From the NCBI GenBank assembly GCA_964343705.1, contig CAYFJX010000005.1, forward strand, positions 66,791-130,790: a stretch of 64,000 nucleotides of DNA, in the 5' to 3' direction. This document shows positions 1-64,000 of this stretch, one piece after another (within the stretch, counting starts at the first letter, position 1; each line of letters opens with the position of its first letter). Origin of the DNA: an uncultured Methanosarcinales archaeon (GTDB taxonomy: Archaea > Nanobdellota > Nanobdellia > Woesearchaeales > UBA12501). Made by a program: the position numbers and the translations under genes. The notes below the pieces were generated by a model. It made no database searches and was not told the origin of the DNA. It saw only the letters and a program-made list of their open reading frames with translations.

Positions 1-319
1 AAAATACACTCTTAAAGATGGGGATGTTGTAGAAATTCATCTTAGTTAAAAACGCTTTTTAACTAAGTCAAGTACCATATCAATTTCTTCTTGTAAAATG
101 GGTCTATAGACGTCATTTTCTTCCATGTTTAAGAGGTAATTGGCACTCTTATTTATGCCTTTGGTTAGTTCCTATGGAACAGTTACAAAAACTTGATACT
201 ACTTTTGAAATTAAATATTATTATCCTGGAAAACAGAAAGGTATAAATATGACTGGAGCTTTCAGTTTTTTAGCTTTTAAACAAAACAAGAACTCTATGG
301 TAATAGAGGGGGTAATACA

Positions 320-511
320 ATGGGACAACAAGACATCTATGATTATTTGAAAAATAACCAAGCAGGTTGGTACACTTCTAAAGAACTAAGCAAGGCGCTT
401 GGGATTTCAATTGGCTCAGTTACCATGAGCTTAAAGAAACTTCGAGAAAGTCGAAGTGTTAAGTTTCAGACAACAAAGCGAAATATGTTTAAGTATATGT
501 TTAAGAGGTAA
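320..511 (+). CDS. small winged-HTH-like DNA-binding protein (63 aa)
   Basis: ORF track; basic C-terminal segment 'LSKALGISIGSVTMSLKKLRE' resembles an HTH recognition helix. Weak. Confidence 0.35.
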   Translation: MGQQDIYDYLKNNQAGWYTSKELSKALGISIGSVTMSLKKLRESRSVKFQTTKRNMFKYMFKR

Positions 512-894
512 GATTCTAACTTCTTTGTTCTTTTTTTCTTGTTTTTTTCCACTATTTTCTTTGGATTATTGTTTGATTTTCCGAAACTTTTAAATAGTAT
601 TTTACCTTACTTATTTGCATGGTTGCTGAGAAATTCGAAAACAAAATTGTGAAACAAATAGTACTTACAACTACTACTTCTACTGCATAGACTTTTTGCC
701 ATCCAATTTTCTTGTGATTCTTTTTGGGTCTTGACTCAGGTCTGGTAAACCCTATGAGTCATTTCTTGTTTGGAATCATTATTGGAAGGCCAGGAAAATA
801 GCGACAGAAAAAAATTCATGCTAGTCAGCAGACTAGAAAAAACTAGAAAAACAAACAACAAAAAAATGCAGATATATCTGCGGAGAAGATTACA

Positions 895-1233
895 ATGGAA
901 TCGCACTATGCAAATCCTAGAAGTAAAGAAGAGCATGCTTTGCTTGAACACTTGGTGGAACATCAAAGTATCCCTTTGGATTTCCTACCAAGACTTAACA
1001 AGATCTATGGAGTTCCTTGCCATAGGGATGTACCTGAGGACATATTTGATCGTGTTGACGCTGCTTTGCAAGTAGCAGAACAACATGGGTCCCCTCCTCA
1101 AAAAAGGTTTCACCAGTTGAGAAAGGTCCTCTTGAAAGAGTACTACCCTGGTGATAAAGGGTACCAAGCAGTACAAGGATACTGGGCAGAACAACGAGAA
1201 ATTCTTGCTATGTCTGGTGAGGTGCTTGGATAA
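895..1233 (+). CDS. hypothetical protein (112 aa)
   Basis: ORF with non-repetitive, protein-like composition, sitting upstream of thrS. No recognisable motif. Confidence 0.35.
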   Translation: MESHYANPRSKEEHALLEHLVEHQSIPLDFLPRLNKIYGVPCHRDVPEDIFDRVDAALQVAEQHGSPPQKRFHQLRKVLLKEYYPGDKGYQAVQGYWAEQREILAMSGEVLG

Positions 1234-1369
1234 GTGAAAACAAAGCCATAAGGAGGATGCCACAATAAACTTTTTATAGTATCATGGGTGCACAAGAGCT
1301 AAAGAAACAATTTAACTCATTATAGTGCACCTATGATTTTGCATTGTAGGCAAGACAAGGAGGAATAAA

Positions 1370-3295
1370 ATGACTGACCAAAAAATCACTGTAACACTTC
1401 CCGATGGAAGTACAAAAGAGTATTCTAAAGGAACTACTTGTTTAGAAGTTGCACAATCCATTTCTGAAGGACTTGGGCGGGCAGCATTGTTTGCAAAAGT
1501 TGATGGTAAGACTGCACATTTGAACACCAAACTAACTGAAGATTCAAAAGTTGAACTTATTACATTTCATCAAGAAGAAGGCAAAGATGCCTTAAGACAT
1601 TCTTGTGCTCACCTGTTGGCAGCTTCAGTCTTGGAACTCTATCCAGGCGCACAAAACGCTATAGGTCCTTCAATTAAAGATGGTTTTTATCAAGATTTTG
1701 AACTGCCAAAACCCATATCAGAGGAAGATTTTCCCAAAATTGAAGAAAAGATGCATGAGCTTGCTCAGAGATGGAATGATACCAAAGAAAAAGAAGTTAC
1801 CAGAGAAGAAGCACTTGAACAATTCAAATGGAATAAGTATAAAACAGAACTTATACATGAGTTTAGCAAAGGCGGGAAAAAAATAACGTTCCAAATCACC
1901 GGAGATTTTATTGACCTCTGCAAGGGAGGGCATGTAGATAATGCTGCAAAACATCTTAAATACTTCAAACTGCAATCAGTTGCAGGAGCATACTGGCGTG
2001 GAGATGAAAAAAATATCATGCTGACACGGATCTATGGAACAGCATTCCACAATAAAAGTGATCTAAAAAAGCACTTGCATAACTTGGAAGAAGCAAAAAA
2101 GCGAGATCATAGAAAACTTGGCAAGGAACTTGACTTGTTTAGCTTTAATGAGTTGTCTCCTGGGTCACCATTTTTTCATCCAAAAGGAACCATTATTTAC
2201 CTCACCTTACAAAACTTTCTCAGAGAAAAGTATATGGAATGGGGGTACCAGGAAGTAGTCACTCCTCTTATTTATGGAAAAGGATTATGGGAGCAGTCAG
2301 GGCATTGGAAACTCTACAAAGAAAACATGTTTTGTTTACATATGGATCATAAAGAGGCTTCACTTAAACCTATGAATTGTCCAAGCCATATCCTCATTTT
2401 TAAAACAAAATTGCGTAGTTACCGAGACCTGCCAATTCGTATAGCAGACTTTGCACCACTTCACCGAAATGAACTCAAAGGGGTGCTTGGCGGGCTTACA
2501 AGAGTTCGTAAGTTTTCACAAGATGACTGTCATGTCTTTTGTCGGCAAGATCAAATCAAAGAAGAAATTGGAAAACTTATTCAGAATGTTCGTCATGTCT
2601 ATAAAGAAATATTTAACTTTGATTTTTCTGTTGAACTGAGTACCAAACCTGAAAAAGCATTGGGAGATGCAACTGTTTGGGAAATGGCAGAAGGTGCTCT
2701 TAAAGACGCACTTGAAGAAAACAAAGTGAAATACAAACTCAATCCAGGGGATGGTGCATTTTACGGGCCAAAAATTGATTTTCACATCAAAGACTCACTA
2801 GGGAGATCATGGCAATGTGCAACAGAACAACTTGACTTTCAACAACCAGAACGATTCAAAATTCAGTATGAAGGACAAGACGGTAAAAAGCACAATGTGG
2901 TGATGCTCCACAGGACAGTTATTGGTTCTCTCGAGAGATTTATGGGTATTCTCATTGAACACTTTGCAGGAAAGTTTCCTTTATGGCTTAGTCCAATGCA
3001 AATGCGGATTTTGACAGTGGCGGATAGGCATGAAAAGTATGCGCACAGTGTTGAAAAAGAAATGAAAAAAGTAGGCCTTCGTGTTGAAGTAGATGCCCGT
3101 GCAGAAAGCATAAGCAAAAAAGTACGGGAAGCACAGTTACAGCAGATTAATTACATTCTTGTAGTTGGAGACAAAGAACAGGAAGGAAAAACAGTCACGG
3201 TTCGTACCAGGAATAATGAAGTTATTGGTGCAAAACAGGTTGATGCATTTATAACTCAGCTCTTGAAGGAAATCAAAACCAAGGAAATTAAGTAA
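1370..3295 (+). CDS. thrS: threonyl-tRNA synthetase (TGS + editing + class II core + anticodon-binding)
   Basis: N-terminal TGS-like segment 'ITVTLPDGS'. Conserved ThrRS segments 'HRKLGKELDLF' and 'RDHRKLG', class II motifs, 641 aa. Confidence 0.93.
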   Translation: MTDQKITVTLPDGSTKEYSKGTTCLEVAQSISEGLGRAALFAKVDGKTAHLNTKLTEDSKVELITFHQEEGKDALRHSCAHLLAASVLELYPGAQNAIGPSIKDGFYQDFELPKPISEEDFPKIEEKMHELAQRWNDTKEKEVTREEALEQFKWNKYKTELIHEFSKGGKKITFQITGDFIDLCKGGHVDNAAKHLKYFKLQSVAGAYWRGDEKNIMLTRIYGTAFHNKSDLKKHLHNLEEAKKRDHRKLGKELDLFSFNELSPGSPFFHPKGTIIYLTLQNFLREKYMEWGYQEVVTPLIYGKGLWEQSGHWKLYKENMFCLHMDHKEASLKPMNCPSHILIFKTKLRSYRDLPIRIADFAPLHRNELKGVLGGLTRVRKFSQDDCHVFCRQDQIKEEIGKLIQNVRHVYKEIFNFDFSVELSTKPEKALGDATVWEMAEGALKDALEENKVKYKLNPGDGAFYGPKIDFHIKDSLGRSWQCATEQLDFQQPERFKIQYEGQDGKKHNVVMLHRTVIGSLERFMGILIEHFAGKFPLWLSPMQMRILTVADRHEKYAHSVEKEMKKVGLRVEVDARAESISKKVREAQLQQINYILVVGDKEQEGKTVTVRTRNNEVIGAKQVDAFITQLLKEIKTKEIK

Positions 3296-3328
3296 GGCTT
3301 AAATACTACAACTTTATTCTGGCTCTTC

Positions 3329-4303
3329 ATGGCTAGCCAGAGAAAGGTAAAGGTAAAGCATGTGACTTTGCGTGAGGACATGGTTGATTTTGAGGACCGC
3401 TTAGAACATGCTCTTCTTTGTGAAGAAGCTGCTTTTGCAGGATCAGTTGACGTACCTGAAGATCCTAATGTTCTAGAATTTATGGTACAACATGGCTTTG
3501 TTCGATTGCAATACATTGATGAAGGGGATGGTCCTATGGCTAATGGTGTTCGACAGATGATTAATCTTGGAACAGCCCTGAAGGAATATCCTAAGTTTCT
3601 TATGGGTAAACATTATCTCAGTGTTGATCTTTCAGGAGCACCACTCACAAAAATTCTGATGGAAGAGGAAGATGCCTTTACAGCTGTGCGTGAGTTCACT
3701 GGTGCAAGTGATGATGACATAATGTACCTGCATGGGATTGGCATTGTTGACCAAGGCTTTGGGTATGGCCGAGAGCTTCATGAAAAAAGTCTTAAAGCAC
3801 CAAGGTGGTTGAGAGAAAAAGCACTAGTTCGTTTTGTAGCAGCGACAAAACCAAATGGGGTAGGTAGAACACCAGTTATCAATAAACCCTCCTTGAGTTT
3901 AAACCAGGGTGCACCTGGCACGTTTTACATTATTGATATTGTAGAGCCACCTGTGTATGATGATACAACTGCATACTATGTTTGTGTGCGACCACCGCCT
4001 GGTTGTGTTCGGGGATTTAACTCTTCAAGTCCTGAAAAAAAGATTCGGTTACACAAACCTTATGTGGGAGTTACCATCCATGGAAAAAATCCTGATGGCA
4101 GTAAGGCTGCCGAATGTAAAAGAGTAGCAACCTTCGATCGTCTAAAGGAACTATTTAAGGCAGGGTATGTAGGTGTTGGTTTTGATTTTGAAAATGACAC
4201 CATGTACCTCCGTGAAATAGCTGGTTGGCGACAAGCAGCTTCTGCTCCCCAAGCACTTGCTGGCCAAGTAGAACGGTTTATTAACGGATCCCGGAACCTT
4301 TAA
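3329..4303 (+). CDS. conserved hypothetical protein (324 aa)
   Basis: Long ORF between thrS and deoxyhypusine synthase. Complex composition and no known motif. Sits in a translation-gene cluster. Confidence 0.55.
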   Translation: MASQRKVKVKHVTLREDMVDFEDRLEHALLCEEAAFAGSVDVPEDPNVLEFMVQHGFVRLQYIDEGDGPMANGVRQMINLGTALKEYPKFLMGKHYLSVDLSGAPLTKILMEEEDAFTAVREFTGASDDDIMYLHGIGIVDQGFGYGRELHEKSLKAPRWLREKALVRFVAATKPNGVGRTPVINKPSLSLNQGAPGTFYIIDIVEPPVYDDTTAYYVCVRPPPGCVRGFNSSSPEKKIRLHKPYVGVTIHGKNPDGSKAAECKRVATFDRLKELFKAGYVGVGFDFENDTMYLREIAGWRQAASAPQALAGQVERFINGSRNL

Positions 4304-4328
4304 ATAACAGCCGATTTCTCGTTATTAC

Positions 4329-5570
4329 ATGACTGAAAACCATCCTTGTGGAACACCTAAAAAACAACCAGCAACACGCACTGATCACTCAATGCGTGAT
4401 GGTTTTGAAGACGGCTTTGAACCACTGGCTTCTCTTGATCTTGCAGCATGCACTGACTTTGATGAGCTGGCAAAAGCAATGTCAAAAACAGCATTTGGTG
4501 GTCGAACAGTTGGAGAGGCTGTTGATGTTTTCTATGCAATGCTTACTGACCCTGACTGCTTTGTAGTTCTCTCACTTTCAGGAGCAATGACACCTGCAAA
4601 AATGGGGCTTATCATGTGTGACATGATTGACTTAGGAATGGTTAATGCCATTGTTTCTACTGGTGCACTCATGACTCATGGCTTTGTTGAAGCACAAGGT
4701 ATGTCACACTTCAAATACAAATTTGGACAAATGGATGATCACGAATTATACACAAAGGGGTATGATCGAATTTATGATGTGCTTGAACTTGAAAAGAATC
4801 TTGATGACACAGAATTTATCTTCAGGGAAATTATGAAATGTCTGGATCCTAATGTTGTTTTGTCCAGTCAAAAAATTCTGCAAGAATGTGGCAAGTGGCT
4901 GGTAACAAACACGCAAGGCAGGGGAATTCTCAAAAGTGCTTTTGAAAAAAAAGTGCCAGTGTACGTTCCTGCGTTTACTGATTCTGAAATGGGACTTGAC
5001 TTTGGCATACTCAACATTCGACGAAAAAAACATGGTGAAAAACAATTCCAGTTTAATCCATTCCTTGACCTTGACCATTTTGCCCTGTCAACACAACGAC
5101 AAAAAACAATGGGTATCTTTACCATTGGTGGTGGTGTGCCACGAAACTGGTCACAACAAGTTGCACCCTACATTGATATTATGCAAAAGCGTGTCAAAAA
5201 CGAATGTCCTCAATGTCAAGGTAAGGGGTGTGATGCTTGCGGAGGAAAAGGCTTTCTAAAAGATGTTGGTCAAGGAGTCAATCGTTACAAGTATGGTGTA
5301 AGAATTTGTCCTGAGCCAGTACATTGGGGTGGACTTTCAGGATGTACCTATAGTGAGGGTGTTACCTGGGGAAAATTTGTTCCTGCCAGTGAAGGGGGCA
5401 TGTTTTCAGAGGTCCTGTGTGATGCTACCATTGCTTGGCCACTTATTATGAAGGCTGTAATTGATCGTCTGAAAAAGGAAAACAAGCTTGATTTTGTCAA
5501 GGAAAAACAGCAACGCTTACAAACAAGTATTGCTGATATAGTGCCTGGTGTGACCTCTTTTGATTTTTAA
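4329..5570 (+). CDS. dys: deoxyhypusine synthase with an inserted CxxC-x5-CxxC zinc-ribbon segment
   Basis: Segments align to DHS family: 'LSLSGAMTPAKMGL...VSTGALMTHG', 'VPVYVPAFTDSEMGLDFG', 'GIFTIGGGVPRNW', 'VTWGKF'. Insertion 'CPQCQGKGCDACGGKG'. Confidence 0.8.
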   Translation: MTENHPCGTPKKQPATRTDHSMRDGFEDGFEPLASLDLAACTDFDELAKAMSKTAFGGRTVGEAVDVFYAMLTDPDCFVVLSLSGAMTPAKMGLIMCDMIDLGMVNAIVSTGALMTHGFVEAQGMSHFKYKFGQMDDHELYTKGYDRIYDVLELEKNLDDTEFIFREIMKCLDPNVVLSSQKILQECGKWLVTNTQGRGILKSAFEKKVPVYVPAFTDSEMGLDFGILNIRRKKHGEKQFQFNPFLDLDHFALSTQRQKTMGIFTIGGGVPRNWSQQVAPYIDIMQKRVKNECPQCQGKGCDACGGKGFLKDVGQGVNRYKYGVRICPEPVHWGGLSGCTYSEGVTWGKFVPASEGGMFSEVLCDATIAWPLIMKAVIDRLKKENKLDFVKEKQQRLQTSIADIVPGVTSFDF

Positions 5571-5609
5571 GGCATGACAGGGCAAGATTTATAAAGCAAC
5601 TCTAACTCT

Positions 5610-5963
5610 TTGGTTCTAATGAGCAAGAAAAAGAAAGAACAAGAACTGCTTCAAAAGCAACAGGAAGAAATCCGTAGGATAAAACTTCCTCGAGCTCCTG
5701 AGACATTTGGTGTTGTTGAACAGCGCCTTGGTGGAAGCAGAATGTCAATACGATGCCTGGATGGTCACAAGCGAATTTGTCGGATTCCTGGACGCCTTAA
5801 ACGAAGACTGTGGGTTCGAGAAGGGGACATTGTTATTGTAGAACCATGGGAGTATGACGCTGACAAAAAAGGAGACATTCTTTTCAAATACCGGTTTTCT
5901 CAAGTTGACTGGCTTAAACGTCAGGGAAAACTTAAAGGTCTTGAAGACATGGAAGAATTCTAA
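5610..5963 (+). CDS. eif1a: translation initiation factor aIF-1A (eIF-1A homologue)
   Basis: Typical S1-like eIF-1A sequence 'GVVEQRLGGSRMSIRCLDGHKRICRIPGRLKRRLWVREGDIVIV' and basic N-terminus. Confidence 0.88.
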   Translation: MVLMSKKKKEQELLQKQQEEIRRIKLPRAPETFGVVEQRLGGSRMSIRCLDGHKRICRIPGRLKRRLWVREGDIVIVEPWEYDADKKGDILFKYRFSQVDWLKRQGKLKGLEDMEEF

Positions 5964-5982
5964 TTCTTACTCACTTCTATTA

Positions 5983-6426
5983 TCACTCACTTCTTAACAA
6001 CCACACACCAACAATGAGTGTTCCAACAGTGATGCCTGCATCAGCAAGATTGAAAGTAGGCCAACTAAAAAATTGGATGTAGTCAACAACATGGCCAAGC
6101 AGCACTCGATCAATAAGATTGCTGATTGCTCCACCGGTGATGAGTGCAACTGCTGGTAATAATTTTACAGGAATTTTTTTGAAGTAATACACTATTGCAA
6201 CAAGCACACCCATTGAAAATACAATCAAAAATGCTGTCCATCCTTGAAGCATACCAAAGGCTGCTCCGCTATTTTGTGAGAAAGTGAATGCTAGAACTTT
6301 TGAAATGATAACTTGTGACTTACCAGGAATCCAGGCAGCATCAACAAGCCATTTGAAAAACTGGTCAAGAACACAAAGTACACTCGCAATTGCAATAAAT
6401 ATCCAGGTCTGCTTTTGTAATCGCAT
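5983..6426 (-). CDS. lspA: lipoprotein signal peptidase (signal peptidase II)
   Basis: Four TM segments. Conserved LspA motifs 'NSGAAFG' and 'FSWPTFNLADAGITVG', and 'LIDR'. Confidence 0.82.
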   Translation of the reverse strand: MRLQKQTWIFIAIASVLCVLDQFFKWLVDAAWIPGKSQVIISKVLAFTFSQNSGAAFGMLQGWTAFLIVFSMGVLVAIVYYFKKIPVKLLPAVALITGGAISNLIDRVLLGHVVDYIQFFSWPTFNLADAGITVGTLIVGVWLLRSE

Positions 6427-6429
6427 TAC

Positions 6430-6831
6430 TTACCAGCCTTTGCGTTGCATGCGCTTCATGTCTTCTTCCATGTTTTGCATGCGTAGATTTAGTGATTCAA
6501 TTGCTGCTTTAATAGAATCAAGTTTTGCAGACACAACTTCAAGATCTCTATTGCCCTGCACTGGGGTAGCTGGAGAGGGACTTGGTCGTGCATAGCCTTG
6601 GTGTGGCTCGTCAAGATCAGCTGGTTTTAAATCCTTATAGCCAGTTCCTTGGATTGTTGTGCTTGGTTCACTATGGCTACTTGGGCCGCCAGGGAGCGGG
6701 CCAAGATCAGGAGTTCCTCCTAGTCCAGGGGTTGCATCTTTTCCCAAGCCAAAATCTGATCCTCCTTCAAGTTTACTGTAATCAAAAGAATCTTTCTTTT
6801 TCCAAAATGCTAGTTTGTCCAAAAAGCTCAT
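6430..6831 (-). CDS. hypothetical protein with Gly/Pro-rich low-complexity centre and C-terminal coiled coil
   Basis: ORF abutting lspA on the same strand. C-terminus 'LDSIKAAIESLNLRMQNMEEDMKRMQ' is heptad-like. Confidence 0.45.
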   Translation of the reverse strand: MSFLDKLAFWKKKDSFDYSKLEGGSDFGLGKDATPGLGGTPDLGPLPGGPSSHSEPSTTIQGTGYKDLKPADLDEPHQGYARPSPSPATPVQGNRDLEVVSAKLDSIKAAIESLNLRMQNMEEDMKRMQRKGW

Positions 6832-6851
6832 AGTAATTCCTCCTCTTCTCG

Positions 6852-7718
6852 TTAACCAAGTAAATCATCAATAAATGGCACATTAGTTTTTGAAAGCCAT
6901 TTCATAACACTGGTTGGTATAATCTTAATAACTTTAAACATAAATGTTTCTTCATGCACATCCATGTGGCCATTACCATACGCCTCAAGCAGGAATAAAG
7001 GCCCTTTTTCTTTTGTTGCATCTGAAATAAGCACACCAAACAATGATCCTTTTAACTCTCCTGCACCACCAATTTGCTCAGTGATTTCGCCAAGGTATTG
7101 TTCTTTTGCTTTGTCCTTGTACTCAGGTAAGATGTCATTGTTTTTGATACCTGCAGCAACAACACGGTCAGCATAAATACTTATGGGGTCAGCAGAGTTA
7201 ATAATGGGGAACACATCTTCCAGATTTATGTCTTCACCACCAAATTCTATATAACCTAAAAAATCAAATGCTGGTCGTTTTACAATCATAAGTTTGAAAC
7301 TATCCCCTTTTAACTTGTTTAATTCTCCTCGTTGGAAATATTGGTTGTATTCTTCAATTGTTGCTTGGCTTAAAAATTTTGGTGGGCTTTCAGGTTTAAG
7401 CACACCTATAAATCCAGCTGTGATCTTACCATTATCATTAAGAAGGATTGTTTTTTCTGCATCTGCAAAGTTCTCTTGGAAATTAGCAGTGTCAAGCTGT
7501 AACATAAAACCCACCCCAAAAATAAGCACTGAAAACAAGAGCGATGCAACTCCCATGGGAGTAATCCCTTCTTTAAATAATTTGATTGCACCCAGGACAA
7601 TGGGGATAAGCAGTACAAATATGAGAATAGATCCTATTGTAAGTGCCATGGTGATTCCTCTCTTTTCTGTCAATACTAATGCTTTTTTTCTTTTTAAAGG
7701 TATGGGTTTTAAAGGCAA
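6852..7718 (-). CDS. hypothetical membrane-anchored protein (288 aa)
   Basis: N-terminal TM helices 'ALTIGSILIFVLLIPIVLGAI' and 'ASLLFSVLIFGVGFML', then a soluble domain. Same strand as lspA. Confidence 0.5.
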   Translation of the reverse strand: MPLKPIPLKRKKALVLTEKRGITMALTIGSILIFVLLIPIVLGAIKLFKEGITPMGVASLLFSVLIFGVGFMLQLDTANFQENFADAEKTILLNDNGKITAGFIGVLKPESPPKFLSQATIEEYNQYFQRGELNKLKGDSFKLMIVKRPAFDFLGYIEFGGEDINLEDVFPIINSADPISIYADRVVAAGIKNNDILPEYKDKAKEQYLGEITEQIGGAGELKGSLFGVLISDATKEKGPLFLLEAYGNGHMDVHEETFMFKVIKIIPTSVMKWLSKTNVPFIDDLLG

Positions 7719-7751
7719 AGAGATATAAAGCGGCTCTAGTGACCAGTTGTC

Positions 7752-8483
7752 ATGGCACTCACTGATATCATTGACCCATTACGCACCCTGTGGGGCTCGC
7801 TTCGGAACGCACGTACTAACTGGTCTAAGCAGAATCTTACTCCTGATCTGCATGTTACAACCATCAATGAGGTTACACCTGCTCTCCTTTCCGAGTTGGG
7901 GATTGAAGCACTTATTTGGGATGTTGATTCTACTCTGATGCCACATCATGATCAACAGTTACACGCTGACCTTGCAGGAGCCTACAATGATCTTAAAGAT
8001 TACGAGCAAGTAATTCTTTCAAACTCCAGCATGCGTCGATACAGGGAGCTTGGAACTATCTTCCCTGGTAGGCCTGTTTTAAGGATGTACCATAACAAAG
8101 AAGGCAGAGTTATGTATCAAAAACTTCATAAGGGAAGGTCATATATTGGAATTGATAGTGGTGGCCACACAGAGTTTGCTTATGTTGGCAGTATGGTTCA
8201 TGGGGTTTCAGAAGAAGAACACAATTTAGAAGGGTACAAAAAATTACCCAAACCAGATGAACGATTAATCCAGTATGGTATGCGTGTTATGGATGTGCAT
8301 GATACCAGCAAAGTAGCCATGATTGGTGACCGACGAACAACAGACATAAGTGGGGGTAATCAAGCAGGAGTCTTTACTATTCTTGTTGACCCATTCAAAC
8401 CAGAAGTCGAGAGGCAACGTGCACCATTTGCATTACTTGGAAGAATGGCAGAAAAGTTTCTTGTGTGGTATCACGGCTTATGA
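7752..8483 (+). CDS. HAD-superfamily phosphatase (YqeG/GEP4-like, subfamily IIIA)
   Basis: HAD motif I 'LIWDVDSTL' (DxDxT) and motif IV 'IGDRRTTDISGG'. Confidence 0.65.
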   Translation: MALTDIIDPLRTLWGSLRNARTNWSKQNLTPDLHVTTINEVTPALLSELGIEALIWDVDSTLMPHHDQQLHADLAGAYNDLKDYEQVILSNSSMRRYRELGTIFPGRPVLRMYHNKEGRVMYQKLHKGRSYIGIDSGGHTEFAYVGSMVHGVSEEEHNLEGYKKLPKPDERLIQYGMRVMDVHDTSKVAMIGDRRTTDISGGNQAGVFTILVDPFKPEVERQRAPFALLGRMAEKFLVWYHGL

Positions 8484-8532
8484 TGTTTTGAGTCTAACAA
8501 TCTTTAAATAGTTCTCAACCTTAGGAAGGTTT

Positions 8533-9723
8533 ATGGATTCTGAAACAGTTAGTGCAATTGAACAAAGACGATTTGAAATCGGTCTTTCTGTTTTTAATAT
8601 GGGCACACTTGATGAGAAAGTAGAACATTGTCGTCGACTTGCTCAGACAGGCTTTACCGCGATTCACCTTGATGAGCATGGTGATGAAACATATTCTCTT
8701 GATGAAGTTCGCAGGTTCACTATGGGCTTTCCTATTGACATTCATAACCTGGTGCATCCTGATGTGCGGCCAATGCCAACAAAAGAGGAGCTTGCTGTCT
8801 TGAAAGGGCATGATGTTCGAGCGTACATGTTTCATCCAACACTAGTTGACGATTCAAAGGAACCAACCTTGCGTGAGGATTCAAGAGAATTTGCTGACCG
8901 TGTACAATCTGTTGGTATCAAAGCATTTGCAGTAGTAGATCATGAATCACCTCTTGAGCTTTTGTGGGCGGGATCATACTTGTATGATCCTAACATTTTT
9001 GACGGCATTACGGTCATGACAGTAAAGTATGGTCAGTCAGGACAAGGGTATACTCCAGCAGTTGAAGACTTTATTGCTCAAGTCAGAAAGCGTATGCATC
9101 CCCAACAAAAATTATGGGTTGATGGAGGTATCAGAGACACAACTATTCCATTACATCAGGGTATTGATGGTGTTGTTTCTGCGTCATACTTACTTAAAGC
9201 TGAAGATCCTAAACTTGCATCACAACGTTTGCAGCCAGAAATTGTCATTGCATCTGACCATGCTGGGTATGATCTTAAAAATAATCTTGTTGCCTACTTG
9301 CGAGCTGAAGGAGTGCGTGTTTGGGATCTGGGTTGTTATGAAGAAGTATCTGAACCAGCAACTGATTATCCTCACTACGCAGCAGCTGTGGCTGACGCAG
9401 TAAGCAATTCAATTGATTTGGTGGATGCTGAGGGTCTTTCTTCTGATGAGGCACTCAAAGGCATCCTAGTTTGTGGTTCAGGAATTGGCATGAGTATCAC
9501 AGCAAACAAATTTGATGGCATTCGAGCAGCACTTGTTCAGGATGCGAGAACAGCACGACTTGCAAAAGAACATAATGATGCAAATGTGTTGTGCCTTGGT
9601 CAGCGATACATCACTCCTGACCAAGCATACGCAGCTGTAGATGCGTGGCGAGACGCTTCACATGAAGAAGAACGACACCAGCGACGTGTTGGAAAGATCT
9701 CAGAGATTGAAGCTGGGATTTAA
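8533..9723 (+). CDS. fusion protein: N-terminal ribulose-phosphate 3-epimerase-like TIM barrel + C-terminal ribose-5-phosphate isomerase B (RpiB/LacAB)
   Basis: RPE-like 'ITVMTVKYGQSGQGYTPAVEDFIAQVRK...LWVDGGI'. RpiB 'IVIASDHAGYDLK' and 'ILVCGSGIGMSITANKFDGIRAAL'. Confidence 0.75.
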   Translation: MDSETVSAIEQRRFEIGLSVFNMGTLDEKVEHCRRLAQTGFTAIHLDEHGDETYSLDEVRRFTMGFPIDIHNLVHPDVRPMPTKEELAVLKGHDVRAYMFHPTLVDDSKEPTLREDSREFADRVQSVGIKAFAVVDHESPLELLWAGSYLYDPNIFDGITVMTVKYGQSGQGYTPAVEDFIAQVRKRMHPQQKLWVDGGIRDTTIPLHQGIDGVVSASYLLKAEDPKLASQRLQPEIVIASDHAGYDLKNNLVAYLRAEGVRVWDLGCYEEVSEPATDYPHYAAAVADAVSNSIDLVDAEGLSSDEALKGILVCGSGIGMSITANKFDGIRAALVQDARTARLAKEHNDANVLCLGQRYITPDQAYAAVDAWRDASHEEERHQRRVGKISEIEAGI

Positions 9724-10929
9724 TTACCAAAAATACAATAACACTGGTAACAACAAACAAGCCATTGCTTGAATTCTTCTTACTTTAACAATTGCAGGAA
9801 TCACGCCTATTGCAGTGCTTGTGAAAAGAATGAGCAATCCAATCCATTTAGTAAGAATGATTGTCATAACAATAATAAAAAGGATGATGCTCCATACTAA
9901 TGTTGGATAATGTACTTTACTTATTAGTTTTGAGAAACACCTGCCAAAAAATAGTGCGAGAAATACACTTACTCCTCCAGCAATAAGTGTTGTGGAAAGG
10001 AATACCCCTACTTCTCTAATTCCCACTTCAGAAAGTAACTCTTGGATTGCGATAATGCTACCATTTCTCGCTTTGCCCAAGACATACAAGGTTACCATGC
10101 TGAGTACAAAGTTTGCAGTGCTTATTGAACCCATCAAGACCATAAAACCATGATCTCCTAGTTTTCGTGAGCCAGGAAGTTGCATGCTGATAGTTGCAGC
10201 AGTTGCAGCTCCAAGCCCAGGCATGAGTGCAGTGATGAAGCCTGAGAATTGTCCTGAAAGTAAGGCACGTACAGCAACTCTTTTTCGTAATTGAATTAAG
10301 GGGGATTGTTTTTGTTCTGGAATACAGCTGGTAGTTGTAAGACTTACTAGCAAGGTTGCAACACCAAACAAACCAGATAACAAAGGGAACAGGGAGTGCT
10401 TACTGTTTTGCAGGTTAAGAACTAATAACCCAAGACTACCAGCAAGAAAGAATACAAACACTGCCCAACCACGCTTGTTATCAGACCAGATCACAAAGAA
10501 AATAACAGCAAGCAGTAACCAAAACATACTTGTTGAAAGAATAGGATATGCAAGAGTAACAAGGGGAATCAGCAGTGGAAACAAGAGTACACTCAATAGT
10601 ATTGCACCAAAACTTCCAATAATAGTAAGCTTCACAGCCATTAAACCAAATCCCTTGTGCAAATAACGATGGCCTGGCAGTACACCAAGTGCAGTGGCAC
10701 TGTCAGGAGCACCAAGAAAAATAGAGGGAACAGCATCAAGAAATGTGTGTACTACTGACATGCTAATGATACATACGCAAAGAACAAGTGGTGACGTGAA
10801 CCTTAGCAAGGTGGGTGAAATTGATATAAGCATAACAGCAACTAAGTTGATGTGAATACCTGGTGTGAGGCCAGTGATGCAGCCGCAGGCAATGCCCAGG
10901 CTTACTGCAGTAATGAGTTCAATGAACAT
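9724..10929 (-). CDS. TctA-family (DUF112) integral membrane protein
   Basis: About 12 predicted TM helices. Repeated 'GxxPGxG' segments ('TGLTPGIHI', 'ALMPGLGAA') typical of TctA/DUF112. Confidence 0.65.
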   Translation of the reverse strand: MFIELITAVSLGIACGCITGLTPGIHINLVAVMLISISPTLLRFTSPLVLCVCIISMSVVHTFLDAVPSIFLGAPDSATALGVLPGHRYLHKGFGLMAVKLTIIGSFGAILLSVLLFPLLIPLVTLAYPILSTSMFWLLLAVIFFVIWSDNKRGWAVFVFFLAGSLGLLVLNLQNSKHSLFPLLSGLFGVATLLVSLTTTSCIPEQKQSPLIQLRKRVAVRALLSGQFSGFITALMPGLGAATAATISMQLPGSRKLGDHGFMVLMGSISTANFVLSMVTLYVLGKARNGSIIAIQELLSEVGIREVGVFLSTTLIAGGVSVFLALFFGRCFSKLISKVHYPTLVWSIILFIIVMTIILTKWIGLLILFTSTAIGVIPAIVKVRRIQAMACLLLPVLLYFW

Positions 10930-10944
10930 TTTTACCTCATTTTA

Positions 10945-11154
10945 GGGTGTGTCCCAAGAGTCTTTCTGAGGGGTGGCACTGCCGCAAGGTTTTATCAGGA
11001 AATCTCAAGGGGCGAAGCTCCTTGACGCATCTGAGCTTTGCTCAGATTGCGGCCGAATAATGAGGTGATTTCCGTTAACACTACGAATGAATTTGAGTAG
11101 TTAACACCGCAGTGCCACCCCTCCTGCACAAAAAGCAAGATTTGGGACACACCC
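10945..11154 (+). mobile_element. 210-bp MITE-like element, copy 1 (TIRs GGGTGTGTCCCAA / TTGGGACACACCC, subterminal GGGGTGGCACTGC / GCAGTGCCACCCC)
   Basis: The reverse complement of 53706..53915 matches this copy at 209 of 210 positions. Perfect 13-bp terminal inverted repeats. No ORF inside. Confidence 0.8.
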
Positions 11155-11199
11155 CTCATTTTACTAACATTTATATACTACATAAACTTATGTACCCCT

Positions 11200-11466
11200 A
11201 TGGAACTCAAAGCACACATGCACTATCCCACTTTGAAGACAATCCTTATGGTTGAAGCATTTCTCAAAAAGCATGAGGGGGATCTCCTAAGCAGGAATCA
11301 AATACTTCGGGGCTTGCCTAAAAAAATGGATAGGCAAACACTTAATACTATCCTTACTTATCTTGAAGCATCAGGGAAGATACTTGATGGTTCTAAAGGA
11401 ATACATTGGACATACACTCCTAAAGAGGAGATGGAAAGACTACTAAAAGATGCTCTCATCGTCTAG
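11200..11466 (+). CDS. hypothetical small protein (88 aa)
   Basis: ORF convergent with and overlapping the stop of the RelE-like gene. Possible small DNA-binding protein. Confidence 0.3.
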   Translation: MELKAHMHYPTLKTILMVEAFLKKHEGDLLSRNQILRGLPKKMDRQTLNTILTYLEASGKILDGSKGIHWTYTPKEEMERLLKDALIV

Positions 11467-11840
11467 TTTTTCTTATAACCAAATTTTTTGCTATATTTTT
11501 TATGGTCTAATACATCAAGCACAATATTTACAACTTTTATCTCATCACTCTCAATTACATATATCAGCCTCCAATGTTGGATCAGGTTGCATTTCCACAA
11601 GTTTTTAACTCTGTATTTCTGAGTATATTCTCTTGGGATTTTTCTTTTTGAAATGTGAATTCCTGCATGGGGGTTTGTTTTTAAAAGGGCTAATGTCCTG
11701 TTGATTGAACATAATAATTTCTGGGTATCTGTATTTACTTTACCTTTATCTAATTCTTCTTCTACTAAATTCTGTAGAAAGAAGTATTGTGTCTTTGCAT
11801 CATCTTTTAATGCAACTATTATTTTCTTATTCTCAAACAT
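11463..11840 (-). CDS. RelE/ParE-family toxin-like protein
   Basis: C-terminal 'LWKCNLIQHWRLIYVIESDEIKVVNIVLDVLDHKKY' matches the RelE/ParE core pattern. Confidence 0.5.
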   Translation of the reverse strand: MFENKKIIVALKDDAKTQYFFLQNLVEEELDKGKVNTDTQKLLCSINRTLALLKTNPHAGIHISKRKIPREYTQKYRVKNLWKCNLIQHWRLIYVIESDEIKVVNIVLDVLDHKKYSKKFGYKKN

Positions 11841-12040
11841 GAATAATCACCTATTTATTATCTGTCTTTTTCCTTAATAAGCGCTCCTGAACAAAAACCA
11901 AACTATTTTCGTACAACTTGAAACACTTTCGGAGTACATCAGAAGATTTACAGAAAAATCAGGAAAAATTGAATAGTTTTCGCTCCCTCTGAAACTACTT
12001 AAAAACAAACTTTAAAAATAAAACAGTCTTGTAACAGCAT

Positions 12041-12955
12041 ATGGGCATATTTTCCTTTTTTTCCAAAAAAGAAAAGAGAATAGATGAGCGACTAGCAGAA
12101 GCTGTAGATGGCCACGAATTTTCAACTGAGGTAGCACCCCAAGCAAAAAAAACATGGAAAAAACTAGCTCTCATCTTACCGGGTGGTGGTTCGCGAGGAG
12201 CGCTTGAAGTAGGAGGGATTAAAGCCCTATGGAAACATGGTATTATTCCAGATGTTATTCTAGGAAGTAGTGTTGGTTCTATTAATGGGGCAATTATGGC
12301 CTCAGGTCGCTCACCTGAAGAGCTTGAACAAATTTGGCATAAAATGACAGGTAAACTTGTCTTTCCTACTAATTACAAAATAGTTTGGCAAATGTATCGT
12401 GTACGATCAGTTGCTCTTACATCAAACATTAAACGCATTTTGAAATATTCAGTTAAAGGCGATTATTTTGAAGATTGCAAAATTCCATTCTATGCCATCA
12501 CAACAAGACTTGCTGATGGTGAACCAGTCTGGTTTAGTAAAGGACCAATTAGGGATGCGGTCATGGCAAGCTTGTCAATCCCTCCTTATTTTCCACCGCA
12601 ACTCATTGATAATATTAAGTATGTTGATGGCAGTATCAGTGGAGTCAATGGGATTAAGAAAGCTGTTGAGCTTGGATGTGACAAAATTATTGTTCTTAAT
12701 GCATCCAATACCAGTAAGCGATTTGATTTTTCAGGTATTCTTGACGTAACTTCTCACAGTCTTGATCTTATGTTCCATAAAAACATGTTGCGTGAAATGG
12801 ATTTATGTATTAGCCCGTTTAGCAACACAGAAGTTATAACGGTGCGTGTTCCATATATAGATGTGCAGGTTAATGATTTTACTAAAACCTATGAATTAAT
12901 TGAAAAAGGTGAGAGGGAAACATTACGCGTGCTGAAACAGAAAAAGATTCTCTAA
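12041..12955 (+). CDS. patatin-like phospholipase
   Basis: Oxyanion motif 'GGGSRGA'. Nucleophile elbow 'GSSVGS' (GxSxG). Catalytic Asp in 'VDGSISG'. Confidence 0.82.
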   Translation: MGIFSFFSKKEKRIDERLAEAVDGHEFSTEVAPQAKKTWKKLALILPGGGSRGALEVGGIKALWKHGIIPDVILGSSVGSINGAIMASGRSPEELEQIWHKMTGKLVFPTNYKIVWQMYRVRSVALTSNIKRILKYSVKGDYFEDCKIPFYAITTRLADGEPVWFSKGPIRDAVMASLSIPPYFPPQLIDNIKYVDGSISGVNGIKKAVELGCDKIIVLNASNTSKRFDFSGILDVTSHSLDLMFHKNMLREMDLCISPFSNTEVITVRVPYIDVQVNDFTKTYELIEKGERETLRVLKQKKIL

Positions 12956-13482
12956 AACTTATTCTTTTTTATCTTAAGATGATAACCAATCATGTTCACT
13001 ACTGGATGTAAAAGGCCGAAAAGGAGCAGGGCGATAATCAAAGCAGTAAGACTTACTGGTTGGTAGAAATGGAAGAAGAGTAATGATCCAAGTACCCAAT
13101 CAATTTGATCCCAGGGAATCCACTGTTTGCCGGGTTTCACATTTGCACGACGTTTGAAAAAACTTTTTACAGCATCCCCCATTAGAGCGCCAAAGCCAAG
13201 GAGGAAACCTATTAACAAGATATTTGTTCCAGTGTACTGTGCAATGTTAAAATCAAACGATTGTTGGAGTTGTATAGTTATCATTGCAGCAACTGTTCCA
13301 AAAAACAAGCCACGCCAGGTCTTGTGAGCTCCAAAGATTCTTTTTCCCCGCCATGATCTTCCAAAGTCCATGGGTGTGTTTAAGAAGTTAATTTTCTTAA
13401 CTAGAACTGGAGTCATGTTTGCAATGCCTGCAGGTAGCATAAACCAGAAAAGTTTCAAGATTATTTCAATCCAAGGAGTCAT
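12952..13482 (-). CDS. carS: CDP-archaeol synthase (CarS, DUF46)
   Basis: Five TM helices. 'ANMTPVL...GKRIFGAHKTWRGLFFG' matches the CarS signature. Size about 176 aa. Confidence 0.75.
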   Translation of the reverse strand: MTPWIEIILKLFWFMLPAGIANMTPVLVKKINFLNTPMDFGRSWRGKRIFGAHKTWRGLFFGTVAAMITIQLQQSFDFNIAQYTGTNILLIGFLLGFGALMGDAVKSFFKRRANVKPGKQWIPWDQIDWVLGSLLFFHFYQPVSLTALIIALLLFGLLHPVVNMIGYHLKIKKNKF

Positions 13483-13564
13483 ATGTGTGTTTGAGGGAGT
13501 ATTTTTTTATAAATATTGCCTCGTAAGCGTAAAAGTCTTAAATGAAAGCGCTTTTGCTGCGGGT

Positions 13565-14182
13565 ATGGGTGTTGAAGACAATCGTTTCAAAAGTCATGTG
13601 GATCCTGCGATTTATGGTATTTTCAGACGTATTTTTCATTTAGGTAAGAAAAAGAGTTTTCCTATTGTCAAGTCAGGTTTTACTTGTTCAGGGCATGTGT
13701 GGGAAGATGGTTTGCCTAAAGAACAAAAAAAAGAATATACCAGCATGGCAACAGGCAAGCTCGAGAAAATACATCCATTGGCGTATACGTACTTGTTGTT
13801 TCGTACTAAAGGTAAGCAGTTTGAGAATGCACTATTTCTTCATCAACGAATTGTTTCAATTAACAAGGACTTGGCCAATCCACATTATGACATTGTAGTC
13901 GAAAGTTTTAACACTAGTGATGACTTTCCTCCTGAAGAAAAAGATATTGACACGTTTGAACAAGGACATGATCACTTGCTGGTACGGTATGAAATGAAAT
14001 TCTTAAAGCCGCTTGGAAAGATTAGTGCTGATGATGCTCGCGAAGCGTTTCGCCATTTTTGGCAACAGTTCAGTGATCTTATCTGGGGTTATGAATCATG
14101 GAAACTGTTTAAGAAACGAGAAGTGATTGATAAGAACTGGTTTAGTTATCGTGGTCTGGGGAAAGATCTGTTGTTTGAGTGA
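13565..14182 (+). CDS. hypothetical protein (start uncertain; ORF opens at 13370 but overlaps carS)
   Basis: Long ORF. The first ATG that does not overlap carS is 13565 ('MGVEDNRF'). Confidence 0.45.
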   Translation: MGVEDNRFKSHVDPAIYGIFRRIFHLGKKKSFPIVKSGFTCSGHVWEDGLPKEQKKEYTSMATGKLEKIHPLAYTYLLFRTKGKQFENALFLHQRIVSINKDLANPHYDIVVESFNTSDDFPPEEKDIDTFEQGHDHLLVRYEMKFLKPLGKISADDAREAFRHFWQQFSDLIWGYESWKLFKKREVIDKNWFSYRGLGKDLLFE

Positions 14183-15135
14183 TTAGAGTGGATTATAAAA
14201 AGAATGAATTACAAGGGGTTCTGAATGAATTTGATATTTTGGATATACTACAGATTAACAAGTTTAAAAAAGGAGTAATTAATACTAGTTTTAAGGTAAC
14301 AACAAAAGACAAAGAGTATGTACTGCGTATATATTCTCGAAAAGGAAAAAAAGAGCTTGAATATGAAGTTGCGCTTCTTAATCACCTTACTGCTGCTGGT
14401 TTACCCACACCACATCTTGTCAAAAACAAAAAAAATACTTTTTTGACTAAAATAAACAAAAAGTATGCATGTTTGTATAAGTTTATTAAAGGTCAGGAAC
14501 CAAGTTTTTTAAACACTAGCCACCTTGTACAAATCGGGGAATTTTTGGCAAGATTCCATACTATTGGAGAAACATTTACGCCAATTGGTAATCGAGATCA
14601 GGCAAATCTTGGTGATATGCAAGAAGAATTTGAGAAATATTCTTCTTCATTTATGAAAACAAGCATAGCTAATAAAGATCAGTATATTAAAACAATAAAA
14701 GAAGAGCTATTTTCACTTTCACTCCCTGATCTTCCTCAAGGACCCCTTCATTTAGACATCAAAGCAGAAAATACATTATTTGAGAATGACGTACTGACAG
14801 GTATTATTGATTTTGATAATGGTTTTATTGGACCATATATTCTTGATATAGGTAAAACAATGATGTGGTTATGCTGTAAAAACGGTATAAATATTGAAAA
14901 ATGTAAAAGCCTGTTGGATGCCTATACTGAGGTAAGAAACTTATCAAACAATGAAAAAAAACATCTTTTTACTGCGCTACGGTTTGCCTTTATTGGACAT
15001 GTTTGGATTGATTTTTATTTGTTGGGTGAAGATAAACTTCCACTTGACTATGTAGAAACAACCATTCTTGGTTTGTACAATACTTATTTTAAAATTTTAA
15101 AGCAAGAAGATGCATTTAATGCGTTGCTATATTAA
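14179..15135 (+). CDS. phosphotransferase of the APH/choline-kinase/homoserine-kinase-II family
   Basis: Catalytic 'HLDIKAENTLF' (HxDxxxxN) and 'IIDFDN' (DFD metal-binding). Lys-rich N-lobe. Confidence 0.65.
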   Translation: MIRVDYKKNELQGVLNEFDILDILQINKFKKGVINTSFKVTTKDKEYVLRIYSRKGKKELEYEVALLNHLTAAGLPTPHLVKNKKNTFLTKINKKYACLYKFIKGQEPSFLNTSHLVQIGEFLARFHTIGETFTPIGNRDQANLGDMQEEFEKYSSSFMKTSIANKDQYIKTIKEELFSLSLPDLPQGPLHLDIKAENTLFENDVLTGIIDFDNGFIGPYILDIGKTMMWLCCKNGINIEKCKSLLDAYTEVRNLSNNEKKHLFTALRFAFIGHVWIDFYLLGEDKLPLDYVETTILGLYNTYFKILKQEDAFNALLY

Positions 15136-16402
15136 GTTCTTTAAATGCCTCACCAACTAGGTAGATAGAACCAGCAACAACAATCAGGCTATTTGGTCGT
15201 GTGATGGCACGTGCTTTGTCAAGTGCTTCTTTAACATTTTGTGACATAAGAATAACCTTGGTTTCTTCTTCTGGCAGGATCTTGTTGGCATTGTTGTAGG
15301 TGGTGTATATCTTTTCTGGTTCCTCGCTCCTGAAAAATTCAGGTTTTGTGAGGATTATTCTGGTGAAGTGGGGGAATAAGGTAGTTGTCATTTGTTTAAT
15401 GTCTTTGTTGTCCATTGCAGCAAAAACTAAGATGAGTTCATCATACCCAAGTCGCAGTTTAGCAAGTTCCTTGCACAGGGTCTTAACTCCTTGTAGGTTG
15501 TGTGCACAGTCAAATAAGAACTCCTTATTGTCTAGTTGTGCAAATTGCATTCGTCCAGGCCAGTGCACATTCATAAGTCCTTTATGTTGTTGTTCAACAG
15601 TTGTTGACAGTGACTCTATAAGTTGCATTGCACAATTTGCAACTGCAGCGTTTTGTTTTTGGTATTTTCCTTTGAGGTTAGTTTGTGCATAATCAATATC
15701 TTCCTGGTCAATTTTGAGGAGTCGGGCTTTTTTTTCCTGGCATACATTGTGCAACACAGTGAGTACTGTTTCATCGGTGTTGCTGGTAAGTACAGGAACA
15801 CCTTGCTTGATTATTCCTGCTTTTTCAAATGCAATTTTTTCAATGGTATCACCTAAGTGTTCAGTATGTTCAAGTGCAATGTGAGTGATAATGCTGAGCA
15901 AGGTGTTTTCTGCAGGGATAACATTGGTTGCGTCAAAGCGACCGCCTAGGCCTGTTTCAAGTACAACAATGTCAGTGTTGTTTTCTGCAAAGTAATCTAG
16001 TGCCATTACTGTGGTGACTTCAAAGAAGGTTTGATCAGTTCTCAGCTGAAGAAGTTTTTCTGCTCGTTGCTCAAGTTCATGATCTGAGATTGGTGTGTTG
16101 TTTATTTTGATGCGTTCATTGAACTTGATTAAGTGAGGGGAAGTGTAGAGTCCAACTTTTAATCCTGTTTGTTGGAGGATGCTAGCAAGCATTGCACAGG
16201 TTGAACCCTTGCCATTGGTTCCTGCAACGTGGATGACCTTGAGCTTTTTTTCTGGATTGTTAAGCTTGGTAAGGAGTTCAAAGGTAGGGTCAAGTCTCAA
16301 TTGTGACCCAAATCGTTTAAGTGAATATAATTCTTGTATTTTTGACATGTTTTTGGTGGGGTGAATGCAGGGTATATATGTATTGTTGTGTTGGGCTGAC
16401 AT
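15116..16402 (-). CDS. folC: folylpolyglutamate synthase / dihydrofolate synthase (Mur ligase family)
   Basis: P-loop 'VIHVAGTNGKGST', 'YTSPHL'. Mur ligase middle and C-terminal domains. Confidence 0.82.
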   Translation of the reverse strand: MSAQHNNTYIPCIHPTKNMSKIQELYSLKRFGSQLRLDPTFELLTKLNNPEKKLKVIHVAGTNGKGSTCAMLASILQQTGLKVGLYTSPHLIKFNERIKINNTPISDHELEQRAEKLLQLRTDQTFFEVTTVMALDYFAENNTDIVVLETGLGGRFDATNVIPAENTLLSIITHIALEHTEHLGDTIEKIAFEKAGIIKQGVPVLTSNTDETVLTVLHNVCQEKKARLLKIDQEDIDYAQTNLKGKYQKQNAAVANCAMQLIESLSTTVEQQHKGLMNVHWPGRMQFAQLDNKEFLFDCAHNLQGVKTLCKELAKLRLGYDELILVFAAMDNKDIKQMTTTLFPHFTRIILTKPEFFRSEEPEKIYTTYNNANKILPEEETKVILMSQNVKEALDKARAITRPNSLIVVAGSIYLVGEAFKELNIATH

Positions 16403-16553
16403 TTTGTAGGTGGGCTAGGTTCAGCAAATTCTTCAAAATCAAGGAATATTTTCAACTGCACAGATCTAGCATTTTTTAATCCGCCCTGAAGGGCGGTTAA
16501 AACTGTGCAATGTTTGATTGGTTTTTGAAACAGCCCAAGCTGAAACTAATTTT
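16402..16553 (+). repeat. about 152-nt intergenic element, copy A of a 2-member family (candidate structured ncRNA)
   Basis: About 75-80% identical to 42346..42500 in the same orientation. Internal GC hairpin CCGCCC-TGAA-GGGCGG is replaced in copy B by CCAGGCCGG-AAC-CCGGCCTGG (compensatory). Conserved TGGGCT...AGCCCA closing pair. Oligo-T 3' end. Confidence 0.5.
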
Positions 16554-16666
16554 CCCCCTTTACAAACCCATACCTTTATATAGCCCCTATTGCCTCTTTT
16601 CATCATCTGAGTGCCCCAAAGGGGAATTACAGCGCTGGCTGTATGTAAGTCTCGGGAGGACAAAAA

Positions 16667-17245
16667 ATGGCAGAATTAAAACTTGTAATAAATGATCCCA
16701 AAACAGGGAAGGCAGTACAGAAAGAACTTAAGGATGATGCTGTGCAGCCATTCATGGGCCTTAAAATTGGAGACAAGGTCAATGGAGAACTTCTTGACTT
16801 AACTGGTTATGAATTTGAAATTACTGGGGGTAGTGACTTTGCTGGATTCCCAATGCGGAAAGACGTGCCAGGTACTGCTCGTAAACGAATTCTCGCAATT
16901 TCTGGTGTAGGATTAAACAACAAGAAAAAATATCGTAAGAAAAAGAAGAAAGGTTTGCGTACCATGAAAGGTATGCGACAAAGAAAAACTGTTGCAGGAA
17001 ACACAGTCTTTGACAAAACTGCACAACTTAATCTGAAGGTTATCAAAGCTGGAAAAGCAGACTTGTTTGCAGCTCCAGCTCCTGAAGGTGAAGTAGCTCC
17101 TGCTGAAGGCGAAGCTCAATCTGAACAAAGTTCAGATGAGCATTTGAGCTCTGCTCAAATTGCTCCAAAAGAAGAAGCAAAGCAAGCAGAAGCACCAAAA
17201 GAAGCTCCTAAGGAAGAAGCAAAGCCTGAAGAGAAAAAGGAATAA
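16667..17245 (+). CDS. rps6e: 30S ribosomal protein S6e with Ala/Glu/Lys-rich C-terminal extension
   Basis: N-terminal 'LKLVINDPKTGKAVQ...GYEFEITGGSDFAGFPMRKDV' is canonical S6e. TATA-like 'cctttatatag' about 85 nt upstream. Confidence 0.88.
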   Translation: MAELKLVINDPKTGKAVQKELKDDAVQPFMGLKIGDKVNGELLDLTGYEFEITGGSDFAGFPMRKDVPGTARKRILAISGVGLNNKKKYRKKKKKGLRTMKGMRQRKTVAGNTVFDKTAQLNLKVIKAGKADLFAAPAPEGEVAPAEGEAQSEQSSDEHLSSAQIAPKEEAKQAEAPKEAPKEEAKPEEKKE

Positions 17246-17250
17246 CTTTC

Positions 17251-18031
17251 TTATCTTGTTTTTCTTTCTATTATTCTAAACTGCTTTAGGTAATAGTCTC
17301 TTTTTTTCTTTCTTTCAGCACCGCTCTTATGGCGTCCTGTTGCAATCCTAAAATAGTTTGCGCCTGATTCAAAGAAAGAACTTGGCCTACAATAGTTTAT
17401 GCCAGTTCTTCTACTCCTGAAATATCCTCCCTTACACAGTATGGTGTGGGATGTTGTCACGTTTACATGCACATGGGGTTCCTCGCCAGATTCTTTTGCA
17501 TTTCCTGTTTGTCCAACTCTACCAACAATAGTGTCCAAGCCTACATATTGTCCAGGGCGAACAAGCGCTTTGCTCAGGTGTGCATACACAAACTGTAAAC
17601 CACTAGGTGCCTGTATTGTCACAACCTTGCCTCTTTTTGGAAATTCATGATCACGCCCAGCATACACTACTCTGCCTGCAGCAATTGGATAGAGTGGAGT
17701 TCCATTAGGTGCTACAATGTCAACTGCAGGGTGAGGATTAATGCCTCTTTTTGCATTCCAAAATCGTCCACGTCGACCAGCACCCCAATCACCCCATGTT
17801 TTAATACGTTCTTTGGTTGCTTTTTCTCCAATTCGTAACGGGTCTTGGTATTTAGAATATTTCTTAAGGAGTTGCGCATCTGTTAATGGTTTACATCTTT
17901 TCTTTTTCTTCTTTTTTATGTGGTGTGCCTCTGCTTGAGAATATGAAACAGTGTTGTTGTGTAACTCTGTTGGTGCAAGCGTAAGTAATGAAGTCAGGAC
18001 TACTGCAGCGAATACTCTCTTTGCTTTTTTA
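17251..18031 (-). CDS. secreted M23-family (LytM-like) zinc metallopeptidase
   Basis: M23 motifs 'HPAVDIVAP' (HxxxD) and 'PHVHVNV' (HxH). Signal-peptide-like 'KKAKRVFAAVVLTSLLTLAPT'. My translation continues upstream of the Met-defined ORF (17251..17667) to about 18031, with no in-frame ATG/GTG/TTG. Confidence 0.65.
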
Positions 18032-18040
18032 CATATTGTT

Positions 18041-18994
18041 TCAAGCGATATCTTGCATCACCCATGTTCCTATATGATCTAAATCTCCAAAAACTAATCT
18101 TCCCTTTGTTGTCTTTGGCTCAATTTGTACCAATAACATTTTTGACATTGCGATTCGAGGGTCATCATTCCATTCAGCATGGTGGCTAATTGGTCCAATA
18201 CCATATTCAGCTTCTGCTTCACCAGCTCTGTGTAAATCATATAATGCCATGAGTTTGTCAATGGCAGCTTCTCCTTGCGAGGTAAGTTGTTCATGATTGG
18301 CACATTGTTCTCTGTCAGCATATTCTGCCACAACATACTTTTTGAATAAGGGTCTGTTAGTAAGGTCTGAGGTGATGACCACTTTTGCATGCATTAATGG
18401 TTTAGGGGTTATAAGTTCCACCAATCGACCTTTACGATCTTGTCTCACATCAAAGTAATGATGTGGAGGAACTATATCCCCATATCCTATTTTTTCTAAG
18501 AGCGCAGGCATGTTCATAGTGAACGGCATGTAGCCTTTGCGCAAAGGAACAACATAGTGTCCTTGAAACTCTTGTTTTTCTTTGTCTTCTGGAAGCACTA
18601 TTTTAGCAACAGCACCTTTTCCTAATTGTAATACAAGTTGCATACTTCCCTTGCCAATAACTGCAGGTGATTCTTTGCTTATAAGCCTGGTTTCTCTTGC
18701 TCGGTGTTGAATCGCAGCAAGTGCCTCCTCATCTGCTAAATCAGGGTGAGTAATGCTTCTCATTGAAGTATTTACATATGCATCAAGAACAGGACTAGCA
18801 CGTCGTGTTTCTGACTCTATGAGTTTGATAAACCTTTTCTTGGCTTTATCTAGGTTAAAGGTTTGTTGTCCTACACTAGACAAGCCTACAAGATTCCTGA
18901 GTCGGTCGGTTAGTTTCATTTTAGTCTGCAAAGGTGTATAGTTGTTCAAGCTTCTCCCTTGCTTGCTGTATTTCCTTTTTTTTTGTATCATCAC
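18041..18994 (-). CDS. atypical protein-kinase-like protein (probable start at 18919, MKLTDRL)
   Basis: G-loop-like 'IGKGSMQLV' followed by 'AVAKIV' (VAIK-like Lys). 'FGDLDH' DFG-like. Catalytic loop not canonical. Confidence 0.55.
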   Translation of the reverse strand: MMIQKKRKYSKQGRSLNNYTPLQTKMKLTDRLRNLVGLSSVGQQTFNLDKAKKRFIKLIESETRRASPVLDAYVNTSMRSITHPDLADEEALAAIQHRARETRLISKESPAVIGKGSMQLVLQLGKGAVAKIVLPEDKEKQEFQGHYVVPLRKGYMPFTMNMPALLEKIGYGDIVPPHHYFDVRQDRKGRLVELITPKPLMHAKVVITSDLTNRPLFKKYVVAEYADREQCANHEQLTSQGEAAIDKLMALYDLHRAGEAEAEYGIGPISHHAEWNDDPRIAMSKMLLVQIEPKTTKGRLVFGDLDHIGTWVMQDIA

Positions 18995-21185
18995 CCAGTC
19001 TCATTTGCCGCAAAAGACGGGCCCTGAAAATAATTGCACCATCAGCATGCTTCATACCATGTTGGTGGAGTGTATCCATAACAAGCTGTTGCTGACTAAT
19101 ATTATGTTGAGGTACATCAAGCAAGAGACCATGTGCTCCGTTGTAATTATTAGTGTTAGCATAGATGATAGCCAATCTTTCATACGCTGCTTCGTGTTGA
19201 TCGTTGCCTGGTTCATTCTTATTGCGCAGCCGTTGTGTTAGAGATGTTGTGTACTCATCTAGCATCTCCTGCGCGCCAAATGCCCGGACAGCCTTGAAAT
19301 AGCTTTGTACTTCTGCGAGGTCTGCTTCATGTAATCTATCCAAGCATTGTTGAAGTTGATATACTGCGTAGGTGTCTAACTCATCGACGGTATCCTTGTG
19401 CAGTTTTAGAGCATCCCTAATTGCAGTGGCACTATCCCCTGGTTTGCCTTCAAACAAACCACCCCAAGAATACGCAACAGTTCTATTTCTTAGTACTACA
19501 GCCTTGTCCCACTCGCCCTGCATGAGCAGGCCAATCATGGCACTATTGTAGATAGCAGGGTCAAAGTCATGTTCACGAACAATTTTTGCGCAGTCATACA
19601 CTGCTTCAGTGTGTCCTTGTTTTGTTTGTTCAATAACCCAATCATGGATAATTGGATTTGCTATATGGCTGCTTAGTATATTTTTTTGTCTTTGCATGAT
19701 GATTTTTAATCCTTGCTTACTAAAATGTTTATAGTGATGAGAAAGCTCCAGCTTACTCCCCTTTTGGTATTTTCTTATAAAACGTGCTATTTGTTGAAGG
19801 CTATGATACTTTGCGTCTTTATGTCTTAGTTGGATGAAACGCGTGCCAAGATAAGCAACAACAGCACCTGCATAAGCAATAGATGGCTGGCCCATTAGTA
19901 GACCTCCTATGAGAGTAGCGGCTGCTGGAATAAGTCCTGGCCAATTACGTGTTCTTAATTTCAAAGCACTGCTCTGTGCAAAAGAAAGACTCTTGTAACG
20001 CTCAGGCCAATCTTTGACAATGGGAGGAAGTCTATCATGTATTTGTTTATTCCAGAAATCAAAATCATTCTCAGGAACTAAATACCGTTCCTGTTGTAGG
20101 GGAACCTTGCTTTTTGTCTCGCCATCAGCAAGCAAAGCCTTTTGTGTTTCAGACCCTGGAAGTTGTTCGCTTGTACCTTGTAGGAGTTTAGTGGTTAAAC
20201 CAACCATTTCAACTGCAAAAGTTCTCATTGCTTCTTCTGAAGGTGCTACCTCATAGATTCCGGTTGTAGGGTTGTAAAAGCCAAGATTACCACCACTTTG
20301 AATAAAAACTTGTTGTATGTTATCTACTGTTTGTGGTCTGTCATGTTGTTCTTCTTGCAAGCATGCTTCAAGTGTTTTCTTTAATGGCTCTGATATGTTT
20401 GGTGCTCGTCGAACATATTTTATTGGATCATAATCATACTGTCCGGGGATATGAAGTGGTGGTTCTATATGTGTTGCGATTGCTTTTGTTGCCAGGGCAA
20501 GGATGTACCAGTCTGTTGCTGTAGTTGTAGGGATAGTGTGAGTGTCATCATCTCTGTTCATATTTTTTCGCTGCTCTGGTGCAAGGTAGTTTGGTTTACC
20601 AATGATTGTTTCACTTCCTGTGCCATGCTGTTTAAGTCGAGCAATGCCAAAGTCTGTGAGCACAACACGGGTGAAGTCAAAGCGATCATACTGTTCAGTA
20701 ACTTCCAACATGATGTTGTGAGGTGTTGGGTCACGATGGTATATTCCTTGCTTGTGTGCAGCTTGGAGTCCGTGAATTGCAGGGAAAAAAAATCGCTCTA
20801 GTTGCTCTGCGGAGAAGTGACTGCCTTCTTTCATAGCTTGCTGAGCAGATATCCCTCTGATAAGTTCCATGAGAATGTGCATTCCAGGACCATAACCAAC
20901 ATCTTCTTTGAAGCTGTCTACATAGCCAACAACATTAGGGTGGGTTATTGCTTTAAGTGCTTGTGCTTCCCGTTCTATCTCTTGCACTTCAGTTGTTTCC
21001 CAATTTGTAATTTTTGAAAAGTCAACAAGTTTGAGTGCGTACTCTTTTCCTGTTTTTCTATCCATAACTTTGTACACAACACCCATGCCTCCACGTCCAA
21101 GTGGCTTGCCAACTCGTTCAAACTGTTCCCATAGTCCTAGTTCTGGATTTCGGATCGTCATTCTTCTATCCTCTGAATAGTGCAC
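18921..21185 (-). CDS. membrane-spanning eukaryotic-like Ser/Thr protein kinase with large C-terminal repeat-rich domain
   Basis: 'GRGGMGVVYKV', 'YALKL', 'YHRDPTPHNIML' (HRD..N), 'DFGIA', 'APEQ'. Hydrophobic stretch 'GLIPAAATLIGGLLMGQPSIAYAGAVVAYLG', then about 330 aa. A likely ATGA start overlap at 21161. Confidence 0.8.
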   Translation of the reverse strand: MHYSEDRRMTIRNPELGLWEQFERVGKPLGRGGMGVVYKVMDRKTGKEYALKLVDFSKITNWETTEVQEIEREAQALKAITHPNVVGYVDSFKEDVGYGPGMHILMELIRGISAQQAMKEGSHFSAEQLERFFFPAIHGLQAAHKQGIYHRDPTPHNIMLEVTEQYDRFDFTRVVLTDFGIARLKQHGTGSETIIGKPNYLAPEQRKNMNRDDDTHTIPTTTATDWYILALATKAIATHIEPPLHIPGQYDYDPIKYVRRAPNISEPLKKTLEACLQEEQHDRPQTVDNIQQVFIQSGGNLGFYNPTTGIYEVAPSEEAMRTFAVEMVGLTTKLLQGTSEQLPGSETQKALLADGETKSKVPLQQERYLVPENDFDFWNKQIHDRLPPIVKDWPERYKSLSFAQSSALKLRTRNWPGLIPAAATLIGGLLMGQPSIAYAGAVVAYLGTRFIQLRHKDAKYHSLQQIARFIRKYQKGSKLELSHHYKHFSKQGLKIIMQRQKNILSSHIANPIIHDWVIEQTKQGHTEAVYDCAKIVREHDFDPAIYNSAMIGLLMQGEWDKAVVLRNRTVAYSWGGLFEGKPGDSATAIRDALKLHKDTVDELDTYAVYQLQQCLDRLHEADLAEVQSYFKAVRAFGAQEMLDEYTTSLTQRLRNKNEPGNDQHEAAYERLAIIYANTNNYNGAHGLLLDVPQHNISQQQLVMDTLHQHGMKHADGAIIFRARLLRQMRLGDDTKKKEIQQAREKLEQLYTFAD

Positions 21186-24100
21186 AAAGTTTGTGTTTCA
21201 TCATTTATGTGAATTCTATAACCAAAGTTTTCTAGGCGCTTTGTTAATGCATCATATTTTGCTTTATTTGGTAACCAGAAACTTGGAGCTGGCCAGTTCT
21301 CACCAGCAAGCAGCCACCATTCAATAGCGTGTTCTGGACTGTTATGAGGTGGCCTCATGAATTGTTGTTGATATTCATTGCATTGTGTTCGTAATGGTCC
21401 TGGAATTTCCAGTTCAAATACTTTGCATGCGTCGACAAATGAGCGAAGTTGGTGAAGCTCCACATCTTCTCCATTATATGTTTCAAGTGCACTTTCTAAA
21501 CACTCGCGAGCAATCCTGTCAATTCTTGTAGTGTTTACACCCTTATGGACTAAGTAATTCTCTTCTGTGTCTTTTGAAGCAATACCTTCATTTGACCGAC
21601 CAGCATAAAGAGGGGGTACTCCATGTTCTACAACACTTAATCGTACATCAAGTGCGAAGTTCCATGCTCCTGACAGTAGTAGCCCATACATAACTGTTTC
21701 ACTTGTTTCAGGCACAACCATGGCTAGGCCAACTGCAGCAATTTGATCTTCATAGACTCCTTTTACAATTTGAGTGGCTGCATAATGCCGTGCAAAAATA
21801 TTTCTGAGTAATCGTCCATGATTATTTTCAATATCATCTAGTATTGGTATCATCTGACTCATGGCATCTAACTTATCTGCGTTTGCTGTATATTGTCTAA
21901 TGCCACGCATACCATTAGGATGACTAACAAAATCACGTATTTTTTGCTCTCGTAGATTTCCTGTTTTTACTTTTCCATGGTTCCAATCATATCTATCAAG
22001 CCATGCTTCCCATGCTTCGCCTTTTGGTGGGGTTAAATATTGTTCTTGTGGAACTTCATTATTGTCGTTGTTTTCTCGTGGCATCAAATCAGGGAACATT
22101 GCTCCTATAAGTCCTATAAGGTGAAACCTTGGTTGTGTTCCTTCCATGTCTTCTCCCATTGCATTATTTTGTAGAAGGGGTTTTTCCTCATCTGTTAGTT
22201 GGTAGATTCTTTCAGTTGGTATGCGCATTTGTTCTGCCCACTCAAGTGGATCTGCTGAAATTCCATGTGCCCATTGTAAGCCAGTTTCTGGTAGCTGGCC
22301 ATACCCACGTGCAATGTTTCTGCCAGTTGCATATATGCGTCCACTATTTCTTCCGACAAGTAATACATTTCTTTGTTCTGGTTCTGAACTTTCATAGTAC
22401 AACATAGCGAGTCTTTCGGTTGCTATGCTATTTTCTACATCAACGGCAGTTGGTGGTGTAATTCCTCGTCGCCGTTCTGCTGCTTCAAGTGATGCCAATC
22501 CTGCAGGTGAGATTGGTGATCTTTGACGTCTTCTGCCTGTTGCTGATGCAGGAATAAAATCAGAAAACTCTCGCTCAATTATTTCTAGGAGTAGTTGTCT
22601 TCTTGGAGATCCAGGTGCTCGTCCTGCACTGTTAGTCCTTTCTAAAAGAGATATCTCATCTCCTTGTAAGCTGTATAATTGTTCATCAGGTATGTTATTA
22701 TCCCTTGCCCAACGTTCAACATTTCGAATACCTGAATAAGAGTACTGCAATCCAAATTCTTCAATTGTTCCTAATTGTGGTCTGATGCCTCTGTCTACTT
22801 CCTCAATCGCATCACCACTTGGGCTGAGGATGAGTATGTTTCTTTCCATAGGTCTTGGTCCAAGAAAGTACACAGCAGCAACATCAGTTCGTGGTTCTGG
22901 TTGTGTTGTTGGAGTTCTTCCTGCTAGTACATCATCAAGTGCACCACCAATATTGTCAGCGTCAATACTTGTACGTTGTTCTCTTCCTGGTTGCTCCAAA
23001 CCTTGTTGACTAAACATATCATTAATCATTCCTGCAACTTCTGTATGGCTTCTTGTAGGATTTAGCAAATCATCATTTAGCCACCCTCGTGGTGTCACAT
23101 GATAGTTATCATCAGTTACTCCCCATCGTTGTTCAATGTTTGTTCTCTCCCGTGCATGAAGAAGCAGGGTGTCATATGATCCAATTGCTGGGTAGCCGCA
23201 GAAGTTGATGTTTCCAATGTACTCCAGTCCTATTTCTTCAATTACTTCTTGTGTTCCTACAATAAGTATTCGTTCAAGGAGCATGTCTGCAAGGATACCA
23301 TGGATTCTTAGATCTCTTTGTGGTGTTGGTGTTGTTGCAACAGCAGGTGTGCTTTGTTCTGTTATAGGCAGTTGTGGTTGAATAAATCTGACAAGCGCAG
23401 CAATATCAGATGGTTCTGATAATCGCGTTCCCAACATTCCAGGTGGTGCAGCAACTCGTTTATAGTTATCTGTATCTCTAAACATATCTCGTGTGCCATT
23501 GGCAACAACTAATCCTTTATAGGGGCCAATATCACGATTGGTAGTTATAATCCCTGCTGGCCCATAGCGTCTCCTCATATTTCTAATTCCTTCTTCATTG
23601 CTAACAATCATGTTGTAACTGGATGTTGAATCTAATAACATGAGGTACTCAGGAGCTTGCGAGTTTACATCTCGTGCAGTTGGCCAATTATCACCAACTA
23701 AATATCTAAATGCGTCAACACCCATGTGTTCGCCTTCTTGCACAACACCATCAACACGAAGCATTGCATCAAGGTCTGCAGGGTCAAGTCTATGCCATCC
23801 TCGTCGTGTGGCAGCAGCTTGTGCACATAACTTAGCAATTAAGGCAGGATTCTCAGGTACTTTGAATTGGTACGCTTCATACACTGCTTGCCAAGTACTT
23901 TGCAAAAGATCAAGAAATGGTCGAGCATGTGTTGTTCGTAAATTCTGTCTAAACTGTGCTTGTGCAACTTCATCAAGAGTTGGGTTTGCAGCAAGTCCAA
24001 GCACCATACTGTCATGCGCGTGAATATTGCTGTGACCCATACGTGTAATCATTAAATCTGCAATTCTTAATTGTGCATAGTGCCATTGCCATTCTTCTAC

Positions 24101-24397
24101 TTGTCGAGGTAATACTGATTTGTTCAAGCCTGTAGCAACTTGTGTTGCTCCTGCACGCATATCTTGGGGTATAGGAGTGTATGATCGTAAATAGTCTTCA
24201 ATAATTGTTTCTACTACTTGGGCATCTCGCTCACGAACACTACCCATTATGTCGCGCACTGTTGTGCTTGGCCCATGTACTTGTAGTCGTAGTGTTCGGA
24301 TAGTGTCATCTACTTTCTTTGCAAGCCAGTCAACATCATTAAGAAATGATGTAGGATTCAAGCCTTTTGCCCTTTTGAGGAAGTCAGTAATGCTCAT
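21158..24397 (-). CDS. giant hypothetical protein (1079 aa), paralogous to the adjacent 866-aa protein
   Basis: Uninterrupted ORF. No signal peptide or TM. Shares block 'WEAWLDRYDWNHGKVKTGN' and a downstream roughly 200-aa region with the 866-aa neighbour. Arg-rich SP-motif linker. Confidence 0.8.
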   Translation of the reverse strand: MSITDFLKRAKGLNPTSFLNDVDWLAKKVDDTIRTLRLQVHGPSTTVRDIMGSVRERDAQVVETIIEDYLRSYTPIPQDMRAGATQVATGLNKSVLPRQVEEWQWHYAQLRIADLMITRMGHSNIHAHDSMVLGLAANPTLDEVAQAQFRQNLRTTHARPFLDLLQSTWQAVYEAYQFKVPENPALIAKLCAQAAATRRGWHRLDPADLDAMLRVDGVVQEGEHMGVDAFRYLVGDNWPTARDVNSQAPEYLMLLDSTSSYNMIVSNEEGIRNMRRRYGPAGIITTNRDIGPYKGLVVANGTRDMFRDTDNYKRVAAPPGMLGTRLSEPSDIAALVRFIQPQLPITEQSTPAVATTPTPQRDLRIHGILADMLLERILIVGTQEVIEEIGLEYIGNINFCGYPAIGSYDTLLLHARERTNIEQRWGVTDDNYHVTPRGWLNDDLLNPTRSHTEVAGMINDMFSQQGLEQPGREQRTSIDADNIGGALDDVLAGRTPTTQPEPRTDVAAVYFLGPRPMERNILILSPSGDAIEEVDRGIRPQLGTIEEFGLQYSYSGIRNVERWARDNNIPDEQLYSLQGDEISLLERTNSAGRAPGSPRRQLLLEIIEREFSDFIPASATGRRRQRSPISPAGLASLEAAERRRGITPPTAVDVENSIATERLAMLYYESSEPEQRNVLLVGRNSGRIYATGRNIARGYGQLPETGLQWAHGISADPLEWAEQMRIPTERIYQLTDEEKPLLQNNAMGEDMEGTQPRFHLIGLIGAMFPDLMPRENNDNNEVPQEQYLTPPKGEAWEAWLDRYDWNHGKVKTGNLREQKIRDFVSHPNGMRGIRQYTANADKLDAMSQMIPILDDIENNHGRLLRNIFARHYAATQIVKGVYEDQIAAVGLAMVVPETSETVMYGLLLSGAWNFALDVRLSVVEHGVPPLYAGRSNEGIASKDTEENYLVHKGVNTTRIDRIARECLESALETYNGEDVELHQLRSFVDACKVFELEIPGPLRTQCNEYQQQFMRPPHNSPEHAIEWWLLAGENWPAPSFWLPNKAKYDALTKRLENFGYRIHINDETQTLCTIQRIEE

Positions 24398-26994
24398 TGT
24401 TCTGACCTCTCAGCAATTCGTTCTTCAATAAATGCTAGCATGGCTTCTTTGTCAGGTAGTGGGTCCCTGTGGTTTCCTACTAATCCTTCTGGCCCAATAA
24501 TGCGATCGTATTTTCGTTCCTGGCCAAGAGTGTGTGCCATCCCTTCTGATACAATAAGTCCATGGTAATCGCCTACTTCACACTGAGTACTCTGTAGTCT
24601 GTTTCTCTGGTAATGTGCTGATAACTCATCAATGAGTGTTTCATTACCAACAATAAGCGCATGGTTTCCTTCTTTCGGATCTACTATGATGTCATACACA
24701 ACTGCTTTTTGCGGTTTTTCAATATATACTAGGCCACCTCCCATGCAAACTTGTAGGCCCATTGGCTTGAGTCTTTCTCTTAATGATCGTGCTTCGGAAA
24801 GCGGGGGGTTTGATGTAATACTATCTGAACTAATTGATACAGTGTTTCCAATAATTAAATTCTCAGCTTCTCCAGAAAGAATTGTAAACTCTGCTGCTCG
24901 TTCATACTGGTTGTTTTCTCTAGCAATACCGTACCTGATTACTGCTTCAGCAGGTTGGTAGCCAAATGTGCGGCAGGTGTCAACATATTTTTGTAAGTCT
25001 TCAAGAGATGCTTCAGCTCTCCTTTCAAACATGTCTGCAAGCACTTCTTGAGCAAGTTTATCAAGCCTTGCAGTCTTATTTGGTCCAAGTGTTTGTATGC
25101 AATAATTATCTTCGTTGTCTTTAGCTTCAATTGCTTTAGGGATAGTACTTACACTGTCGCGGTAACTTGTTTCACTGTTTTGAAGACGAAGACAGCCAGC
25201 TTTGTCTAAGTGCCTTGCACGAATTAATCCTTCAAGTACTGGTTCAAGCATTTCTGGAACATCTGCTGCAAGCTCCATTGCACGTTGATGGTCTCCATCA
25301 ACAATAAGTTTTGCAGCGTAGTGGTTGGCAAGGAATTTGGTTCGTCTAGTGCCTAATTCATATCTTGGGAAAACATCTTTGACAGATTCAGGATTTGTTA
25401 TTCGTAATCGCTCAACCATGTTAGGCAGCTGATCAGAGAATGCTTCTACATTATGATCACTGAAGTTTCCAGTTTTAACTTTTCCTCGGTTCCAGTCGTA
25501 CTTGTCTCGCCATGCTTCCCATTGTCCAATCCCCCTTAGTCGTTCAACTATATTTCGTGCTCTTTTGTAACTAGGTAGGTTTTGATGGTGATTTAATCCA
25601 GTAAGGGTTTGCAGTTCATCGCTGCTTAACACATGTATTTTTTCAGAGGGAGTGCGAATTGCTTCAAGAAATTGTGAAGAAATTCTATCAAAACTAAGTA
25701 GGTAATATTGATGGTGTCTTTGTAGATTGAAATTTCTGACTTCGAAGCTTTGAGCGTAGCTGTGAGTTCTGGACATTTTTCCCTCTATTTCGGGTTTGCA
25801 GTAAAATGTCAGGTCTCCATCTGTTGCATTTTGTGTCACGAAAAGAACCAAGTCATCAAAGCTTGGTCCAAAGTGTTCTTGTATTTTTTGTTTAAGTATC
25901 TCATGTTGTTCTTCTGAAAAACCAGATAGTGTGTCCAAACTTATATTAACACCAAGATTGTCTGCAGTGAACACACGAGGTAGATCAAGCTCTTCTTGTA
26001 CTTGTCGGATCTGGCCAGGGTCTTCTAAAAAAAATACTTGCCGCTTAGCAACTTGTCCCCAGCTTATGTGTCCATTGGGTGGTCCTGCCTGAAGATTATA
26101 GCCAATAAGGTAGGCTTGATCCTCTGCCTCGTTGACAATTAGTCCTTCATACAATAGTTCTAGTGTTGCTGTTTCTACAGGTGCAGCATCAAAACCAGTA
26201 ATAAGGTTTTCAGCAACAGTTCTCAACTGGCCTGGTGTCATTGTTGTACTTCGTGCGCTAAGTTCTATTTCTAATCTCCTAGCTTCAACATCATTTCTAG
26301 CAAAATCTTCTACAGTTTGTGCAATCAATTGAGGGGTGACTTGTAGGCTAGTGGGTTCAGTCCACCCACCTAATGGTTCTTGTGCTTGGATCCTATCAAG
26401 TTCTTCATCTTCACGAACACGCATAACATGGTAAATATCTTCTGCTGTTCCATCACGGAATGCTGAAAAGTTGTGACGTTGTCTCCATCCAATTCGTTGT
26501 AATGCTTCTTCACTTTTGTCACCTTGCCCATTTGCCATAAGCAAAAGATTGATTCCTTCTGCAAGTTCTGCATCTACACCTACAAAAAAGTCGTTTGCAA
26601 ACTTTGCTGCTGCAGCTTTTCTCTCATAATACACTTCCCATCTTTGGCGTTCGTGTTTGCGGCCTGCTACATTGTTTAGAATTGCAAGTTCATGGGGGTC
26701 ACTGGTGTTCCATGCATTATCATTGCGACGCGGTGCGTCTTCAGCAAGGTCTTGATTAAACACTACTTGGTGTGCCCGCATTGCATCAAGATATCCTCCA
26801 ACTGTTTCTTTAACAAGTCGCACGTCCCCATTGCCCTTAAATAAACCCATAAAGTCAAAGTTTGGTCTATCATGTTGGATCAAGCGAAGTGCTGCAATGA
26901 CTTCTTCTGCCAGACTGGTTGTATAGTCAACTGCGTCCAAGAACGAGAACTTGGTGACATTCTCAAGTGTGAGAGGAAGTTCTGGCTTACTCAT
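24394..26994 (-). CDS. giant hypothetical protein (866 aa), paralogue of the 1079-aa protein, with extra C-terminal domain
   Basis: Uninterrupted ORF. Block 'WEAWRDKYDWNRGKVKTGN'. C-terminal about 170 aa with 'VCMGGGLVYI...LIVGNETLIDEL'. ATGA overlap with downstream gene. Confidence 0.8.
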   Translation of the reverse strand: MSKPELPLTLENVTKFSFLDAVDYTTSLAEEVIAALRLIQHDRPNFDFMGLFKGNGDVRLVKETVGGYLDAMRAHQVVFNQDLAEDAPRRNDNAWNTSDPHELAILNNVAGRKHERQRWEVYYERKAAAAKFANDFFVGVDAELAEGINLLLMANGQGDKSEEALQRIGWRQRHNFSAFRDGTAEDIYHVMRVREDEELDRIQAQEPLGGWTEPTSLQVTPQLIAQTVEDFARNDVEARRLEIELSARSTTMTPGQLRTVAENLITGFDAAPVETATLELLYEGLIVNEAEDQAYLIGYNLQAGPPNGHISWGQVAKRQVFFLEDPGQIRQVQEELDLPRVFTADNLGVNISLDTLSGFSEEQHEILKQKIQEHFGPSFDDLVLFVTQNATDGDLTFYCKPEIEGKMSRTHSYAQSFEVRNFNLQRHHQYYLLSFDRISSQFLEAIRTPSEKIHVLSSDELQTLTGLNHHQNLPSYKRARNIVERLRGIGQWEAWRDKYDWNRGKVKTGNFSDHNVEAFSDQLPNMVERLRITNPESVKDVFPRYELGTRRTKFLANHYAAKLIVDGDHQRAMELAADVPEMLEPVLEGLIRARHLDKAGCLRLQNSETSYRDSVSTIPKAIEAKDNEDNYCIQTLGPNKTARLDKLAQEVLADMFERRAEASLEDLQKYVDTCRTFGYQPAEAVIRYGIARENNQYERAAEFTILSGEAENLIIGNTVSISSDSITSNPPLSEARSLRERLKPMGLQVCMGGGLVYIEKPQKAVVYDIIVDPKEGNHALIVGNETLIDELSAHYQRNRLQSTQCEVGDYHGLIVSEGMAHTLGQERKYDRIIGPEGLVGNHRDPLPDKEAMLAFIEERIAERSEQ

Positions 26995-27172
26995 TCTTAC
27001 CTACCTCATCAAGCATTGTGCGAACATCAACTGTGCGCTTACGCTGGTAGTCTAATCGGTTCTTACATCGTGGGCAAGCCTTAGGGCTAGGAACACGGGG
27101 CTTCCAGTTATACTTACAGAATGTACAGAGTGCTTCCTTCTCAGCCATGCTCGTAGTAGTAAAACAGATCAT
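26987..27172 (-). CDS. small zinc-ribbon protein (C-x2-C...C-x2-C)
   Basis: 'CTFCKYNWKPRVPSPKACPRC'. Overlaps the start of the 866-aa gene by 8 nt. Likely start is the internal 'MAEKEAL'. Confidence 0.45.
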   Translation of the reverse strand: MICFTTTSMAEKEALCTFCKYNWKPRVPSPKACPRCKNRLDYQRKRTVDVRTMLDEVGKNE

Positions 27173-27303
27173 TAATAAGCCTTTCTGAAGGGTTTAAATG
27201 GTGCTTTTTCAGTGTATATTCATTTACTATCATTAATTTCCATATGGAAAATAAAGGAACTAAAGCTAAAAAACCCATAAAAAAACAAGAAAAAAAAGAA
27301 AAC

Positions 27304-27447
27304 CTAAGCTTCTGCTTCAGGTACCTTGAGTCTATCAACGCAAGGGTTACAATAGATTTCAGACGGTTTAGCATTAATCATCTTATCCTTACACCGTCTA
27401 CAATAAGAAATTTTCTTAAATCCACTAATTCTTTGAAATGCAGCCAT
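27304..27447 (-). CDS. small zinc-ribbon protein (47 aa; below ORF-track cutoff)
   Basis: My translation of the minus strand gives 'MAAFQRISGFKKISYCRRCKDKMINAKPSEIYCNPCVDRLKVPEAEA'. It is the first gene of the minus-strand operon. Confidence 0.4.
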   Translation of the reverse strand: MAAFQRISGFKKISYCRRCKDKMINAKPSEIYCNPCVDRLKVPEAEA

Positions 27448-27461
27448 ATTTTCCTACCTCA

Positions 27462-27474
27462 GCAATATTTTTAG
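27462..27474 (-). promoter_or_regulatory. putative archaeal TATA box (aaaaatatt) about 20-28 nt upstream of the first ATG of the operon (leaderless-type)
   Basis: AT-rich box on the minus strand at a suitable distance from ATG 27447. Followed by a 250-bp non-coding region. Confidence 0.3.
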
Positions 27475-27700
27475 TGGGCAAAAGAACACGCCTCTCAGCT
27501 TTTACTCACAGACAATATTAAGCACATTGTTGTCTGTTCGTAATAGTAAAGGTTGTTTGATTTATTTGTCCTTTACTAAAAAGAAACATAAAACCTTTGC
27601 TCCCTAACAAATGAAGTAGGGGGTAGTATATAAACTTTGCGTAGATATTAAGTATTATGAGCTCATTTTTGGCCTAAATAGGCGATTTTGTACATGTTTC

Positions 27701-28054
27701 CTAAACATGCCCTTGCAGCTTATCCTTTAATTGCTCTTTAGGCAGTGCACCCACTATTCTATCTACTTCTTTGCCATCTTTGAAGATGATCAAGCAAGGA
27801 ATGCTCATCACACCGTACTGGCCAGCTGTTTCTTGATTGTTTTGCACATCTAGCTTGTAGAAAGTCATGCCTTCAATCTCCTTTGATAATTCTTCAAATA
27901 CTGGTCCGAGCTGTTTGCAAGGCATACACCATTCTGCCCAGAAGTCCACTACTACAGTGCCTTCACTTACTTTTTGCTGGAACGTTTCTTTTGTCAGTTC
28001 TTGTACCACTTTTTCCACCCCATGCTCTTGTTCGTGTTGGACCTTTGTAACCAA
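27701..28054 (-). CDS. thioredoxin
   Basis: 'VVDFWAEWCMPCKQLGP' (WCxPC active site). About 105-aa Trx fold. Annotated start is TTG and overlaps the upstream gene, so the true start is uncertain. Confidence 0.78.
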   Translation of the reverse strand: MVTKVQHEQEHGVEKVVQELTKETFQQKVSEGTVVVDFWAEWCMPCKQLGPVFEELSKEIEGMTFYKLDVQNNQETAGQYGVMSIPCLIIFKDGKEVDRIVGALPKEQLKDKLQGHV

Positions 28055-28544
28055 TCAGGAACCTGCTTGGCACGCGGTCCATGTCATAAAAGTAATGCGC
28101 TGTTTCCTTGAGTTTTGAACTTGCTGTCTTACCAAAAGCAATAACTTCTGTTCTACAACCAAGGCTTTCAACGTGTTCTAATAAATCTTGAAAGTCTCCA
28201 TCACCAGAGACAAGGACAATTACATCAAGTTTGCTTGCCATTCGCATAATGTCCATTGCAATGCCAATGTCCCAATCACCTTTTTTTGCGCCGCCATAGA
28301 ATACCTGGAGGTCTTTGGCTCGTACTTCATAACCCATTTTTTCCAGTGCATTATGGAAGTCTTCCTCGCCGCGAATGTCAGCATTAATTACATACGTAAT
28401 GGCTCGAATTAGTTTTCGTCCATCAACTGCTGTTTTCAAAATATTGCCAAAATGTACCTTAAGGTTATACAAATTCTTTGCTGAGTAATACAGGTTCTGT
28501 ACATCTATAAAGATGCCGACCCGTTGGTCTTTATGGGTACTCAT
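27963..28544 (-). CDS. NYN/LabA-like (DUF88) nuclease-fold protein
   Basis: 'VGIFIDVQNLYY', 'VLVSGDGDF'. The C-terminal 40 aa are low-complexity and overlap the thioredoxin gene. Confidence 0.65.
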   Translation of the reverse strand: MSTHKDQRVGIFIDVQNLYYSAKNLYNLKVHFGNILKTAVDGRKLIRAITYVINADIRGEEDFHNALEKMGYEVRAKDLQVFYGGAKKGDWDIGIAMDIMRMASKLDVIVLVSGDGDFQDLLEHVESLGCRTEVIAFGKTASSKLKETAHYFYDMDRVPSRFLIGYKGPTRTRAWGGKSGTRTDKRNVPAKSK

Positions 28545-28677
28545 TTTCTCACCCTCTGTTAGTTTTCATATAATTTATTGTAGTTTACGTATTCTCGTTT
28601 GATTTGCTCAATTATTTATATAGTTTGTGACTTAAAACAAAAGATTTAAATATATACTATATTTTATATTCTATATT

Positions 28678-28878
28678 ATGGCAACAACGACTATAGCTGT
28701 GAAGGATACAACAAGGGATATGCTTAGTCATGCAAAGGAGCAACTTCATGCAGAGACACTTGATGAAACCATCCACAAGCTAGTCTTACTCCTGAAGAAG
28801 CCAAAGAAATCAATGTGTGGAATAGCTAAAGGAGTAAAAAACACTTTTAAGAGGGAAAAGCTTGACCGTTTTACTTGA
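28678..28878 (+). CDS. VapB-like antitoxin (small DNA-binding protein)
   Basis: 66-aa ORF overlapping the start of the PIN gene by 17 nt. This is a typical toxin-antitoxin arrangement. Confidence 0.45.
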   Translation: MATTTIAVKDTTRDMLSHAKEQLHAETLDETIHKLVLLLKKPKKSMCGIAKGVKNTFKREKLDRFT

Positions 28879-29239
28879 TTCTTGGGCATGGATAGAATAT
28901 TTTATCAGCTCTCCTGTTGGTATCAAGCTTGGGAAAAAATATATTGAAACAAATGAAGAGGTATTAGTTACACCCATTAACATTAGTGAAATTTATTATT
29001 TTTTTCTCAAAGAAAAACCAAAGCATGTAGATGCAATGATTGATTTCATTCTCCGCAAATCATTTCTTACTGAATTAAGTGCTGACATTGCAAAAAAAGC
29101 AGCAAAACTTAAACATGAACAGAGGTTTGCTCTTGCAGATGCAATTGTTTTGGCAAGTGCGCGCGAATTCTTTGCAGAGGTTGTCACAGGAGATAGTGAT
29201 TTTAAAGGAGAAAAAGATGTTATTTATTTAGGTAAGTGA
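28862..29239 (+). CDS. vapC: PIN-domain ribonuclease (VapC toxin)
   Basis: 'LLDSWAWIEYF' (N-terminal Asp), 'LADAIVLASA', 'VVTGDSDF': conserved PIN acidic residues. Confidence 0.72.
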   Translation: MTVLLDSWAWIEYFISSPVGIKLGKKYIETNEEVLVTPINISEIYYFFLKEKPKHVDAMIDFILRKSFLTELSADIAKKAAKLKHEQRFALADAIVLASAREFFAEVVTGDSDFKGEKDVIYLGK

Positions 29240-29245
29240 GTTAGG

Positions 29246-29446
29246 TTACCTTTCCCGCCTAATAATACCGTTCCGAGCATCAACTTCAATTATTTCTCCA
29301 TTCATTAATGCTCGTGTTGCGATTTTGGTTCCAATACTGCAGGGTTTTTTCATTTCTCTGCTAACCACTGCCTTCTCGAACAGTATGTGATAAATAGAAT
29401 TTAATTGCTTTTCCTTTTTTTCTTTTTTCAATAAACCTTTCTTCAA
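29246..29446 (-). CDS. hypothetical small protein (66 aa)
   Basis: ORF only. Lies downstream of the truncated helicase fragment. Possibly a remnant. Confidence 0.25.
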   Translation of the reverse strand: MKKGLLKKEKKEKQLNSIYHILFEKAVVSREMKKPCSIGTKIATRALMNGEIIEVDARNGIIRRER

Positions 29447-29503
29447 GGAGGTGACTACAGTATATAAAACTTTCTGCTTATTTTTCTATTCAGAAAATTG
29501 TGG

Positions 29504-30193
29504 TCACCCCTTTATGTGGGGTGGTTTATCAAATTCTACTTCACCTTCTAACAAGATGCCTTTTTTCAATTCACAGGGCCGCCAGGTGTCAATAACTAAT
29601 TCTGCATCAAGCCAGTCAGACAACTCTTTTGGATTACCTATTGTAGCACTTAATCCAAGAATCTGTACTTTGGGTAACAACTTCTTAAGCAAGGTCATAA
29701 GAATTTCAAGTGTTGGCCCTCGTCGTGGATCATTAAGCATGTGGATCTCATCAACAACTACAAGCCCAATGTCTTTTACCCATGGTGCACCATGACGAAT
29801 CACGCTGTCGAGCTTTTCACTTGTTGCGATAATAAGATCGTACTTTGCCAAGTGAGGATCACCACTATCTAAATCACCAATAGACAATGCAATGCTAAAC
29901 AATTCACCATAGCGTTGTTTGAATTGCTTGCGTTTTTCACTTGCCAATGCCTTTAAGGGTGCCAAGTAAATTGCCTTGCCTCTTTTCTGTGTGAGGATTG
30001 TGTTGATAATGGCGAGCTCGGCAACAAATGTTTTTCCAGAACCAGTTGGTGTACACACAATCATACTCTTGCCTTCAAACAATCCTTGGTCTATTGCCTT
30101 GCCTTGTGCAGGCCTGAGTTTATCAAGTCCTGCTTCTTCGTATCGTTCATAGATTACTTCTGGAATTTTACCTTTAAGATCTTTGAGTTGCAT
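29504..30193 (-). pseudogene. Ski2/Hel308-like superfamily-2 helicase, N-terminal RecA1 domain only (truncated gene remnant)
   Basis: Walker A 'CTPTGSGKTFVA', DEIH box 'VVVDEIHML', motif III 'GLSATI'. The ORF ends after about 229 aa, with no RecA2 or C-terminal domains. Confidence 0.55.
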
Positions 30194-30240
30194 GGTGTTG
30201 GTGTAATGGGGCTGTATAAAAAGATTAAGGTAAAAGAGGC

Positions 30241-30359
30241 GCCCTGGCTGGGATTTTCACCCGTACACTTTCTCTGTTGCACGAGATTTGAACCCAGATA
30301 ACGGCAAAGCCGTAACTAGATGCTCAATCTAGCGCAATACCAGATTATGCGACCAGGGC
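30241..30359 (-). tRNA. type-II tRNA (anticodon GAG, Leu; discriminator G) with a ~33-nt intron in the T-loop region
   Basis: Minus-strand fold: acceptor GCCCTGG/CCAGGGC, anticodon stem CTAGA/TCTAG, loop TTGAGCA. Long variable arm ACGGC-TTT-GCCGT. T stem CTGGG/CCCAG encloses TTCAAAT plus 33 extra nt. Confidence 0.6.
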
Positions 30360-30597
30360 ATATGGAAAATTATTTATACTTGGTCTACCTATCTATGTTT
30401 GATGCTCAATCTTCGCACATGATTATGCGACTTTTTTTCTTTATTTTTATCTTGCGTTTATCCTTAATAAGCGTTGCTCAGAGAAAATCGACGTCATTTC
30501 AGAGAGTCCAAAAACTTTTCAACTAACACTGAAACATTTACAAAATAAAAAAGAAGTCTCGGAATATTTCCGAGATAACCGAAAAAGAAAAAAAGAA

Positions 30598-31542
30598 TTA
30601 CTCAACAAAACGCTCTTCATACTTTGGTCTGAGAACCTTGTCAAGAAGCCACTTGTCTTGTACGAGTTCTGGAACAACAGGTAGTAATGCACTTTCAAGA
30701 TTTCTATGGCATGCACAACTTTCATCATAAAAATCACTTTGTGCAACTGCTTGTGCAATCCCTACATTTTGGCTTGATCGTTTCATTGCTTCTCCAACAA
30801 TCTCATCATTTACAGCGTCAAAGTTTTTGTCAGTAACTAAGACCATTCCTGCCCAACACATTTCAAGTTCCCCAGCAAGTTTTGCTTCAGGATAGTAGGT
30901 CATGCCAATAACATCATATCTTGGATCTCTTGATGCAGTTTCAACAGCAGCATCATTACGGAACTCAGGTCCCTGAATACAGTAATACGTACCTACTTTT
31001 AACACATCTTCTCCAAGTGCAACCTGAGCTGCGCCCTGGAAAACACCCTGTAATCGATGGCAAGGATCATAATGTCTGTGTACAACTGCACCTACACCAT
31101 AAAATGAGGTGTCTCTTCCTTGTGTATGATCCTCGATACTTGTTGGGATGTAAAACATACCCACTTGTACTTCGTCAGACAATGAACCAACAAGACTAAA
31201 TGAGATCATATCAGTCACACCTGCCTGTTTCATTGCCATAACCAATGCACGATAGTTTGTGTTTGCAGGATCTGTACCATGTTTGAAGAACTTCTTTGCT
31301 GCTGGACCTAAGCTTGTGCCATCATCGTCTCTTGAAATAAGAACTTGATGCCTGTTCGCAAACACTACTGGTACGCCATTAAGTTCACCTTTCATAACAC
31401 GAACAATGCCGTGGTCAACACTTCTATCAGTCCGCGTCATGGTATAGCCAGTTTCAATATCCACTGCTTCCCCTTCAAAACCTTCAAGGCCCTTGTCAAA
31501 ACCAGAGCCACCCATAATTCCCAGTACTCCCTTGTTAGTCAT
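30598..31542 (-). CDS. purine nucleoside / 5'-methylthioadenosine phosphorylase (PNP/MTAP family)
   Basis: 'GIMGGSG' and 'FANRHQ' (MTAP-like), plus a C-terminal Cys pair. 314 aa. Confidence 0.72.
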   Translation of the reverse strand: MTNKGVLGIMGGSGFDKGLEGFEGEAVDIETGYTMTRTDRSVDHGIVRVMKGELNGVPVVFANRHQVLISRDDDGTSLGPAAKKFFKHGTDPANTNYRALVMAMKQAGVTDMISFSLVGSLSDEVQVGMFYIPTSIEDHTQGRDTSFYGVGAVVHRHYDPCHRLQGVFQGAAQVALGEDVLKVGTYYCIQGPEFRNDAAVETASRDPRYDVIGMTYYPEAKLAGELEMCWAGMVLVTDKNFDAVNDEIVGEAMKRSSQNVGIAQAVAQSDFYDESCACHRNLESALLPVVPELVQDKWLLDKVLRPKYEERFVE

Positions 31543-31598
31543 ATAATCACCATTTGAGTTAATTCTCTCAGAATTCGTTTTGAACCTTATAACTATTG

Positions 31599-32276
31599 TT
31601 ATGCTGTGATGGTATAATGGAAAAATGTGTCATGAGGATTTTCCAGTTTCAACATTTGTTTAACACTCAACTTCTCGAAATATTTTCTAAATGGCCGCAT
31701 TGAATTACCATGCGCAGAAATGGCTACATTACATTTTTCCTTTTTCATTTTTTTAAGAAGATCTTTGATAAAATTATTCACGCGCTTTTCAACCATTTGT
31801 ATGCTCTCGCCGCCAGGTGGGGGTATGTCATATGATCGATGGTAAATGTCATAGATTGTTTTTGCAACTGTTTCACCAAATTCGTGTCTGTGATTTCCTT
31901 TCATCTTACCATACTTTTTTTCAACAACTTTAACAACTGTTTTTTGAACATCTTTCATAAACGCTTTGTGACTGTGCTTTTGTAGTTTTCCATAACATCG
32001 TTCAATCATGCGATCATCTTTAATAACTTGTTTACACTCAGGATGAAATTTGAGTACTTCTTTGAGTGTTTCTTTAGAACGTGACAGTCGAGAATGATAG
32101 GCAACATCAATTTTTTTGCTCTTTAATCTCCTAGCTACCTTACGTGCGTTTCTGTAGCCTGCAGCTGTCATCTTAGAATTAATCCACCCGGTAAACCAAT
32201 GGTGGGTGTTGTACTGTGTAAGTCCATGTCGGAATAAGTAGATATGTAACCTCTTTTTTGCCATGTTACGCACCAT
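31599..32276 (-). CDS. histidine-phosphatase (phosphoglycerate-mutase-like) family protein
   Basis: 'LHIYLFRHGLTQYN' (RHG catalytic motif). Start chosen at the ATG with minimal overlap of eno. The ORF opens at 32345. Confidence 0.65.
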   Translation of the reverse strand: MVRNMAKKRLHIYLFRHGLTQYNTHHWFTGWINSKMTAAGYRNARKVARRLKSKKIDVAYHSRLSRSKETLKEVLKFHPECKQVIKDDRMIERCYGKLQKHSHKAFMKDVQKTVVKVVEKKYGKMKGNHRHEFGETVAKTIYDIYHRSYDIPPPGGESIQMVEKRVNNFIKDLLKKMKKEKCNVAISAHGNSMRPFRKYFEKLSVKQMLKLENPHDTFFHYTITA

Positions 32277-33540
32277 ACTTAGCTTTTTTCCCAAGCGCTT
32301 CTTCAATTCGTAACAACTGATTATACTTGGCAGTTCGCTCACCACGACAAGGAGCTCCTAATTTAATTTGTCCACAACCAAGGCCTACGGCAAGGTCAGA
32401 AATAAATGAGTCAGTGGTTTCACCAGAGCGGTGACTAACCATCACTTTCCACCCATGATGCTGCGCGAGTTTTGCAGCAGAGAGTGCTTCAGTAATTGTT
32501 CCAATTTGATTAACTTTGAGCAGCAGCGCATTACACAAGTTTGCATCAAACCCAAACTCTATCCGTTTCATGTTGGTAACAAGAAGGTCATCACCAACAA
32601 TTTGAGCTTTTTTCATTCTTCCTTTTTTCATTTGCTGCATAAGGTCATGCCATGCTTGAAAATCATCTTCTGCAAACGGATCTTCTAAGGATATGATTGG
32701 GTAGTCTCCAAGGAGGTTCCAATAATAATCCAAGAGCTTATTTGCACTCATAACTCGCTTAAGTTGGTATGTTTGCTTTTTTGGATTGTAAAATTCAGAG
32801 GCTGCTGCATCCATTGCAATCTTAATCTTTTTACTATATCCTGCTTGCGCAACTGCTTTTTCTATTATGTTTAGTGCGTCAAAGGCATTGTCCACAGGGG
32901 GAGCATAGCCACCTTCATCACCAACATGTGTGCTGCTTTTTCCACACTTTTTTGCAAGCAAGTCTCCCAGAATGTGATACACTTCTGAAACCATTTGTGT
33001 TGCTTGGGTGGTATTCTTTGCTTTTACTGGTGCAATCATGAATTCTTGTATTGCAAGTTTTCCTGCAGCATGTTTGCCGCCATTAATAATATTGGCAAAG
33101 GGTACTGGCATGCACACTTTTTTATTGTGAGCAAGGTCTGCAATATACTTGTATAATGGTTTTTTGTGTGCTTGTGCAGCACATCGTGCAGCTGCAAGAC
33201 TTACTCCTAGAATTGCATTGGCACCAATCCACCCTTTATTAGCTTGATGCACTGCGCCTAACATAATAGTATCAACATTAGTTTGTGTTAATTCTTTTCC
33301 TTTGAGTTTCTTTGCAAGAAAATTGTTAACCTGCTGTACTGCTTTGGTAACTCCTTTACCCCTCCACGCTTTTTTGTTATCACGTAATTCGGCTGCTTCA
33401 TGTTTTCCTGTTGATGCACCTGAGGGAACACTTGCTCGCGCAGTTGCATTTTTTGTAGCTAGTTCTACTTCTACAGTGGGGTTTCCTCGTGAGTCTAGAA
33501 TTTGTCGTCCGTGAATAGATTGTATCTTCATTTGAATCAC
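32266..33540 (-). CDS. eno: enolase
   Basis: 'ILDSRGNPTVEVEL', 'SVPSGASTGKHEA', 'SHRSGETTD'. 424 aa. Confidence 0.95.
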   Translation of the reverse strand: MIQMKIQSIHGRQILDSRGNPTVEVELATKNATARASVPSGASTGKHEAAELRDNKKAWRGKGVTKAVQQVNNFLAKKLKGKELTQTNVDTIMLGAVHQANKGWIGANAILGVSLAAARCAAQAHKKPLYKYIADLAHNKKVCMPVPFANIINGGKHAAGKLAIQEFMIAPVKAKNTTQATQMVSEVYHILGDLLAKKCGKSSTHVGDEGGYAPPVDNAFDALNIIEKAVAQAGYSKKIKIAMDAAASEFYNPKKQTYQLKRVMSANKLLDYYWNLLGDYPIISLEDPFAEDDFQAWHDLMQQMKKGRMKKAQIVGDDLLVTNMKRIEFGFDANLCNALLLKVNQIGTITEALSAAKLAQHHGWKVMVSHRSGETTDSFISDLAVGLGCGQIKLGAPCRGERTAKYNQLLRIEEALGKKAKYGA

Positions 33541-33745
33541 TCTTTTTCATTGTTTATGCTGTGTGGTAATTTAAAGTTTATCTTTCTAGTTGAGATACTA
33601 TTTTTGAGTACTCAATTGTCATTTTGATCGTATTCTGGAAAGCATTTGGAAAACCACAATCTTTTTAAAGAAATAATCCTGTATACGCAATAACCTTGTA
33701 ACTAATCATAAAAACACATTTTTTTGTTGCATAGGAGGTGTATAG

Positions 33746-34438
33746 ATGCCAAAAAAGAAGAAAAAATCAAGGAAGGCAGCTAAGCCTAAAAAAAAGGCTA
33801 GTTCCGCAGCTCCTAGAGCTCCTGCTCCACGGTCTTCATCAAATACCAAGTGGATAGTTGGTGCAATAGTTGCTGCTGTGATCTTATTTCTGCTTTTCTC
33901 TGGTAAACAAGCTCCAGAAGCTCCAATGGATGACGCCCCTGAGGCTCCATCAGACGGTGCTGCTGAGGCTGAAGAGGACTATGGTGATGAAGAAGGACGA
34001 CTTATACCTTCAGAAGTTACACTAGTTGCTGAAAGAACAGGCGTGCGAGTTGGCGCTTATGGTAAAACCACATGGGAAGAAGGTTCATTCTTCGGTGGAA
34101 TTAAATGCCTAAAGTCAACTGGTTACCGATGGGATGTGGTAGAATTCCAACTAACAAATAAGGAAGCATACCCGATCCAATTGAGTTACGCAACACTTGT
34201 TGGTCGAGAACAAAAAGCAACCCCTACAAGTTTCACCATTAACGGTCGAACACTTCGAAAGGGTGTTGAAGAAGCATGCGGAGGCGATGTTGTTGAAGCA
34301 GGAAAGACTGTAACATGTAAGTTTGAGGAACCTCTCAGACACTACGGTCCAACTGGTAAACAAAGCGCAAACGAACTTCAAATTAAGATTCGACACGACA
34401 CCAAGAAAACAACCTCGCAGATTCAATTCTTCTGTTAG
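33746..34438 (+). CDS. hypothetical membrane-anchored protein with Lys-rich N-terminus
   Basis: 'MPKKKKKSRKAAKPKKK', then TM 'WIVGAIVAAVILFLLF' and an acidic linker. Confidence 0.45.
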   Translation: MPKKKKKSRKAAKPKKKASSAAPRAPAPRSSSNTKWIVGAIVAAVILFLLFSGKQAPEAPMDDAPEAPSDGAAEAEEDYGDEEGRLIPSEVTLVAERTGVRVGAYGKTTWEEGSFFGGIKCLKSTGYRWDVVEFQLTNKEAYPIQLSYATLVGREQKATPTSFTINGRTLRKGVEEACGGDVVEAGKTVTCKFEEPLRHYGPTGKQSANELQIKIRHDTKKTTSQIQFFC

Positions 34439-34567
34439 GAATATTTTTATTTTTTTATTTCTTTTTTTTCTTTAGAAAAACTTTCTACTTACACTTATAT
34501 GGTGAAAGGCAAAATAGTAGATCGCTTTTACCATAACGAACAAACAACAATTTGATTATTATTATTA

Positions 34568-35695
34568 TTATTTGTGAGTATACATAAACTGATCAATCTT
34601 GTTCCTTGCTTTTTCACGGGCAGCCTGGTGCTTTTTCAAGAAACCATTGATCTTCTCAATAAGAATTGCTTTAAGCTCACCAGAGAGCAATGCTCCTGAT
34701 TTATAATCATCATAAATCTTCTTCAACTTTTTATCATCTTCTTCTAAAAAGGTAAGCCAGTGGTAACTTGTGTCAATATCTGGATTTCCTCCTTTTTTCC
34801 GATGCTCTTCAACTGTTGGCTGGCCACCACTAAAAGCATACTTGTTAATCTTCTTCTTAACTTCTTTTGGTGTGTCTGTCAGAAAAACAGCATTGCTTTT
34901 TTGTGAAGAAGACATTTTCCCATGTGGGCTTTCAAGTCCAGGAAGGAATTTACAAAATAACAATGATGGCTTTGGGTAGCCGAGCTTTGGCATGACATCT
35001 CTGCATACGCGAAAGTGCGCATCTTGGTCAATAGCCATTGGAATTAAACAAGGCATGTTCTTTCCTTTTATTACACTGGGTAGAAATGCTGGCACAGATT
35101 GCATTGCTGTGTAAAATATTTGGCCAAGGTTGTTTTCATTAGTAAATCCAAATACTGCTCGTGCAGTTGAAAACGTGATCTTTCGTGCCACCCTACATGC
35201 TTGTTTATACATGAGATTTGCATGTTCAGTGTCAACAAGAAAATGTGTTCGTTTAGGATCAAAGCCTAATGCAATGATATCACACATGTTTTCTTCCATC
35301 CATTTCTTGCTCTCCTCAAAATCTTTGATTTTATTGAACAAGAATTTTTCCTCATCAGGAAATTGAAACCACAAGTCAACCTTGTAGGTATCTTGCAACC
35401 ACTTGGTTATCACCCAGGGGATACTGTGGCCCAGTGTGACAGGACCAGATGGGGCTCGCCCGGTGTACAGAAAAAAAGGGTTTCCTTTATCATACTCTTT
35501 AAGTACCCAATCTAAATCTCTATGGGAAAAAAAGAGCTTACGCCTCATTAAATAATGCAGATTTCCTGTCTTTTTCTTCATGTGTTGAAGATGTTTTGGT
35601 GTGATAAGTTCAGTCCCAAACTCTTTACACAGTCGATCGTAATCAACAGATCCGGTCACTTCCCAAGGTGTGACCTTTTGTTCTTTCTTTGCCAT
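34568..35695 (-). CDS. trpS: tryptophanyl-tRNA synthetase (archaeal/eukaryotic type)
   Basis: Class I motifs: 'GRAPSGPVTLGH' (HIGH-like TLGH) and 'KMSSSQ' (KMSKS). 375 aa. Confidence 0.82.
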   Translation of the reverse strand: MAKKEQKVTPWEVTGSVDYDRLCKEFGTELITPKHLQHMKKKTGNLHYLMRRKLFFSHRDLDWVLKEYDKGNPFFLYTGRAPSGPVTLGHSIPWVITKWLQDTYKVDLWFQFPDEEKFLFNKIKDFEESKKWMEENMCDIIALGFDPKRTHFLVDTEHANLMYKQACRVARKITFSTARAVFGFTNENNLGQIFYTAMQSVPAFLPSVIKGKNMPCLIPMAIDQDAHFRVCRDVMPKLGYPKPSLLFCKFLPGLESPHGKMSSSQKSNAVFLTDTPKEVKKKINKYAFSGGQPTVEEHRKKGGNPDIDTSYHWLTFLEEDDKKLKKIYDDYKSGALLSGELKAILIEKINGFLKKHQAAREKARNKIDQFMYTHK

Positions 35696-35729
35696 GAGTG
35701 TGCTGGGGGTGTTTGTGTTTATAAAGTTT

Positions 35730-37037
35730 TTACTTTGTTACTTTATTTTTCTTCATCCATGCTTTGATTATCTTCGCAGTGAAGTTTGTTGAGTCCTTGG
35801 ACCAGTGGCCTCCTGGCTGGTACCATTCCAGTGGATGTTTCTTAGTGTATTTTTTCCAGTAAAGGGTGAGGTCAATGTAATTAATATCATGTTTTTTCAC
35901 ACATTGCTTAAGGTGGTTTCTAACAAGGGTATTATCAAAATCTTGGGGTTGCGTGTTGTTGTATTTTCTTGCAAGTTTGTCTAACTCAGGTGCATGCATC
36001 TCTTGTTTGCTGGGGATGTACACTACAATGAATGTTGCATTGTTTGCTTCAACTGAGTCTTTGAATGGTGCCAAGACTTTGTCACAGTTGAACTTAAATG
36101 ATTTCTCAATTTCTGTTTTAGGATTTTTTTCAAATAGTCTGATAAGGGTGATATTATTTGCTGGTTTTTTGTCTTTGAAAAATTCTCTTCCTTCTTTGAG
36201 AAGTGCCCCCAGGTGTAGTTTGTGTTGGAGCCAGCTTCCACTCTCTTCTGTTGTTGGTGTTTTTCTATCGGTAAATCGTATTGTTTCATTACGGGGAACA
36301 TACACTGGTCGTTCGTAAAATGTTTTTTGTAGATTGCCATTAAGGTCATTGGAGAAATGCATGAACACGATAAGGTCTGGTTCAAGTTCTGAACGTACCT
36401 CTTTATACAATATGTGGCTTTGTAAACTTGACAAACCACTCATGCCAGTGTTGAGAACTTCAAAATCTTCATCAAGCCTTTTATCAAGGTAGTAACTCAG
36501 CGTCTCGTTCTGGTCAAGCCCTGCACCAAATGCAAACGAGTCCCCCATAACCAACACTCTTTTAGTTCCAGGTTCTTTTTTTTGCTTTGTTGGTCTATTC
36601 TCCCTCAACCCTATGTTGTTTATTTTGTAATAGGCAAGATTGGGAGGTGTCTCACTTATAGTTGTTTTTTCACAATGGGGGAATGGTGTTGCCCCAATGC
36701 TCTTCAATGATTTCTGAGCAAACTCTGGCAGCATTTTTGTGGGTATAGGTTGTTTAACTCCATCTCGTTCAATAAGTAATGGTCCTCCAACCATGAAATC
36801 ATGTGTCCTAATAACTTGCATAACCTTTCTTCCAAGTGAGTCAACAAATTCCAGTTTCAAAGCACACCCGTTCTCCTTGGTCAGTGCCTTAATTTCTGTA
36901 GGGCTCATCTCCTTCATTGGATAGAACACACTTAGGCTTAGCTCAGCTAGAATAAAACAAAGAACGAGTGTTGCACACACTAACAGGATATTGCTTGCAA
37001 TCTTTTTTACACGCTCTTTTTTCATGACAGAAATCAT
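35730..37037 (-). CDS. membrane-anchored SGNH/GDSL-family hydrolase
   Basis: N-terminal TM. 'RVLVMGDSFAFGAGL' (GDS(L) block I). 'FMHFSNDL' (block III-like). Confidence 0.55.
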   Translation of the reverse strand: MISVMKKERVKKIASNILLVCATLVLCFILAELSLSVFYPMKEMSPTEIKALTKENGCALKLEFVDSLGRKVMQVIRTHDFMVGGPLLIERDGVKQPIPTKMLPEFAQKSLKSIGATPFPHCEKTTISETPPNLAYYKINNIGLRENRPTKQKKEPGTKRVLVMGDSFAFGAGLDQNETLSYYLDKRLDEDFEVLNTGMSGLSSLQSHILYKEVRSELEPDLIVFMHFSNDLNGNLQKTFYERPVYVPRNETIRFTDRKTPTTEESGSWLQHKLHLGALLKEGREFFKDKKPANNITLIRLFEKNPKTEIEKSFKFNCDKVLAPFKDSVEANNATFIVVYIPSKQEMHAPELDKLARKYNNTQPQDFDNTLVRNHLKQCVKKHDINYIDLTLYWKKYTKKHPLEWYQPGGHWSKDSTNFTAKIIKAWMKKNKVTK

Positions 37038-37165
37038 CTCATTGGTATTTTAAACTATTTCTGTGCTCTGTTGGTCATGTCAAAGTGGCTTTAAAACCTT
37101 CTTAAATGAATTCCACTTTGTAGTAGTACACCACAATAATCTTTATAAATAATCATCAGTTTCTG

Positions 37166-38017
37166 TTGTATACTTCACAGGGGGTATTATGCATGATTAC
37201 AAAAAACTACATTCGGTTTAGTATTATCTGCCTGGTTATATTCTCACTTGTTTCTGTTTTTGCAACTGCAACATCCTATGTTGTACCGCATGATTCAGAT
37301 GACAGCGAGGTAATTTACCAGCTACAACAACACCGCACCTCTCAGGGAGTAGAGGCGTTATCAGGACAACTACAAGATTTACAAGATGACATGTTTTTTT
37401 ATCAAGTTAATGAATACAATAGAGACAAAAGCCTACGTGACGAACTACGCAAACAGTTCAAAGATGGAGCATGGCATGTAAAAGGCAAAAAGCGTTATAG
37501 GGACCATTGTTGGGGATATGATGCTGCCTACGCTAAAGTGGGAGCAGACCATGAATTTTTTAGATTCTTTAAGAATTGTGATAGGTCACCACAACACAAT
37601 CGGTTTGATGCTCGGTTTGAACATAACTTCTTGTTTTACAATAAGTTCTACCACCACCGCAGACCAGTATGGTGGCAGCATAATGACTTCAAAAAATGTT
37701 GGAAGTCTTCAAACTACCAAGAATACCTTGACTGTAGAAAAGCACACTTGCCAAGCTACAATCCACACTGGCCACGAGCAGACTTGAAACACACCGGTGT
37801 AACAGACTATGGACGAAATGCATATGTTTCATGGTCAAACAAGTGTGGCAAAGTGATCCAGCGACAAGGACCACGGCAAGGAAACTTAGAAAGCAATGCT
37901 GACCGAGCACGTCAAGGAACACTCCAAGACCAAGCAGCAGAACGCCTAAAGCGATTCCAAGGAGCAAACACTTGGTGCAAGGCACGAAGCTGGTGGATGG
38001 CTGGACAGGCATCGTAA
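37166..38017 (+). CDS. secreted hypothetical protein, His/Trp/Tyr/Arg/Cys-rich
   Basis: Signal peptide 'FSIICLVIFSLVSVFATA'. Unusual composition with 7 Cys. No known motif. Confidence 0.45.
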   Translation: MYTSQGVLCMITKNYIRFSIICLVIFSLVSVFATATSYVVPHDSDDSEVIYQLQQHRTSQGVEALSGQLQDLQDDMFFYQVNEYNRDKSLRDELRKQFKDGAWHVKGKKRYRDHCWGYDAAYAKVGADHEFFRFFKNCDRSPQHNRFDARFEHNFLFYNKFYHHRRPVWWQHNDFKKCWKSSNYQEYLDCRKAHLPSYNPHWPRADLKHTGVTDYGRNAYVSWSNKCGKVIQRQGPRQGNLESNADRARQGTLQDQAAERLKRFQGANTWCKARSWWMAGQAS

Positions 38018-38109
38018 TTTTTTTATACTTTCTTCTTTATCTCATCTAAGAATTCATTGCAAGTACTTGTGATAAAAATTTTTCAATTTCACTTATTTTA
38101 TCTTGTATT

Positions 38110-38610
38110 CTATCGTTCATATAGTATCCTTCCTTTTTCTTTAATCTCTTTTGTTATTTTATCTGGCAATACGTTATACACTTGTACATCAATTGTATCA
38201 GATGCCTTTGCTGCTATGCTCACTCTAAAGTCAAAAGCATCTTCTTTTGTTATTTCATCAAACTCAACAGCAATATCAATATCTGATCTGAATGTACGTG
38301 TGTTGTCAATAGTAGAACCATATAGGGTAATTCTTTTTATTTTCTTTCTCAAGCGATGATTCAGGATGATTTCTTTTGCATTTTCTATAAGCTCTTTGAC
38401 TTTCCCTCCTTTCTTGAGTTTAAAATCAAAGTCATGTCTTGTTATTTCCTGCATGAATTGAAACTTTGGCCGTATATCTCGTGATAGTCTATTTTTTTCT
38501 GATTGGGTGAGTGGAATACCCCAGCGTTGTTTTTCAATAATCTTGAGCTCCCGCTGCCCAAATATTTTGCGTGTATTCGTATTCTGTTTCAAAAAGTGGA
38601 TGAGGTTCAT
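38110..38610 (-). CDS. minimal nucleotidyltransferase (MNT/KNTase fold, Pol-beta superfamily)
   Basis: 'TLYGSTIDNTRTFRSDIDIAVEF' (GS...D.D nucleotidyltransferase motif). Confidence 0.6.
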   Translation of the reverse strand: MNLIHFLKQNTNTRKIFGQRELKIIEKQRWGIPLTQSEKNRLSRDIRPKFQFMQEITRHDFDFKLKKGGKVKELIENAKEIILNHRLRKKIKRITLYGSTIDNTRTFRSDIDIAVEFDEITKEDAFDFRVSIAAKASDTIDVQVYNVLPDKITKEIKEKGRILYER

Positions 38611-38720
38611 ATTGAATAACCTTTATTGTGGTTATAATAACCTTTATTTAGGTTATATTTAAATGTTTCGATTTTTTTTCATAGGGTTTTTTATACTATT
38701 TCTTTTTTTATTCTTCTATT

Positions 38721-39878
38721 ATGGCTGAGAAAATTTTGTTAGAACCTCTAAGATCACTTATTGAAGAAGCACATGGGGATATTCATAAAAATCACTTTAC
38801 ACAACCATCTCCTGTCTTAGCAACTCCAAGTCAGATGTCTTTTTCTGATTATGTTATACACAGTCTTTTAGGGGGAATTCTTGGTATTTCAGACCTTAGA
38901 GTGCTTCAATCTCGTGGCAAGATAGATCAAGGCTTTCTTGCTTATGTATGCTCAGGTAAAGATAATGCCTTGCCTCCAAGTCCTTTGCGTGATACAGCAA
39001 TAAAACTTTTGATGTCACACACATCAAGGGAAGCAAAGCTTTTTCGTGGTAATAGTGCCTTTTCTTGGAGTGCACATGAGATTGGATTACAACAGAAACT
39101 TGCACAAGGTAAACTTTTTCCTCTTGAGGATGTACCGTACCTCTTACCCACAAAACATACTGGAGGGGACATAAGTACTGCAGGTGATACATGGTTTGCC
39201 ATGATTTTTGCATACCCCTTAGGTATTGATCTCTATGACTTTTTCAGGCTTTCTCAATTTGATAGTCAAGATGAAAAACTCGAAGTGGTATGTTCTAATT
39301 TGGGTGGTGCAGCAGGGAAACTTGCAAAGATTCATACTAAAGGAATTCATGGGGATGTAAAACCTGAGAACTTTGTTGTAATGCCTGAAGGAGGTGTTTT
39401 TGCCATTGACATTGGAACCTACGTCGAGTTAGGCAGCTTTAGTAGTCCTCTTGCAACAGCTAAGTACATGACGCCAGAGATGCTAATGAAAACAGAATGT
39501 GTTTATGGAGACCCTTCACGAGACATGTTTGCTTTTGGAACCATGCTGTATGAAAAATTGTTTGGTACTGCACCCTTTGTGAGAACACATTATGATGCTC
39601 TCAAAAAGCTTCCTGCAAGTAATGCTGTTATCTCACGTCCTCATTGTTTAAGCAAGCGTGTATACGCAAGTATGCTTGAGAATAAGGAGCCTGTCTTACC
39701 TGCAAGCCCTGAACTTGTTGATGCAACACTTGCATGTCTGGCACTGAATCCTTGTGATCGCCCCCGAGCAGATGAAATGCAAGCAGTGCTACAAAGAGAA
39801 GTAGGACGTTTTGACTTATCAGGATTTCTTCTTGGACATTTGCTTGACTATGGTGAGGTTCTTTACAGATCTACATAA
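38721..39878 (+). CDS. divergent eukaryotic-like protein kinase
   Basis: Catalytic loop 'IHGDVKPENFVV', 'IDIGTY' (DFG-like), 'KYMTPEML' (APE-like). No canonical Gly-rich loop. Confidence 0.55.
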   Translation: MAEKILLEPLRSLIEEAHGDIHKNHFTQPSPVLATPSQMSFSDYVIHSLLGGILGISDLRVLQSRGKIDQGFLAYVCSGKDNALPPSPLRDTAIKLLMSHTSREAKLFRGNSAFSWSAHEIGLQQKLAQGKLFPLEDVPYLLPTKHTGGDISTAGDTWFAMIFAYPLGIDLYDFFRLSQFDSQDEKLEVVCSNLGGAAGKLAKIHTKGIHGDVKPENFVVMPEGGVFAIDIGTYVELGSFSSPLATAKYMTPEMLMKTECVYGDPSRDMFAFGTMLYEKLFGTAPFVRTHYDALKKLPASNAVISRPHCLSKRVYASMLENKEPVLPASPELVDATLACLALNPCDRPRADEMQAVLQREVGRFDLSGFLLGHLLDYGEVLYRST

Positions 39879-40206
39879 TCTGCTTTCCATTCTCATCCTC
39901 AATATGGATGATCATCACTGGGCAGACTTGTGCAGCTTCCTTGTTCTTGGGCAGTTCTTCTTCAGAAATAGTGTCTTTTTTGAATTCAGCAAGTTCTCCT
40001 TTCATTTTCCAGTTTTCAGGACACGCACTTTCGCACGCTCCGCACCCAATACAGCCCTGATCTAGCTTTATCTTAAATACGCCCATTGTTTTTAAACAAC
40101 GTTTTTCATTTATAAACCTTCCTAAAGGCTTATAAGTAACCCGCAGTTTTTCCTTTATAAGAGGAGTTCTAGACACGATTAACATACCGCATATGCGAGG
40201 TAACAA
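39871..40206 (-). CDS. 4Fe-4S ferredoxin-domain protein
   Basis: 'CIGCGACESACP' (CxxCxxCxxxCP) plus a downstream 'CPV'. Confidence 0.6.
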   Translation of the reverse strand: MLPRICGMLIVSRTPLIKEKLRVTYKPLGRFINEKRCLKTMGVFKIKLDQGCIGCGACESACPENWKMKGELAEFKKDTISEEELPKNKEAAQVCPVMIIHIEDENGKQIM

Positions 40207-40208
40207 AC

Positions 40209-40556
40209 ATGAAAAAAGTATTAGCTATCTTAATACTGATCGCAGTTGTTGCTGGAATCCTTGTTAGTCAAGGAAACCAACTTGTTGAACCTGTTCACCA
40301 AGTAAAGCAAACTATATCAGTAGGAAAGAGTCCTGTACCTCAAGAAACAGACTTTGCAAGCATTCACTATGATTATGCTGGTGAAGTTATTGGTGTTTTA
40401 CCAATGAAGTACGGTAGCGTTGTGCAAGTCTCAAAATATGAGAACACTGCAAAGCGAGACGTATTTGAGTACAAGACTTCAGAAACCTTCCAAAAGGGAC
40501 AACCTGTAACAATCAGCCTGAATCTTCAGGATGAAGTTGTTGGTTTAACTGCTTAA
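40209..40556 (+). CDS. hypothetical secreted protein (115 aa)
   Basis: Signal peptide 'KKVLAILILIAVVAGILV'. Confidence 0.4.
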   Translation: MKKVLAILILIAVVAGILVSQGNQLVEPVHQVKQTISVGKSPVPQETDFASIHYDYAGEVIGVLPMKYGSVVQVSKYENTAKRDVFEYKTSETFQKGQPVTISLNLQDEVVGLTA

Positions 40557-40610
40557 GTGGAGAACAAGGTTTTGTTTTTTTCTTTTTTTCTTTTTATTTT
40601 TTTTAGAATT

Positions 40611-41252
40611 CTACTCGAAATGTTGAGGATATCGTTCTTGTACCTTATCTAATGTTGCATTCATGCAGTCTACATATTTTTTGTTGGCAGCTGGGATATC
40701 TGTTACTTCATTTAATCGGGCATCACAAGCATCAATACCATCAGCGCCAAGGTCAATAACATTACATCTCCATATAACTGTTCTTTCAATACCATTTGGT
40801 TGTACTTCAGCCATGTTAAATGTGAACACATCAGAATCTGAATTATACAGAAACGGGGCAACTGTTTCCCCCGGTAGAACCCCGTAAACATTTCCCTTGC
40901 CAACCAGTCTTGGATCGCCTAAGTTTGCAGCTTTAATTTGACTAAGTGCAGTGTCATCAAAATGAATAAAAATGCCACTTTCAGGTGCCCTTTTCCAGCC
41001 TTGTGCTTCTTTCCATCTGTTATCAAACGCAATTATTTTTTGTACCCTCTCTTCTGCAGGATCATAGCCAGGACAGTTTGTTGGTTGCTCTTTGAGAATT
41101 GTTAGATCATATACAGTACGTTTAAATATATCACCCTCAGTGAGAGAAAGTCTTTTCATAAACACAGTTTCCTTAACTGCAAAATAAAGCAATGTTGATG
41201 AGTGTAGATCAGCTGAGTCCATGCTATGTCTTATTGTCTTCCCTAACTTCAA
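40611..41252 (-). CDS. hypothetical protein (213 aa)
   Basis: ORF with complex composition. Part of a cluster of exported proteins. Confidence 0.45.
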   Translation of the reverse strand: MKLGKTIRHSMDSADLHSSTLLYFAVKETVFMKRLSLTEGDIFKRTVYDLTILKEQPTNCPGYDPAEERVQKIIAFDNRWKEAQGWKRAPESGIFIHFDDTALSQIKAANLGDPRLVGKGNVYGVLPGETVAPFLYNSDSDVFTFNMAEVQPNGIERTVIWRCNVIDLGADGIDACDARLNEVTDIPAANKKYVDCMNATLDKVQERYPQHFE

Positions 41253-41259
41253 TGCTTGT

Positions 41260-41460
41260 TCATATTCTGTGGCAAATTTCTGAAGGTTTTTTTCCCTTAA
41301 GTGAGGTATCTAAAGCATTGTAACGTGCCTCAATTCTTGCAGCTAGGTCGTCTGGTGTTCTAATAACTCTTTCTTCTGGTTTTCCTGTATCTTCTTGACT
41401 ACTTAGACATCCTTGTCCTGCTAAGAACAATGCAAGTACTATTCCTCTTAATCGTTTCAT
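41260..41460 (-). CDS. small putative lipoprotein (66 aa)
   Basis: Signal peptide 'RLRGIVLALFLAGQGC' with a lipobox-like Cys. Confidence 0.3.
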   Translation of the reverse strand: MKRLRGIVLALFLAGQGCLSSQEDTGKPEERVIRTPDDLAARIEARYNALDTSLKGKKPSEICHRI

Positions 41461-41502
41461 TCACTGCTTTTAGAAATTCCACTTTAAATGTTTTTATACT
41501 CT

Positions 41503-42285
41503 CTACTCAATAAACTCATCTAACAATGCATCATCTGCAAACTCATCAAAGCTTTGATCTCCTGGCCCAGGTGGTTCTGGAATTTCCAAGCCAAATCCTT
41601 CTGGTTTTGCATCTTCAATTTCAATACCGCGCAGTTTTGATTCTGCCTCGAGCGCTTTCTCAATTTCTGCTTGTCTCAAACTTGGCACTGCCTGCCACTT
41701 ATGCAAGATACCTGCACTGATACACTCGTATGGTGGCGCTGAAATATTTCGCCAGCTAAATAATCGCCAGCCTTGCCATTCTTTTTTATCAACACCTTTT
41801 TTCTTATCCATTATTTTCTCAGCCATGGTCCTTGCCTGCCAGCCATGACCTGCAATTGGTCGTTCGTACACAATGTCATAAATATTCTCATGCTTAATCA
41901 GTTTTTGCTCATCCATAAATATGTAACAATATCCTACTTTACGTAAGGCTCTAAACTTGCTGTGGTAATTCATAACCCACACTCTGCCTTCTTCAGTGTT
42001 TACTTTATAGATTGATCCAGTAAAACAGTCATTAAACAAGCAATCAGGGCAGCCATTATGTAAGCCACAGTTCTTTTCTTCCTTCTTGCCATTAATGGCG
42101 TAGTTTATCAAACGAATATCTTTGTTGCTAACAAAATTACCCTCAATGTCAATTTTACCAATGTTTTCAGTTGTTCGTAAGAATGAAAGCTCGCCAGTAA
42201 TGTGGTTGCCTTCTTGCGCTGGAAGCAGTGCAAACACTAATCCAATAAATCCAACAGCAAGCAAGAGTAATAATCGTTCACGCAT
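41503..42285 (-). CDS. hypothetical secreted protein (260 aa)
   Basis: Signal peptide 'LLLLLAVGFIGLVFALL'. Cys-containing and acidic C-terminus. Confidence 0.45.
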   Translation of the reverse strand: MRERLLLLLAVGFIGLVFALLPAQEGNHITGELSFLRTTENIGKIDIEGNFVSNKDIRLINYAINGKKEEKNCGLHNGCPDCLFNDCFTGSIYKVNTEEGRVWVMNYHSKFRALRKVGYCYIFMDEQKLIKHENIYDIVYERPIAGHGWQARTMAEKIMDKKKGVDKKEWQGWRLFSWRNISAPPYECISAGILHKWQAVPSLRQAEIEKALEAESKLRGIEIEDAKPEGFGLEIPEPPGPGDQSFDEFADDALLDEFIE

Positions 42286-42345
42286 ACATGATTTTGTGTG
42301 TTAAGCGTTTTTATAGTTTTAGTTTTTAAGGGTTAAAGGCTAAGG

Positions 42346-42500
42346 TTTTGTAGGTGGGCTAGGTTCAGCAAATTCTTAAAAATCAAAGAAGATTTTAATC
42401 ACACAGATTTAAAATTTATAATCCAGGCCGGAACCCGGCCTGGTTAAAACTGTGTAATATCAGATTGGTTTTTGAAACAGCCCAGACTGAAACTAATTTT
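42346..42500 (+). repeat. about 155-nt intergenic element, copy B of the 16402..16553 family (candidate structured ncRNA)
   Basis: Same orientation as copy A. Conserved flanks. Variant but still self-complementary internal hairpin. Oligo-T end. Confidence 0.5.
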
Positions 42501-42519
42501 GCCTTGCCTTTGTTAACTC

Positions 42520-42744
42520 TTAGTTTATCGCTCTCATAATAAACCAAAACACTGCCAATGCAGCAAGAACACCAATTAGTGGATAGAACAATCGCTTATC
42601 ATTTGCCCAGCCAAAAGGAATAGGTCCAATAAAGCCACCAAAAGCAATCTTGGTATTTTCGCTTGTACCTTGCATGAGTGATCCAATAATAACTATTGCA
42701 AACCCAAGAAGGATAAGTATCACACCAAGATTGACGATTTTCAT
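42520..42744 (-). CDS. small two-TM membrane protein (74 aa)
   Basis: Two hydrophobic helices. 'GGFIGPIPFGW'. Confidence 0.4.
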   Translation of the reverse strand: MKIVNLGVILILLGFAIVIIGSLMQGTSENTKIAFGGFIGPIPFGWANDKRLFYPLIGVLAALAVFWFIMRAIN

Positions 42745-42765
42745 GGTAAAAAAAGAAATAAAAAA

Positions 42766-42993
42766 TTAAATAATTCGTGCTGTGTTCATGTGGGGCCTAT
42801 TCTTATCTTGTTTTGCACCACCTTTTACCCATTCGAACTTAACAGCATCGCCTCGTTTGAAGGTTTTTGTTTTCCCTCTAGCAATAGCATGTTTTGCAAC
42901 ATTTCTGCCAACATGTGAAACTTTCACACCTCGACCTCTGTATTTAATTTTATTTGCACCGTCCCATCGTCCAGTCATTGCCATGTCATTCAC
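42766..42993 (-). CDS. small basic hypothetical protein (75 aa)
   Basis: Lys/Arg-rich. 'KFEWVKGG'. Possibly nucleic-acid binding. Confidence 0.35.
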   Translation of the reverse strand: MNDMAMTGRWDGANKIKYRGRGVKVSHVGRNVAKHAIARGKTKTFKRGDAVKFEWVKGGAKQDKNRPHMNTARII

Positions 42994-43062
42994 CTCAGTG
43001 TTTTCTTATTGTGTACTCGAAGTACAAAGAATTCTTGTTTACTCTTGTTTATTAATTTTCTG

Positions 43063-43254
43063 TTATGGGGGGCCTTGGATCTCTTGAAGACCATCAAACT
43101 CAGAACCACAATTATGACAAAAATTATCATCCTCATGTACGATCACACCACAATCACAACTGTGCTGGTCTTGTTCAGGATGTTCAGTACCACACTGCCT
43201 ACAAAAACTATCTCCTACTGTTCCAGTAAATTCACACTTAGTACAGTCTGTCAT
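43063..43254 (-). CDS. double zinc-ribbon protein
   Basis: 'CTKC...CRQCG' and 'CDCG...CHNCG': two C4 knuckle pairs. Confidence 0.45.
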   Translation of the reverse strand: MTDCTKCEFTGTVGDSFCRQCGTEHPEQDQHSCDCGVIVHEDDNFCHNCGSEFDGLQEIQGPP

Positions 43255-43558
43255 AGGGTAGATTGTGCTTCAAATGTTATTAAAGTTTTTGGTTTACTAT
43301 TTGTCTTGGACTATATGGTATATAAATGTAAACTTTATATATCGAAAAGTCTTTGTATTTTTTATGGAGGTATTCAATTTTTTATACAACATTTTTTTGT
43401 TATCTTTAGGTGGTAGTAGTTTAATTTTCTTTTTTCAGAAATTGTTTCTTTTTGCACTGATTTTTTTTACTCTCTTTGCTTTCTTGGAGTATATTAGATT
43501 GATAAAAGAGGCGAGAAATGAAAAGAAGCTTAGTGAGTTTACTGAATAAAGTGGATTT

Positions 43559-44218
43559 ATGATCGTCTCGAATATCGTGGGAATAGTATTATTTTTTGCA
43601 ATATTTTTTTCTTTGTTTACACTTTTACCTAGATTTATCATGACTTTTTTACATCAATTACTCAGTTTTGAGAAAAAGAATTTTTGGAAAAATCTATTTG
43701 CTATTTCAAAGACTCATCTTTTTTTAGGAATTCCTCTAACAATCATCTTGTATCAAGCTTCATCTTTTGGTAAAGGAATATTTATGAGTGAAGGTGTTAA
43801 AAATAATGTAGGTGTACTCTGTTTTATTACAGTTTTTGTATTGCTTTTGACTATAAGGTTATCTCTATTGTTGAAAAAAAGACCTTATGTTAAGAAGATG
43901 CCTTTTCTGAAAAAATTGGCAAGTTTCATACCTGACACTCCAAGCAAAGACAAGTTGAAACAAGGCTATGAATCTTATTTGTTCGGTGTATTTTTTACTG
44001 CTCTCTTCTTATCTGTTTTAATTTTATCATTTAAAATTTTATTCATCCCTTCTGATCAACTGATTAATTTTCCTGCAGTCCAAAAAAGCTCAGAGGAAGT
44101 TAGTACATTAATTGGTTCTTGGTTTATTAATTTATCCAAATACGGATTGGTTTTTTTATTTATCAATTTCTTGGCAGAAAGTGCATTATGGGTGTTTGGG
44201 GCATATTATGAATCATAG
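43559..44218 (+). CDS. hypothetical polytopic membrane protein in AT-rich segment
   Basis: Phe/Leu/Ile-rich ORF. Local GC is clearly below the window average. Confidence 0.3.
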   Translation: MIVSNIVGIVLFFAIFFSLFTLLPRFIMTFLHQLLSFEKKNFWKNLFAISKTHLFLGIPLTIILYQASSFGKGIFMSEGVKNNVGVLCFITVFVLLLTIRLSLLLKKRPYVKKMPFLKKLASFIPDTPSKDKLKQGYESYLFGVFFTALFLSVLILSFKILFIPSDQLINFPAVQKSSEEVSTLIGSWFINLSKYGLVFLFINFLAESALWVFGAYYES

Positions 44219-44276
44219 TTCCTATGGGAAACTTTATAAACCCTCTTTTCTTAGTGGTACTAAAAAGAGGTATGCA

Positions 44277-44672
44277 ATGAGACGTATTTTCACAGAAATG
44301 GTTGACAAGTTTATTCGACGTAGTGGTGGTAAGTACAAACAAGTTATTATTGTACGTTCTGATCTTAAACTACCTGCTGGTAAGCTTGCAGCTCAAGTTG
44401 CTCACGCAAGTGTAGGCGCTGTTATGGAGTCTGACAAAAAGGTAGTGAGCACCTGGCACAGAGAAGGTATGAAAAAAATTGTGGTCAAAGTCAAGAACAA
44501 AAGCCAACTGATGAAATACGCACAGCTAGCCCATAACGCAAACCTCATCACTTGTGTTGTCAAAGACGCAGGTCACACTGTAGTAGAACCTGGTACAGTT
44601 ACTTGCTGTGGCATTGGTCCTGATGTTGAAACTGACATTGACGCAGTAACAGGCAAGCTGCAGATATTGTGA
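44277..44672 (+). CDS. pth2: peptidyl-tRNA hydrolase, archaeal type (Pth2)
   Basis: 'KQVIIVRSDLKLPAGKLAAQVAHASV' and a C-terminal 'GPD' region. In-frame ATG at 44277 within the longer ORF 44112..44672. Confidence 0.8.
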   Translation: MRRIFTEMVDKFIRRSGGKYKQVIIVRSDLKLPAGKLAAQVAHASVGAVMESDKKVVSTWHREGMKKIVVKVKNKSQLMKYAQLAHNANLITCVVKDAGHTVVEPGTVTCCGIGPDVETDIDAVTGKLQIL

Positions 44673-44700
44673 GAAAATAAAAAAAGAAAAAAATATTGGA

Positions 44701-45754
44701 TCAAACAAAGAAGTAAGGCAGATCCTTCTCAGTGATTAAATGATGAAGAAAGCGTGTATTTGTACCTATTTTGGAAAGTGTACCCATGCCTTCTGTATGT
44801 TCATTGCCTGATTTGCTAGAACCACCAGTTTCCTGCAAGGAATAGTTAGGAATAAATACTGTTTCTATTCCTTCGCCATCTAACTGCAGATCCCTTTGTT
44901 TGAGAAGCCCTCCTAGACGGTGCGTAAAGCGTGTCATACCAGGATAGTGTGACGCAAAGTCACCCAGTGCAACAAGACTTATTCCTGTTTTGTGAGCATA
45001 GTCTCTTGCATCATCTTTTATGCTTCCTGCAATAAAAAGTTGTGCAATGCCATCTACTTGCTCAAGAAAGTCTTTCCTAATTGCTGGTCCTGTGGCAATA
45101 ACTGCTTTTTCATGTCCTTTTCCAGGAGTGTTGTTCATTATCTCAAAATCTTTTGCTGGAAGTTTTCGACGATATTTTTGAACAAACTTCAAGGCTACTT
45201 CTTCAGGCGTTGGTGATCTCATTGCAGGAATGCCATACCCATAGGTCATGCCAGTGAAGACACTAATGTTAGCACAAACAGCTCCTTTTGCTACAGTCAC
45301 TCCTTTATAAGTGAGATCTACCGGTTGGTGCTGTGCTTCTTCTACTGCAGTCATGCCTTTATAGGACTCACGAATGACTTTTCCTCCTCGAGCATCCATT
45401 TCAGGGGCGTATCTTCTGAATTCACCACTAAACACATGCGCAAAGGAATCAATTAATCCACCTTCCATTGTGTCCAGTGCAAGATGCAACCCGTATGCAC
45501 CTACTTCAAGATGCTTAACATTTCTCCTAACTTCCTTGCCACCGACCATGATGTATAATAAGGAAGTCATAATTATTTTTCCTTACTTCTTCCATGACAT
45601 GATCTGTGAGGTCAACACAAATACCAACTTTCTTAATGTCTCTTGTTGGTTTTTGGATCATACCAATCCTATCAAAGTCTAATTCCTCTGATTCTGGTAC
45701 TACTGTATGTAACACTTCTAATGTTTGTTCTAGTTTCATTTCAATCATCTCCAC
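44701..45754 (-). pseudogene. Nif3-family (DUF34/YbgI-like) gene interrupted by a +/-1 frameshift near 45527..45570
   Basis: N-terminal 75-aa ORF ends 'DFLIIHHGRWQGS*'. The overlapping ORF continues the family alignment ('NVKHLEVGAYGLHLALDTMEGG' ~ YbgI 'NLYGWHLPLDAH'; 'LVALGDFASHYPGM' ~ 'AAGHHATE'). Confidence 0.55.
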
Positions 45755-46117
45755 GTTTACAGCCCGCCGGCTATAGTAAAAGACAAATTATTTGGATGCC
45801 TTTTACTATTACGAACAGACAACAATTCCATTGTTATTGTCTGTGAGTATAGTTTATTCTTGGTTTGTTTTGAATTTTTTTTGAGAAGACAGCTAGCACT
45901 AGTCAAAACCCGTCTTCAAGACTGTTATAGAAACCTAGCTACCGCCAGAAACCATTGGAGATTTTGAATAAAGTTGTAACTAAGAAAATGATATTAATTT
46001 TGCCACACATACTGATATTTTTGTGTCATAGTAGTGAATAAAGTGACACTTATATTTAAACCTTTGGTGTAGTAAAATATAAATACTCCCTCATAACTCT
46101 TTGTTTTAGGTGAGCTT

Positions 46118-47014
46118 ATGAAACTTAACTGGGGACAATTTGATCTTGCATTGTATAATGGCGACTTTGATGATCGACCAGATGTATTGTCCTTCTATGA
46201 TAGGATTGTGATACGAGGAGTTGCAACGCAAGGTCATGGGATACGACCAAGTGGTATTGTCATTGACATTCCTCGTAACATTCCTGTGCCAGAGGGCCTT
46301 GAGCAATTTCTGGGAACTACACGGAAACCAAGACCTCGTAAGAAAAAAATTTCAAGTCCATTGTATCTTCCTAAACAATTGCGAAATGATCTTACTGGTC
46401 TCCAAAAACGACTTGGTCTTCCAAAATCAGATTTGGAACTGGCGGTTAAAGGAACACGCGCATTACAAAAACAGGTGGAACCCCATGTTATGCCTAGCGA
46501 AGATAAAAGTTTACACACAACCTATGCAGCGCTTTGCATGGCAGTGCGGATTCTTGAGGAGGGATTGTACAAAGACCGTCGCGTTGTTATTAATGGTTTT
46601 CATGCTGATCAAGGCGCTGATGTTCTATCACGGCAAGTTGTTCATGTTCTTCCGCATGTTAAAGTTGCCAAGCAAATTAAGCGATACATTGGACGTGACG
46701 GCTATCTCATCCGAAGAGGAAGGGGTAATGGATCAGTAGACAGGCTAAGTGCATTATATCTTGCAGTGCTTGGTCCAGTTATTGGTGGTGCATCAATTGT
46801 GCCAGAAGGAGTTGCAGAAACACTCAGCACATCATTTGACTATGCTGAACGTCTTATTGACTTGCAAAAAGTGCAACGTTTTGACAGTGGAGACTTACAC
46901 TGGGATATGACACGAATTTCTATTCTTAATCCTGCCTATGAACGAGCAGTTAAAATGCTTGGCATGTCAGACGAGTACAGGCAGGCAACAAGAAGCCAAC
47001 CTGATCAGGTCTAA
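46118..47014 (+). CDS. hypothetical protein (298 aa)
   Basis: Long ORF with complex composition and no known motif. Confidence 0.5.
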   Translation: MKLNWGQFDLALYNGDFDDRPDVLSFYDRIVIRGVATQGHGIRPSGIVIDIPRNIPVPEGLEQFLGTTRKPRPRKKKISSPLYLPKQLRNDLTGLQKRLGLPKSDLELAVKGTRALQKQVEPHVMPSEDKSLHTTYAALCMAVRILEEGLYKDRRVVINGFHADQGADVLSRQVVHVLPHVKVAKQIKRYIGRDGYLIRRGRGNGSVDRLSALYLAVLGPVIGGASIVPEGVAETLSTSFDYAERLIDLQKVQRFDSGDLHWDMTRISILNPAYERAVKMLGMSDEYRQATRSQPDQV

Positions 47015-47054
47015 AACCCCAAACTATAAAAACTTCAAACCCTAAATTCTACCT

Positions 47055-47708
47055 ATGTCTAACCAAGAAGACCTAGAAAATGTTGTAAAAAGGAAAATAG
47101 AGCCTAAACTCGAAGAAAGCCTCCATAAAATACTCGGAGTAAGTATTGGTGAAATCAGCAGAGACATAACAGGTAAACTTGGAAAAAACCCCCTGCTTGA
47201 CTTCCACATTGATACAAAGATGGGTTTTAAAAAAGCAAAAAAACTCTTTAAAGAAGCGTATCTCAAGAAACTCCTACTTATTCATTATGGTAATGTGTCT
47301 GAAGTTGCCCGTGTTGCTGATGTTGACAGAAGATCAGTGCATCGACTTGTCAAAAAAGCAAACATTAATGTAGGGAAAATCCGTACTGACATGGAGAAAG
47401 CATACGAAGTCAAGCAAACTGCTGTTAACTCAATTATTGAAGATGTGCTCCAACATTACAAAGGTGTGCTTCACCCAACAAAACTTGAAAAAGCCTACAA
47501 AAGTGTGTCTGGATTATCAAAAGAAATTGTTGATGCATTGCCTGATGAAACACTGACACTCAAAGAAGCAGAAGAAGTGTTTGAAAAAGAATTCATCCGG
47601 CGAGCACTGCGAGAAAACGAGCAGAACGTGACTGAAACAGCAAAGCAAATAGGCTTGCGATATGAAACACTCCACAGAAAATGCAAAAAACTAGCACTTA
47701 TAGCGTGA
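47055..47708 (+). CDS. DNA-binding protein with two Fis-type (HTH_8) helix-turn-helix motifs
   Basis: 'GNVSEVARVADVDRRSVHRLVKK' and 'NVTETAKQIGLRYETLHRKCKKL' resemble NtrC/Fis C-terminal HTH. Confidence 0.55.
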   Translation: MSNQEDLENVVKRKIEPKLEESLHKILGVSIGEISRDITGKLGKNPLLDFHIDTKMGFKKAKKLFKEAYLKKLLLIHYGNVSEVARVADVDRRSVHRLVKKANINVGKIRTDMEKAYEVKQTAVNSIIEDVLQHYKGVLHPTKLEKAYKSVSGLSKEIVDALPDETLTLKEAEEVFEKEFIRRALRENEQNVTETAKQIGLRYETLHRKCKKLALIA

Positions 47709-47712
47709 TACC

Positions 47713-48879
47713 ATGAAAAGACTACTACTCTTAACATTTGTTTTATTGCTTATACCATTGGTTACTGCAGATTCAGTTGATACATACTGTGAACAAGCAC
47801 CCACTGGAAAAGATAATTGTATTAAAGAGATTGCAGTTGATCGTAATGATGTTCAAATCTGTCAACGTATAGAAGCTGATAGTGTGCGTGGCAGTTGTTA
47901 CGAAGCCTTTGCAAATACTATGCAAGACATTGATTTATGTCGGCGTATTCCTAAAGGAGCTCGAGGTTATGATAAGCGTAATAAGTGTTACATGCGATTT
48001 GTAAAAACTAAAGATGATCTTCACATTTGTACTGACCTGGTGAAAACAGAGCGAGGCCAAGATGAGTGTTATGATGAAATTCTTGATAATAATCGTGAGG
48101 ATGTTGGTGTGTGTTCCTTGTTCATCAGTCAAAAGAAACGTTTAAGCTGTTATGTTAAAGTTGCAAAGCGAACCAAGAATGAAGACCTGTGTCAACTGGT
48201 ACTTGATGAAAAAGATCAAGGAAGAAAATCACAATGTAGGTATTGTGAAGTAAAGGGTATTGACTTTAATGAACGATATGATCAATGTAAAAAATACTTT
48301 TTTATGAAAAAAGTCACAGAAGTGTGTAGAGATTACACTAAAGAAGTAAATGAGAAAATGACACGAAGTGAGAAAAAACAATTTACTTTTAATGGTGAAA
48401 ATCCTACTCGTGATCGATTTTGGGTGACACTAAAACAAGCAGATTTTCAAGGTGGTATTGAAAACTATCAGGCTGTCATATTTTATTCAGACGGTGTGCA
48501 GAACGAACAGTTTGCACTAAAAATAGGACAGCACATTACTTCTTCAAAAGCTGATATTGGCGTGCAACTACTTGACTTGTATGAACAAGAAGAAGGGGAT
48601 GACATGGTTTCCTATGGGCGTATCTGTATTTTCAGGCCAAGCAGTAAACAAGGTCAAGAACCAGAGCCAGAACCTGAAGAAGAAAAAGAAGAAGAACCAA
48701 CTGAAGAAGAACCAGAGCCTGAAGTCAAGGAAGAAGAACCAAAAGAAGAGTCAGTAAATGAAATAAAAGAAGAACCTGTTGAAGAAAAAACTGAAGAACC
48801 CAAAAAAGAGCTTGTAAAAATAAAAGAAGGTGGCTTTTTCTATAAGCTGGCAATGGTCTTTAAACGATTGTTTGGTTGA
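47713..48879 (+). CDS. secreted cysteine-rich protein with acidic Glu/Pro/Lys low-complexity tail
   Basis: Signal peptide 'LLLLTFVLLLIPLVTA'. About 20 Cys in the first 200 aa. Tail 'EPEPEPEEEKEEEPTEEEPEPEVKEEEPKEE'. Confidence 0.55.
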   Translation: MKRLLLLTFVLLLIPLVTADSVDTYCEQAPTGKDNCIKEIAVDRNDVQICQRIEADSVRGSCYEAFANTMQDIDLCRRIPKGARGYDKRNKCYMRFVKTKDDLHICTDLVKTERGQDECYDEILDNNREDVGVCSLFISQKKRLSCYVKVAKRTKNEDLCQLVLDEKDQGRKSQCRYCEVKGIDFNERYDQCKKYFFMKKVTEVCRDYTKEVNEKMTRSEKKQFTFNGENPTRDRFWVTLKQADFQGGIENYQAVIFYSDGVQNEQFALKIGQHITSSKADIGVQLLDLYEQEEGDDMVSYGRICIFRPSSKQGQEPEPEPEEEKEEEPTEEEPEPEVKEEEPKEESVNEIKEEPVEEKTEEPKKELVKIKEGGFFYKLAMVFKRLFG

Positions 48880-49007
48880 AAATACGTAAGTCTTTCGTTC
48901 AGATTGCTATGATGATACAGTACCTGCTGCCAAAGAGTATCTCCCCTTAGATAAGTTGGGTACTGTATATACAAAAAAAATTTAAATAAGAAAAGTATAG
49001 GTAAAGT

Positions 49008-49514
49008 ATGATTTGGAAAAAACCCTTACACTATCTTGGAATCATTACAGGTTTATTTCTAGCCCCTGGTTGTGGGGATAGCGTGTCAGATCCACACGTT
49101 GGAAGAATTATCCCTTGGGAAAGTATTGATGGCATAGAAATTGAAGATACTCCAGATACAGTCCTGAGTGCAGTTGGCAGAGCTGAAAAAAGAGGTGATT
49201 GGGATGGAGAACATGGCGGAGGGCTTGTCTACATATATACAAAAGGAACACATGCAGGGTTAGAAGTCTTGTTCACAGAAAGAGATAGCGTGGTTTCCCT
49301 AAGAGCTAAAGATACGTACTCTGGAAAAACAGTGGAAGGTATTGGTATTGGTACACCACTTGATTTATTACATCAAATTCATGGCGTGCCTGATACATCA
49401 ACCCGTAACTACCAGCAATACTTCAAAGAAGATCGAAGTTTTGGTGTTACTCATACTGATGGAAAGATAGATGCAATCTACATTGACAACACGCACTATT
49501 TTAAAGCTCCTTAA
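49008..49514 (+). CDS. hypothetical exported (lipo)protein
   Basis: Signal peptide with 'LFLAPGCGDS'. Confidence 0.45.
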   Translation: MIWKKPLHYLGIITGLFLAPGCGDSVSDPHVGRIIPWESIDGIEIEDTPDTVLSAVGRAEKRGDWDGEHGGGLVYIYTKGTHAGLEVLFTERDSVVSLRAKDTYSGKTVEGIGIGTPLDLLHQIHGVPDTSTRNYQQYFKEDRSFGVTHTDGKIDAIYIDNTHYFKAP

Positions 49515-49613
49515 CACTTTATGGCAACAGACTTTAAATTTATTCAATACCTGGCTGGAATGAAATCATCATTTTTCAAACCACGGGAAGCATATCATCA
49601 AAGAGTTGAGTAA

Positions 49614-51107
49614 TTACTCAATAACAACAGTATCAACATGCTTGTGTAAATCCCTAGCGTACTTTAATCGTTCAGTACTATCTGCATATACTGTGTACAA
49701 TGGTTCTCCTTTTTGCACCTTCTCCCCAACGTGCTTGTAAAGATACAATCCTGCTTCTTTATCTTTTGGGCAGCCAGCAAGTCGAGCAACCTTAGAAATT
49801 AAGTGATTATCTATCCTTGTGATTTTTCCTCTTCGTGGAGCCTTGAATGTCCATGTATACTTGCCAAGTGTAATGTCTTCAACTTTTTTTACTCTTGCAC
49901 CTTGGCGTTTGATGATCTCCCACATTTTCATGTTTGCAGCGCCAGTATTCAGGAGGTCACTTGCCATTTTCTTTCCTTGGCCTTTCTTTGCCTTGCCAGT
50001 TAACTCTAAAACATAGCCTGCCATTGCAATACACTTTTTACGCAAGTCCTTTGGTTGTTGGGGGTGGTTAGCAAGCATCCACAACACGTCACGAGCTTCA
50101 AGTGCAGGACCAATACCATTTCCTATTGGTTGCCTACCATCAGTCAATACAACAAAGACTTTCATGCCAATTTTCTTACCAATAACTTCAAATAACCTCT
50201 TTAAGCGCAATGCTTTTTTCTTAGAAGGTATTTTGGAACCTACACCTATTGGGATGTCAATAAGAACATGTGTACTTCCAACAGAACCTTTCTTTGCTAA
50301 AATAGATGCAGTAAGTTGTCCTTCAGCATCAATACTCAAAGGGTGTTCTACATTGATGATGAGATCATCAGCTGGTGCAAGGTTAATCGCACCACCCCAT
50401 ACCATGCATGCACCATGTTTGTTCACAATGTTTTTTAGTTGGTGGGTGTCAAACTTTACTCCTGTTAGAACTTCCATGCTGTCAGCAGTTCCTGCAGGAG
50501 AAGTGATTGCTCGTGATGATGTTTTTGGCACTGTTAAACCAGCAGCAGCAAGAATAGGGACTACTCCCATGGTTGTTCTGTTTCCTGCAACTCCTCCTAT
50601 GCAGTGCTTGTCTACTACAATTTTCTTTCTGAAGCGTAGTCGATCACCTGTGTTTATCATTGCATTAGTTAAATCAACTATTTCTTTTAATGACATGCCA
50701 TGAATATAATTTGCAGCAACATAATAGGTTAGTTCAACAGGGATAAGTTTTCCCTCCACAACATCATCAATAATCTCTCGGGTTTCTTGTTGTGCAAGTG
50801 CCTTACCATCTAGTTTCTTTTTTATATGCCTTATTGAATTTGGCTTGTTTGCAATAGCAACATGCACATCTGACTTCTCACGAGCACCCAATGCTTTTAG
50901 AGTTTCTTCAAAAAGACCAATTGTTCCCCGAGAAACAGTCTTACCATTTTCAGAAAGATCAACTATTGCTATTGTTTTTTTACTTCCTAGCGTGATCTTA
51001 ACACGGTCTGCTGCGTGCAGGTCATACTTACGAGCATCATGCTCATTAAGAATTACTATTCGTGGACCACCTGTTGCAATGTCCATATCTTTAACTCGTA
51101 GTTTCAT
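49614..51107 (-). CDS. AMP phosphorylase (thymidine-phosphorylase family, archaeal type)
   Basis: About 500 aa. N-terminal extension 'MKLRVKDMDIATGGPRIVILNE' typical of the archaeal AMPpase. Glycosyl-transferase family 3 core 'GGVAGNRTTM'. Confidence 0.82.
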   Translation of the reverse strand: MKLRVKDMDIATGGPRIVILNEHDARKYDLHAADRVKITLGSKKTIAIVDLSENGKTVSRGTIGLFEETLKALGAREKSDVHVAIANKPNSIRHIKKKLDGKALAQQETREIIDDVVEGKLIPVELTYYVAANYIHGMSLKEIVDLTNAMINTGDRLRFRKKIVVDKHCIGGVAGNRTTMGVVPILAAAGLTVPKTSSRAITSPAGTADSMEVLTGVKFDTHQLKNIVNKHGACMVWGGAINLAPADDLIINVEHPLSIDAEGQLTASILAKKGSVGSTHVLIDIPIGVGSKIPSKKKALRLKRLFEVIGKKIGMKVFVVLTDGRQPIGNGIGPALEARDVLWMLANHPQQPKDLRKKCIAMAGYVLELTGKAKKGQGKKMASDLLNTGAANMKMWEIIKRQGARVKKVEDITLGKYTWTFKAPRRGKITRIDNHLISKVARLAGCPKDKEAGLYLYKHVGEKVQKGEPLYTVYADSTERLKYARDLHKHVDTVVIE

Positions 51108-51137
51108 GACATACCTCTTTTTTTTCTTTTTAGGGAA

Positions 51138-52202
51138 CTAACTCAATATATGTTTTTTGTCTTTTTCATATACTCTAATAAATGAAACAAGCATTGCAAG
51201 TACAAGAGGACCTACAACAAGACCAATGGGTCCCATGCTTATTAGACCTCCAAAAAGGCCAACCAGGATCACTGCAGGGTGTACTTTGCTTCGTTCACCA
51301 ATAATCTTAGGTTTTAACAAATTATCAATTGTTGATATGATGAAAATACCATACAGCAATAAGCCAATTCCTTTCCAGGTGAGTAATGTATTTCCAGCAT
51401 CCATTCCTTTGACAATGAGAAAAACTGCAGCAGGGAACCATATCATAGGTGGCCCGACAAAGGGCATTATTGCTGCGAGTGTAGTAATTGCACCCCACAT
51501 GATGGGTGATTTTAAACCAAATATGAAATAACCAATAGTTGCAATACAACCTTGAATCAAACCAACAATTAAGATACCATACACTGTTGCGTAAATAACA
51601 TCGCTTGTTTGTTGCTTAAGATGTTTCTTAAATGCTTCTTTGAGAGGGATGAGGTTGTATACTTTTCCAATCATCACCTGTCCATCTCTAAAGCCGTAAA
51701 ACATGACAAAAATAAGAATGAACAATTCAAGTATTCTTTGAGGGATTGACAAGACAAAACTTGAACTGTATTGCACAAACCATTGGCTGATCTTGCCTAA
51801 TGATTCTTCAATACTTTTAACCATGTCTGGCCCGGTGACCAGTGTATCAATTCTTTCTTTTGCATCACAAAATGAGCCAGTACATTCTTCTTGGAAAAAG
51901 GTATTTGTTGGCTTTGCTAACTTTGCCTCTGTGTATGCTTCTGAGATATCTGCGGTGATTGCTCCCAGTAAGACCACAAAAGGCACTGTGACTACAACAA
52001 GAATGAGCACGGTTGATGTGCACGCTGCGACATTTTTGTTTTTGATCTTTGATTTTACATATTTGTGAAATGGAAAAAAAATATAGGCAATAAGTACACC
52101 AGCGATGATGGCAGTAAATAAAGGCCATATAATAAACAGTGATAATAGCGCGATCAAGGTAAAGAAGATAATAAATGTGTACTTGGAGACTGATTGTTTC
52201 AT
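51138..52202 (-). CDS. AI-2E family (UPF0118/PerM-like) membrane transporter
   Basis: Eight TM segments. Family-typical topology and length. Confidence 0.7.
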   Translation of the reverse strand: MKQSVSKYTFIIFFTLIALLSLFIIWPLFTAIIAGVLIAYIFFPFHKYVKSKIKNKNVAACTSTVLILVVVTVPFVVLLGAITADISEAYTEAKLAKPTNTFFQEECTGSFCDAKERIDTLVTGPDMVKSIEESLGKISQWFVQYSSSFVLSIPQRILELFILIFVMFYGFRDGQVMIGKVYNLIPLKEAFKKHLKQQTSDVIYATVYGILIVGLIQGCIATIGYFIFGLKSPIMWGAITTLAAIMPFVGPPMIWFPAAVFLIVKGMDAGNTLLTWKGIGLLLYGIFIISTIDNLLKPKIIGERSKVHPAVILVGLFGGLISMGPIGLVVGPLVLAMLVSFIRVYEKDKKHILS

Positions 52203-52256
52203 AAGGATAGTATTCTTACTGGTATTTATAAATTTTTTTGACTTGCAGAACTCTTT

Positions 52257-52835
52257 CTAGCACATAAATTTTCTCAGAGCCCGCTGGTATAATTTCAGTT
52301 TGTTTAACTTCTTTACATAGGGGCAGACGATTTTAATAGGTGCAATAACTTTGTGTTTAGGCGCGTATTCAAATGCTTTTATCTTGATCTTGTACTTTTT
52401 TCCTATGGTACCAGAAATACTAAGGTCATCGTTCCACTGCCACTTTTGAAACTTAGTTGTCTTTCGAACACTAATAAGCATAGTGAGTTCCCCACCAATT
52501 TCTTTGATATCAATGGCATCAGTACTGCTTAACCTATCAGGTCCTTCAGGGTGAGAGTGGTAATCACCAATAACCTGGTGTGTTGTAAGGTACTGTAAAG
52601 CGTGATTCATTTTATTACAACGATTTGCAGCTAAGGTGACAGACTCGTAGTCACGATCAGCACTTTGGTAAGGCAAGGCATCATACGCATAATAATACGT
52701 TTTATGTTTGCTGCCAATAATCAATCCAAAACACTCTTTTTTGTATACTTCAATAGAACTCGTGATCATACCAATAAAGGCTTGTTGGCTTAGTTTAACA
52801 TGACGTAATTTTAACCTCTTTTTCATACAGAACAT
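52257..52835 (-). CDS. JAB/MPN-domain metalloprotease (JAMM)
   Basis: 'DYHSHPEGPDRLSSTD' (HxHx7Sx2D JAMM motif) and an upstream Glu. Confidence 0.62.
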   Translation of the reverse strand: MFCMKKRLKLRHVKLSQQAFIGMITSSIEVYKKECFGLIIGSKHKTYYYAYDALPYQSADRDYESVTLAANRCNKMNHALQYLTTHQVIGDYHSHPEGPDRLSSTDAIDIKEIGGELTMLISVRKTTKFQKWQWNDDLSISGTIGKKYKIKIKAFEYAPKHKVIAPIKIVCPYVKKLNKLKLYQRALRKFMC

Positions 52836-52862
52836 GTAGTGTCTACACTATATAAAGTTTTA

Positions 52863-53408
52863 CTACTTTTTTAGTGAGGTAATTTTGAAACTCAAATAAA
52901 TAAGCAAGCCAACCAACACAATAGCCAAGCTGATGATGCTGCCAATTTTTGGTGAAACACGCATGTCTTTCATACTACTGCTTTCTACTCTGAGTGTAGC
53001 TTCTTTAGTGTTTCTTCTTTTTTCTAATTCTAATTGTCTGCGTGCTTCTTCTGCTTTTTTTGCAAATGCAGATGCTTGTGCTTCACGAGCTTCTTGTGCT
53101 CTTTCTTCAGCACGTGCTGCGTCTTCTTCTGCTTTTTTAGCAGCTGCTTTTGCTGCAGCCTCTCGCCGCATTTGTTCTTCAAAACTCACTGTCGCAATGC
53201 CAGGGAGTGGAATAATAACTGGCTTAATGATTGTTATGTTAGTGATAAACCGTGGTTGTTTAGGAGCAAACTCCCCTGCTGAAATCCCCACACGGGTGAC
53301 TTTATTTTCGTTTTCTTTTTTTTCAAAATCAGCGCTCTTAGTGTAAGCAGTCACAGAGCTTGCTAAAAGGATCAGTAGAATTGTGAAAATAAGAGCTTTT
53401 TTTGTCAT
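52863..53408 (-). CDS. hypothetical membrane-anchored protein with Ala/Glu/Arg-rich coiled coil
   Basis: Signal peptide/TM at the N-terminus. 'EEQMRREAAAKAAAKKAEEDAARAEERAQEARE'. C-terminal TM. Confidence 0.4.
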   Translation of the reverse strand: MTKKALIFTILLILLASSVTAYTKSADFEKKENENKVTRVGISAGEFAPKQPRFITNITIIKPVIIPLPGIATVSFEEQMRREAAAKAAAKKAEEDAARAEERAQEAREAQASAFAKKAEEARRQLELEKRRNTKEATLRVESSSMKDMRVSPKIGSIISLAIVLVGLLIYLSFKITSLKK

Positions 53409-53598
53409 TGTTTTCCCCAGTGAGTAGGAATCTGAGCGAATTTAAAAAGATTTATGGTGTGCAGGAGAATCGTTTAAATAGGGCTCTTTTCAGCAAATTT
53501 TAAAAAGAGGTTATTAAACCAAGCTAGTAATCATTCGCCCTTGTAGCATCCGCAAAAATCTTTTTGATTTTTGGGCGCTCCAAGAGCTCATTACATTC

Positions 53599-53691
53599 GC
53601 CCTTGTAGCATAGTGGTAGTGCACTGCCTTGGTATGGTCAGTAATGACAACAAAGAGGCAGAGGTCCCGAGTTCAAATCTCGGCAAGGGCT
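53599..53691 (+). tRNA. tRNA-Thr (anticodon GGT) with 21-nt intron at canonical 37/38
   Basis: Acceptor GCCCTTG/CAAGGGC, D stem GCAT/GTGC, anticodon stem CTGCC/GGCAG, loop TTGGTA[intron]A, T arm CCGAG-TTCAAAT-CTCGG. Confidence 0.75.
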
Positions 53692-53705
53692 TTTTAATTC
53701 TTTAC

Positions 53706-53915
53706 GGGTGTGTCCCAAATCTTGCTTTTTGTGCAGGAGGGGTGGCACTGCGGTGTTAACTACTCAAATCCATTCGTAGTGTTAACGGAAATCACCTCAT
53801 TATTCGGCCGCAATCTGAGCAAAGCTCAGATGCGTCAAGGAGCTTCGCCCCTTGAGATTTCCTGATAAAACCTTGCGGCAGTGCCACCCCTCAGAAAGAC
53901 TCTTGGGACACACCC
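53706..53915 (-). mobile_element. 210-bp MITE-like element, copy 2 (inverted relative to copy 1)
   Basis: Reverse complement matches 10945..11154 at 209 of 210 positions. Immediately 3' of tRNA-Thr. Confidence 0.8.
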
Positions 53916-53960
53916 ATTCTTTACAGTAGGCTTATATACAGCTAGTTTTTCCAAGGATGT

Positions 53961-54830
53961 ATGGCTAGGATATTAGATTTCCAATGGAGAAAAGCAAAAA
54001 AAACATTAGAAGAGTTATCTAAAACTCTTGTGGACTTGGAGAGTAAAGCACAGGCTCTCCAAGAGAAATCAAATGTTGTTGATCTTTCTGATAAGTTGCA
54101 GATTAAGAAATTGCATGATCTTCCTAAAAAAACTTTAGCCTACATAGTGGTTGCTCATCATGAAGGGTTGGATGCTTTTGAGAATCATGATTTTGAAAAA
54201 GCAGCTGAAATCTTTGGCGCGTTAGTTGGATCTAACTATTTAATTCCAGGGTGTGCGGAATATTTTGAACTTGCATATTCATTATACAAAACAGGAAGAG
54301 CTGAAGATGCAATCTCAGCGTGTCATGAGGGGATCTCAGAAGGTGTTTCAGAAAAATCAAAGCTTTACTTGGTTCTTGCAGATTGCTATGCTGATCAAGA
54401 AACCTTGGAAGGGTTAGATAATGCAAGGTATTGTATTGCTAAAGCACAAGAACTCATAAATGAGAAAGGGAAGTTTCTAGACCTGCTTAAAGTATTACAT
54501 TCTAATCTTGGGATTAAGCAACATGCGTGTGCAATTGTTGGGCTAGAGCATAAGTTTGATGACATTAATGAGCAACTTAATTATACCTTGACCTTGCAGG
54601 CTGAGGGAAAGTCATACAATGTTTTACTGCCAATCACAATCGTTGACGAAGATGGAAATGAATTTTTCCCTAGATCCTTGCCAGAAGATATGCTTCCACA
54701 GGCATTTAAAGTTATGAGAGAGGCTTGTACACAGGCAATTGGAAAATCAGTTTACTTTTCTGATGAGATCTTGGAACGAGAAGGTGTTCAACAAGAAGAT
54801 ATCTCATACAGGACATTCGAGCGGGATTAG
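53961..54830 (+). CDS. hypothetical protein (289 aa)
   Basis: ORF with complex composition. Confidence 0.45.
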   Translation: MARILDFQWRKAKKTLEELSKTLVDLESKAQALQEKSNVVDLSDKLQIKKLHDLPKKTLAYIVVAHHEGLDAFENHDFEKAAEIFGALVGSNYLIPGCAEYFELAYSLYKTGRAEDAISACHEGISEGVSEKSKLYLVLADCYADQETLEGLDNARYCIAKAQELINEKGKFLDLLKVLHSNLGIKQHACAIVGLEHKFDDINEQLNYTLTLQAEGKSYNVLLPITIVDEDGNEFFPRSLPEDMLPQAFKVMREACTQAIGKSVYFSDEILEREGVQQEDISYRTFERD

Positions 54831-54838
54831 CTTAAGTC

Positions 54839-55213
54839 TCAAATTTCATCTCGGGGGATCTCTAAGTCATTAAAATCTTTGTCATAGGTTACAATTGAGG
54901 AACAATTCATTAACAGAGCAATGGTATAATGTATAAGGTCAATGAATCTTAACCTTTTATACTTCTGTCCTCTTTTCATTGCTTCGAATACAATTTTTCC
55001 GTCAACTGGGATAACTTGGAGATGGGATCGCAATACTGCCCTAATAGATTTGATTGCTGTTTCTCTATTTGTTACATTTTCAATAACATTAAATGCTTCA
55101 ATTAAATTGATTGAATCAGTGATGCCTTCTCCTTCAAGAACTTTTTGTGACTCTATCTGGTGAGGATTTTGATAAAAAGCATACGAGAGTATTGTACTAT
55201 CAATAAACCTCAT
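54839..55213 (-). CDS. vapC: PIN-domain protein (VapC toxin)
   Basis: 'FIDSTIL' (N-terminal Asp) and 'IVTYDKDF'. Confidence 0.65.
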   Translation of the reverse strand: MRFIDSTILSYAFYQNPHQIESQKVLEGEGITDSINLIEAFNVIENVTNRETAIKSIRAVLRSHLQVIPVDGKIVFEAMKRGQKYKRLRFIDLIHYTIALLMNCSSIVTYDKDFNDLEIPRDEI

Positions 55214-55449
55214 CTGAACATCCTCGCATTTAATTCTTTCATTTGTTTTGGTGTTAAGTTGTGTTTTGGCTTAATTTTTCTTGCATCTGCGAAAACTTTC
55301 TTAAGGTCTTCTCCAATGGGGGTCATGATTATTTTACCTTTTTTCACTTCCATATCAAGAGGGCTCCCTATATGTAAACTAAGTTCTTCTCTAATGTGTG
55401 CAGGAACTGTTACTTGTTGTCCTTTTGTTAATCGTACTAACATTTTCAT
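55210..55449 (-). CDS. vapB: AbrB/MazE-like (SpoVT/AbrB) antitoxin, VapB
   Basis: 'LTKGQQVTVPAHIREEL' swapped-hairpin motif. Overlaps the PIN gene by 4 nt. Confidence 0.6.
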   Translation of the reverse strand: MKMLVRLTKGQQVTVPAHIREELSLHIGSPLDMEVKKGKIIMTPIGEDLKKVFADARKIKPKHNLTPKQMKELNARMFR

Positions 55450-55582
55450 TCACCATGTATCATGAAGCATGGATCATATATAAATCTTTTGATTTTCCGC
55501 TAAAAATTTATAAACACCTACTTTAATCTCCTTCATATGGGCCCGTGGTCTAGTCTGGTATGACGCAATAAAATGAAAAAGT

Positions 55583-55655
55583 GGGTCTGTGGTCTAGTGG
55601 CTATGACATCGCCTCGACACGGCGGGGATCCCCGGTTCGAGTCCGGGCAGACCCA
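55583..55655 (+). tRNA. tRNA-Val (anticodon GAC)
   Basis: Acceptor GGGTCTG/CAGACCC, anticodon stem TCGCC/GGCGG, loop TCGACAC (C at position 33 is unusual), T arm CCCGG-TTCGAGT-CCGGG. Confidence 0.75.
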
Positions 55656-55928
55656 TTTTCATTTTACGTGCATAAAATCTTTGATTTTATTGCGTCGCAT
55701 CGACACGGCGGGATTTTGTTTTTTATGAGTCGTTCCGCAGGGTCGAACATAGTGAGATCCTGCATTGCACTATTGGGTTGATAAGGGGCGTAGCATCCCT
55801 TATCCCTGTAGTTCAAATATTGGCGCCCGAAGGGAGACAATACCTTCGAACGTCAGTGAGAAAGTCCGGGCGGGCCCATGTTTTCTTTTCAACAAACTTT
55901 ATTAATGCTAAAGCCTATTTTGTGACTA

Positions 55929-58361
55929 ATGGAAAAAAAAGTGAAGATTATTGCTGTACTTGCAGTTTTACTTGTAAGTTTATTCTATTTTGGAGATAAA
56001 TTCACTGGCCTTGCGGTGAATGATGGTTCTCGGGCTCAACAGTTACAAGATTGTGTTGCAGGTGGTACTTCTCTATTACAATGTCGGCTTAATGCTGGTA
56101 TTCTTACTCAAGCAGAGTTTGAAGCTGCAGGTGGTAACGCTATTGCAGGAGCAGCAGTTGCAGGTTTGCCTTCACAAGCAGAGTATAAAAAAATGATTCA
56201 CACTGTTTGGCGAAATTACAAACCATTTATCCATAGCTGGATTTCTTTTTCTTTTTCTGATGACTCTACTTCAGGTAAGCGAACTCGTGCACTATACGAT
56301 CTCCAAGGGTGGACAAACAATCTTTTGTTGTACGCGTCTGCAAACAATGATATTGCATTGTTAGATGATCTTGCTGAGACCTATCTTATGCCCCTGCAGT
56401 ATCTTGAAACAAAAAATGTGTATCGTTATGCCTATCTCCCTGAAAAATTACCACCTCAAAATCTACCTGCAGGTGAAGAAAAACAGCGTTTGTGGAAGCA
56501 GTTTTATCGTACAGATCTCCAACTTGAAAAACCAATTCTTATGTGGTCACGAAGCCGAGATAAGTCAATGGAGTTGAGATTAGATGTTGGCCAATTTTTA
56601 TATCTTGCCTCTGATGCTCTTAATGCGTTTCTTGCGGTTCCTCAGGATCAAAGAACTCCAAATATGCAACGCTTTATACGAGAATACCCCCCTGTTATTA
56701 AGGCTCATTACCAACGCTGGGTCATAGATGACCATCGGATGTTTGGTTTACAGGGGTGGGGTTGTAATGAGTATGGGTCAGATAGATATAATCATCTTAA
56801 CTACTTAAAATCTCTACGGGACGAAACTTGGACGCCACGAAACAAGGACAAGCCAAATACTTTATGTAATTCAATGACAGATATTGACACTTGGATGGTT
56901 GTAGGGGTTGTCAAAATGCTTGCAGCCAACCACAAAGATCCTTCCGCAATGCCACTCACCCAGGAACAAAAAACCAAGTTTATGGAATATGTTGGTGTTG
57001 GCACACAAGCTATAGAAAGAAGAATGAATCCAAATCAGCTTACTGACTTTGCAGGTAAACAAGTGGTTGGATTTAACTTTGAACAGAACCGAGGGGATAC
57101 TCACCCTGATAATGTATGGTCAGGCTATGAAGGGGCAAGCTATCCTACAGAAAATGATAAATCTTCACGAAAGACAGGATGGGATTTTAGCCACGCTACG
57201 AGACTTCCTTATGTCTTTGACACATTATACAAACATAAAGATATAACAGGGCAATCCTTCCCCACGCAAGATACCATGAAAAAAGTAGCTAACCAATATG
57301 TGTATGGGGTATTCAACAAAGACCTTGAACTTCCTCTTTTTAGTAACTTTTTTAGTGGGGATAATGGTTGGTTCAGGGTGAACTATGGTTGGAGTCCAAA
57401 AAGTGGAAAGCCTGCTCCAGGAACTGGCACACCTCCTTATGGCCAGAACTACGCAGGTCCATCGTATTTCATGTCCTTGGCAAAGTATACTCCTGATAAA
57501 AACAAACTATTGCCAGCAATATGGAATATATTAACTACGAACATGGTAAAAGACAAATCACACAATGGTAATCTAGCAACAGGATGGAAGGTTACAAGTA
57601 ATCCTGAAGGCAAGTTTGGAGGCAGTTTAGTTTTTGATCATCCAGAAAGATACAAAGAGTATCTTTGGTGCGGGAAACACACAGATTGGATACAGTCTAA
57701 GGGAACGTTTGCATTCTGGGTGAAAACAGCTGAACAAAATGTTGATATGGATGTCCTTGATCTGTGGGAAGTGCCTTACACTGATATCTTTATTGTGATG
57801 GTAAATAAACAAAATAAAGTTTGGTTCACCGTCAAAGAGGCGAACAACAAACTTATCAGTCTTACTTCGAAAAAAGCCATGGATGCTCCAGGATGGCATC
57901 ATGTTGTGATAACACAAGATGGGAGTGGAGCAAAAATATACATTGATGGTGAGCTTAGCGAGACAAGCGGAAAAAATAGTGCTGAATGGACAAATACTCT
58001 CAATATGCATCACTTTCCGAAATTTAATGATGCGTACAACAGTGCAGGTTGTTACTTGGGCAATTCTCACTGGACAAAATTTAGAGGGGAACTTGACGAA
58101 GTGTATTTCTTGAATCGTGCATTGTCTGCAGAGGAAGTACAGCAATTACACCAAAATACTCTAAAAAACAAAGAAGGATTACTTATTCACTGGAGTTTTG
58201 ATGACCTTCTTGATGTGAAAAAGATGGAACACAAAGATCTCTATTATGGTCCAAGAGATTATTATAACAAAAATCCTCCGAAGCTTGTTGAACAGTATTT
58301 TCCTGATAAATCAAAAACTATGCTTATTGCTTTACCTGTATTTGCCTTGGGAAGTTCTTAG
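55929..58361 (+). CDS. large secreted protein with C-terminal concanavalin-A-like/LamG domain
   Basis: Signal peptide 'KIIAVLAVLLVSLFYF'. C-terminal 'GTFAFWVKT...DGSGAKIYIDGEL' is a LamG/pentraxin-like jelly-roll pattern. Confidence 0.65.
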   Translation: MEKKVKIIAVLAVLLVSLFYFGDKFTGLAVNDGSRAQQLQDCVAGGTSLLQCRLNAGILTQAEFEAAGGNAIAGAAVAGLPSQAEYKKMIHTVWRNYKPFIHSWISFSFSDDSTSGKRTRALYDLQGWTNNLLLYASANNDIALLDDLAETYLMPLQYLETKNVYRYAYLPEKLPPQNLPAGEEKQRLWKQFYRTDLQLEKPILMWSRSRDKSMELRLDVGQFLYLASDALNAFLAVPQDQRTPNMQRFIREYPPVIKAHYQRWVIDDHRMFGLQGWGCNEYGSDRYNHLNYLKSLRDETWTPRNKDKPNTLCNSMTDIDTWMVVGVVKMLAANHKDPSAMPLTQEQKTKFMEYVGVGTQAIERRMNPNQLTDFAGKQVVGFNFEQNRGDTHPDNVWSGYEGASYPTENDKSSRKTGWDFSHATRLPYVFDTLYKHKDITGQSFPTQDTMKKVANQYVYGVFNKDLELPLFSNFFSGDNGWFRVNYGWSPKSGKPAPGTGTPPYGQNYAGPSYFMSLAKYTPDKNKLLPAIWNILTTNMVKDKSHNGNLATGWKVTSNPEGKFGGSLVFDHPERYKEYLWCGKHTDWIQSKGTFAFWVKTAEQNVDMDVLDLWEVPYTDIFIVMVNKQNKVWFTVKEANNKLISLTSKKAMDAPGWHHVVITQDGSGAKIYIDGELSETSGKNSAEWTNTLNMHHFPKFNDAYNSAGCYLGNSHWTKFRGELDEVYFLNRALSAEEVQQLHQNTLKNKEGLLIHWSFDDLLDVKKMEHKDLYYGPRDYYNKNPPKLVEQYFPDKSKTMLIALPVFALGSS

Positions 58362-58427
58362 CTTATTCTCCACTTTTTTTCCACTCAACCACTACAAAAC
58401 TTTTTATAATCAGAAATTCTTTTTTCC

Positions 58428-59498
58428 TTGGCTAGTTTTACATTAGTACTTGGAGGTATAATTATGGCAACACTAGCAGATGCAGAAGAATTTCTAAAAA
58501 GCATAAGGAAAAACCATGTAAGTACCTTGCCTTTTTCCATTGAACGAAAACTTACCTTACTCACCCACGAATTTGAAAAAAAGAGCAGAACATGGACAAC
58601 AGATGATAGGCACCGAGCACACAGTATTGCAAGTTTGTGTAACGAAAAACTAGCGCATATACGTCAATGGCGGGTCTTTGAAAAACTTGAAGATAAAACA
58701 GATCCCACCTATCATGATCTTGCCAATTTATACTACGCGTTGCGTGAAGGTCAGAGCACCCTTGGTTATTATGATGCAGAAAACAGTGGTTATGCTGAAG
58801 CAGTACAAGCTTTAGCAAAACGCAGACTAAAACGTCCACGTGTACTCTTGCTTGGCTTCTCAACTGTATACTCTCTTGAAAACATTGCAGCAATGATGCA
58901 TCTTGAAGAAATGGAGGGTGCTGAGATTGTTGCTTTTGATCTTGAAACACAACCGTTGGAAGAAGCTCAAGAATATTGTGGTGGTGAACTGTATGGTATA
59001 AAAGTCACCTACATGCAAGGAGATGCAACACAAAACGTGTTAAAGCCAAACAGCTTTGATCTTGCTGTAACACACTTATTTTTTACTCACATCCCTCATG
59101 ATCAAAAACCTGCTGTGATACGTGAGACAAAAAAACTACTGAAAAAACGTGGCATGTTTGTTGATAACGAGCTTATGATTCCTGGCACTATGCCAAAAGA
59201 TAGCTTTGTTGCTTTTTTTAGGACACTTGCTGAACAATATGTTCATGACGGGACTTGGTCTACACGTCAACGTCTTGGTGACTTAATGGTGCAGTTTGCG
59301 AAACACGATCATTTTTTCCCCTATGAAGATATTGGTCAGCTTCGTCGTGACTTTGCTGCTGAAGGCTTTGCTCTTGATGACAGGGCAATTCATGCTCAGC
59401 CAGTGTATGCACGTGGTGAAACAATTGTGTACTCCACTATGTACGCGCTCCAAGCAAGCAAAGAAACAGCACAGGCTACTGAATTAGACGCAGCCTAA
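58428..59498 (+). CDS. putative SAM-dependent methyltransferase-like protein
   Basis: Rossmann-like 'VLLLGFSTVYS' and 'FDLAVTHLFFTHIP'. Weak. Confidence 0.4.
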   Translation: MASFTLVLGGIIMATLADAEEFLKSIRKNHVSTLPFSIERKLTLLTHEFEKKSRTWTTDDRHRAHSIASLCNEKLAHIRQWRVFEKLEDKTDPTYHDLANLYYALREGQSTLGYYDAENSGYAEAVQALAKRRLKRPRVLLLGFSTVYSLENIAAMMHLEEMEGAEIVAFDLETQPLEEAQEYCGGELYGIKVTYMQGDATQNVLKPNSFDLAVTHLFFTHIPHDQKPAVIRETKKLLKKRGMFVDNELMIPGTMPKDSFVAFFRTLAEQYVHDGTWSTRQRLGDLMVQFAKHDHFFPYEDIGQLRRDFAAEGFALDDRAIHAQPVYARGETIVYSTMYALQASKETAQATELDAA

Positions 59499-59550
59499 TA
59501 TATACTCATCTACAACAATTAATATAAACTAATTACCCGGAGGTATCTTT

Positions 59551-61485
59551 ATGCAAATTCCAGAAAAAAGCAACTTTTTCACTTCTCACGACGATCGTCG
59601 TTTTTTATTTGATACTATTGATTGGGAAGCTCTTGGTGATGATGTTGATCTTGAAACATATGAATCTATTCTTGAAACCATTGGCCAAGTGACTGGTGAG
59701 CGTATTGCACAGAACGCACCAAAGGCAGATCATGGTGGTACTGAGCCAGGGGCTGAATGGCATCATAAAGATGGTGTCTTATTATGGCCCACTGCAATAC
59801 ATGACTCATATAATGCTCTTGGTGCTGCAGGACTCCATGGATTTTTTGTTCCTGAAGAATACGACGGTCTTGGACTACCAACAACACTCCATGCGTTCTA
59901 TAGGGAAATGCTTGCGCAAGCAGACGCAGGATTTTTTACCATCCCAGGTTTACGAGACGGTGTTGCTGATGTACTTGTTGAATTTGCAAGTGACGAACTT
60001 AAGGAAAAATACCTTCCGAAACTAGCAGGCGGTTGGACTGGTTCAATGGATCTTACTGAAGCAGAAGCAGGCAGTGACCTTGGCAATGTGACTACGCGCG
60101 CTGTTCCACTTGAGGGCAAAGAAGGCGAAGTGTACATTACAGGGGTAAAACGTTTTATTACTAATGGTGGTGCTGATGTGCACCTTGTTCTTGCACGTGA
60201 CGATGATGGTGAAGACAGTTACAGTTCAACACTGGGTGAAACAGCGGGGATTAGCATGTATCTTGTTCCAAATGATTTTGACATGGGTAGGCAACTCCAA
60301 AAAGGAATGTCTCATCACGTACGCGTTATAGGCCTTGAAAAAAAACTCGGCATCCACTCATCACCAACCTGCGAAGTTGAATTTGCAGAAACAGACGAAC
60401 AACCAGGAGCAATTGGCTACCTTGTTGGAAGAAAAGGCAGGGGCATGGTGCAGATGTTTCGTCTTATGAATAATGCGCGCCTGGGTGTTGCTGGACAAGC
60501 ACTTGGTATTCTTGAAGCTTCAATTCGTGATGCAACAGGTTATGCAACTGAACGAAAACAATTCAAACAGCCAATAAGTGATTTTGGATTGGTTAAAGAC
60601 ATGTTAAAAGACATGCAACTCTACGCTCAAATGACTCGCGCAGTAATTTTTGATGCAGCATTTGCACTTGACATGCAACGAAATTTAGAAGCACAAGAAA
60701 AAAAAGAAGAAGCAAAAGTGTATGCAAACAAAGCAGCAGTGCTCACACCACTTATCAAATACGTTGCTTCAGAAAAAGCAATTGAGCTTACACGAACAGG
60801 AGTGCAAGTGCATGGTGGAGTTGGTTACACAACTGACTTTAATGCTGAACGTCATCTGCGTGACTCAGTCATTACTGCGATCTATGAAGGTACCAGTGAA
60901 ATTCAAGTAAGTTTGTTTATGAAGGATGCGCTCAACAGTGTTAAGAGCCGCTTAGCGCGCGGTGCTGTCAGTAGGTACATACCTCGTAGTATACTTCCTG
61001 CTCCAATAACTGATTTTATCAGCAATGCTGCGAAAATGATTGATAAAAGCTTGTTAGGATCAGCAAAATCACGTGCAGATCCAATATCTCTCTTTGATGG
61101 TATGTACAGTCAACTAGGGGAGATGGAAGATAAGCATCTTGCAGATGATGTGCGGCAAGCAGGCCAGCATTTTGAAGCAGCCTTGTACACAATCGGCGCT
61201 AAGATGATTAGTGCCATCAAACAGTATGGAAAAGTTGAAGCTTTCAATCGCTTTTCTCCTGCTGCAAAGCCACTTGCAAGCCTAGCTTGCGAGACCTATG
61301 GTGCATTCCTGCTTCTCAAACAAGCTGAACAGGCAGAGGGTGAACAGGCTGAGTATAAACGCGCTGTTGCAGCTGTTTTTATCAAGGAAAAACTCCTGCC
61401 AAACATGCAGCGTTACAGACATCAGATCAATGAGGTTGACGAACACGGCCTGGGCAGGTATGATGCAATACTTAGACTGGAGTAA
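59551..61485 (+). CDS. acyl-CoA dehydrogenase (long form)
   Basis: 'YEGTSEIQ' ACAD signature. 'HGGVGYT'. FAD-binding middle domain. Confidence 0.82.
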   Translation: MQIPEKSNFFTSHDDRRFLFDTIDWEALGDDVDLETYESILETIGQVTGERIAQNAPKADHGGTEPGAEWHHKDGVLLWPTAIHDSYNALGAAGLHGFFVPEEYDGLGLPTTLHAFYREMLAQADAGFFTIPGLRDGVADVLVEFASDELKEKYLPKLAGGWTGSMDLTEAEAGSDLGNVTTRAVPLEGKEGEVYITGVKRFITNGGADVHLVLARDDDGEDSYSSTLGETAGISMYLVPNDFDMGRQLQKGMSHHVRVIGLEKKLGIHSSPTCEVEFAETDEQPGAIGYLVGRKGRGMVQMFRLMNNARLGVAGQALGILEASIRDATGYATERKQFKQPISDFGLVKDMLKDMQLYAQMTRAVIFDAAFALDMQRNLEAQEKKEEAKVYANKAAVLTPLIKYVASEKAIELTRTGVQVHGGVGYTTDFNAERHLRDSVITAIYEGTSEIQVSLFMKDALNSVKSRLARGAVSRYIPRSILPAPITDFISNAAKMIDKSLLGSAKSRADPISLFDGMYSQLGEMEDKHLADDVRQAGQHFEAALYTIGAKMISAIKQYGKVEAFNRFSPAAKPLASLACETYGAFLLLKQAEQAEGEQAEYKRAVAAVFIKEKLLPNMQRYRHQINEVDEHGLGRYDAILRLE

Positions 61486-61569
61486 ATTTGAGTAAAGTAC
61501 TGAGAATTTTTCTTATTCAAGCATTTTTATTGTTTTTTTAATGGTAGATTGAGGAAGGTTTAAATACAA

Positions 61570-62136
61570 GTGTTACTTTACCTTGTCATTAAAGAACATA
61601 CTTTTAGTAATGCTGTGATACTTATGACAACAAAAGAACTTAAACAAGCCCCTGTCCTCAAAGGTTTTCTAACTAAAGACCAAGCGCAGACAGCAAGAGA
61701 TAATAATGAACTTCCTTTTGGTGTTGTTTTTTCCTATGCAGATTGTAACAACCGATGTGATAGTTGTTGTTACCTTAGTGATGTGATCGCACCACGTAAT
61801 CCAAAAAAAGAGTTCACACTTGCTGAATACAAAGCTTTAATTGCAGAAATTGGAGCACTGGGGGAAACAAAAACCGTTTTTGTTCCAGGAAGAGGAGAGC
61901 CCCTTCTTAGAAAGCGAGGCCGAGTATTTTTGGAGTTTGCTCAAGCTGTTCAGGATCAAGGCATGCATACTGTTGTTATTTCTAGTATGCCTCCAAGTCT
62001 TGATGAGGGGATACTTAGAGAACTTTTAGGAATGGATGTTTCAATAATCGCAAAATTGGAGAGTCATAAACCAGACTTGTTTAATTATCTAGTGAAGCCC
62101 TTGCAAACATATGAATTTGTTGAAGTTGAACCATGA
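61570..62136 (+). CDS. radical-SAM-like protein (possibly N-terminal half)
   Basis: 'CNNRCDSCC' (Cx3Cx2C) and 'GRGEPLL' glycine-rich motif. Only 188 aa. Confidence 0.45.
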   Translation: MLLYLVIKEHTFSNAVILMTTKELKQAPVLKGFLTKDQAQTARDNNELPFGVVFSYADCNNRCDSCCYLSDVIAPRNPKKEFTLAEYKALIAEIGALGETKTVFVPGRGEPLLRKRGRVFLEFAQAVQDQGMHTVVISSMPPSLDEGILRELLGMDVSIIAKLESHKPDLFNYLVKPLQTYEFVEVEP

Positions 62137-62166
62137 TTTTTTATACCAAAAGGACTTGAGATACTT

Positions 62167-62724
62167 ATGGAAATGGGTTGGGCTGAGGATAATCGTCTTT
62201 CGTCCGGTACTGTTGTAAATAACTTAAACAAGGGTGAAGTTGCCCGTATTCATCGTTTCTACAGGAAAAATGGTATTTTTCCTTATATCCAAAAAATGGT
62301 TGAATATGATGGTGCAGCAAGACCTGAAATAAAAGAAGAATTTTCTTTACCAGCAGATGAATGGCCTGCTATTGCGCAGAACCTTGTTGATATAGATAGT
62401 GAAGAATTTGGTTTGACTACTGAGGCTGACGCACCTTGGCTTTTTTATTTTAACTTTCCTTTGTTCATGGTTGATTTTGATGGAGAAATAAAATACAATC
62501 CGCGCTATGATGCGGAAAACAGGGAAGAAGATAAACCCACTCATAAAGTTGTGTGGGATGGACATAAAGAAAGTCTCCTTCTAAACGGTGAGATGGAAGG
62601 CGAGTATTTTCCTTTTGTAAAAAGAGATGGTATTTTTCGCCCAGGCTTGTTAACTGCATTTATACGTGATTCTAAACAATTGCCTCGATTTGTTGGCACT
62701 GAAGACAGGTATGAAGGGCTTTGA
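62167..62724 (+). CDS. hypothetical protein (possibly partner or continuation of the radical-SAM-like gene)
   Basis: ORF immediately downstream on the same strand. Confidence 0.35.
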   Translation: MEMGWAEDNRLSSGTVVNNLNKGEVARIHRFYRKNGIFPYIQKMVEYDGAARPEIKEEFSLPADEWPAIAQNLVDIDSEEFGLTTEADAPWLFYFNFPLFMVDFDGEIKYNPRYDAENREEDKPTHKVVWDGHKESLLLNGEMEGEYFPFVKRDGIFRPGLLTAFIRDSKQLPRFVGTEDRYEGL

Positions 62725-63048
62725 TAAAGCTTCCTAAAATCTTCTACTGGTTCTGTAAAGCTTTACCTAAAGCTTTAGTAAGTGTCTTTAAAAACAATAA
62801 ACTCCACTATATTCTACAAGAAAACCTGCCCTGATACGGTACTGGTTAATGAGGTGTCAACATGAGATTTACCACACTGGTCTTTTTGGGCCTGCTTATC
62901 ATGGTCTTTATGGCTGTGCCTGGCATGACCTTTGAAGACAAAGCAGATCGAGTAAAAAAAGTGTCCAAACATCATTTGGGGGTTACCAAGCTCCCACATT
63001 ATTTTATTTCTGGTTTAGAAACAATTCACCATGGAGGTGAGGTCATTA

Positions 63049-63987
63049 TCACAAAACTAAAAGTACTACATTCCCGATCCATAAGGTAATCAAGAAACCA
63101 ATAAGAAAACTGGGAACAAATGGAATGCCCTCTTTGATCAATACAGTGCTGATTTTCTTTTTCTTTTTCAAACGAATAAGCTCATCAATTTGTTCTCGTT
63201 GTAGTCCAAGATCTTTTGGTCCTGCAATGCGTTTGCCTCCAACTTTGATTTCATCAACAACCCAATCACCTTCAGTAAGTTTCTCAGGCGCAACTCGTTT
63301 GTGCATACTTGATAACTCCACTGCTTTGGTAAACAGCCAAAAGTAATACAAGAGTGTGGCACTGACAAAAATAACAATAAGCAATAATTTCTCAATAGGG
63401 TTGCTAAGCACAAACATGCCTCCAACAGTCAGAAGTAATAAGCCAACAAGCCCATTACGAACCATCAACACTTTCTTTGTTCGTAGCTTTCGTAACTCCT
63501 TTGCAAAAGCTTTTCTATTTTTTATGGCAAGCATTCCTGCCCAAAAAAGACCATACACTGCACCAGCAATAAGGGTGTTAACAAGGAATGCAATAGGAAA
63601 CGCTTTCAGGAAAATAATAATGTCAAGTGACATCAGTGTGGAAATTTCAAGTCCAAACAAGGCACCCAGTCCCATAAGGAGTTTACTATCTCCTCCACCC
63701 CACTGGCCAGAATAAAACATCAGGCATGCTATTGCAAAAAAGAATCCAAAGCCAATTAGTCCGTCAAGAAGAATCATCCAGTCATAGGTTGTTGCAAACA
63801 ATACTAGTCTTACTGCACACGCTGTAATGAGCAAGCCATAACTTAACCAGTCAGGAACTTCTCTTGTTTTCAGGTCTGATACAGAAGCAGCCACCAGTGC
63901 TAGTAAGGAGAGTACTATAATAATGATAAAAAGTGTGCTCATGCCATTCTCTTGGTTGAGGATGTTTATATGTTTAACTGTACGCAA
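63049..63987 (-). CDS. A24-family prepilin/preflagellin peptidase (PibD/FlaK-like) with C-terminal extension
   Basis: Polytopic. Catalytic Asp motifs 'SDLKTREVPD' and 'GGGDSKLL'. Confidence 0.68.
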   Translation of the reverse strand: MRTVKHINILNQENGMSTLFIIIIVLSLLALVAASVSDLKTREVPDWLSYGLLITACAVRLVLFATTYDWMILLDGLIGFGFFFAIACLMFYSGQWGGGDSKLLMGLGALFGLEISTLMSLDIIIFLKAFPIAFLVNTLIAGAVYGLFWAGMLAIKNRKAFAKELRKLRTKKVLMVRNGLVGLLLLTVGGMFVLSNPIEKLLLIVIFVSATLLYYFWLFTKAVELSSMHKRVAPEKLTEGDWVVDEIKVGGKRIAGPKDLGLQREQIDELIRLKKKKKISTVLIKEGIPFVPSFLIGFLITLWIGNVVLLVL

Positions 63988-64000
63988 TCAATCATAACAT

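Follow-up and report, generated by a model that had tools for sequence, protein, structure and literature searches.

A tRNA-Leu(GAG) gene with an intron at position 59/60 and a conserved upstream copy of its anticodon arm in a DPANN archaeon

The tRNA gene and its intron

The stretch of DNA that was analysed, 64,000 nucleotides long and referred to here as the window, carries on its minus strand a 120-nt class II pre-tRNA gene with the anticodon GAG (30240..30359) and, upstream of this gene, a partial copy of the same tRNA. The gene was recognized from its fold, from the ARAGORN call on its spliced sequence, and in a blind scan for bulge-helix-bulge (BHB) motifs. Read on the minus strand from 30359 to 30240, its sequence is GCCCTGG-TC-GCAT-AATCTGGTA-TTGC-G-CTAGA-TTGAGCA-TCTAG-TTACGGCTTTGCCGTTAT-CTGGG-TTCAAA[33 nt]T-CCCAG-CCAGGGC-G. 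The spliced ARAGORN call and our BHB script divide the gene into two exons, both on the minus strand. Exon 1 (30287..30359; tRNA positions 1-59) comprises the acceptor 5' strand GCCCTGG, the D arm, the anticodon arm, an 18-nt variable arm, the 5' strand of the T stem, and TTCAAA. Exon 2 (30240..30253; positions 60-73) comprises T, the T stem 3' strand CCCAG, the acceptor 3' strand CCAGGGC, and the discriminator G73 (30240), which is not followed by an encoded CCA. The anticodon (30323..30325, minus strand) lies in the loop UUGAGCA, with C at position 37. A short T-run, TTTT (30232..30235, minus strand), is located 4 nt 3' of G73 and probably acts as an archaeal terminator; beyond it comes the promoter of the next gene.

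The window derives from an ENA metagenome, and its population is represented in ENA study PRJEB17505. Signs of an archaeal host in the window include a deoxyhypusine synthase, an archaeal A24 peptidase, leaderless TATA promoters, and relatives among the Woesearchaeota and Nanoarchaeota. The product of the gene directly 3' of the tRNA (29504-30193, minus strand) is no more than the N-terminal DEAD/ResIII half of a helicase (229 aa), and a PIN toxin module on the other strand stands where the C-terminal half would be expected. The helicase is either split or truncated.

Standard searches did not recover the tRNA. ARAGORN made no call on the unspliced gene and found only two other tRNAs in the whole window, the same two that were found when the whole window was searched with Rfam at gathering thresholds. 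A focused Rfam search scored the locus at 17.4 bits (gathering score 29, E = 0.52) and skipped the T arm. The unspliced 120-nt gene folds with -49.8 kcal/mol (z = -5.2 versus shuffles). Extension of the window's contig yielded no further tRNAs. When 33 nt were removed from the T-loop, the resulting 87-nt sequence was called tRNA-Leu(GAG) by ARAGORN. In this spliced tRNA the acceptor stem is 7 bp and the anticodon stem 5 bp long, the variable arm is long, and G18G19 and the T-loop TTCAAAT are present.

The 33 nt that were removed, TCTCGTGCAACAGAGAAAGTGTACGGGTGAAAA (30254..30286, minus strand), form a BHB intron at position 59/60. Its inner helix consists of 8 bp, CUCGUGCA/UGUACGGG, closed by a 10-nt loop. 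In the central 4-bp helix UGAA at the 3' end of the intron pairs with UUCA of the T-loop (U54-A57), and the outer helix is the 5-bp T stem CUGGG/CCCAG. AAU bulges, one on each strand, carry the cleavage sites. The BHB script, whose geometry places the cut after the second bulge base, scored the site with 4/4 central pairs, 5 outer bp, and 8 inner bp. Thus, the locus has the strict hBHBh' arrangement of two 3-nt bulges with a 4-bp helix between them and a helix on either side, a geometry like that of canonical 37/38 introns in which the T arm replaces the anticodon arm. In the blind scan all strict BHB-flanked segments of 11-130 nt were removed from both strands across the window and ARAGORN was run on each product; the sole real tRNA recovered was the tRNA-Leu gene, with the intron at 30286..30254. 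The intron is a textbook strict BHB intron at position 59/60, a known but rare kind. Position 59/60 is a listed site of non-canonical introns, in which Crenarchaeota and Nanoarchaeota are rich (PMC4090602), and many disrupted tRNA genes of DPANN lineages have been missed by prediction programs (PMC5829648).

Processing of the precursor would require the archaeal splicing endonuclease to cut both bulges and an RtcB-type ligase to join the exons, which would restore the T-loop UUCAAAU; trimming of the ends and then CCA addition would follow. No Pfam match to a splicing endonuclease or an RtcB-type ligase was found among the 26 largest ORFs of the window.

A pattern scan of 185,579 species genomes gave 11 matches, two of which were true homologues, one in Candidatus Woesearchaeota UBA10192, a MAG (L006), and the other in the Nanoarchaeota SAG AM-311-I03 (L005). 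In a metagenome scan with 15 matches only L006-like sequences were obtained, which added L013, identical to L006, and L026, a close relative; the L006 type is present in the JGI samples Ga0209542 and Ga0209541. The scan pattern demanded the 11-mer of the anticodon arm; C37 was fixed in the genome scan and left free in the metagenome scan. The comparison is one of three independent lineages: the window, the L006 type, and L005. Introns are present at the same 59/60 site in L006 (34 nt), L026 (34 nt), and L005 (25 nt), with a central helix of 4/4 pairs in L006 and L026 and a slightly relaxed 3/4 in L005. The spliced homologues were all called tRNA-Leu(GAG) by ARAGORN, which made no call in the L005 and L006 loci holding the unspliced genes. 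In all three lineages the anticodon is GAG and the variable arm is 17-20 nt long. The spliced tRNAs share 68-75% pairwise identity, and compensatory double changes were found at 10 of the 28 consensus pairs. The RNAalifold consensus of the T arm and intron keeps the T stem, the UUCA/UGAA helix, and a 3-nt bulge. The introns of the window and L006 align in sequence, and the intron is thus old. Attempts to find relatives through neighbouring genes gave nothing further. For example, among 5.8 billion proteins none exceeds 32% identity to the phosphorylase beside the window gene, which marks the lineage as isolated, and homologues of the L006 glutamine synthetase (60-67% identity) do not keep the tRNA beside them.

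A decaying locus with an accidental insertion, and no intron, in its T-loop would fit the failure of standard tools to find the gene and the degenerate appearance of other tRNA-like fragments in the window, such as the outer tRNA-Val fragments described below. This explanation is highly improbable. The BHB is perfect exactly where the endonuclease geometry demands it, three lineages share the insertion site and the BHB motif, ten pairs have undergone compensatory double changes, and the exon sequences of L006 and L026 are identical. The conserved intron site and the compensatory stem changes therefore indicate a functional gene and not a pseudogene. Judged by its sequence, the locus is a real, functional archaeal leucine tRNA gene.

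These results agree with most of what a first-pass annotation of this DNA had proposed for the gene. It had described a type II tRNA with the anticodon GAG, which is what the spliced sequence on the minus strand was called. It had noted that the T stem CTGGG/CCCAG encloses TTCAAAT plus about 33 nt, and the extra nucleotides number exactly 33. The intron, which it placed at or near 59/60, is cut at 59/60 according to the strict BHB, and its view that this is a non-canonical position, known among others from some DPANN archaea, is borne out by the listing of the site (PMC4090602) and by the homologues in Woesearchaeota and Nanoarchaeota. ARAGORN, one of the programs that it recommended, gave no conventional fold for the unspliced gene and tRNA-Leu(GAG) after intron removal, and the pseudogene that it named as the alternative is at odds with homologues in three lineages that show compensatory changes.

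Leucine identity and the decoding of CUY codons

The tRNA combines class II architecture and a leucine anticodon in all three lineages with two bases that are not those expected of such a tRNA. The discriminator is G73 rather than A73, and position 37 in the common loop UUGAGCA is C rather than the purine (m1G37) of CUN readers, in the window, L006, L026, and L005 alike. Both bases had been flagged as oddities in the first-pass annotation, and both are real. C37 is very unusual for a CUN reader. The metagenome scan, with position 37 free, still returned only C37 in a tRNA context. A73 is a leucine determinant in Escherichia coli, yeast, human, and Haloferax volcanii (PMC9976931). In H. volcanii, the one archaeon studied, leucine identity is set by A73 together with the variable arm, and LeuRS is blocked by G73 of tRNA-Ser, an antideterminant (PMC9976931). 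In principle, a class II tRNA that combines G73 with a leucine anticodon might thus put serine at CUY codons.

The meaning of the codons that this anticodon would read was assessed by aligning CUY codons with homologous proteins. In the phosphorylase gene of the window (77 homologues) CUY codons align with Leu, Ile, or Val, and position 222, encoded by CTT, is Leu in 77 of the 77 homologues. For the 19 CUY codons of the L006 glutamine synthetase, the aligned residues are Leu in 84% (CTT) and 73% (CTC) of cases and Ser in ~0%. Across the two genes the residues aligned with CUY are Leu, Ile, Met, or Val and in no case Ser, and invariant leucines have CTC or CTT as their codons, with CTC used in the L006 glutamine synthetase. 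CUU and CUC are also the commonest leucine codons in the genes examined. A reassignment of CUY from leucine to serine is excluded by these codon-to-homologue alignments in two organisms. Because CUY means leucine and is heavily used, the tRNA is most likely leucylated, despite G73 and C37, by a LeuRS that follows different rules. Charging with leucine would mean that the LeuRS of this lineage does not require A73. A second, canonical tRNA-Leu(GAG) gene may be present elsewhere in the genome, outside the region examined.

An alternative is that the gene specifies a serine-accepting tRNA or a non-translational class II tRNA-like RNA and that CUY is read by another tRNA. G73 and a long variable arm are indeed the serine identity set, and C37 replaces the usual purine in all three lineages; on the other hand, GAG is not a serine anticodon and CUY does not stand for serine. 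In archaea a single G34 tRNA-Leu normally reads CUY, which counts against this alternative. So does the use of CUY codons, the commonest leucine codons, at invariant Leu positions, where insertion of serine would be harmful. The tRNA has also kept the hallmarks of an elongator (G18G19, the T-loop UUCAAAU, and G53-C61) and has evolved in a compensatory manner. Class II tRNAs in which anticodon and identity set disagree do exist, as exemplified by Candida tRNA-Ser(CAG). Nematode nev-tRNAs, whose charging does not match their anticodon, likewise have a long variable arm and a discriminator at odds with the amino acid of the anticodon (PMC3333845). Unlike in these cases, codon usage here gives no indication of reassignment or visible ambiguity, with CUY standing for leucine. 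We consider the serine-accepting or non-translational alternative improbable and a leucine-charged reader of CUY the better account of the gene.

The upstream partial copy

The partial copy of the tRNA lies 5' of the gene on the same strand (30401..30431, minus strand) and reads GTCGCATAATC-ATGTGCGA-AGATTGAGCATC. It is defined by exact blocks, by shuffling, and by equivalents in L006 and L005. The block GTCGCATAATC corresponds to tRNA positions 7-17 and AGATTGAGCATC to positions 29-40, whereas the middle, ATGTGCGA, is rewritten. As repeats on the window, GATGCTCAATCT occurs at 30319-30330 and 30401-30412, and GATTATGCGAC at 30343-30353 and 30421-30431. The copy forms a hairpin of its own, TCGCA-N8-TGCGA. 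When the 150-nt upstream region was shuffled 20,000 times, only 46 of the shuffles had any 11-mer in common with the gene, and the real sequence has two collinear blocks; a chance origin of the copy is therefore negligible. The distance from the copy to the tRNA start, which includes a spacer, a TATA box, and a short leader, is 41 nt in the window and 41-49 nt across the lineages.

Equivalent copies are found in L006 (6213..6179) and L005 (7301..7268), in both cases upstream of the TATA box. The copy shared by L006 and L026 covers positions 7-12 and 26-40, with a different hairpin between them, and that of L005 covers positions 27-47, with 32 of 34 bases identical. Each copy follows its own tRNA at bases that are specific to the lineage. 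For example, position 7 is G in the window and A in L006, and the L006 copy also matches its own tRNA at positions 26-29. In the L005 copy the wobble pair U28-G42 of the tRNA becomes a C-G pair, a change that is relevant only if the opposite strand folds. The spacer between copy and TATA box is 22-23 nt long in all lineages, and its sequences are unrelated between lineages. These comparisons demonstrate a conserved cassette with the order promoter, truncated anticodon-arm copy, 22-23 nt spacer, TATA box, and tRNA.

The alignment of L006 and L026 extends over no more than ~330 bp, starting at the upstream promoter-like site and ending at the terminator T-run, and their flanks are unrelated. Within this block no changes were found in the 63 nt of the copy and adjoining A-tract or in the tRNA exons, 1 was found in the intron, and the 23-nt spacer between copy and TATA box has 3 substitutions and 1 indel. 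Zero changes in the copy versus four in the spacer is what an element under selection would show and a scar would not. A motif, TTTTCCGGTT(G/T)A, occurs several times upstream of the cassette in L006 (~6290-6420) and especially in L026 (~150-310). These repeats could be protein-binding sites or a repeat family.

Promoters were predicted with a PWM that was learnt from 30 gene upstream regions of the window and has the consensus AAAAAAACTTTATAAA; the 99.9th percentile of scores in the window is 5.44. In about half of the 30 regions the TATA motif lies 21-23 nt (mostly exactly 22) before the start codon, a distance at which the mRNAs look leaderless and which is useful for annotating starts in this lineage. 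The BRE/TATA-like site between copy and tRNA, TGGAAAATTATTTATA (30363..30378, plus strand; TATA box 30371-30378), scores 5.7 on the strand opposite to the tRNA, with a predicted start 0 nt from the copy edge (30401), and 5.0 in the tRNA sense, with a start at tRNA position 12. In L006 the corresponding scores are 6.8, with a start 1 nt from the copy edge, and 3.7, with a start at position 5; in L005 they are 9.2, with a start 0 nt from the copy edge, and 5.9, again with a start at position 5. The opposite-strand starts meet the copy edge even though this edge corresponds to tRNA position 40 in the window and L006 and to the variable arm in L005, and the predicted start base is a G after a T in each lineage.

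Sense starts at these positions inside the tRNA would be of no use to it. The TATA box nearest the tRNA is 11-18 nt 5' of G1, too close to serve the tRNA, which points to the site upstream of the copy as the tRNA's promoter. In the window the candidate is ACGCAAGATAAAAATA (30442..30457, minus strand), with a score of 6.8; a weaker sense promoter-like site is present at 30464-30479. Across the lineages the sense promoter-like sites 5' of the copy score 6.8, 6.0, and 7.3, and the L006 equivalent is inside the block conserved in L026. The predicted start of the sense site relative to the copy is not constant. According to these predictions, transcription of the tRNA precursor is probably driven from the sense sites 5' of the copy, in which case the copy would also be part of a long leader. 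Folding of the predicted precursors did not reveal a shared leader structure involving the copy.

On the opposite strand, a run of seven T residues (30432..30438, plus strand) directly follows the copy. The equivalent runs are T6 in L005 and, in L006, a T5 run 11 nt further on. The copy hairpin with its T-run was flagged as terminator-like in the window and in L005, not in L006. If the copy is expressed, its most likely product would be a short RNA read from the opposite strand. It is possible, although on balance doubtful, that the copy is a small RNA gene whose predicted transcript of 31-37 nt, driven by the opposite-strand reading of the TATA box between copy and tRNA, would run on the opposite strand from the copy edge to the T-run. 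The exposed sequence of this predicted antisense RNA shows perfect complementarity to the anticodon loop of tRNA-Leu(GAG) and the stem beside it.

Several other roles for the copy were considered and rejected. A C/D box guide sRNA would have the boxes RUGAUGA (C) and CUGA (D) and 12-nt guides directly before D/D'; by eye, the window copy has no CUGA and the CUGA of L006 is at the wrong spacing, and an Rfam search of the locus gave snoRNA matches only at chance level. The 5' half of a split tRNA of the Nanoarchaeum type, which would hold positions 1 to ~37 and then a sequence pairing with the leader of the 3' half, does not fit, as the acceptor 5' strand (positions 1-6) is missing in all lineages, and the copy cannot provide the exons of an overlapping tRNA, for which either the motifs or the acceptor strand are absent. 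No BHB that could define a second intron connects the copy and the tRNA.

The copy could also be a neutral leftover, either of a tandem duplication or of an integrative element attached to the tRNA, that has no function and is transcribed merely within a long 5' leader or never. Integration classically leaves partial tRNA copies behind, and tRNA-Leu(GAG) serves fuselloviruses as attB (PMC4090602). Moreover, the region 5' of the copy in the window and L005 resembles the TATA region on the tRNA side, as a tandem duplication of a promoter plus 5' part would leave it, and the other two tRNA genes of the window have upstream partial 5' copies, so that sloppy duplication seems common in this genome. 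We consider such a leftover possible but unlikely. The copy is internal, lacks positions 1-6 and stops short of the gene end, and only 41-49 nt separate it from the tRNA start. There is no mobile element between the repeats or beside them and no integrase gene near the copy, and the neighbours are housekeeping genes (phosphorylase, enolase, and helicase in the window; GS and a beta-CASP nuclease in L006; pyruvate kinase in L005). Searches of phage, plasmid, and IMG/VR collections with the locus and with the tRNA pattern gave no matches. The blocks still match the tRNA base for base, in contrast to the scrambled spacer and middle of the copy, L006 and L026 differ at 0 of the 63 nt and four times in the 23-nt spacer, and the spacer length is held at 22-23 nt despite unrelated spacer sequences. 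On this evidence the copy is probably a selected element rather than a functionless, decaying footprint. It would have begun as a duplication and then been kept by selection.

The first-pass annotation had also noticed that segments of the gene recur next to it, and these are the two exact collinear blocks of the copy (30431..30401). Its explanation, a footprint of integration or duplication, holds only for the duplication. A passively decaying footprint of integration fits poorly with an internal repeat of positions 7-40 that lacks a mobile element and is conserved and co-evolving in three lineages.

The other two tRNA genes of the window carry upstream partial copies of themselves, each behind the strongest promoter of its locus, which suggests that this genome habitually duplicates the 5' parts of its tRNA genes. 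The tRNA-Thr(GGU) gene (53599-53691) has a canonical 37/38 intron. Its partial copy (53532-53549), 62 nt upstream, is an exact 18-nt repeat of the leader and the first 13 nt (CATTCGCCCTTGTAGCAT), and the hairpin CAAAAATC-TTTTT-GATTTTTG is located between copy and gene. The promoter score is 9.9 before the copy and a weak 2.8 before the real gene. The tRNA-Val(GAC) gene (55583-55655), which by position has C33 instead of U33, is nested between the parts of another tRNA-Val-like gene (window 55539-55878). The 5' part of the outer gene (55539-55565, GGGCCCG...) owns a promoter with a score of 9.2 and a start 2 nt before G1, and its 3' end is ...CCGGGCGGGCCCA at 55878. The inner gene is flanked by the inverted repeat GACGCAATAAAATGAAAA / TTTTCATTTTA...TTTTATTGCGTC, and a BHB-like site predicts a 127-nt intron at 26/27. 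A search for a clean outer tRNA-Val among 24,551 BHB-splice combinations in ARAGORN gave only chimeras with the inner gene, and the outer fragments were treated as a degenerate gene. The locus is either a tRNA nested in the intron of a degenerate tRNA or an insertion.

Two further repeats were found in the window. A 210-nt element with 13-nt terminal inverted repeats (GGGTGTGTCCCAA...TTGGGACACACCC) occurs twice (10945-11154 and 53706-53915) in inverted orientation with 100% identity, and one of the copies begins 14 nt after tRNA-Thr. The fold of the element is extremely stable (-99.3 kcal/mol, z = -10), and a search against Rfam gave no match. The element may be mobile and MITE-like, or it may be an unknown structured RNA. 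An intergenic repeat of ~165 nt is present in direct copies (16394-16556 and 42338-42503) that are ~90% identical.

Relation to known systems and implications

Non-canonical archaeal BHB tRNA introns were reportedly described by Marck and Grosjean in 2003 and by Sugahara et al. in 2008. The intron studied here resembles other non-canonical BHB introns in its strict hBHBh' motif, its listed 59/60 site, and the cloverleaf that is restored by its removal (PMC4090602). It differs from them in its host, an uncultured DPANN archaeon related to Woesearchaeota and Nanoarchaeota and not a member of the Thermoproteales, and in that one site is conserved across deep lineages and has not been recently transposed. 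Disrupted genes that go unrecognised leave gaps in the tRNA sets predicted for Woesearchaeota and Pacearchaeota (PMC5829648, PMC3239211). The window gene, from the same kind of organism, is such a missed case. With respect to the broad-specificity endonucleases of DPANN archaea, the motif here is a strict BHB and broad specificity is needed only for its position.

The copy shares with SSV-type attachment-site repeats that it is a direct partial repeat of a tRNA adjoining the tRNA gene (PMC4090602). In contrast to those repeats, it is internal (positions 7-40 or 27-47), 41-49 nt from the start of the tRNA, not associated with an element, and co-evolving with its tRNA. Another comparison is with the C/D box intron of H. 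volcanii tRNA-Trp, a guide RNA for its own tRNA encoded at the tRNA locus (PMC4090602). Here, too, an RNA complementary to the anticodon-arm region of a tRNA would be encoded at the locus of that tRNA. In the window there are two complementary blocks of 11-12 nt. However, usable C/D or C'/D' boxes at the required spacing are absent, and the element, whose expression is only predicted, is located on the opposite strand and outside the gene.

Taken together, and with a probability of about 80% on the sequence comparisons above, the locus encodes a DPANN tRNA-Leu(GAG) that has a 33-nt intron at 59/60, reads CUY, is charged with leucine, and belongs to a conserved cassette with a copy under selection. 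The intron is of a known kind. What is new is the combination of G73 and C37 and the conserved, co-evolving copy of the anticodon arm.

The gene is a concrete example of the 'missing' DPANN tRNAs that standard annotation overlooks, and removal of BHB introns followed by a tRNA search provides a recipe for recovering others. A CUY reader with G73 and C37 in three lineages in which CUY means leucine implies that LeuRS and SerRS discriminate between their tRNAs differently there. If the copy does give rise to an antisense RNA, Nanoarchaeota and Woesearchaeota would have a conserved tRNA/anti-tRNA pair, the antisense partner of which would bind the tRNA, regulate it, or guide its modification. If expressed, it would to our knowledge be the first dedicated antisense tRNA partner encoded beside its target in archaea.

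Follow-up and report, generated by a model that had tools for sequence, protein, structure and literature searches.

An intact tRNA-Val(GAC) gene within an interrupted archaeal tRNA-Val(GAC) gene, most likely an in-place gene replacement

Anatomy of the locus

The window, by which we mean the whole 64-kb stretch of DNA that was analysed, is archaeal, has a G+C content of ~39%, and encodes a deoxyhypusine synthase and an AMP-phosphorylase-like protein. At positions 55539-55878 there is an intact tRNA-Val(GAC) gene within an interrupted tRNA-Val(GAC) gene. We term these the inner and the outer gene, and all features of the locus described below lie on the forward strand. The inner gene (55583-55655) is intact and intron-less, and has no encoded CCA. 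It was identified with ARAGORN, whose call is kept at the 110% threshold, and with Rfam RF00005 (57.8 bits, compared with a gathering score of 29). At permissive thresholds, Rfam gave no match in the inserts of the outer gene and no further tRNA in the window.

The outer gene is present as four pieces. E1 (55539-55565) carries tRNA positions 1-26, which comprise the 5′ strand of the acceptor stem, the D-arm and G26. E2 (55695-55714; direct repeat D1) carries positions 27-46, with the GAC anticodon arm and the first part of the variable region. The last part of the variable region, a damaged 5′ strand of the T-stem and the T-loop sequence TTCAAA (positions 47-59) reside in E3a (55803-55817). 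Finally, E3b (55865-55878) supplies positions 60-73, including T60, the T-stem strand CCGGG, the acceptor strand CGGGCCC and A73; it is covered by direct repeat D2 and inverted repeat I4 and is followed by TGTTTTCTTTT. The four pieces are collinear, do not overlap and sum to exactly one tRNA, interrupted at 26/27, at approximately 46/47 and at 59/60. They are ordered parts of one gene and not scrambled duplicates, an agreement beyond what chance would give.

All of the repeats and inverted repeats described in an initial annotation of this DNA are present. A near-copy of the 5′ part of tRNA-Val had been recognized there, and the copy is real (direct repeat D3, E1 versus the inner 5′ end: TGGGCCCGTGGTCTAGT at 55538-55554 is 88% identical to TGGGTCTGTGGTCTAGT at 55582-55598), except that the tRNA-like piece is 27 nt long rather than 31. 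From G23 onward, E1 doubles as the left arm of an inverted repeat. The matching 3′ end with a complementary acceptor strand also stands: AGTCCGGGCGGGCCCATGTT at 55863-55882 shares 85% identity with the 3′ end of the inner tRNA, and the outer acceptor strands ATGGGCCCG and CGGGCCCAT are complementary at 9/9 positions. The diverged copy of the anticodon arm noted downstream (55688-55712) is 84% identical to 55602-55626 over 25 nt, with 17/18 identities in its core (55695-55712).

The inverted repeats said to enclose the tRNA are equally evident. Inverted repeat I1 (GACGCAATAAAATGAAA / TTTGATTTTATTGCGTC) extends over 17 nt at 94%, with a perfect core of 13 nt, and the inner pair, I2 (TAAAATGAAAA / TTTTCATTTTA), is complementary at 11/11 positions. 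In the MFE structure the left arm CAATAAAATGAAAA (55566-55579) is followed by an unpaired AGT (55580-55582). The proximal right arm TTTTCATTTTA (55656-55666), which also holds the first T-tracts past the inner tRNA, pairs with 55569-55579, and the distal right arm TTTGATTTTATTGCGTC (55680-55696) pairs with 55562-55578, including positions 23-26 of E1. The inner acceptor stem can itself be extended by five pairs (inverted repeat I3).

The interruption at 26/27, insertion 1 (55566-55694, 129 nt), holds the inner tRNA between inverted repeats of 14-17 bp. It sits at the centre of the palindrome GACGTC, as GACG|(CG)TC, with CG left at both ends. It has the terminal inverted repeats expected of a transposon; any repeat at this palindromic target site is limited to 2 bp (CG), and a further copy of the CAATAAAATGAAAA...TTTTATTG element does not occur in the 64-kb window. 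Its right arm holds a duplicated TTT[C/G]ATTTTA, and a palindromic motif at 55672-55688 (ATAAAATC-TTT-GATTTT) repeats the motif at 55480-55496 (direct repeat D4); six such motifs were found where 1.17 were expected. We considered the palindrome AAATC-N-GATTT as a general tRNA promoter element and rejected it, as it is absent upstream of related Val genes. The segment 55674-55692 is identical at 19/19 positions to 35318-35336, within an ORF for a class-I aminoacyl-tRNA synthetase, and belongs to one of only four repeat families of at least 19 nt in the window.

Insertion 2 (55715-55802, 88 nt) lies in the variable region, contains TTTTGTTTTTT and has a weak BHB-like motif. It is located at the centre of GGG(G)ATCCC(C), with AT left at both ends, and its predicted structure is not significant (fold z-score -1.06). 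BLAST searches of all fetched loci with insertion 2 or the upstream region as query yielded chance-level matches only. The third interruption (55818-55864, 47 nt, at 59/60) forms a strong hairpin with a relaxed BHB and a fold z-score of -4.33. Its position and its 3′ end, ...GAAAG|T, are shared with the intron of a related tRNA-Val(TAC) gene (L009), and T-loop introns occupy the matching site in three further Val genes (L075, L076 and L112). This interruption is a real T-loop-type intron. No C/D-box or H/ACA features were seen on reading the sequence from 55715 to 55864.

The 481 bases that span the locus are the same, base for base, in four independent assemblies derived from three sequencing runs and two assembly pipelines, and because of this identity the nested arrangement is genuine DNA, neither a chimera nor an assembly artefact. 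Misassembly might be suspected, given metagenomic data and a locus in which short repeats occur. However, the contig names give k127, and the internal repeats fall far below this k-mer size, which together with the four identical assemblies leaves an artefactual origin with next to no likelihood.

Condition of the outer gene

Among 185,579 species genomes, exact matches to the 26 nt of E1 occur in only three Val genes, found in two Candidatus Woesearchaeota MAGs. These are an intact tRNA-Val(GAC) of a Woesearchaeota MAG (L007), an intact tRNA-Val(TAC) (L008) and the tRNA-Val(TAC) with a T-loop intron (L009). When joined, the outer pieces match L007 at 65/76 positions and share its D-arm, its anticodon loop and its T-loop (TTCAAAT), whereas the inner gene matches it at 57/75. 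Because of this difference, we regard the outer gene as the resident Val(GAC) gene of the lineage and the inner gene as a more divergent copy; for the same reason the outer pieces do not appear to be copies of the inner gene.

A broad pattern for the Val D-arm recovered 120 loci, and with the loci from genome scans 124 Val gene starts were available, all of them ordinary or intron-bearing. By visual reading, the 26/27 site is uninterrupted in all 124 of these sampled genes, which have this D-arm. Among related Woesearchaeota-like Val genes, L009, L076 and L112 carry one or two introns at non-canonical sites, and introns of ~90 nt are present in similar genes (L025 and L075). A pattern of a Val D-arm followed, after 10-40 nt, by a second Val 5′ end found no match in JGI metagenomes, and both 5′ halves were absent from the viral contigs searched. 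The neighbouring proteins were used in the same way. For an 810-aa LamG-like protein there was no exact record and no relative in GTDB species genomes; it has only two distant homologues, one of them on a non-syntenic contig with bacterial-looking gene content. A 289-aa TPR protein matches only itself. In all, searches by neighbour protein, in GTDB species genomes and in JGI metagenomes found no related genome that carries the locus.

Joined in silico, the outer pieces are called as tRNA-Val(GAC) by ARAGORN at its default threshold. The initial annotation had named ARAGORN as a check; the program calls the inner gene as well. The joined product passes only up to 100% and fails at 105%; for the inner gene and for a repaired control, the call holds at 110%. 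The joined T-stem sets TGTAG against CCGGG, so that its five positions are U.G, G x G, U.G, A x C and G-C. In E3a the 5′ strand of this stem reads CCTG-TA-G in place of the CCCGG that is needed, and by comparison with the inner gene it resembles CCCGG altered by a single C-to-T transition and the gain of two nucleotides, TA. In E2, a C31-to-A change makes pair 31-39 of the anticodon stem A x G. We considered a hidden micro-exon that would restore the T-stem and rejected it, since enumeration of every combination of prefix, micro-exon and suffix between the anticodon arm and the 3′ strand of the T-stem gave no 5-bp stem.

The joined exons thus do not form a canonical cloverleaf with four paired stems, and modelling of the product indicates that the outer gene cannot yield a canonical tRNA. 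The outer gene combines full-length tRNA homology with lesions in conserved structure, as a tRNA relic does. The ends of the outer gene are unmutated (E1 at 26/26, and an intact 3′ acceptor strand). These ends and the small number of lesions fit a young relic, and the unmutated ends also fit selection. It also counts against a relic that the inverted repeats join E1 and E2 just as an intron or the helix of a split tRNA would.

The initial annotation had suggested folding the transcript in a search for BHB motifs. The 341-nt stretch does fold better than its shuffles (z -4.82), but junction 1 (26/27) lies in a continuous helix of 13-17 bp with no bulges. The sole strict BHB conformer at this junction is 24.3 kcal/mol above the MFE and adds 2 nt after G26. 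An alternative register of the anticodon stem after that strict junction (CGTCG/CGGCG) leaves an 8-nt loop and was discarded. At junction 2, the best BHB candidate (b 4/4 with 3-nt bulges, c 4/5, a 3/5) emerged from a scan of 270 position pairs, in which such a match is near chance expectation, and its product would have a variable region several nucleotides too long. Junction 3 has a relaxed BHB (b 3/4) with an inner helix of 7 bp, and its outer helix is the broken T-stem. A BHB motif, strict or relaxed, is therefore not found at every boundary of the outer gene. We also rejected a chimeric tRNA built from E1, inner positions 27-59 and E3b; its fold is perfect, but the required BHB is absent, and it would compete with the inner T-arm and repeat the same anticodon.

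Several introns served as controls. The T-loop intron to which the initial annotation had drawn attention at 30241 is indeed a textbook case: it belongs to tRNA-Leu(GAG) (30241-30358, minus strand) and has a perfect hBHBh′ motif, which lends indirect support to a host splicing endonuclease that accepts non-canonical introns. Full motifs with outer helices of 5 bp are also present in five Val genes (L021, L025, L067, L075 and L076). The strict scan misses the intron in the tRNA-Thr of the window and the T-loop intron of L009. Because these introns also fail the strict scan, the lineage seems to tolerate relaxed BHB motifs, and the absence of a strict BHB is by itself a weak argument. Overall, we infer that a spliced outer tRNA is probably not made.

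A TATA-box-like element, TTTATAAA (55507-55514), is located 25-32 nt upstream of outer G1 and is presumed to be the promoter of the whole unit. This presumption is based on the standard TATA-to-start distance of archaea, and the spacing resembles that between the intact Val(GAC) gene L007 and the TATA-like element that precedes it. The stretch 20-35 nt upstream of inner G1 lacks an A/T-rich box. Because TTTATAAA is the only suitably placed TATA-like box and precedes outer G1, the inner tRNA is likely to be transcribed from the promoter of the outer gene.

Past the inner gene lie tracts of T4, T4, T4 and T4-G-T6 (TTTT-CA-TTTT, GATTTTATTG and ATTTTGTTTTTT). Oligo-T runs act as termination signals in archaea, and these fall within putative introns of the outer gene, the T6 tract being inside 'intron 2'. 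Because T5 runs also occur within the introns of related genes (L025 and L076), we treat the tracts as supporting evidence for termination and not as proof of it.

Origin of the arrangement and competing explanations

On the balance of these data, we favour a model in which the resident tRNA-Val(GAC) gene was inactivated and functionally replaced by the inner gene, which would use the outer promoter; we give this reading a probability of roughly 0.6. In a Woesearchaeota-like (DPANN) archaeon, the outer sequence would be the resident tRNA-Val(GAC) gene, which at first would have had a T-loop intron like those of its relatives. A 129-nt segment with terminal inverted repeats of 14-17 bp and an intron-less Val(GAC) gene would have entered between positions 26 and 27. 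The guest would have taken over the function and the promoter of the resident gene, and the host would then have gathered lesions: the 88-nt insertion 2, the C-to-T transition and 2-nt insertion in the T-stem, and the C31-to-A change. The inner gene may have arrived by a transposon-like event or by break-repair capture, or an older intron may have gained a tRNA. As an alternative to the insertion of a ready-made segment, insertion 1 may have begun as a spliceable intron.

In the present state of the locus, transcription would start ~2 nt before outer G1, driven by the TATA box at 55507-55514. E1 and the following 17 nt would form a 44-nt leader of the inner tRNA, and this leader would base-pair with the trailer via the inverted repeats. 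Cleavage of the RNase P type and the tRNase Z type would free the inner tRNA, T-tracts between 55656 and 55725 would stop most transcription, and no spliced outer tRNA would result.

The same genome offers signs of the kind of event proposed. A MITE with 13-bp terminal repeats and 9-bp target duplications is present in two copies (10945-11157 and 53706-53917), one of which begins 15 nt past tRNA-Thr. That tRNA-Thr gene has a 17-nt copy of its leader and positions 1-13 placed 61 nt upstream. From the MITE, the tRNA-Thr fragment and the repeats in the insert, it appears that small insertions and patchwork repair near tRNA genes have been active in this genome.

The initial annotation had offered three explanations: a tRNA with very long introns that host another tRNA gene, a permuted or split arrangement, and a series of partial tandem duplications. 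The first is right as anatomy, given the ordered exons and the inner gene in the first interruption, and is probably wrong as function. A working gene of this kind would be a three-intron tRNA-Val whose first intron hosts a second tRNA, with splicing endonuclease acting at relaxed BHBs and RNase P and tRNase Z releasing the inner product to give two Val(GAC) tRNAs from one transcript. The exons are complete and collinear, and the joined product passes ARAGORN at its default setting; the promoter is well spaced from outer G1 and the acceptor stem is perfect. In addition, the T-loop intron has a good structure and is similar to functional introns, junction 2 offers 3-nt bulges around a central helix paired at 4/4 positions, non-canonical introns occur in this organism, and the whole 341-nt stretch folds with the z-score of -4.82 given above. 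Against this, the T-stem has two mismatches and two G.U pairs in five, which other exon choices do not repair, the anticodon stem contains A31 x G39, and junction 1 has no usable BHB. The variable region from the junction-2 candidate is too long, a T6 tract lies in 'intron 2', and the two products would have the same anticodon, hence no obvious benefit. Such a gene therefore seems to us quite improbable. We view with equal doubt the more general proposal that the outer gene is still used, with one transcript giving the inner tRNA-Val and a second spliced RNA whose intron hosted it. That second RNA could be an unusual tRNA-Val whose T-stem is weak, or else a structured RNA in a tRNA frame, with the outer acceptor helix closing it.

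An origin by recombination scars around a single tRNA-Val, with no ancestral outer gene, is unlikely, whether the scars came from duplication of an att site, template switching or tandem duplication. Fragments of tRNA 5′ ends beside intact tRNAs are known as integration borders (PMC3293823), and the duplicated tRNA-Thr 5′ fragment 61 nt upstream in the same window is a local example. The 19 nt shared with a coding region, and the arm in which TTT[C/G]ATTTTA is duplicated, likewise resemble patchwork repair. However, the pieces are correctly ordered, do not overlap and sum to one tRNA, and their identity to the Val(GAC) of a related MAG (65/76) exceeds that of the inner gene (57/75), observations that speak against the partial tandem duplications of the initial annotation as well. 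The outer pieces also retain a T-loop intron of their own. Between E1 and the inner gene there are just 17 nt, with no integrase or recombinase ORF and no element, and the outer pieces continue downstream of the inner gene, contrary to what duplication of an att site predicts.

The permuted or split arrangement finds no support in the order of the pieces, which run 1-26, 27-46, 47-59 and 60-73 in the normal 5′ to 3′ direction, with no 3′ half upstream. We nevertheless weighed a route akin to that of split tRNAs, in which the paired leader and trailer would be trans-spliced after excision of the inner tRNA. Pairing, as in the half-tRNAs of Nanoarchaeum, would be through the helix of 13-17 bp and the acceptor stem, or alternatively the 3′ part would have a promoter of its own near 55672-55691. 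Complementary sequences do directly adjoin E1 and E2, helices of this kind are used by split tRNAs (PMC4033280), and A/T-rich boxes are present at 55671-55691. On the other side are the bulge-free junction, with no BHB at the boundary of leader and exon, the broken T-stem, A31 x G39, and the collinear order, which leaves no permutation. We judge this route very unlikely.

The locus is thus most likely an in-place gene replacement and not a working nested or multi-intron tRNA.

Significance and comparison with known systems

Multi-intron, split and permuted tRNA genes of archaea are central to the debate on the origin of tRNA introns and fragments. The locus resembles a case caught in the act, in which an insertion broke a resident tRNA gene and brought a working copy with it. 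Because the same tRNA came in working form with the insertion, decay of the host gene and takeover of its promoter became possible. Read as a replacement, the locus supports the view that some 'introns' begin as DNA insertions and shows a route by which a tRNA gene can be replaced without loss of function, and it should inform models of how introns are gained and how tRNA genes turn over. Programs that combine tRNA-like halves, such as SPLITS or multi-intron modes, would report a three-intron tRNA here, a call that is probably wrong. Should the outer gene prove to be spliced, it would provide the first case of a tRNA gene hosted by an intron of another one; in the open-access literature we found no description of a tRNA gene within the interrupted body of another.

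The locus shares with the multiple-intron tRNA genes of Thermoproteales and DPANN archaea its collinear exons and non-canonical sites of interruption, including the T-loop site 59/60. It differs from them in that its exons give no canonical cloverleaf, junction 1 is without a BHB, and one interruption holds a complete second tRNA gene. In Haloferax and other Euryarchaeota, a C/D box sRNA resides within the intron of tRNA-Trp. There too, a functional small RNA lies inside the interruption of a tRNA gene and shares its promoter, as we infer for the present locus; however, the tRNA-Trp host is functional and has a canonical BHB, whereas here the guest is a tRNA and the host is apparently dead. 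The MITE in the window is likewise a short insert with terminal inverted repeats, but it has 9-bp target duplications and two copies, whereas insertion 1 has a CG repeat of at most 2 bp and is single in the window.

In the split tRNAs of Nanoarchaeum equitans and Caldivirga, the parts are united by a helix of at least 12 bp formed from sequences adjoining them (PMC4033280). A joining helix of 12 or more bp is found at this locus as well, but its parts lie in cis ~130 nt apart, with no BHB between leader and exon, and the product would be defective.

The nearest described case is the tRNA-Thr(GGU) of Caldiarchaeum subterraneum, where an intact tRNA is preceded by a 5′ fragment of a tRNA with the same identity, left by a mobile element that also added an intron (Sugahara et al., 2012; PMC3293823). 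In that genome fragment and gene are 1.8 kb apart, the intervening DNA encodes a recombinase, and it is the downstream gene that was reconstituted. DNA insertion or recombination, adding 'introns' and leaving fragments behind, has been proposed as the cause (PMC3293823). The present locus also has a 5′ tRNA fragment preceding an intact tRNA of the same identity; here, however, the gap is 17 nt, there is no recombinase, and the fragmented gene resumes downstream of the intact one. In function, the locus would correspond to a tRNA gene whose leader and trailer are long and structured.

Intron-containing tRNA genes elsewhere in the window

A tRNA-Leu(GAG) gene on the reverse strand (30241-30358) carries a 33-nt intron in its T-loop, and the exon-intron boundaries form a perfect hBHBh' motif (CTGGG TTCA AA|T ... 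TGAA AA|T CCCAG). This gene is called neither by ARAGORN nor by Rfam. The tRNA-Thr(GGT) gene at 53599-53691 (+), which appears in the ARAGORN output as 'tRNA-??? (ggta)', has an intron of approximately 21 nt at the canonical position, with a relaxed bulge-helix-bulge (BHB) motif that our strict scan for the full motif failed to recover.

The start of the intact tRNA-Thr gene is preceded by a 5' fragment of the same tRNA (region 53533-53610). Specifically, a 17-nt direct repeat, ATTCGCCCTTGTAGCAT, comprises a 4-nt leader and tRNA-Thr positions 1-13, and its upstream copy lies 61 nt before the intact gene. The 44 nt between the two copies include the palindromic motif AAAAATC-TTTTT-GATTTTT. This is the second case in the window of a tRNA 5' fragment located beside an intact tRNA.

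Repeated sequences and neighbours of the tRNA loci

The window holds six copies of the palindromic motif AAATC-N(2-6)-GATTT, where 1.17 are expected, at 53556, 55482 and 55675 and also at 35319, 42380 and 1893. Pieces of tRNA adjoin three of the six, and the motif is absent upstream of Val genes in the related metagenome loci that we searched. Its role may be to bind a protein, to form a small hairpin or to act in recombination as a target site.

The insert beside the intact inner tRNA-Val contains 19 nt, AAAATCTTTGATTTTATTG (55674-55692), that match 35318-35336 at every base (BLAST E of about 1e-4), on the opposite strand of the coding region for a class-I (Trp/Tyr-type) aminoacyl-tRNA synthetase. 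RNA transcribed from the Val locus would be antisense to this stretch of the synthetase mRNA. The identity may represent captured filler DNA, or chance similarity in A/T-rich sequence.

A 213-nt element occurs twice in nearly identical form, at 10945-11157 (+) and 53706-53917 (-). It has 13-bp terminal inverted repeats (GGGTGTGTCCCAA / TTGGGACACACCC), and 9-bp target-site duplications border both copies (CTCATTTTA and GTAAAGAAT). The element is a MITE that has moved recently; one of its copies begins 15 nt downstream of tRNA-Thr, and the ENA contigs L130 and L131 both start inside the element. A second repeat family of approximately 165 nt, at 16402-16565 (+) and 42346-42510 (+), has two copies that are about 85% identical over the repeat and fold into a long closing helix with an inner hairpin, both strands of which are altered between copies (CCGCCC...GGGCGG versus CCAGGCCGG...CCGGCCTGG). 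It has no Rfam match, and may be either another MITE or a structured RNA that lacks annotation. An exact 25-nt inverted repeat also occurs at two distant sites, 27526-27550 (+) and 45802-45826 (-). Immediately upstream of the Val locus is a gene pair encoding VapC (PIN domain) and an AbrB/MazE-type antitoxin (54839-55449, -), with a TPR-like gene on its other side.

The Val(GAC) anticodon loop

The anticodon loop is UCGACAC in the inner tRNA-Val(GAC) gene (55614-55620), in the interrupted outer relic (55700-55706) and in the intact gene of a Woesearchaeota MAG (L007), and UCGACAU in a metagenome locus (L117). Position 33, a near-universal U in tRNAs, is C in all four of these genes.
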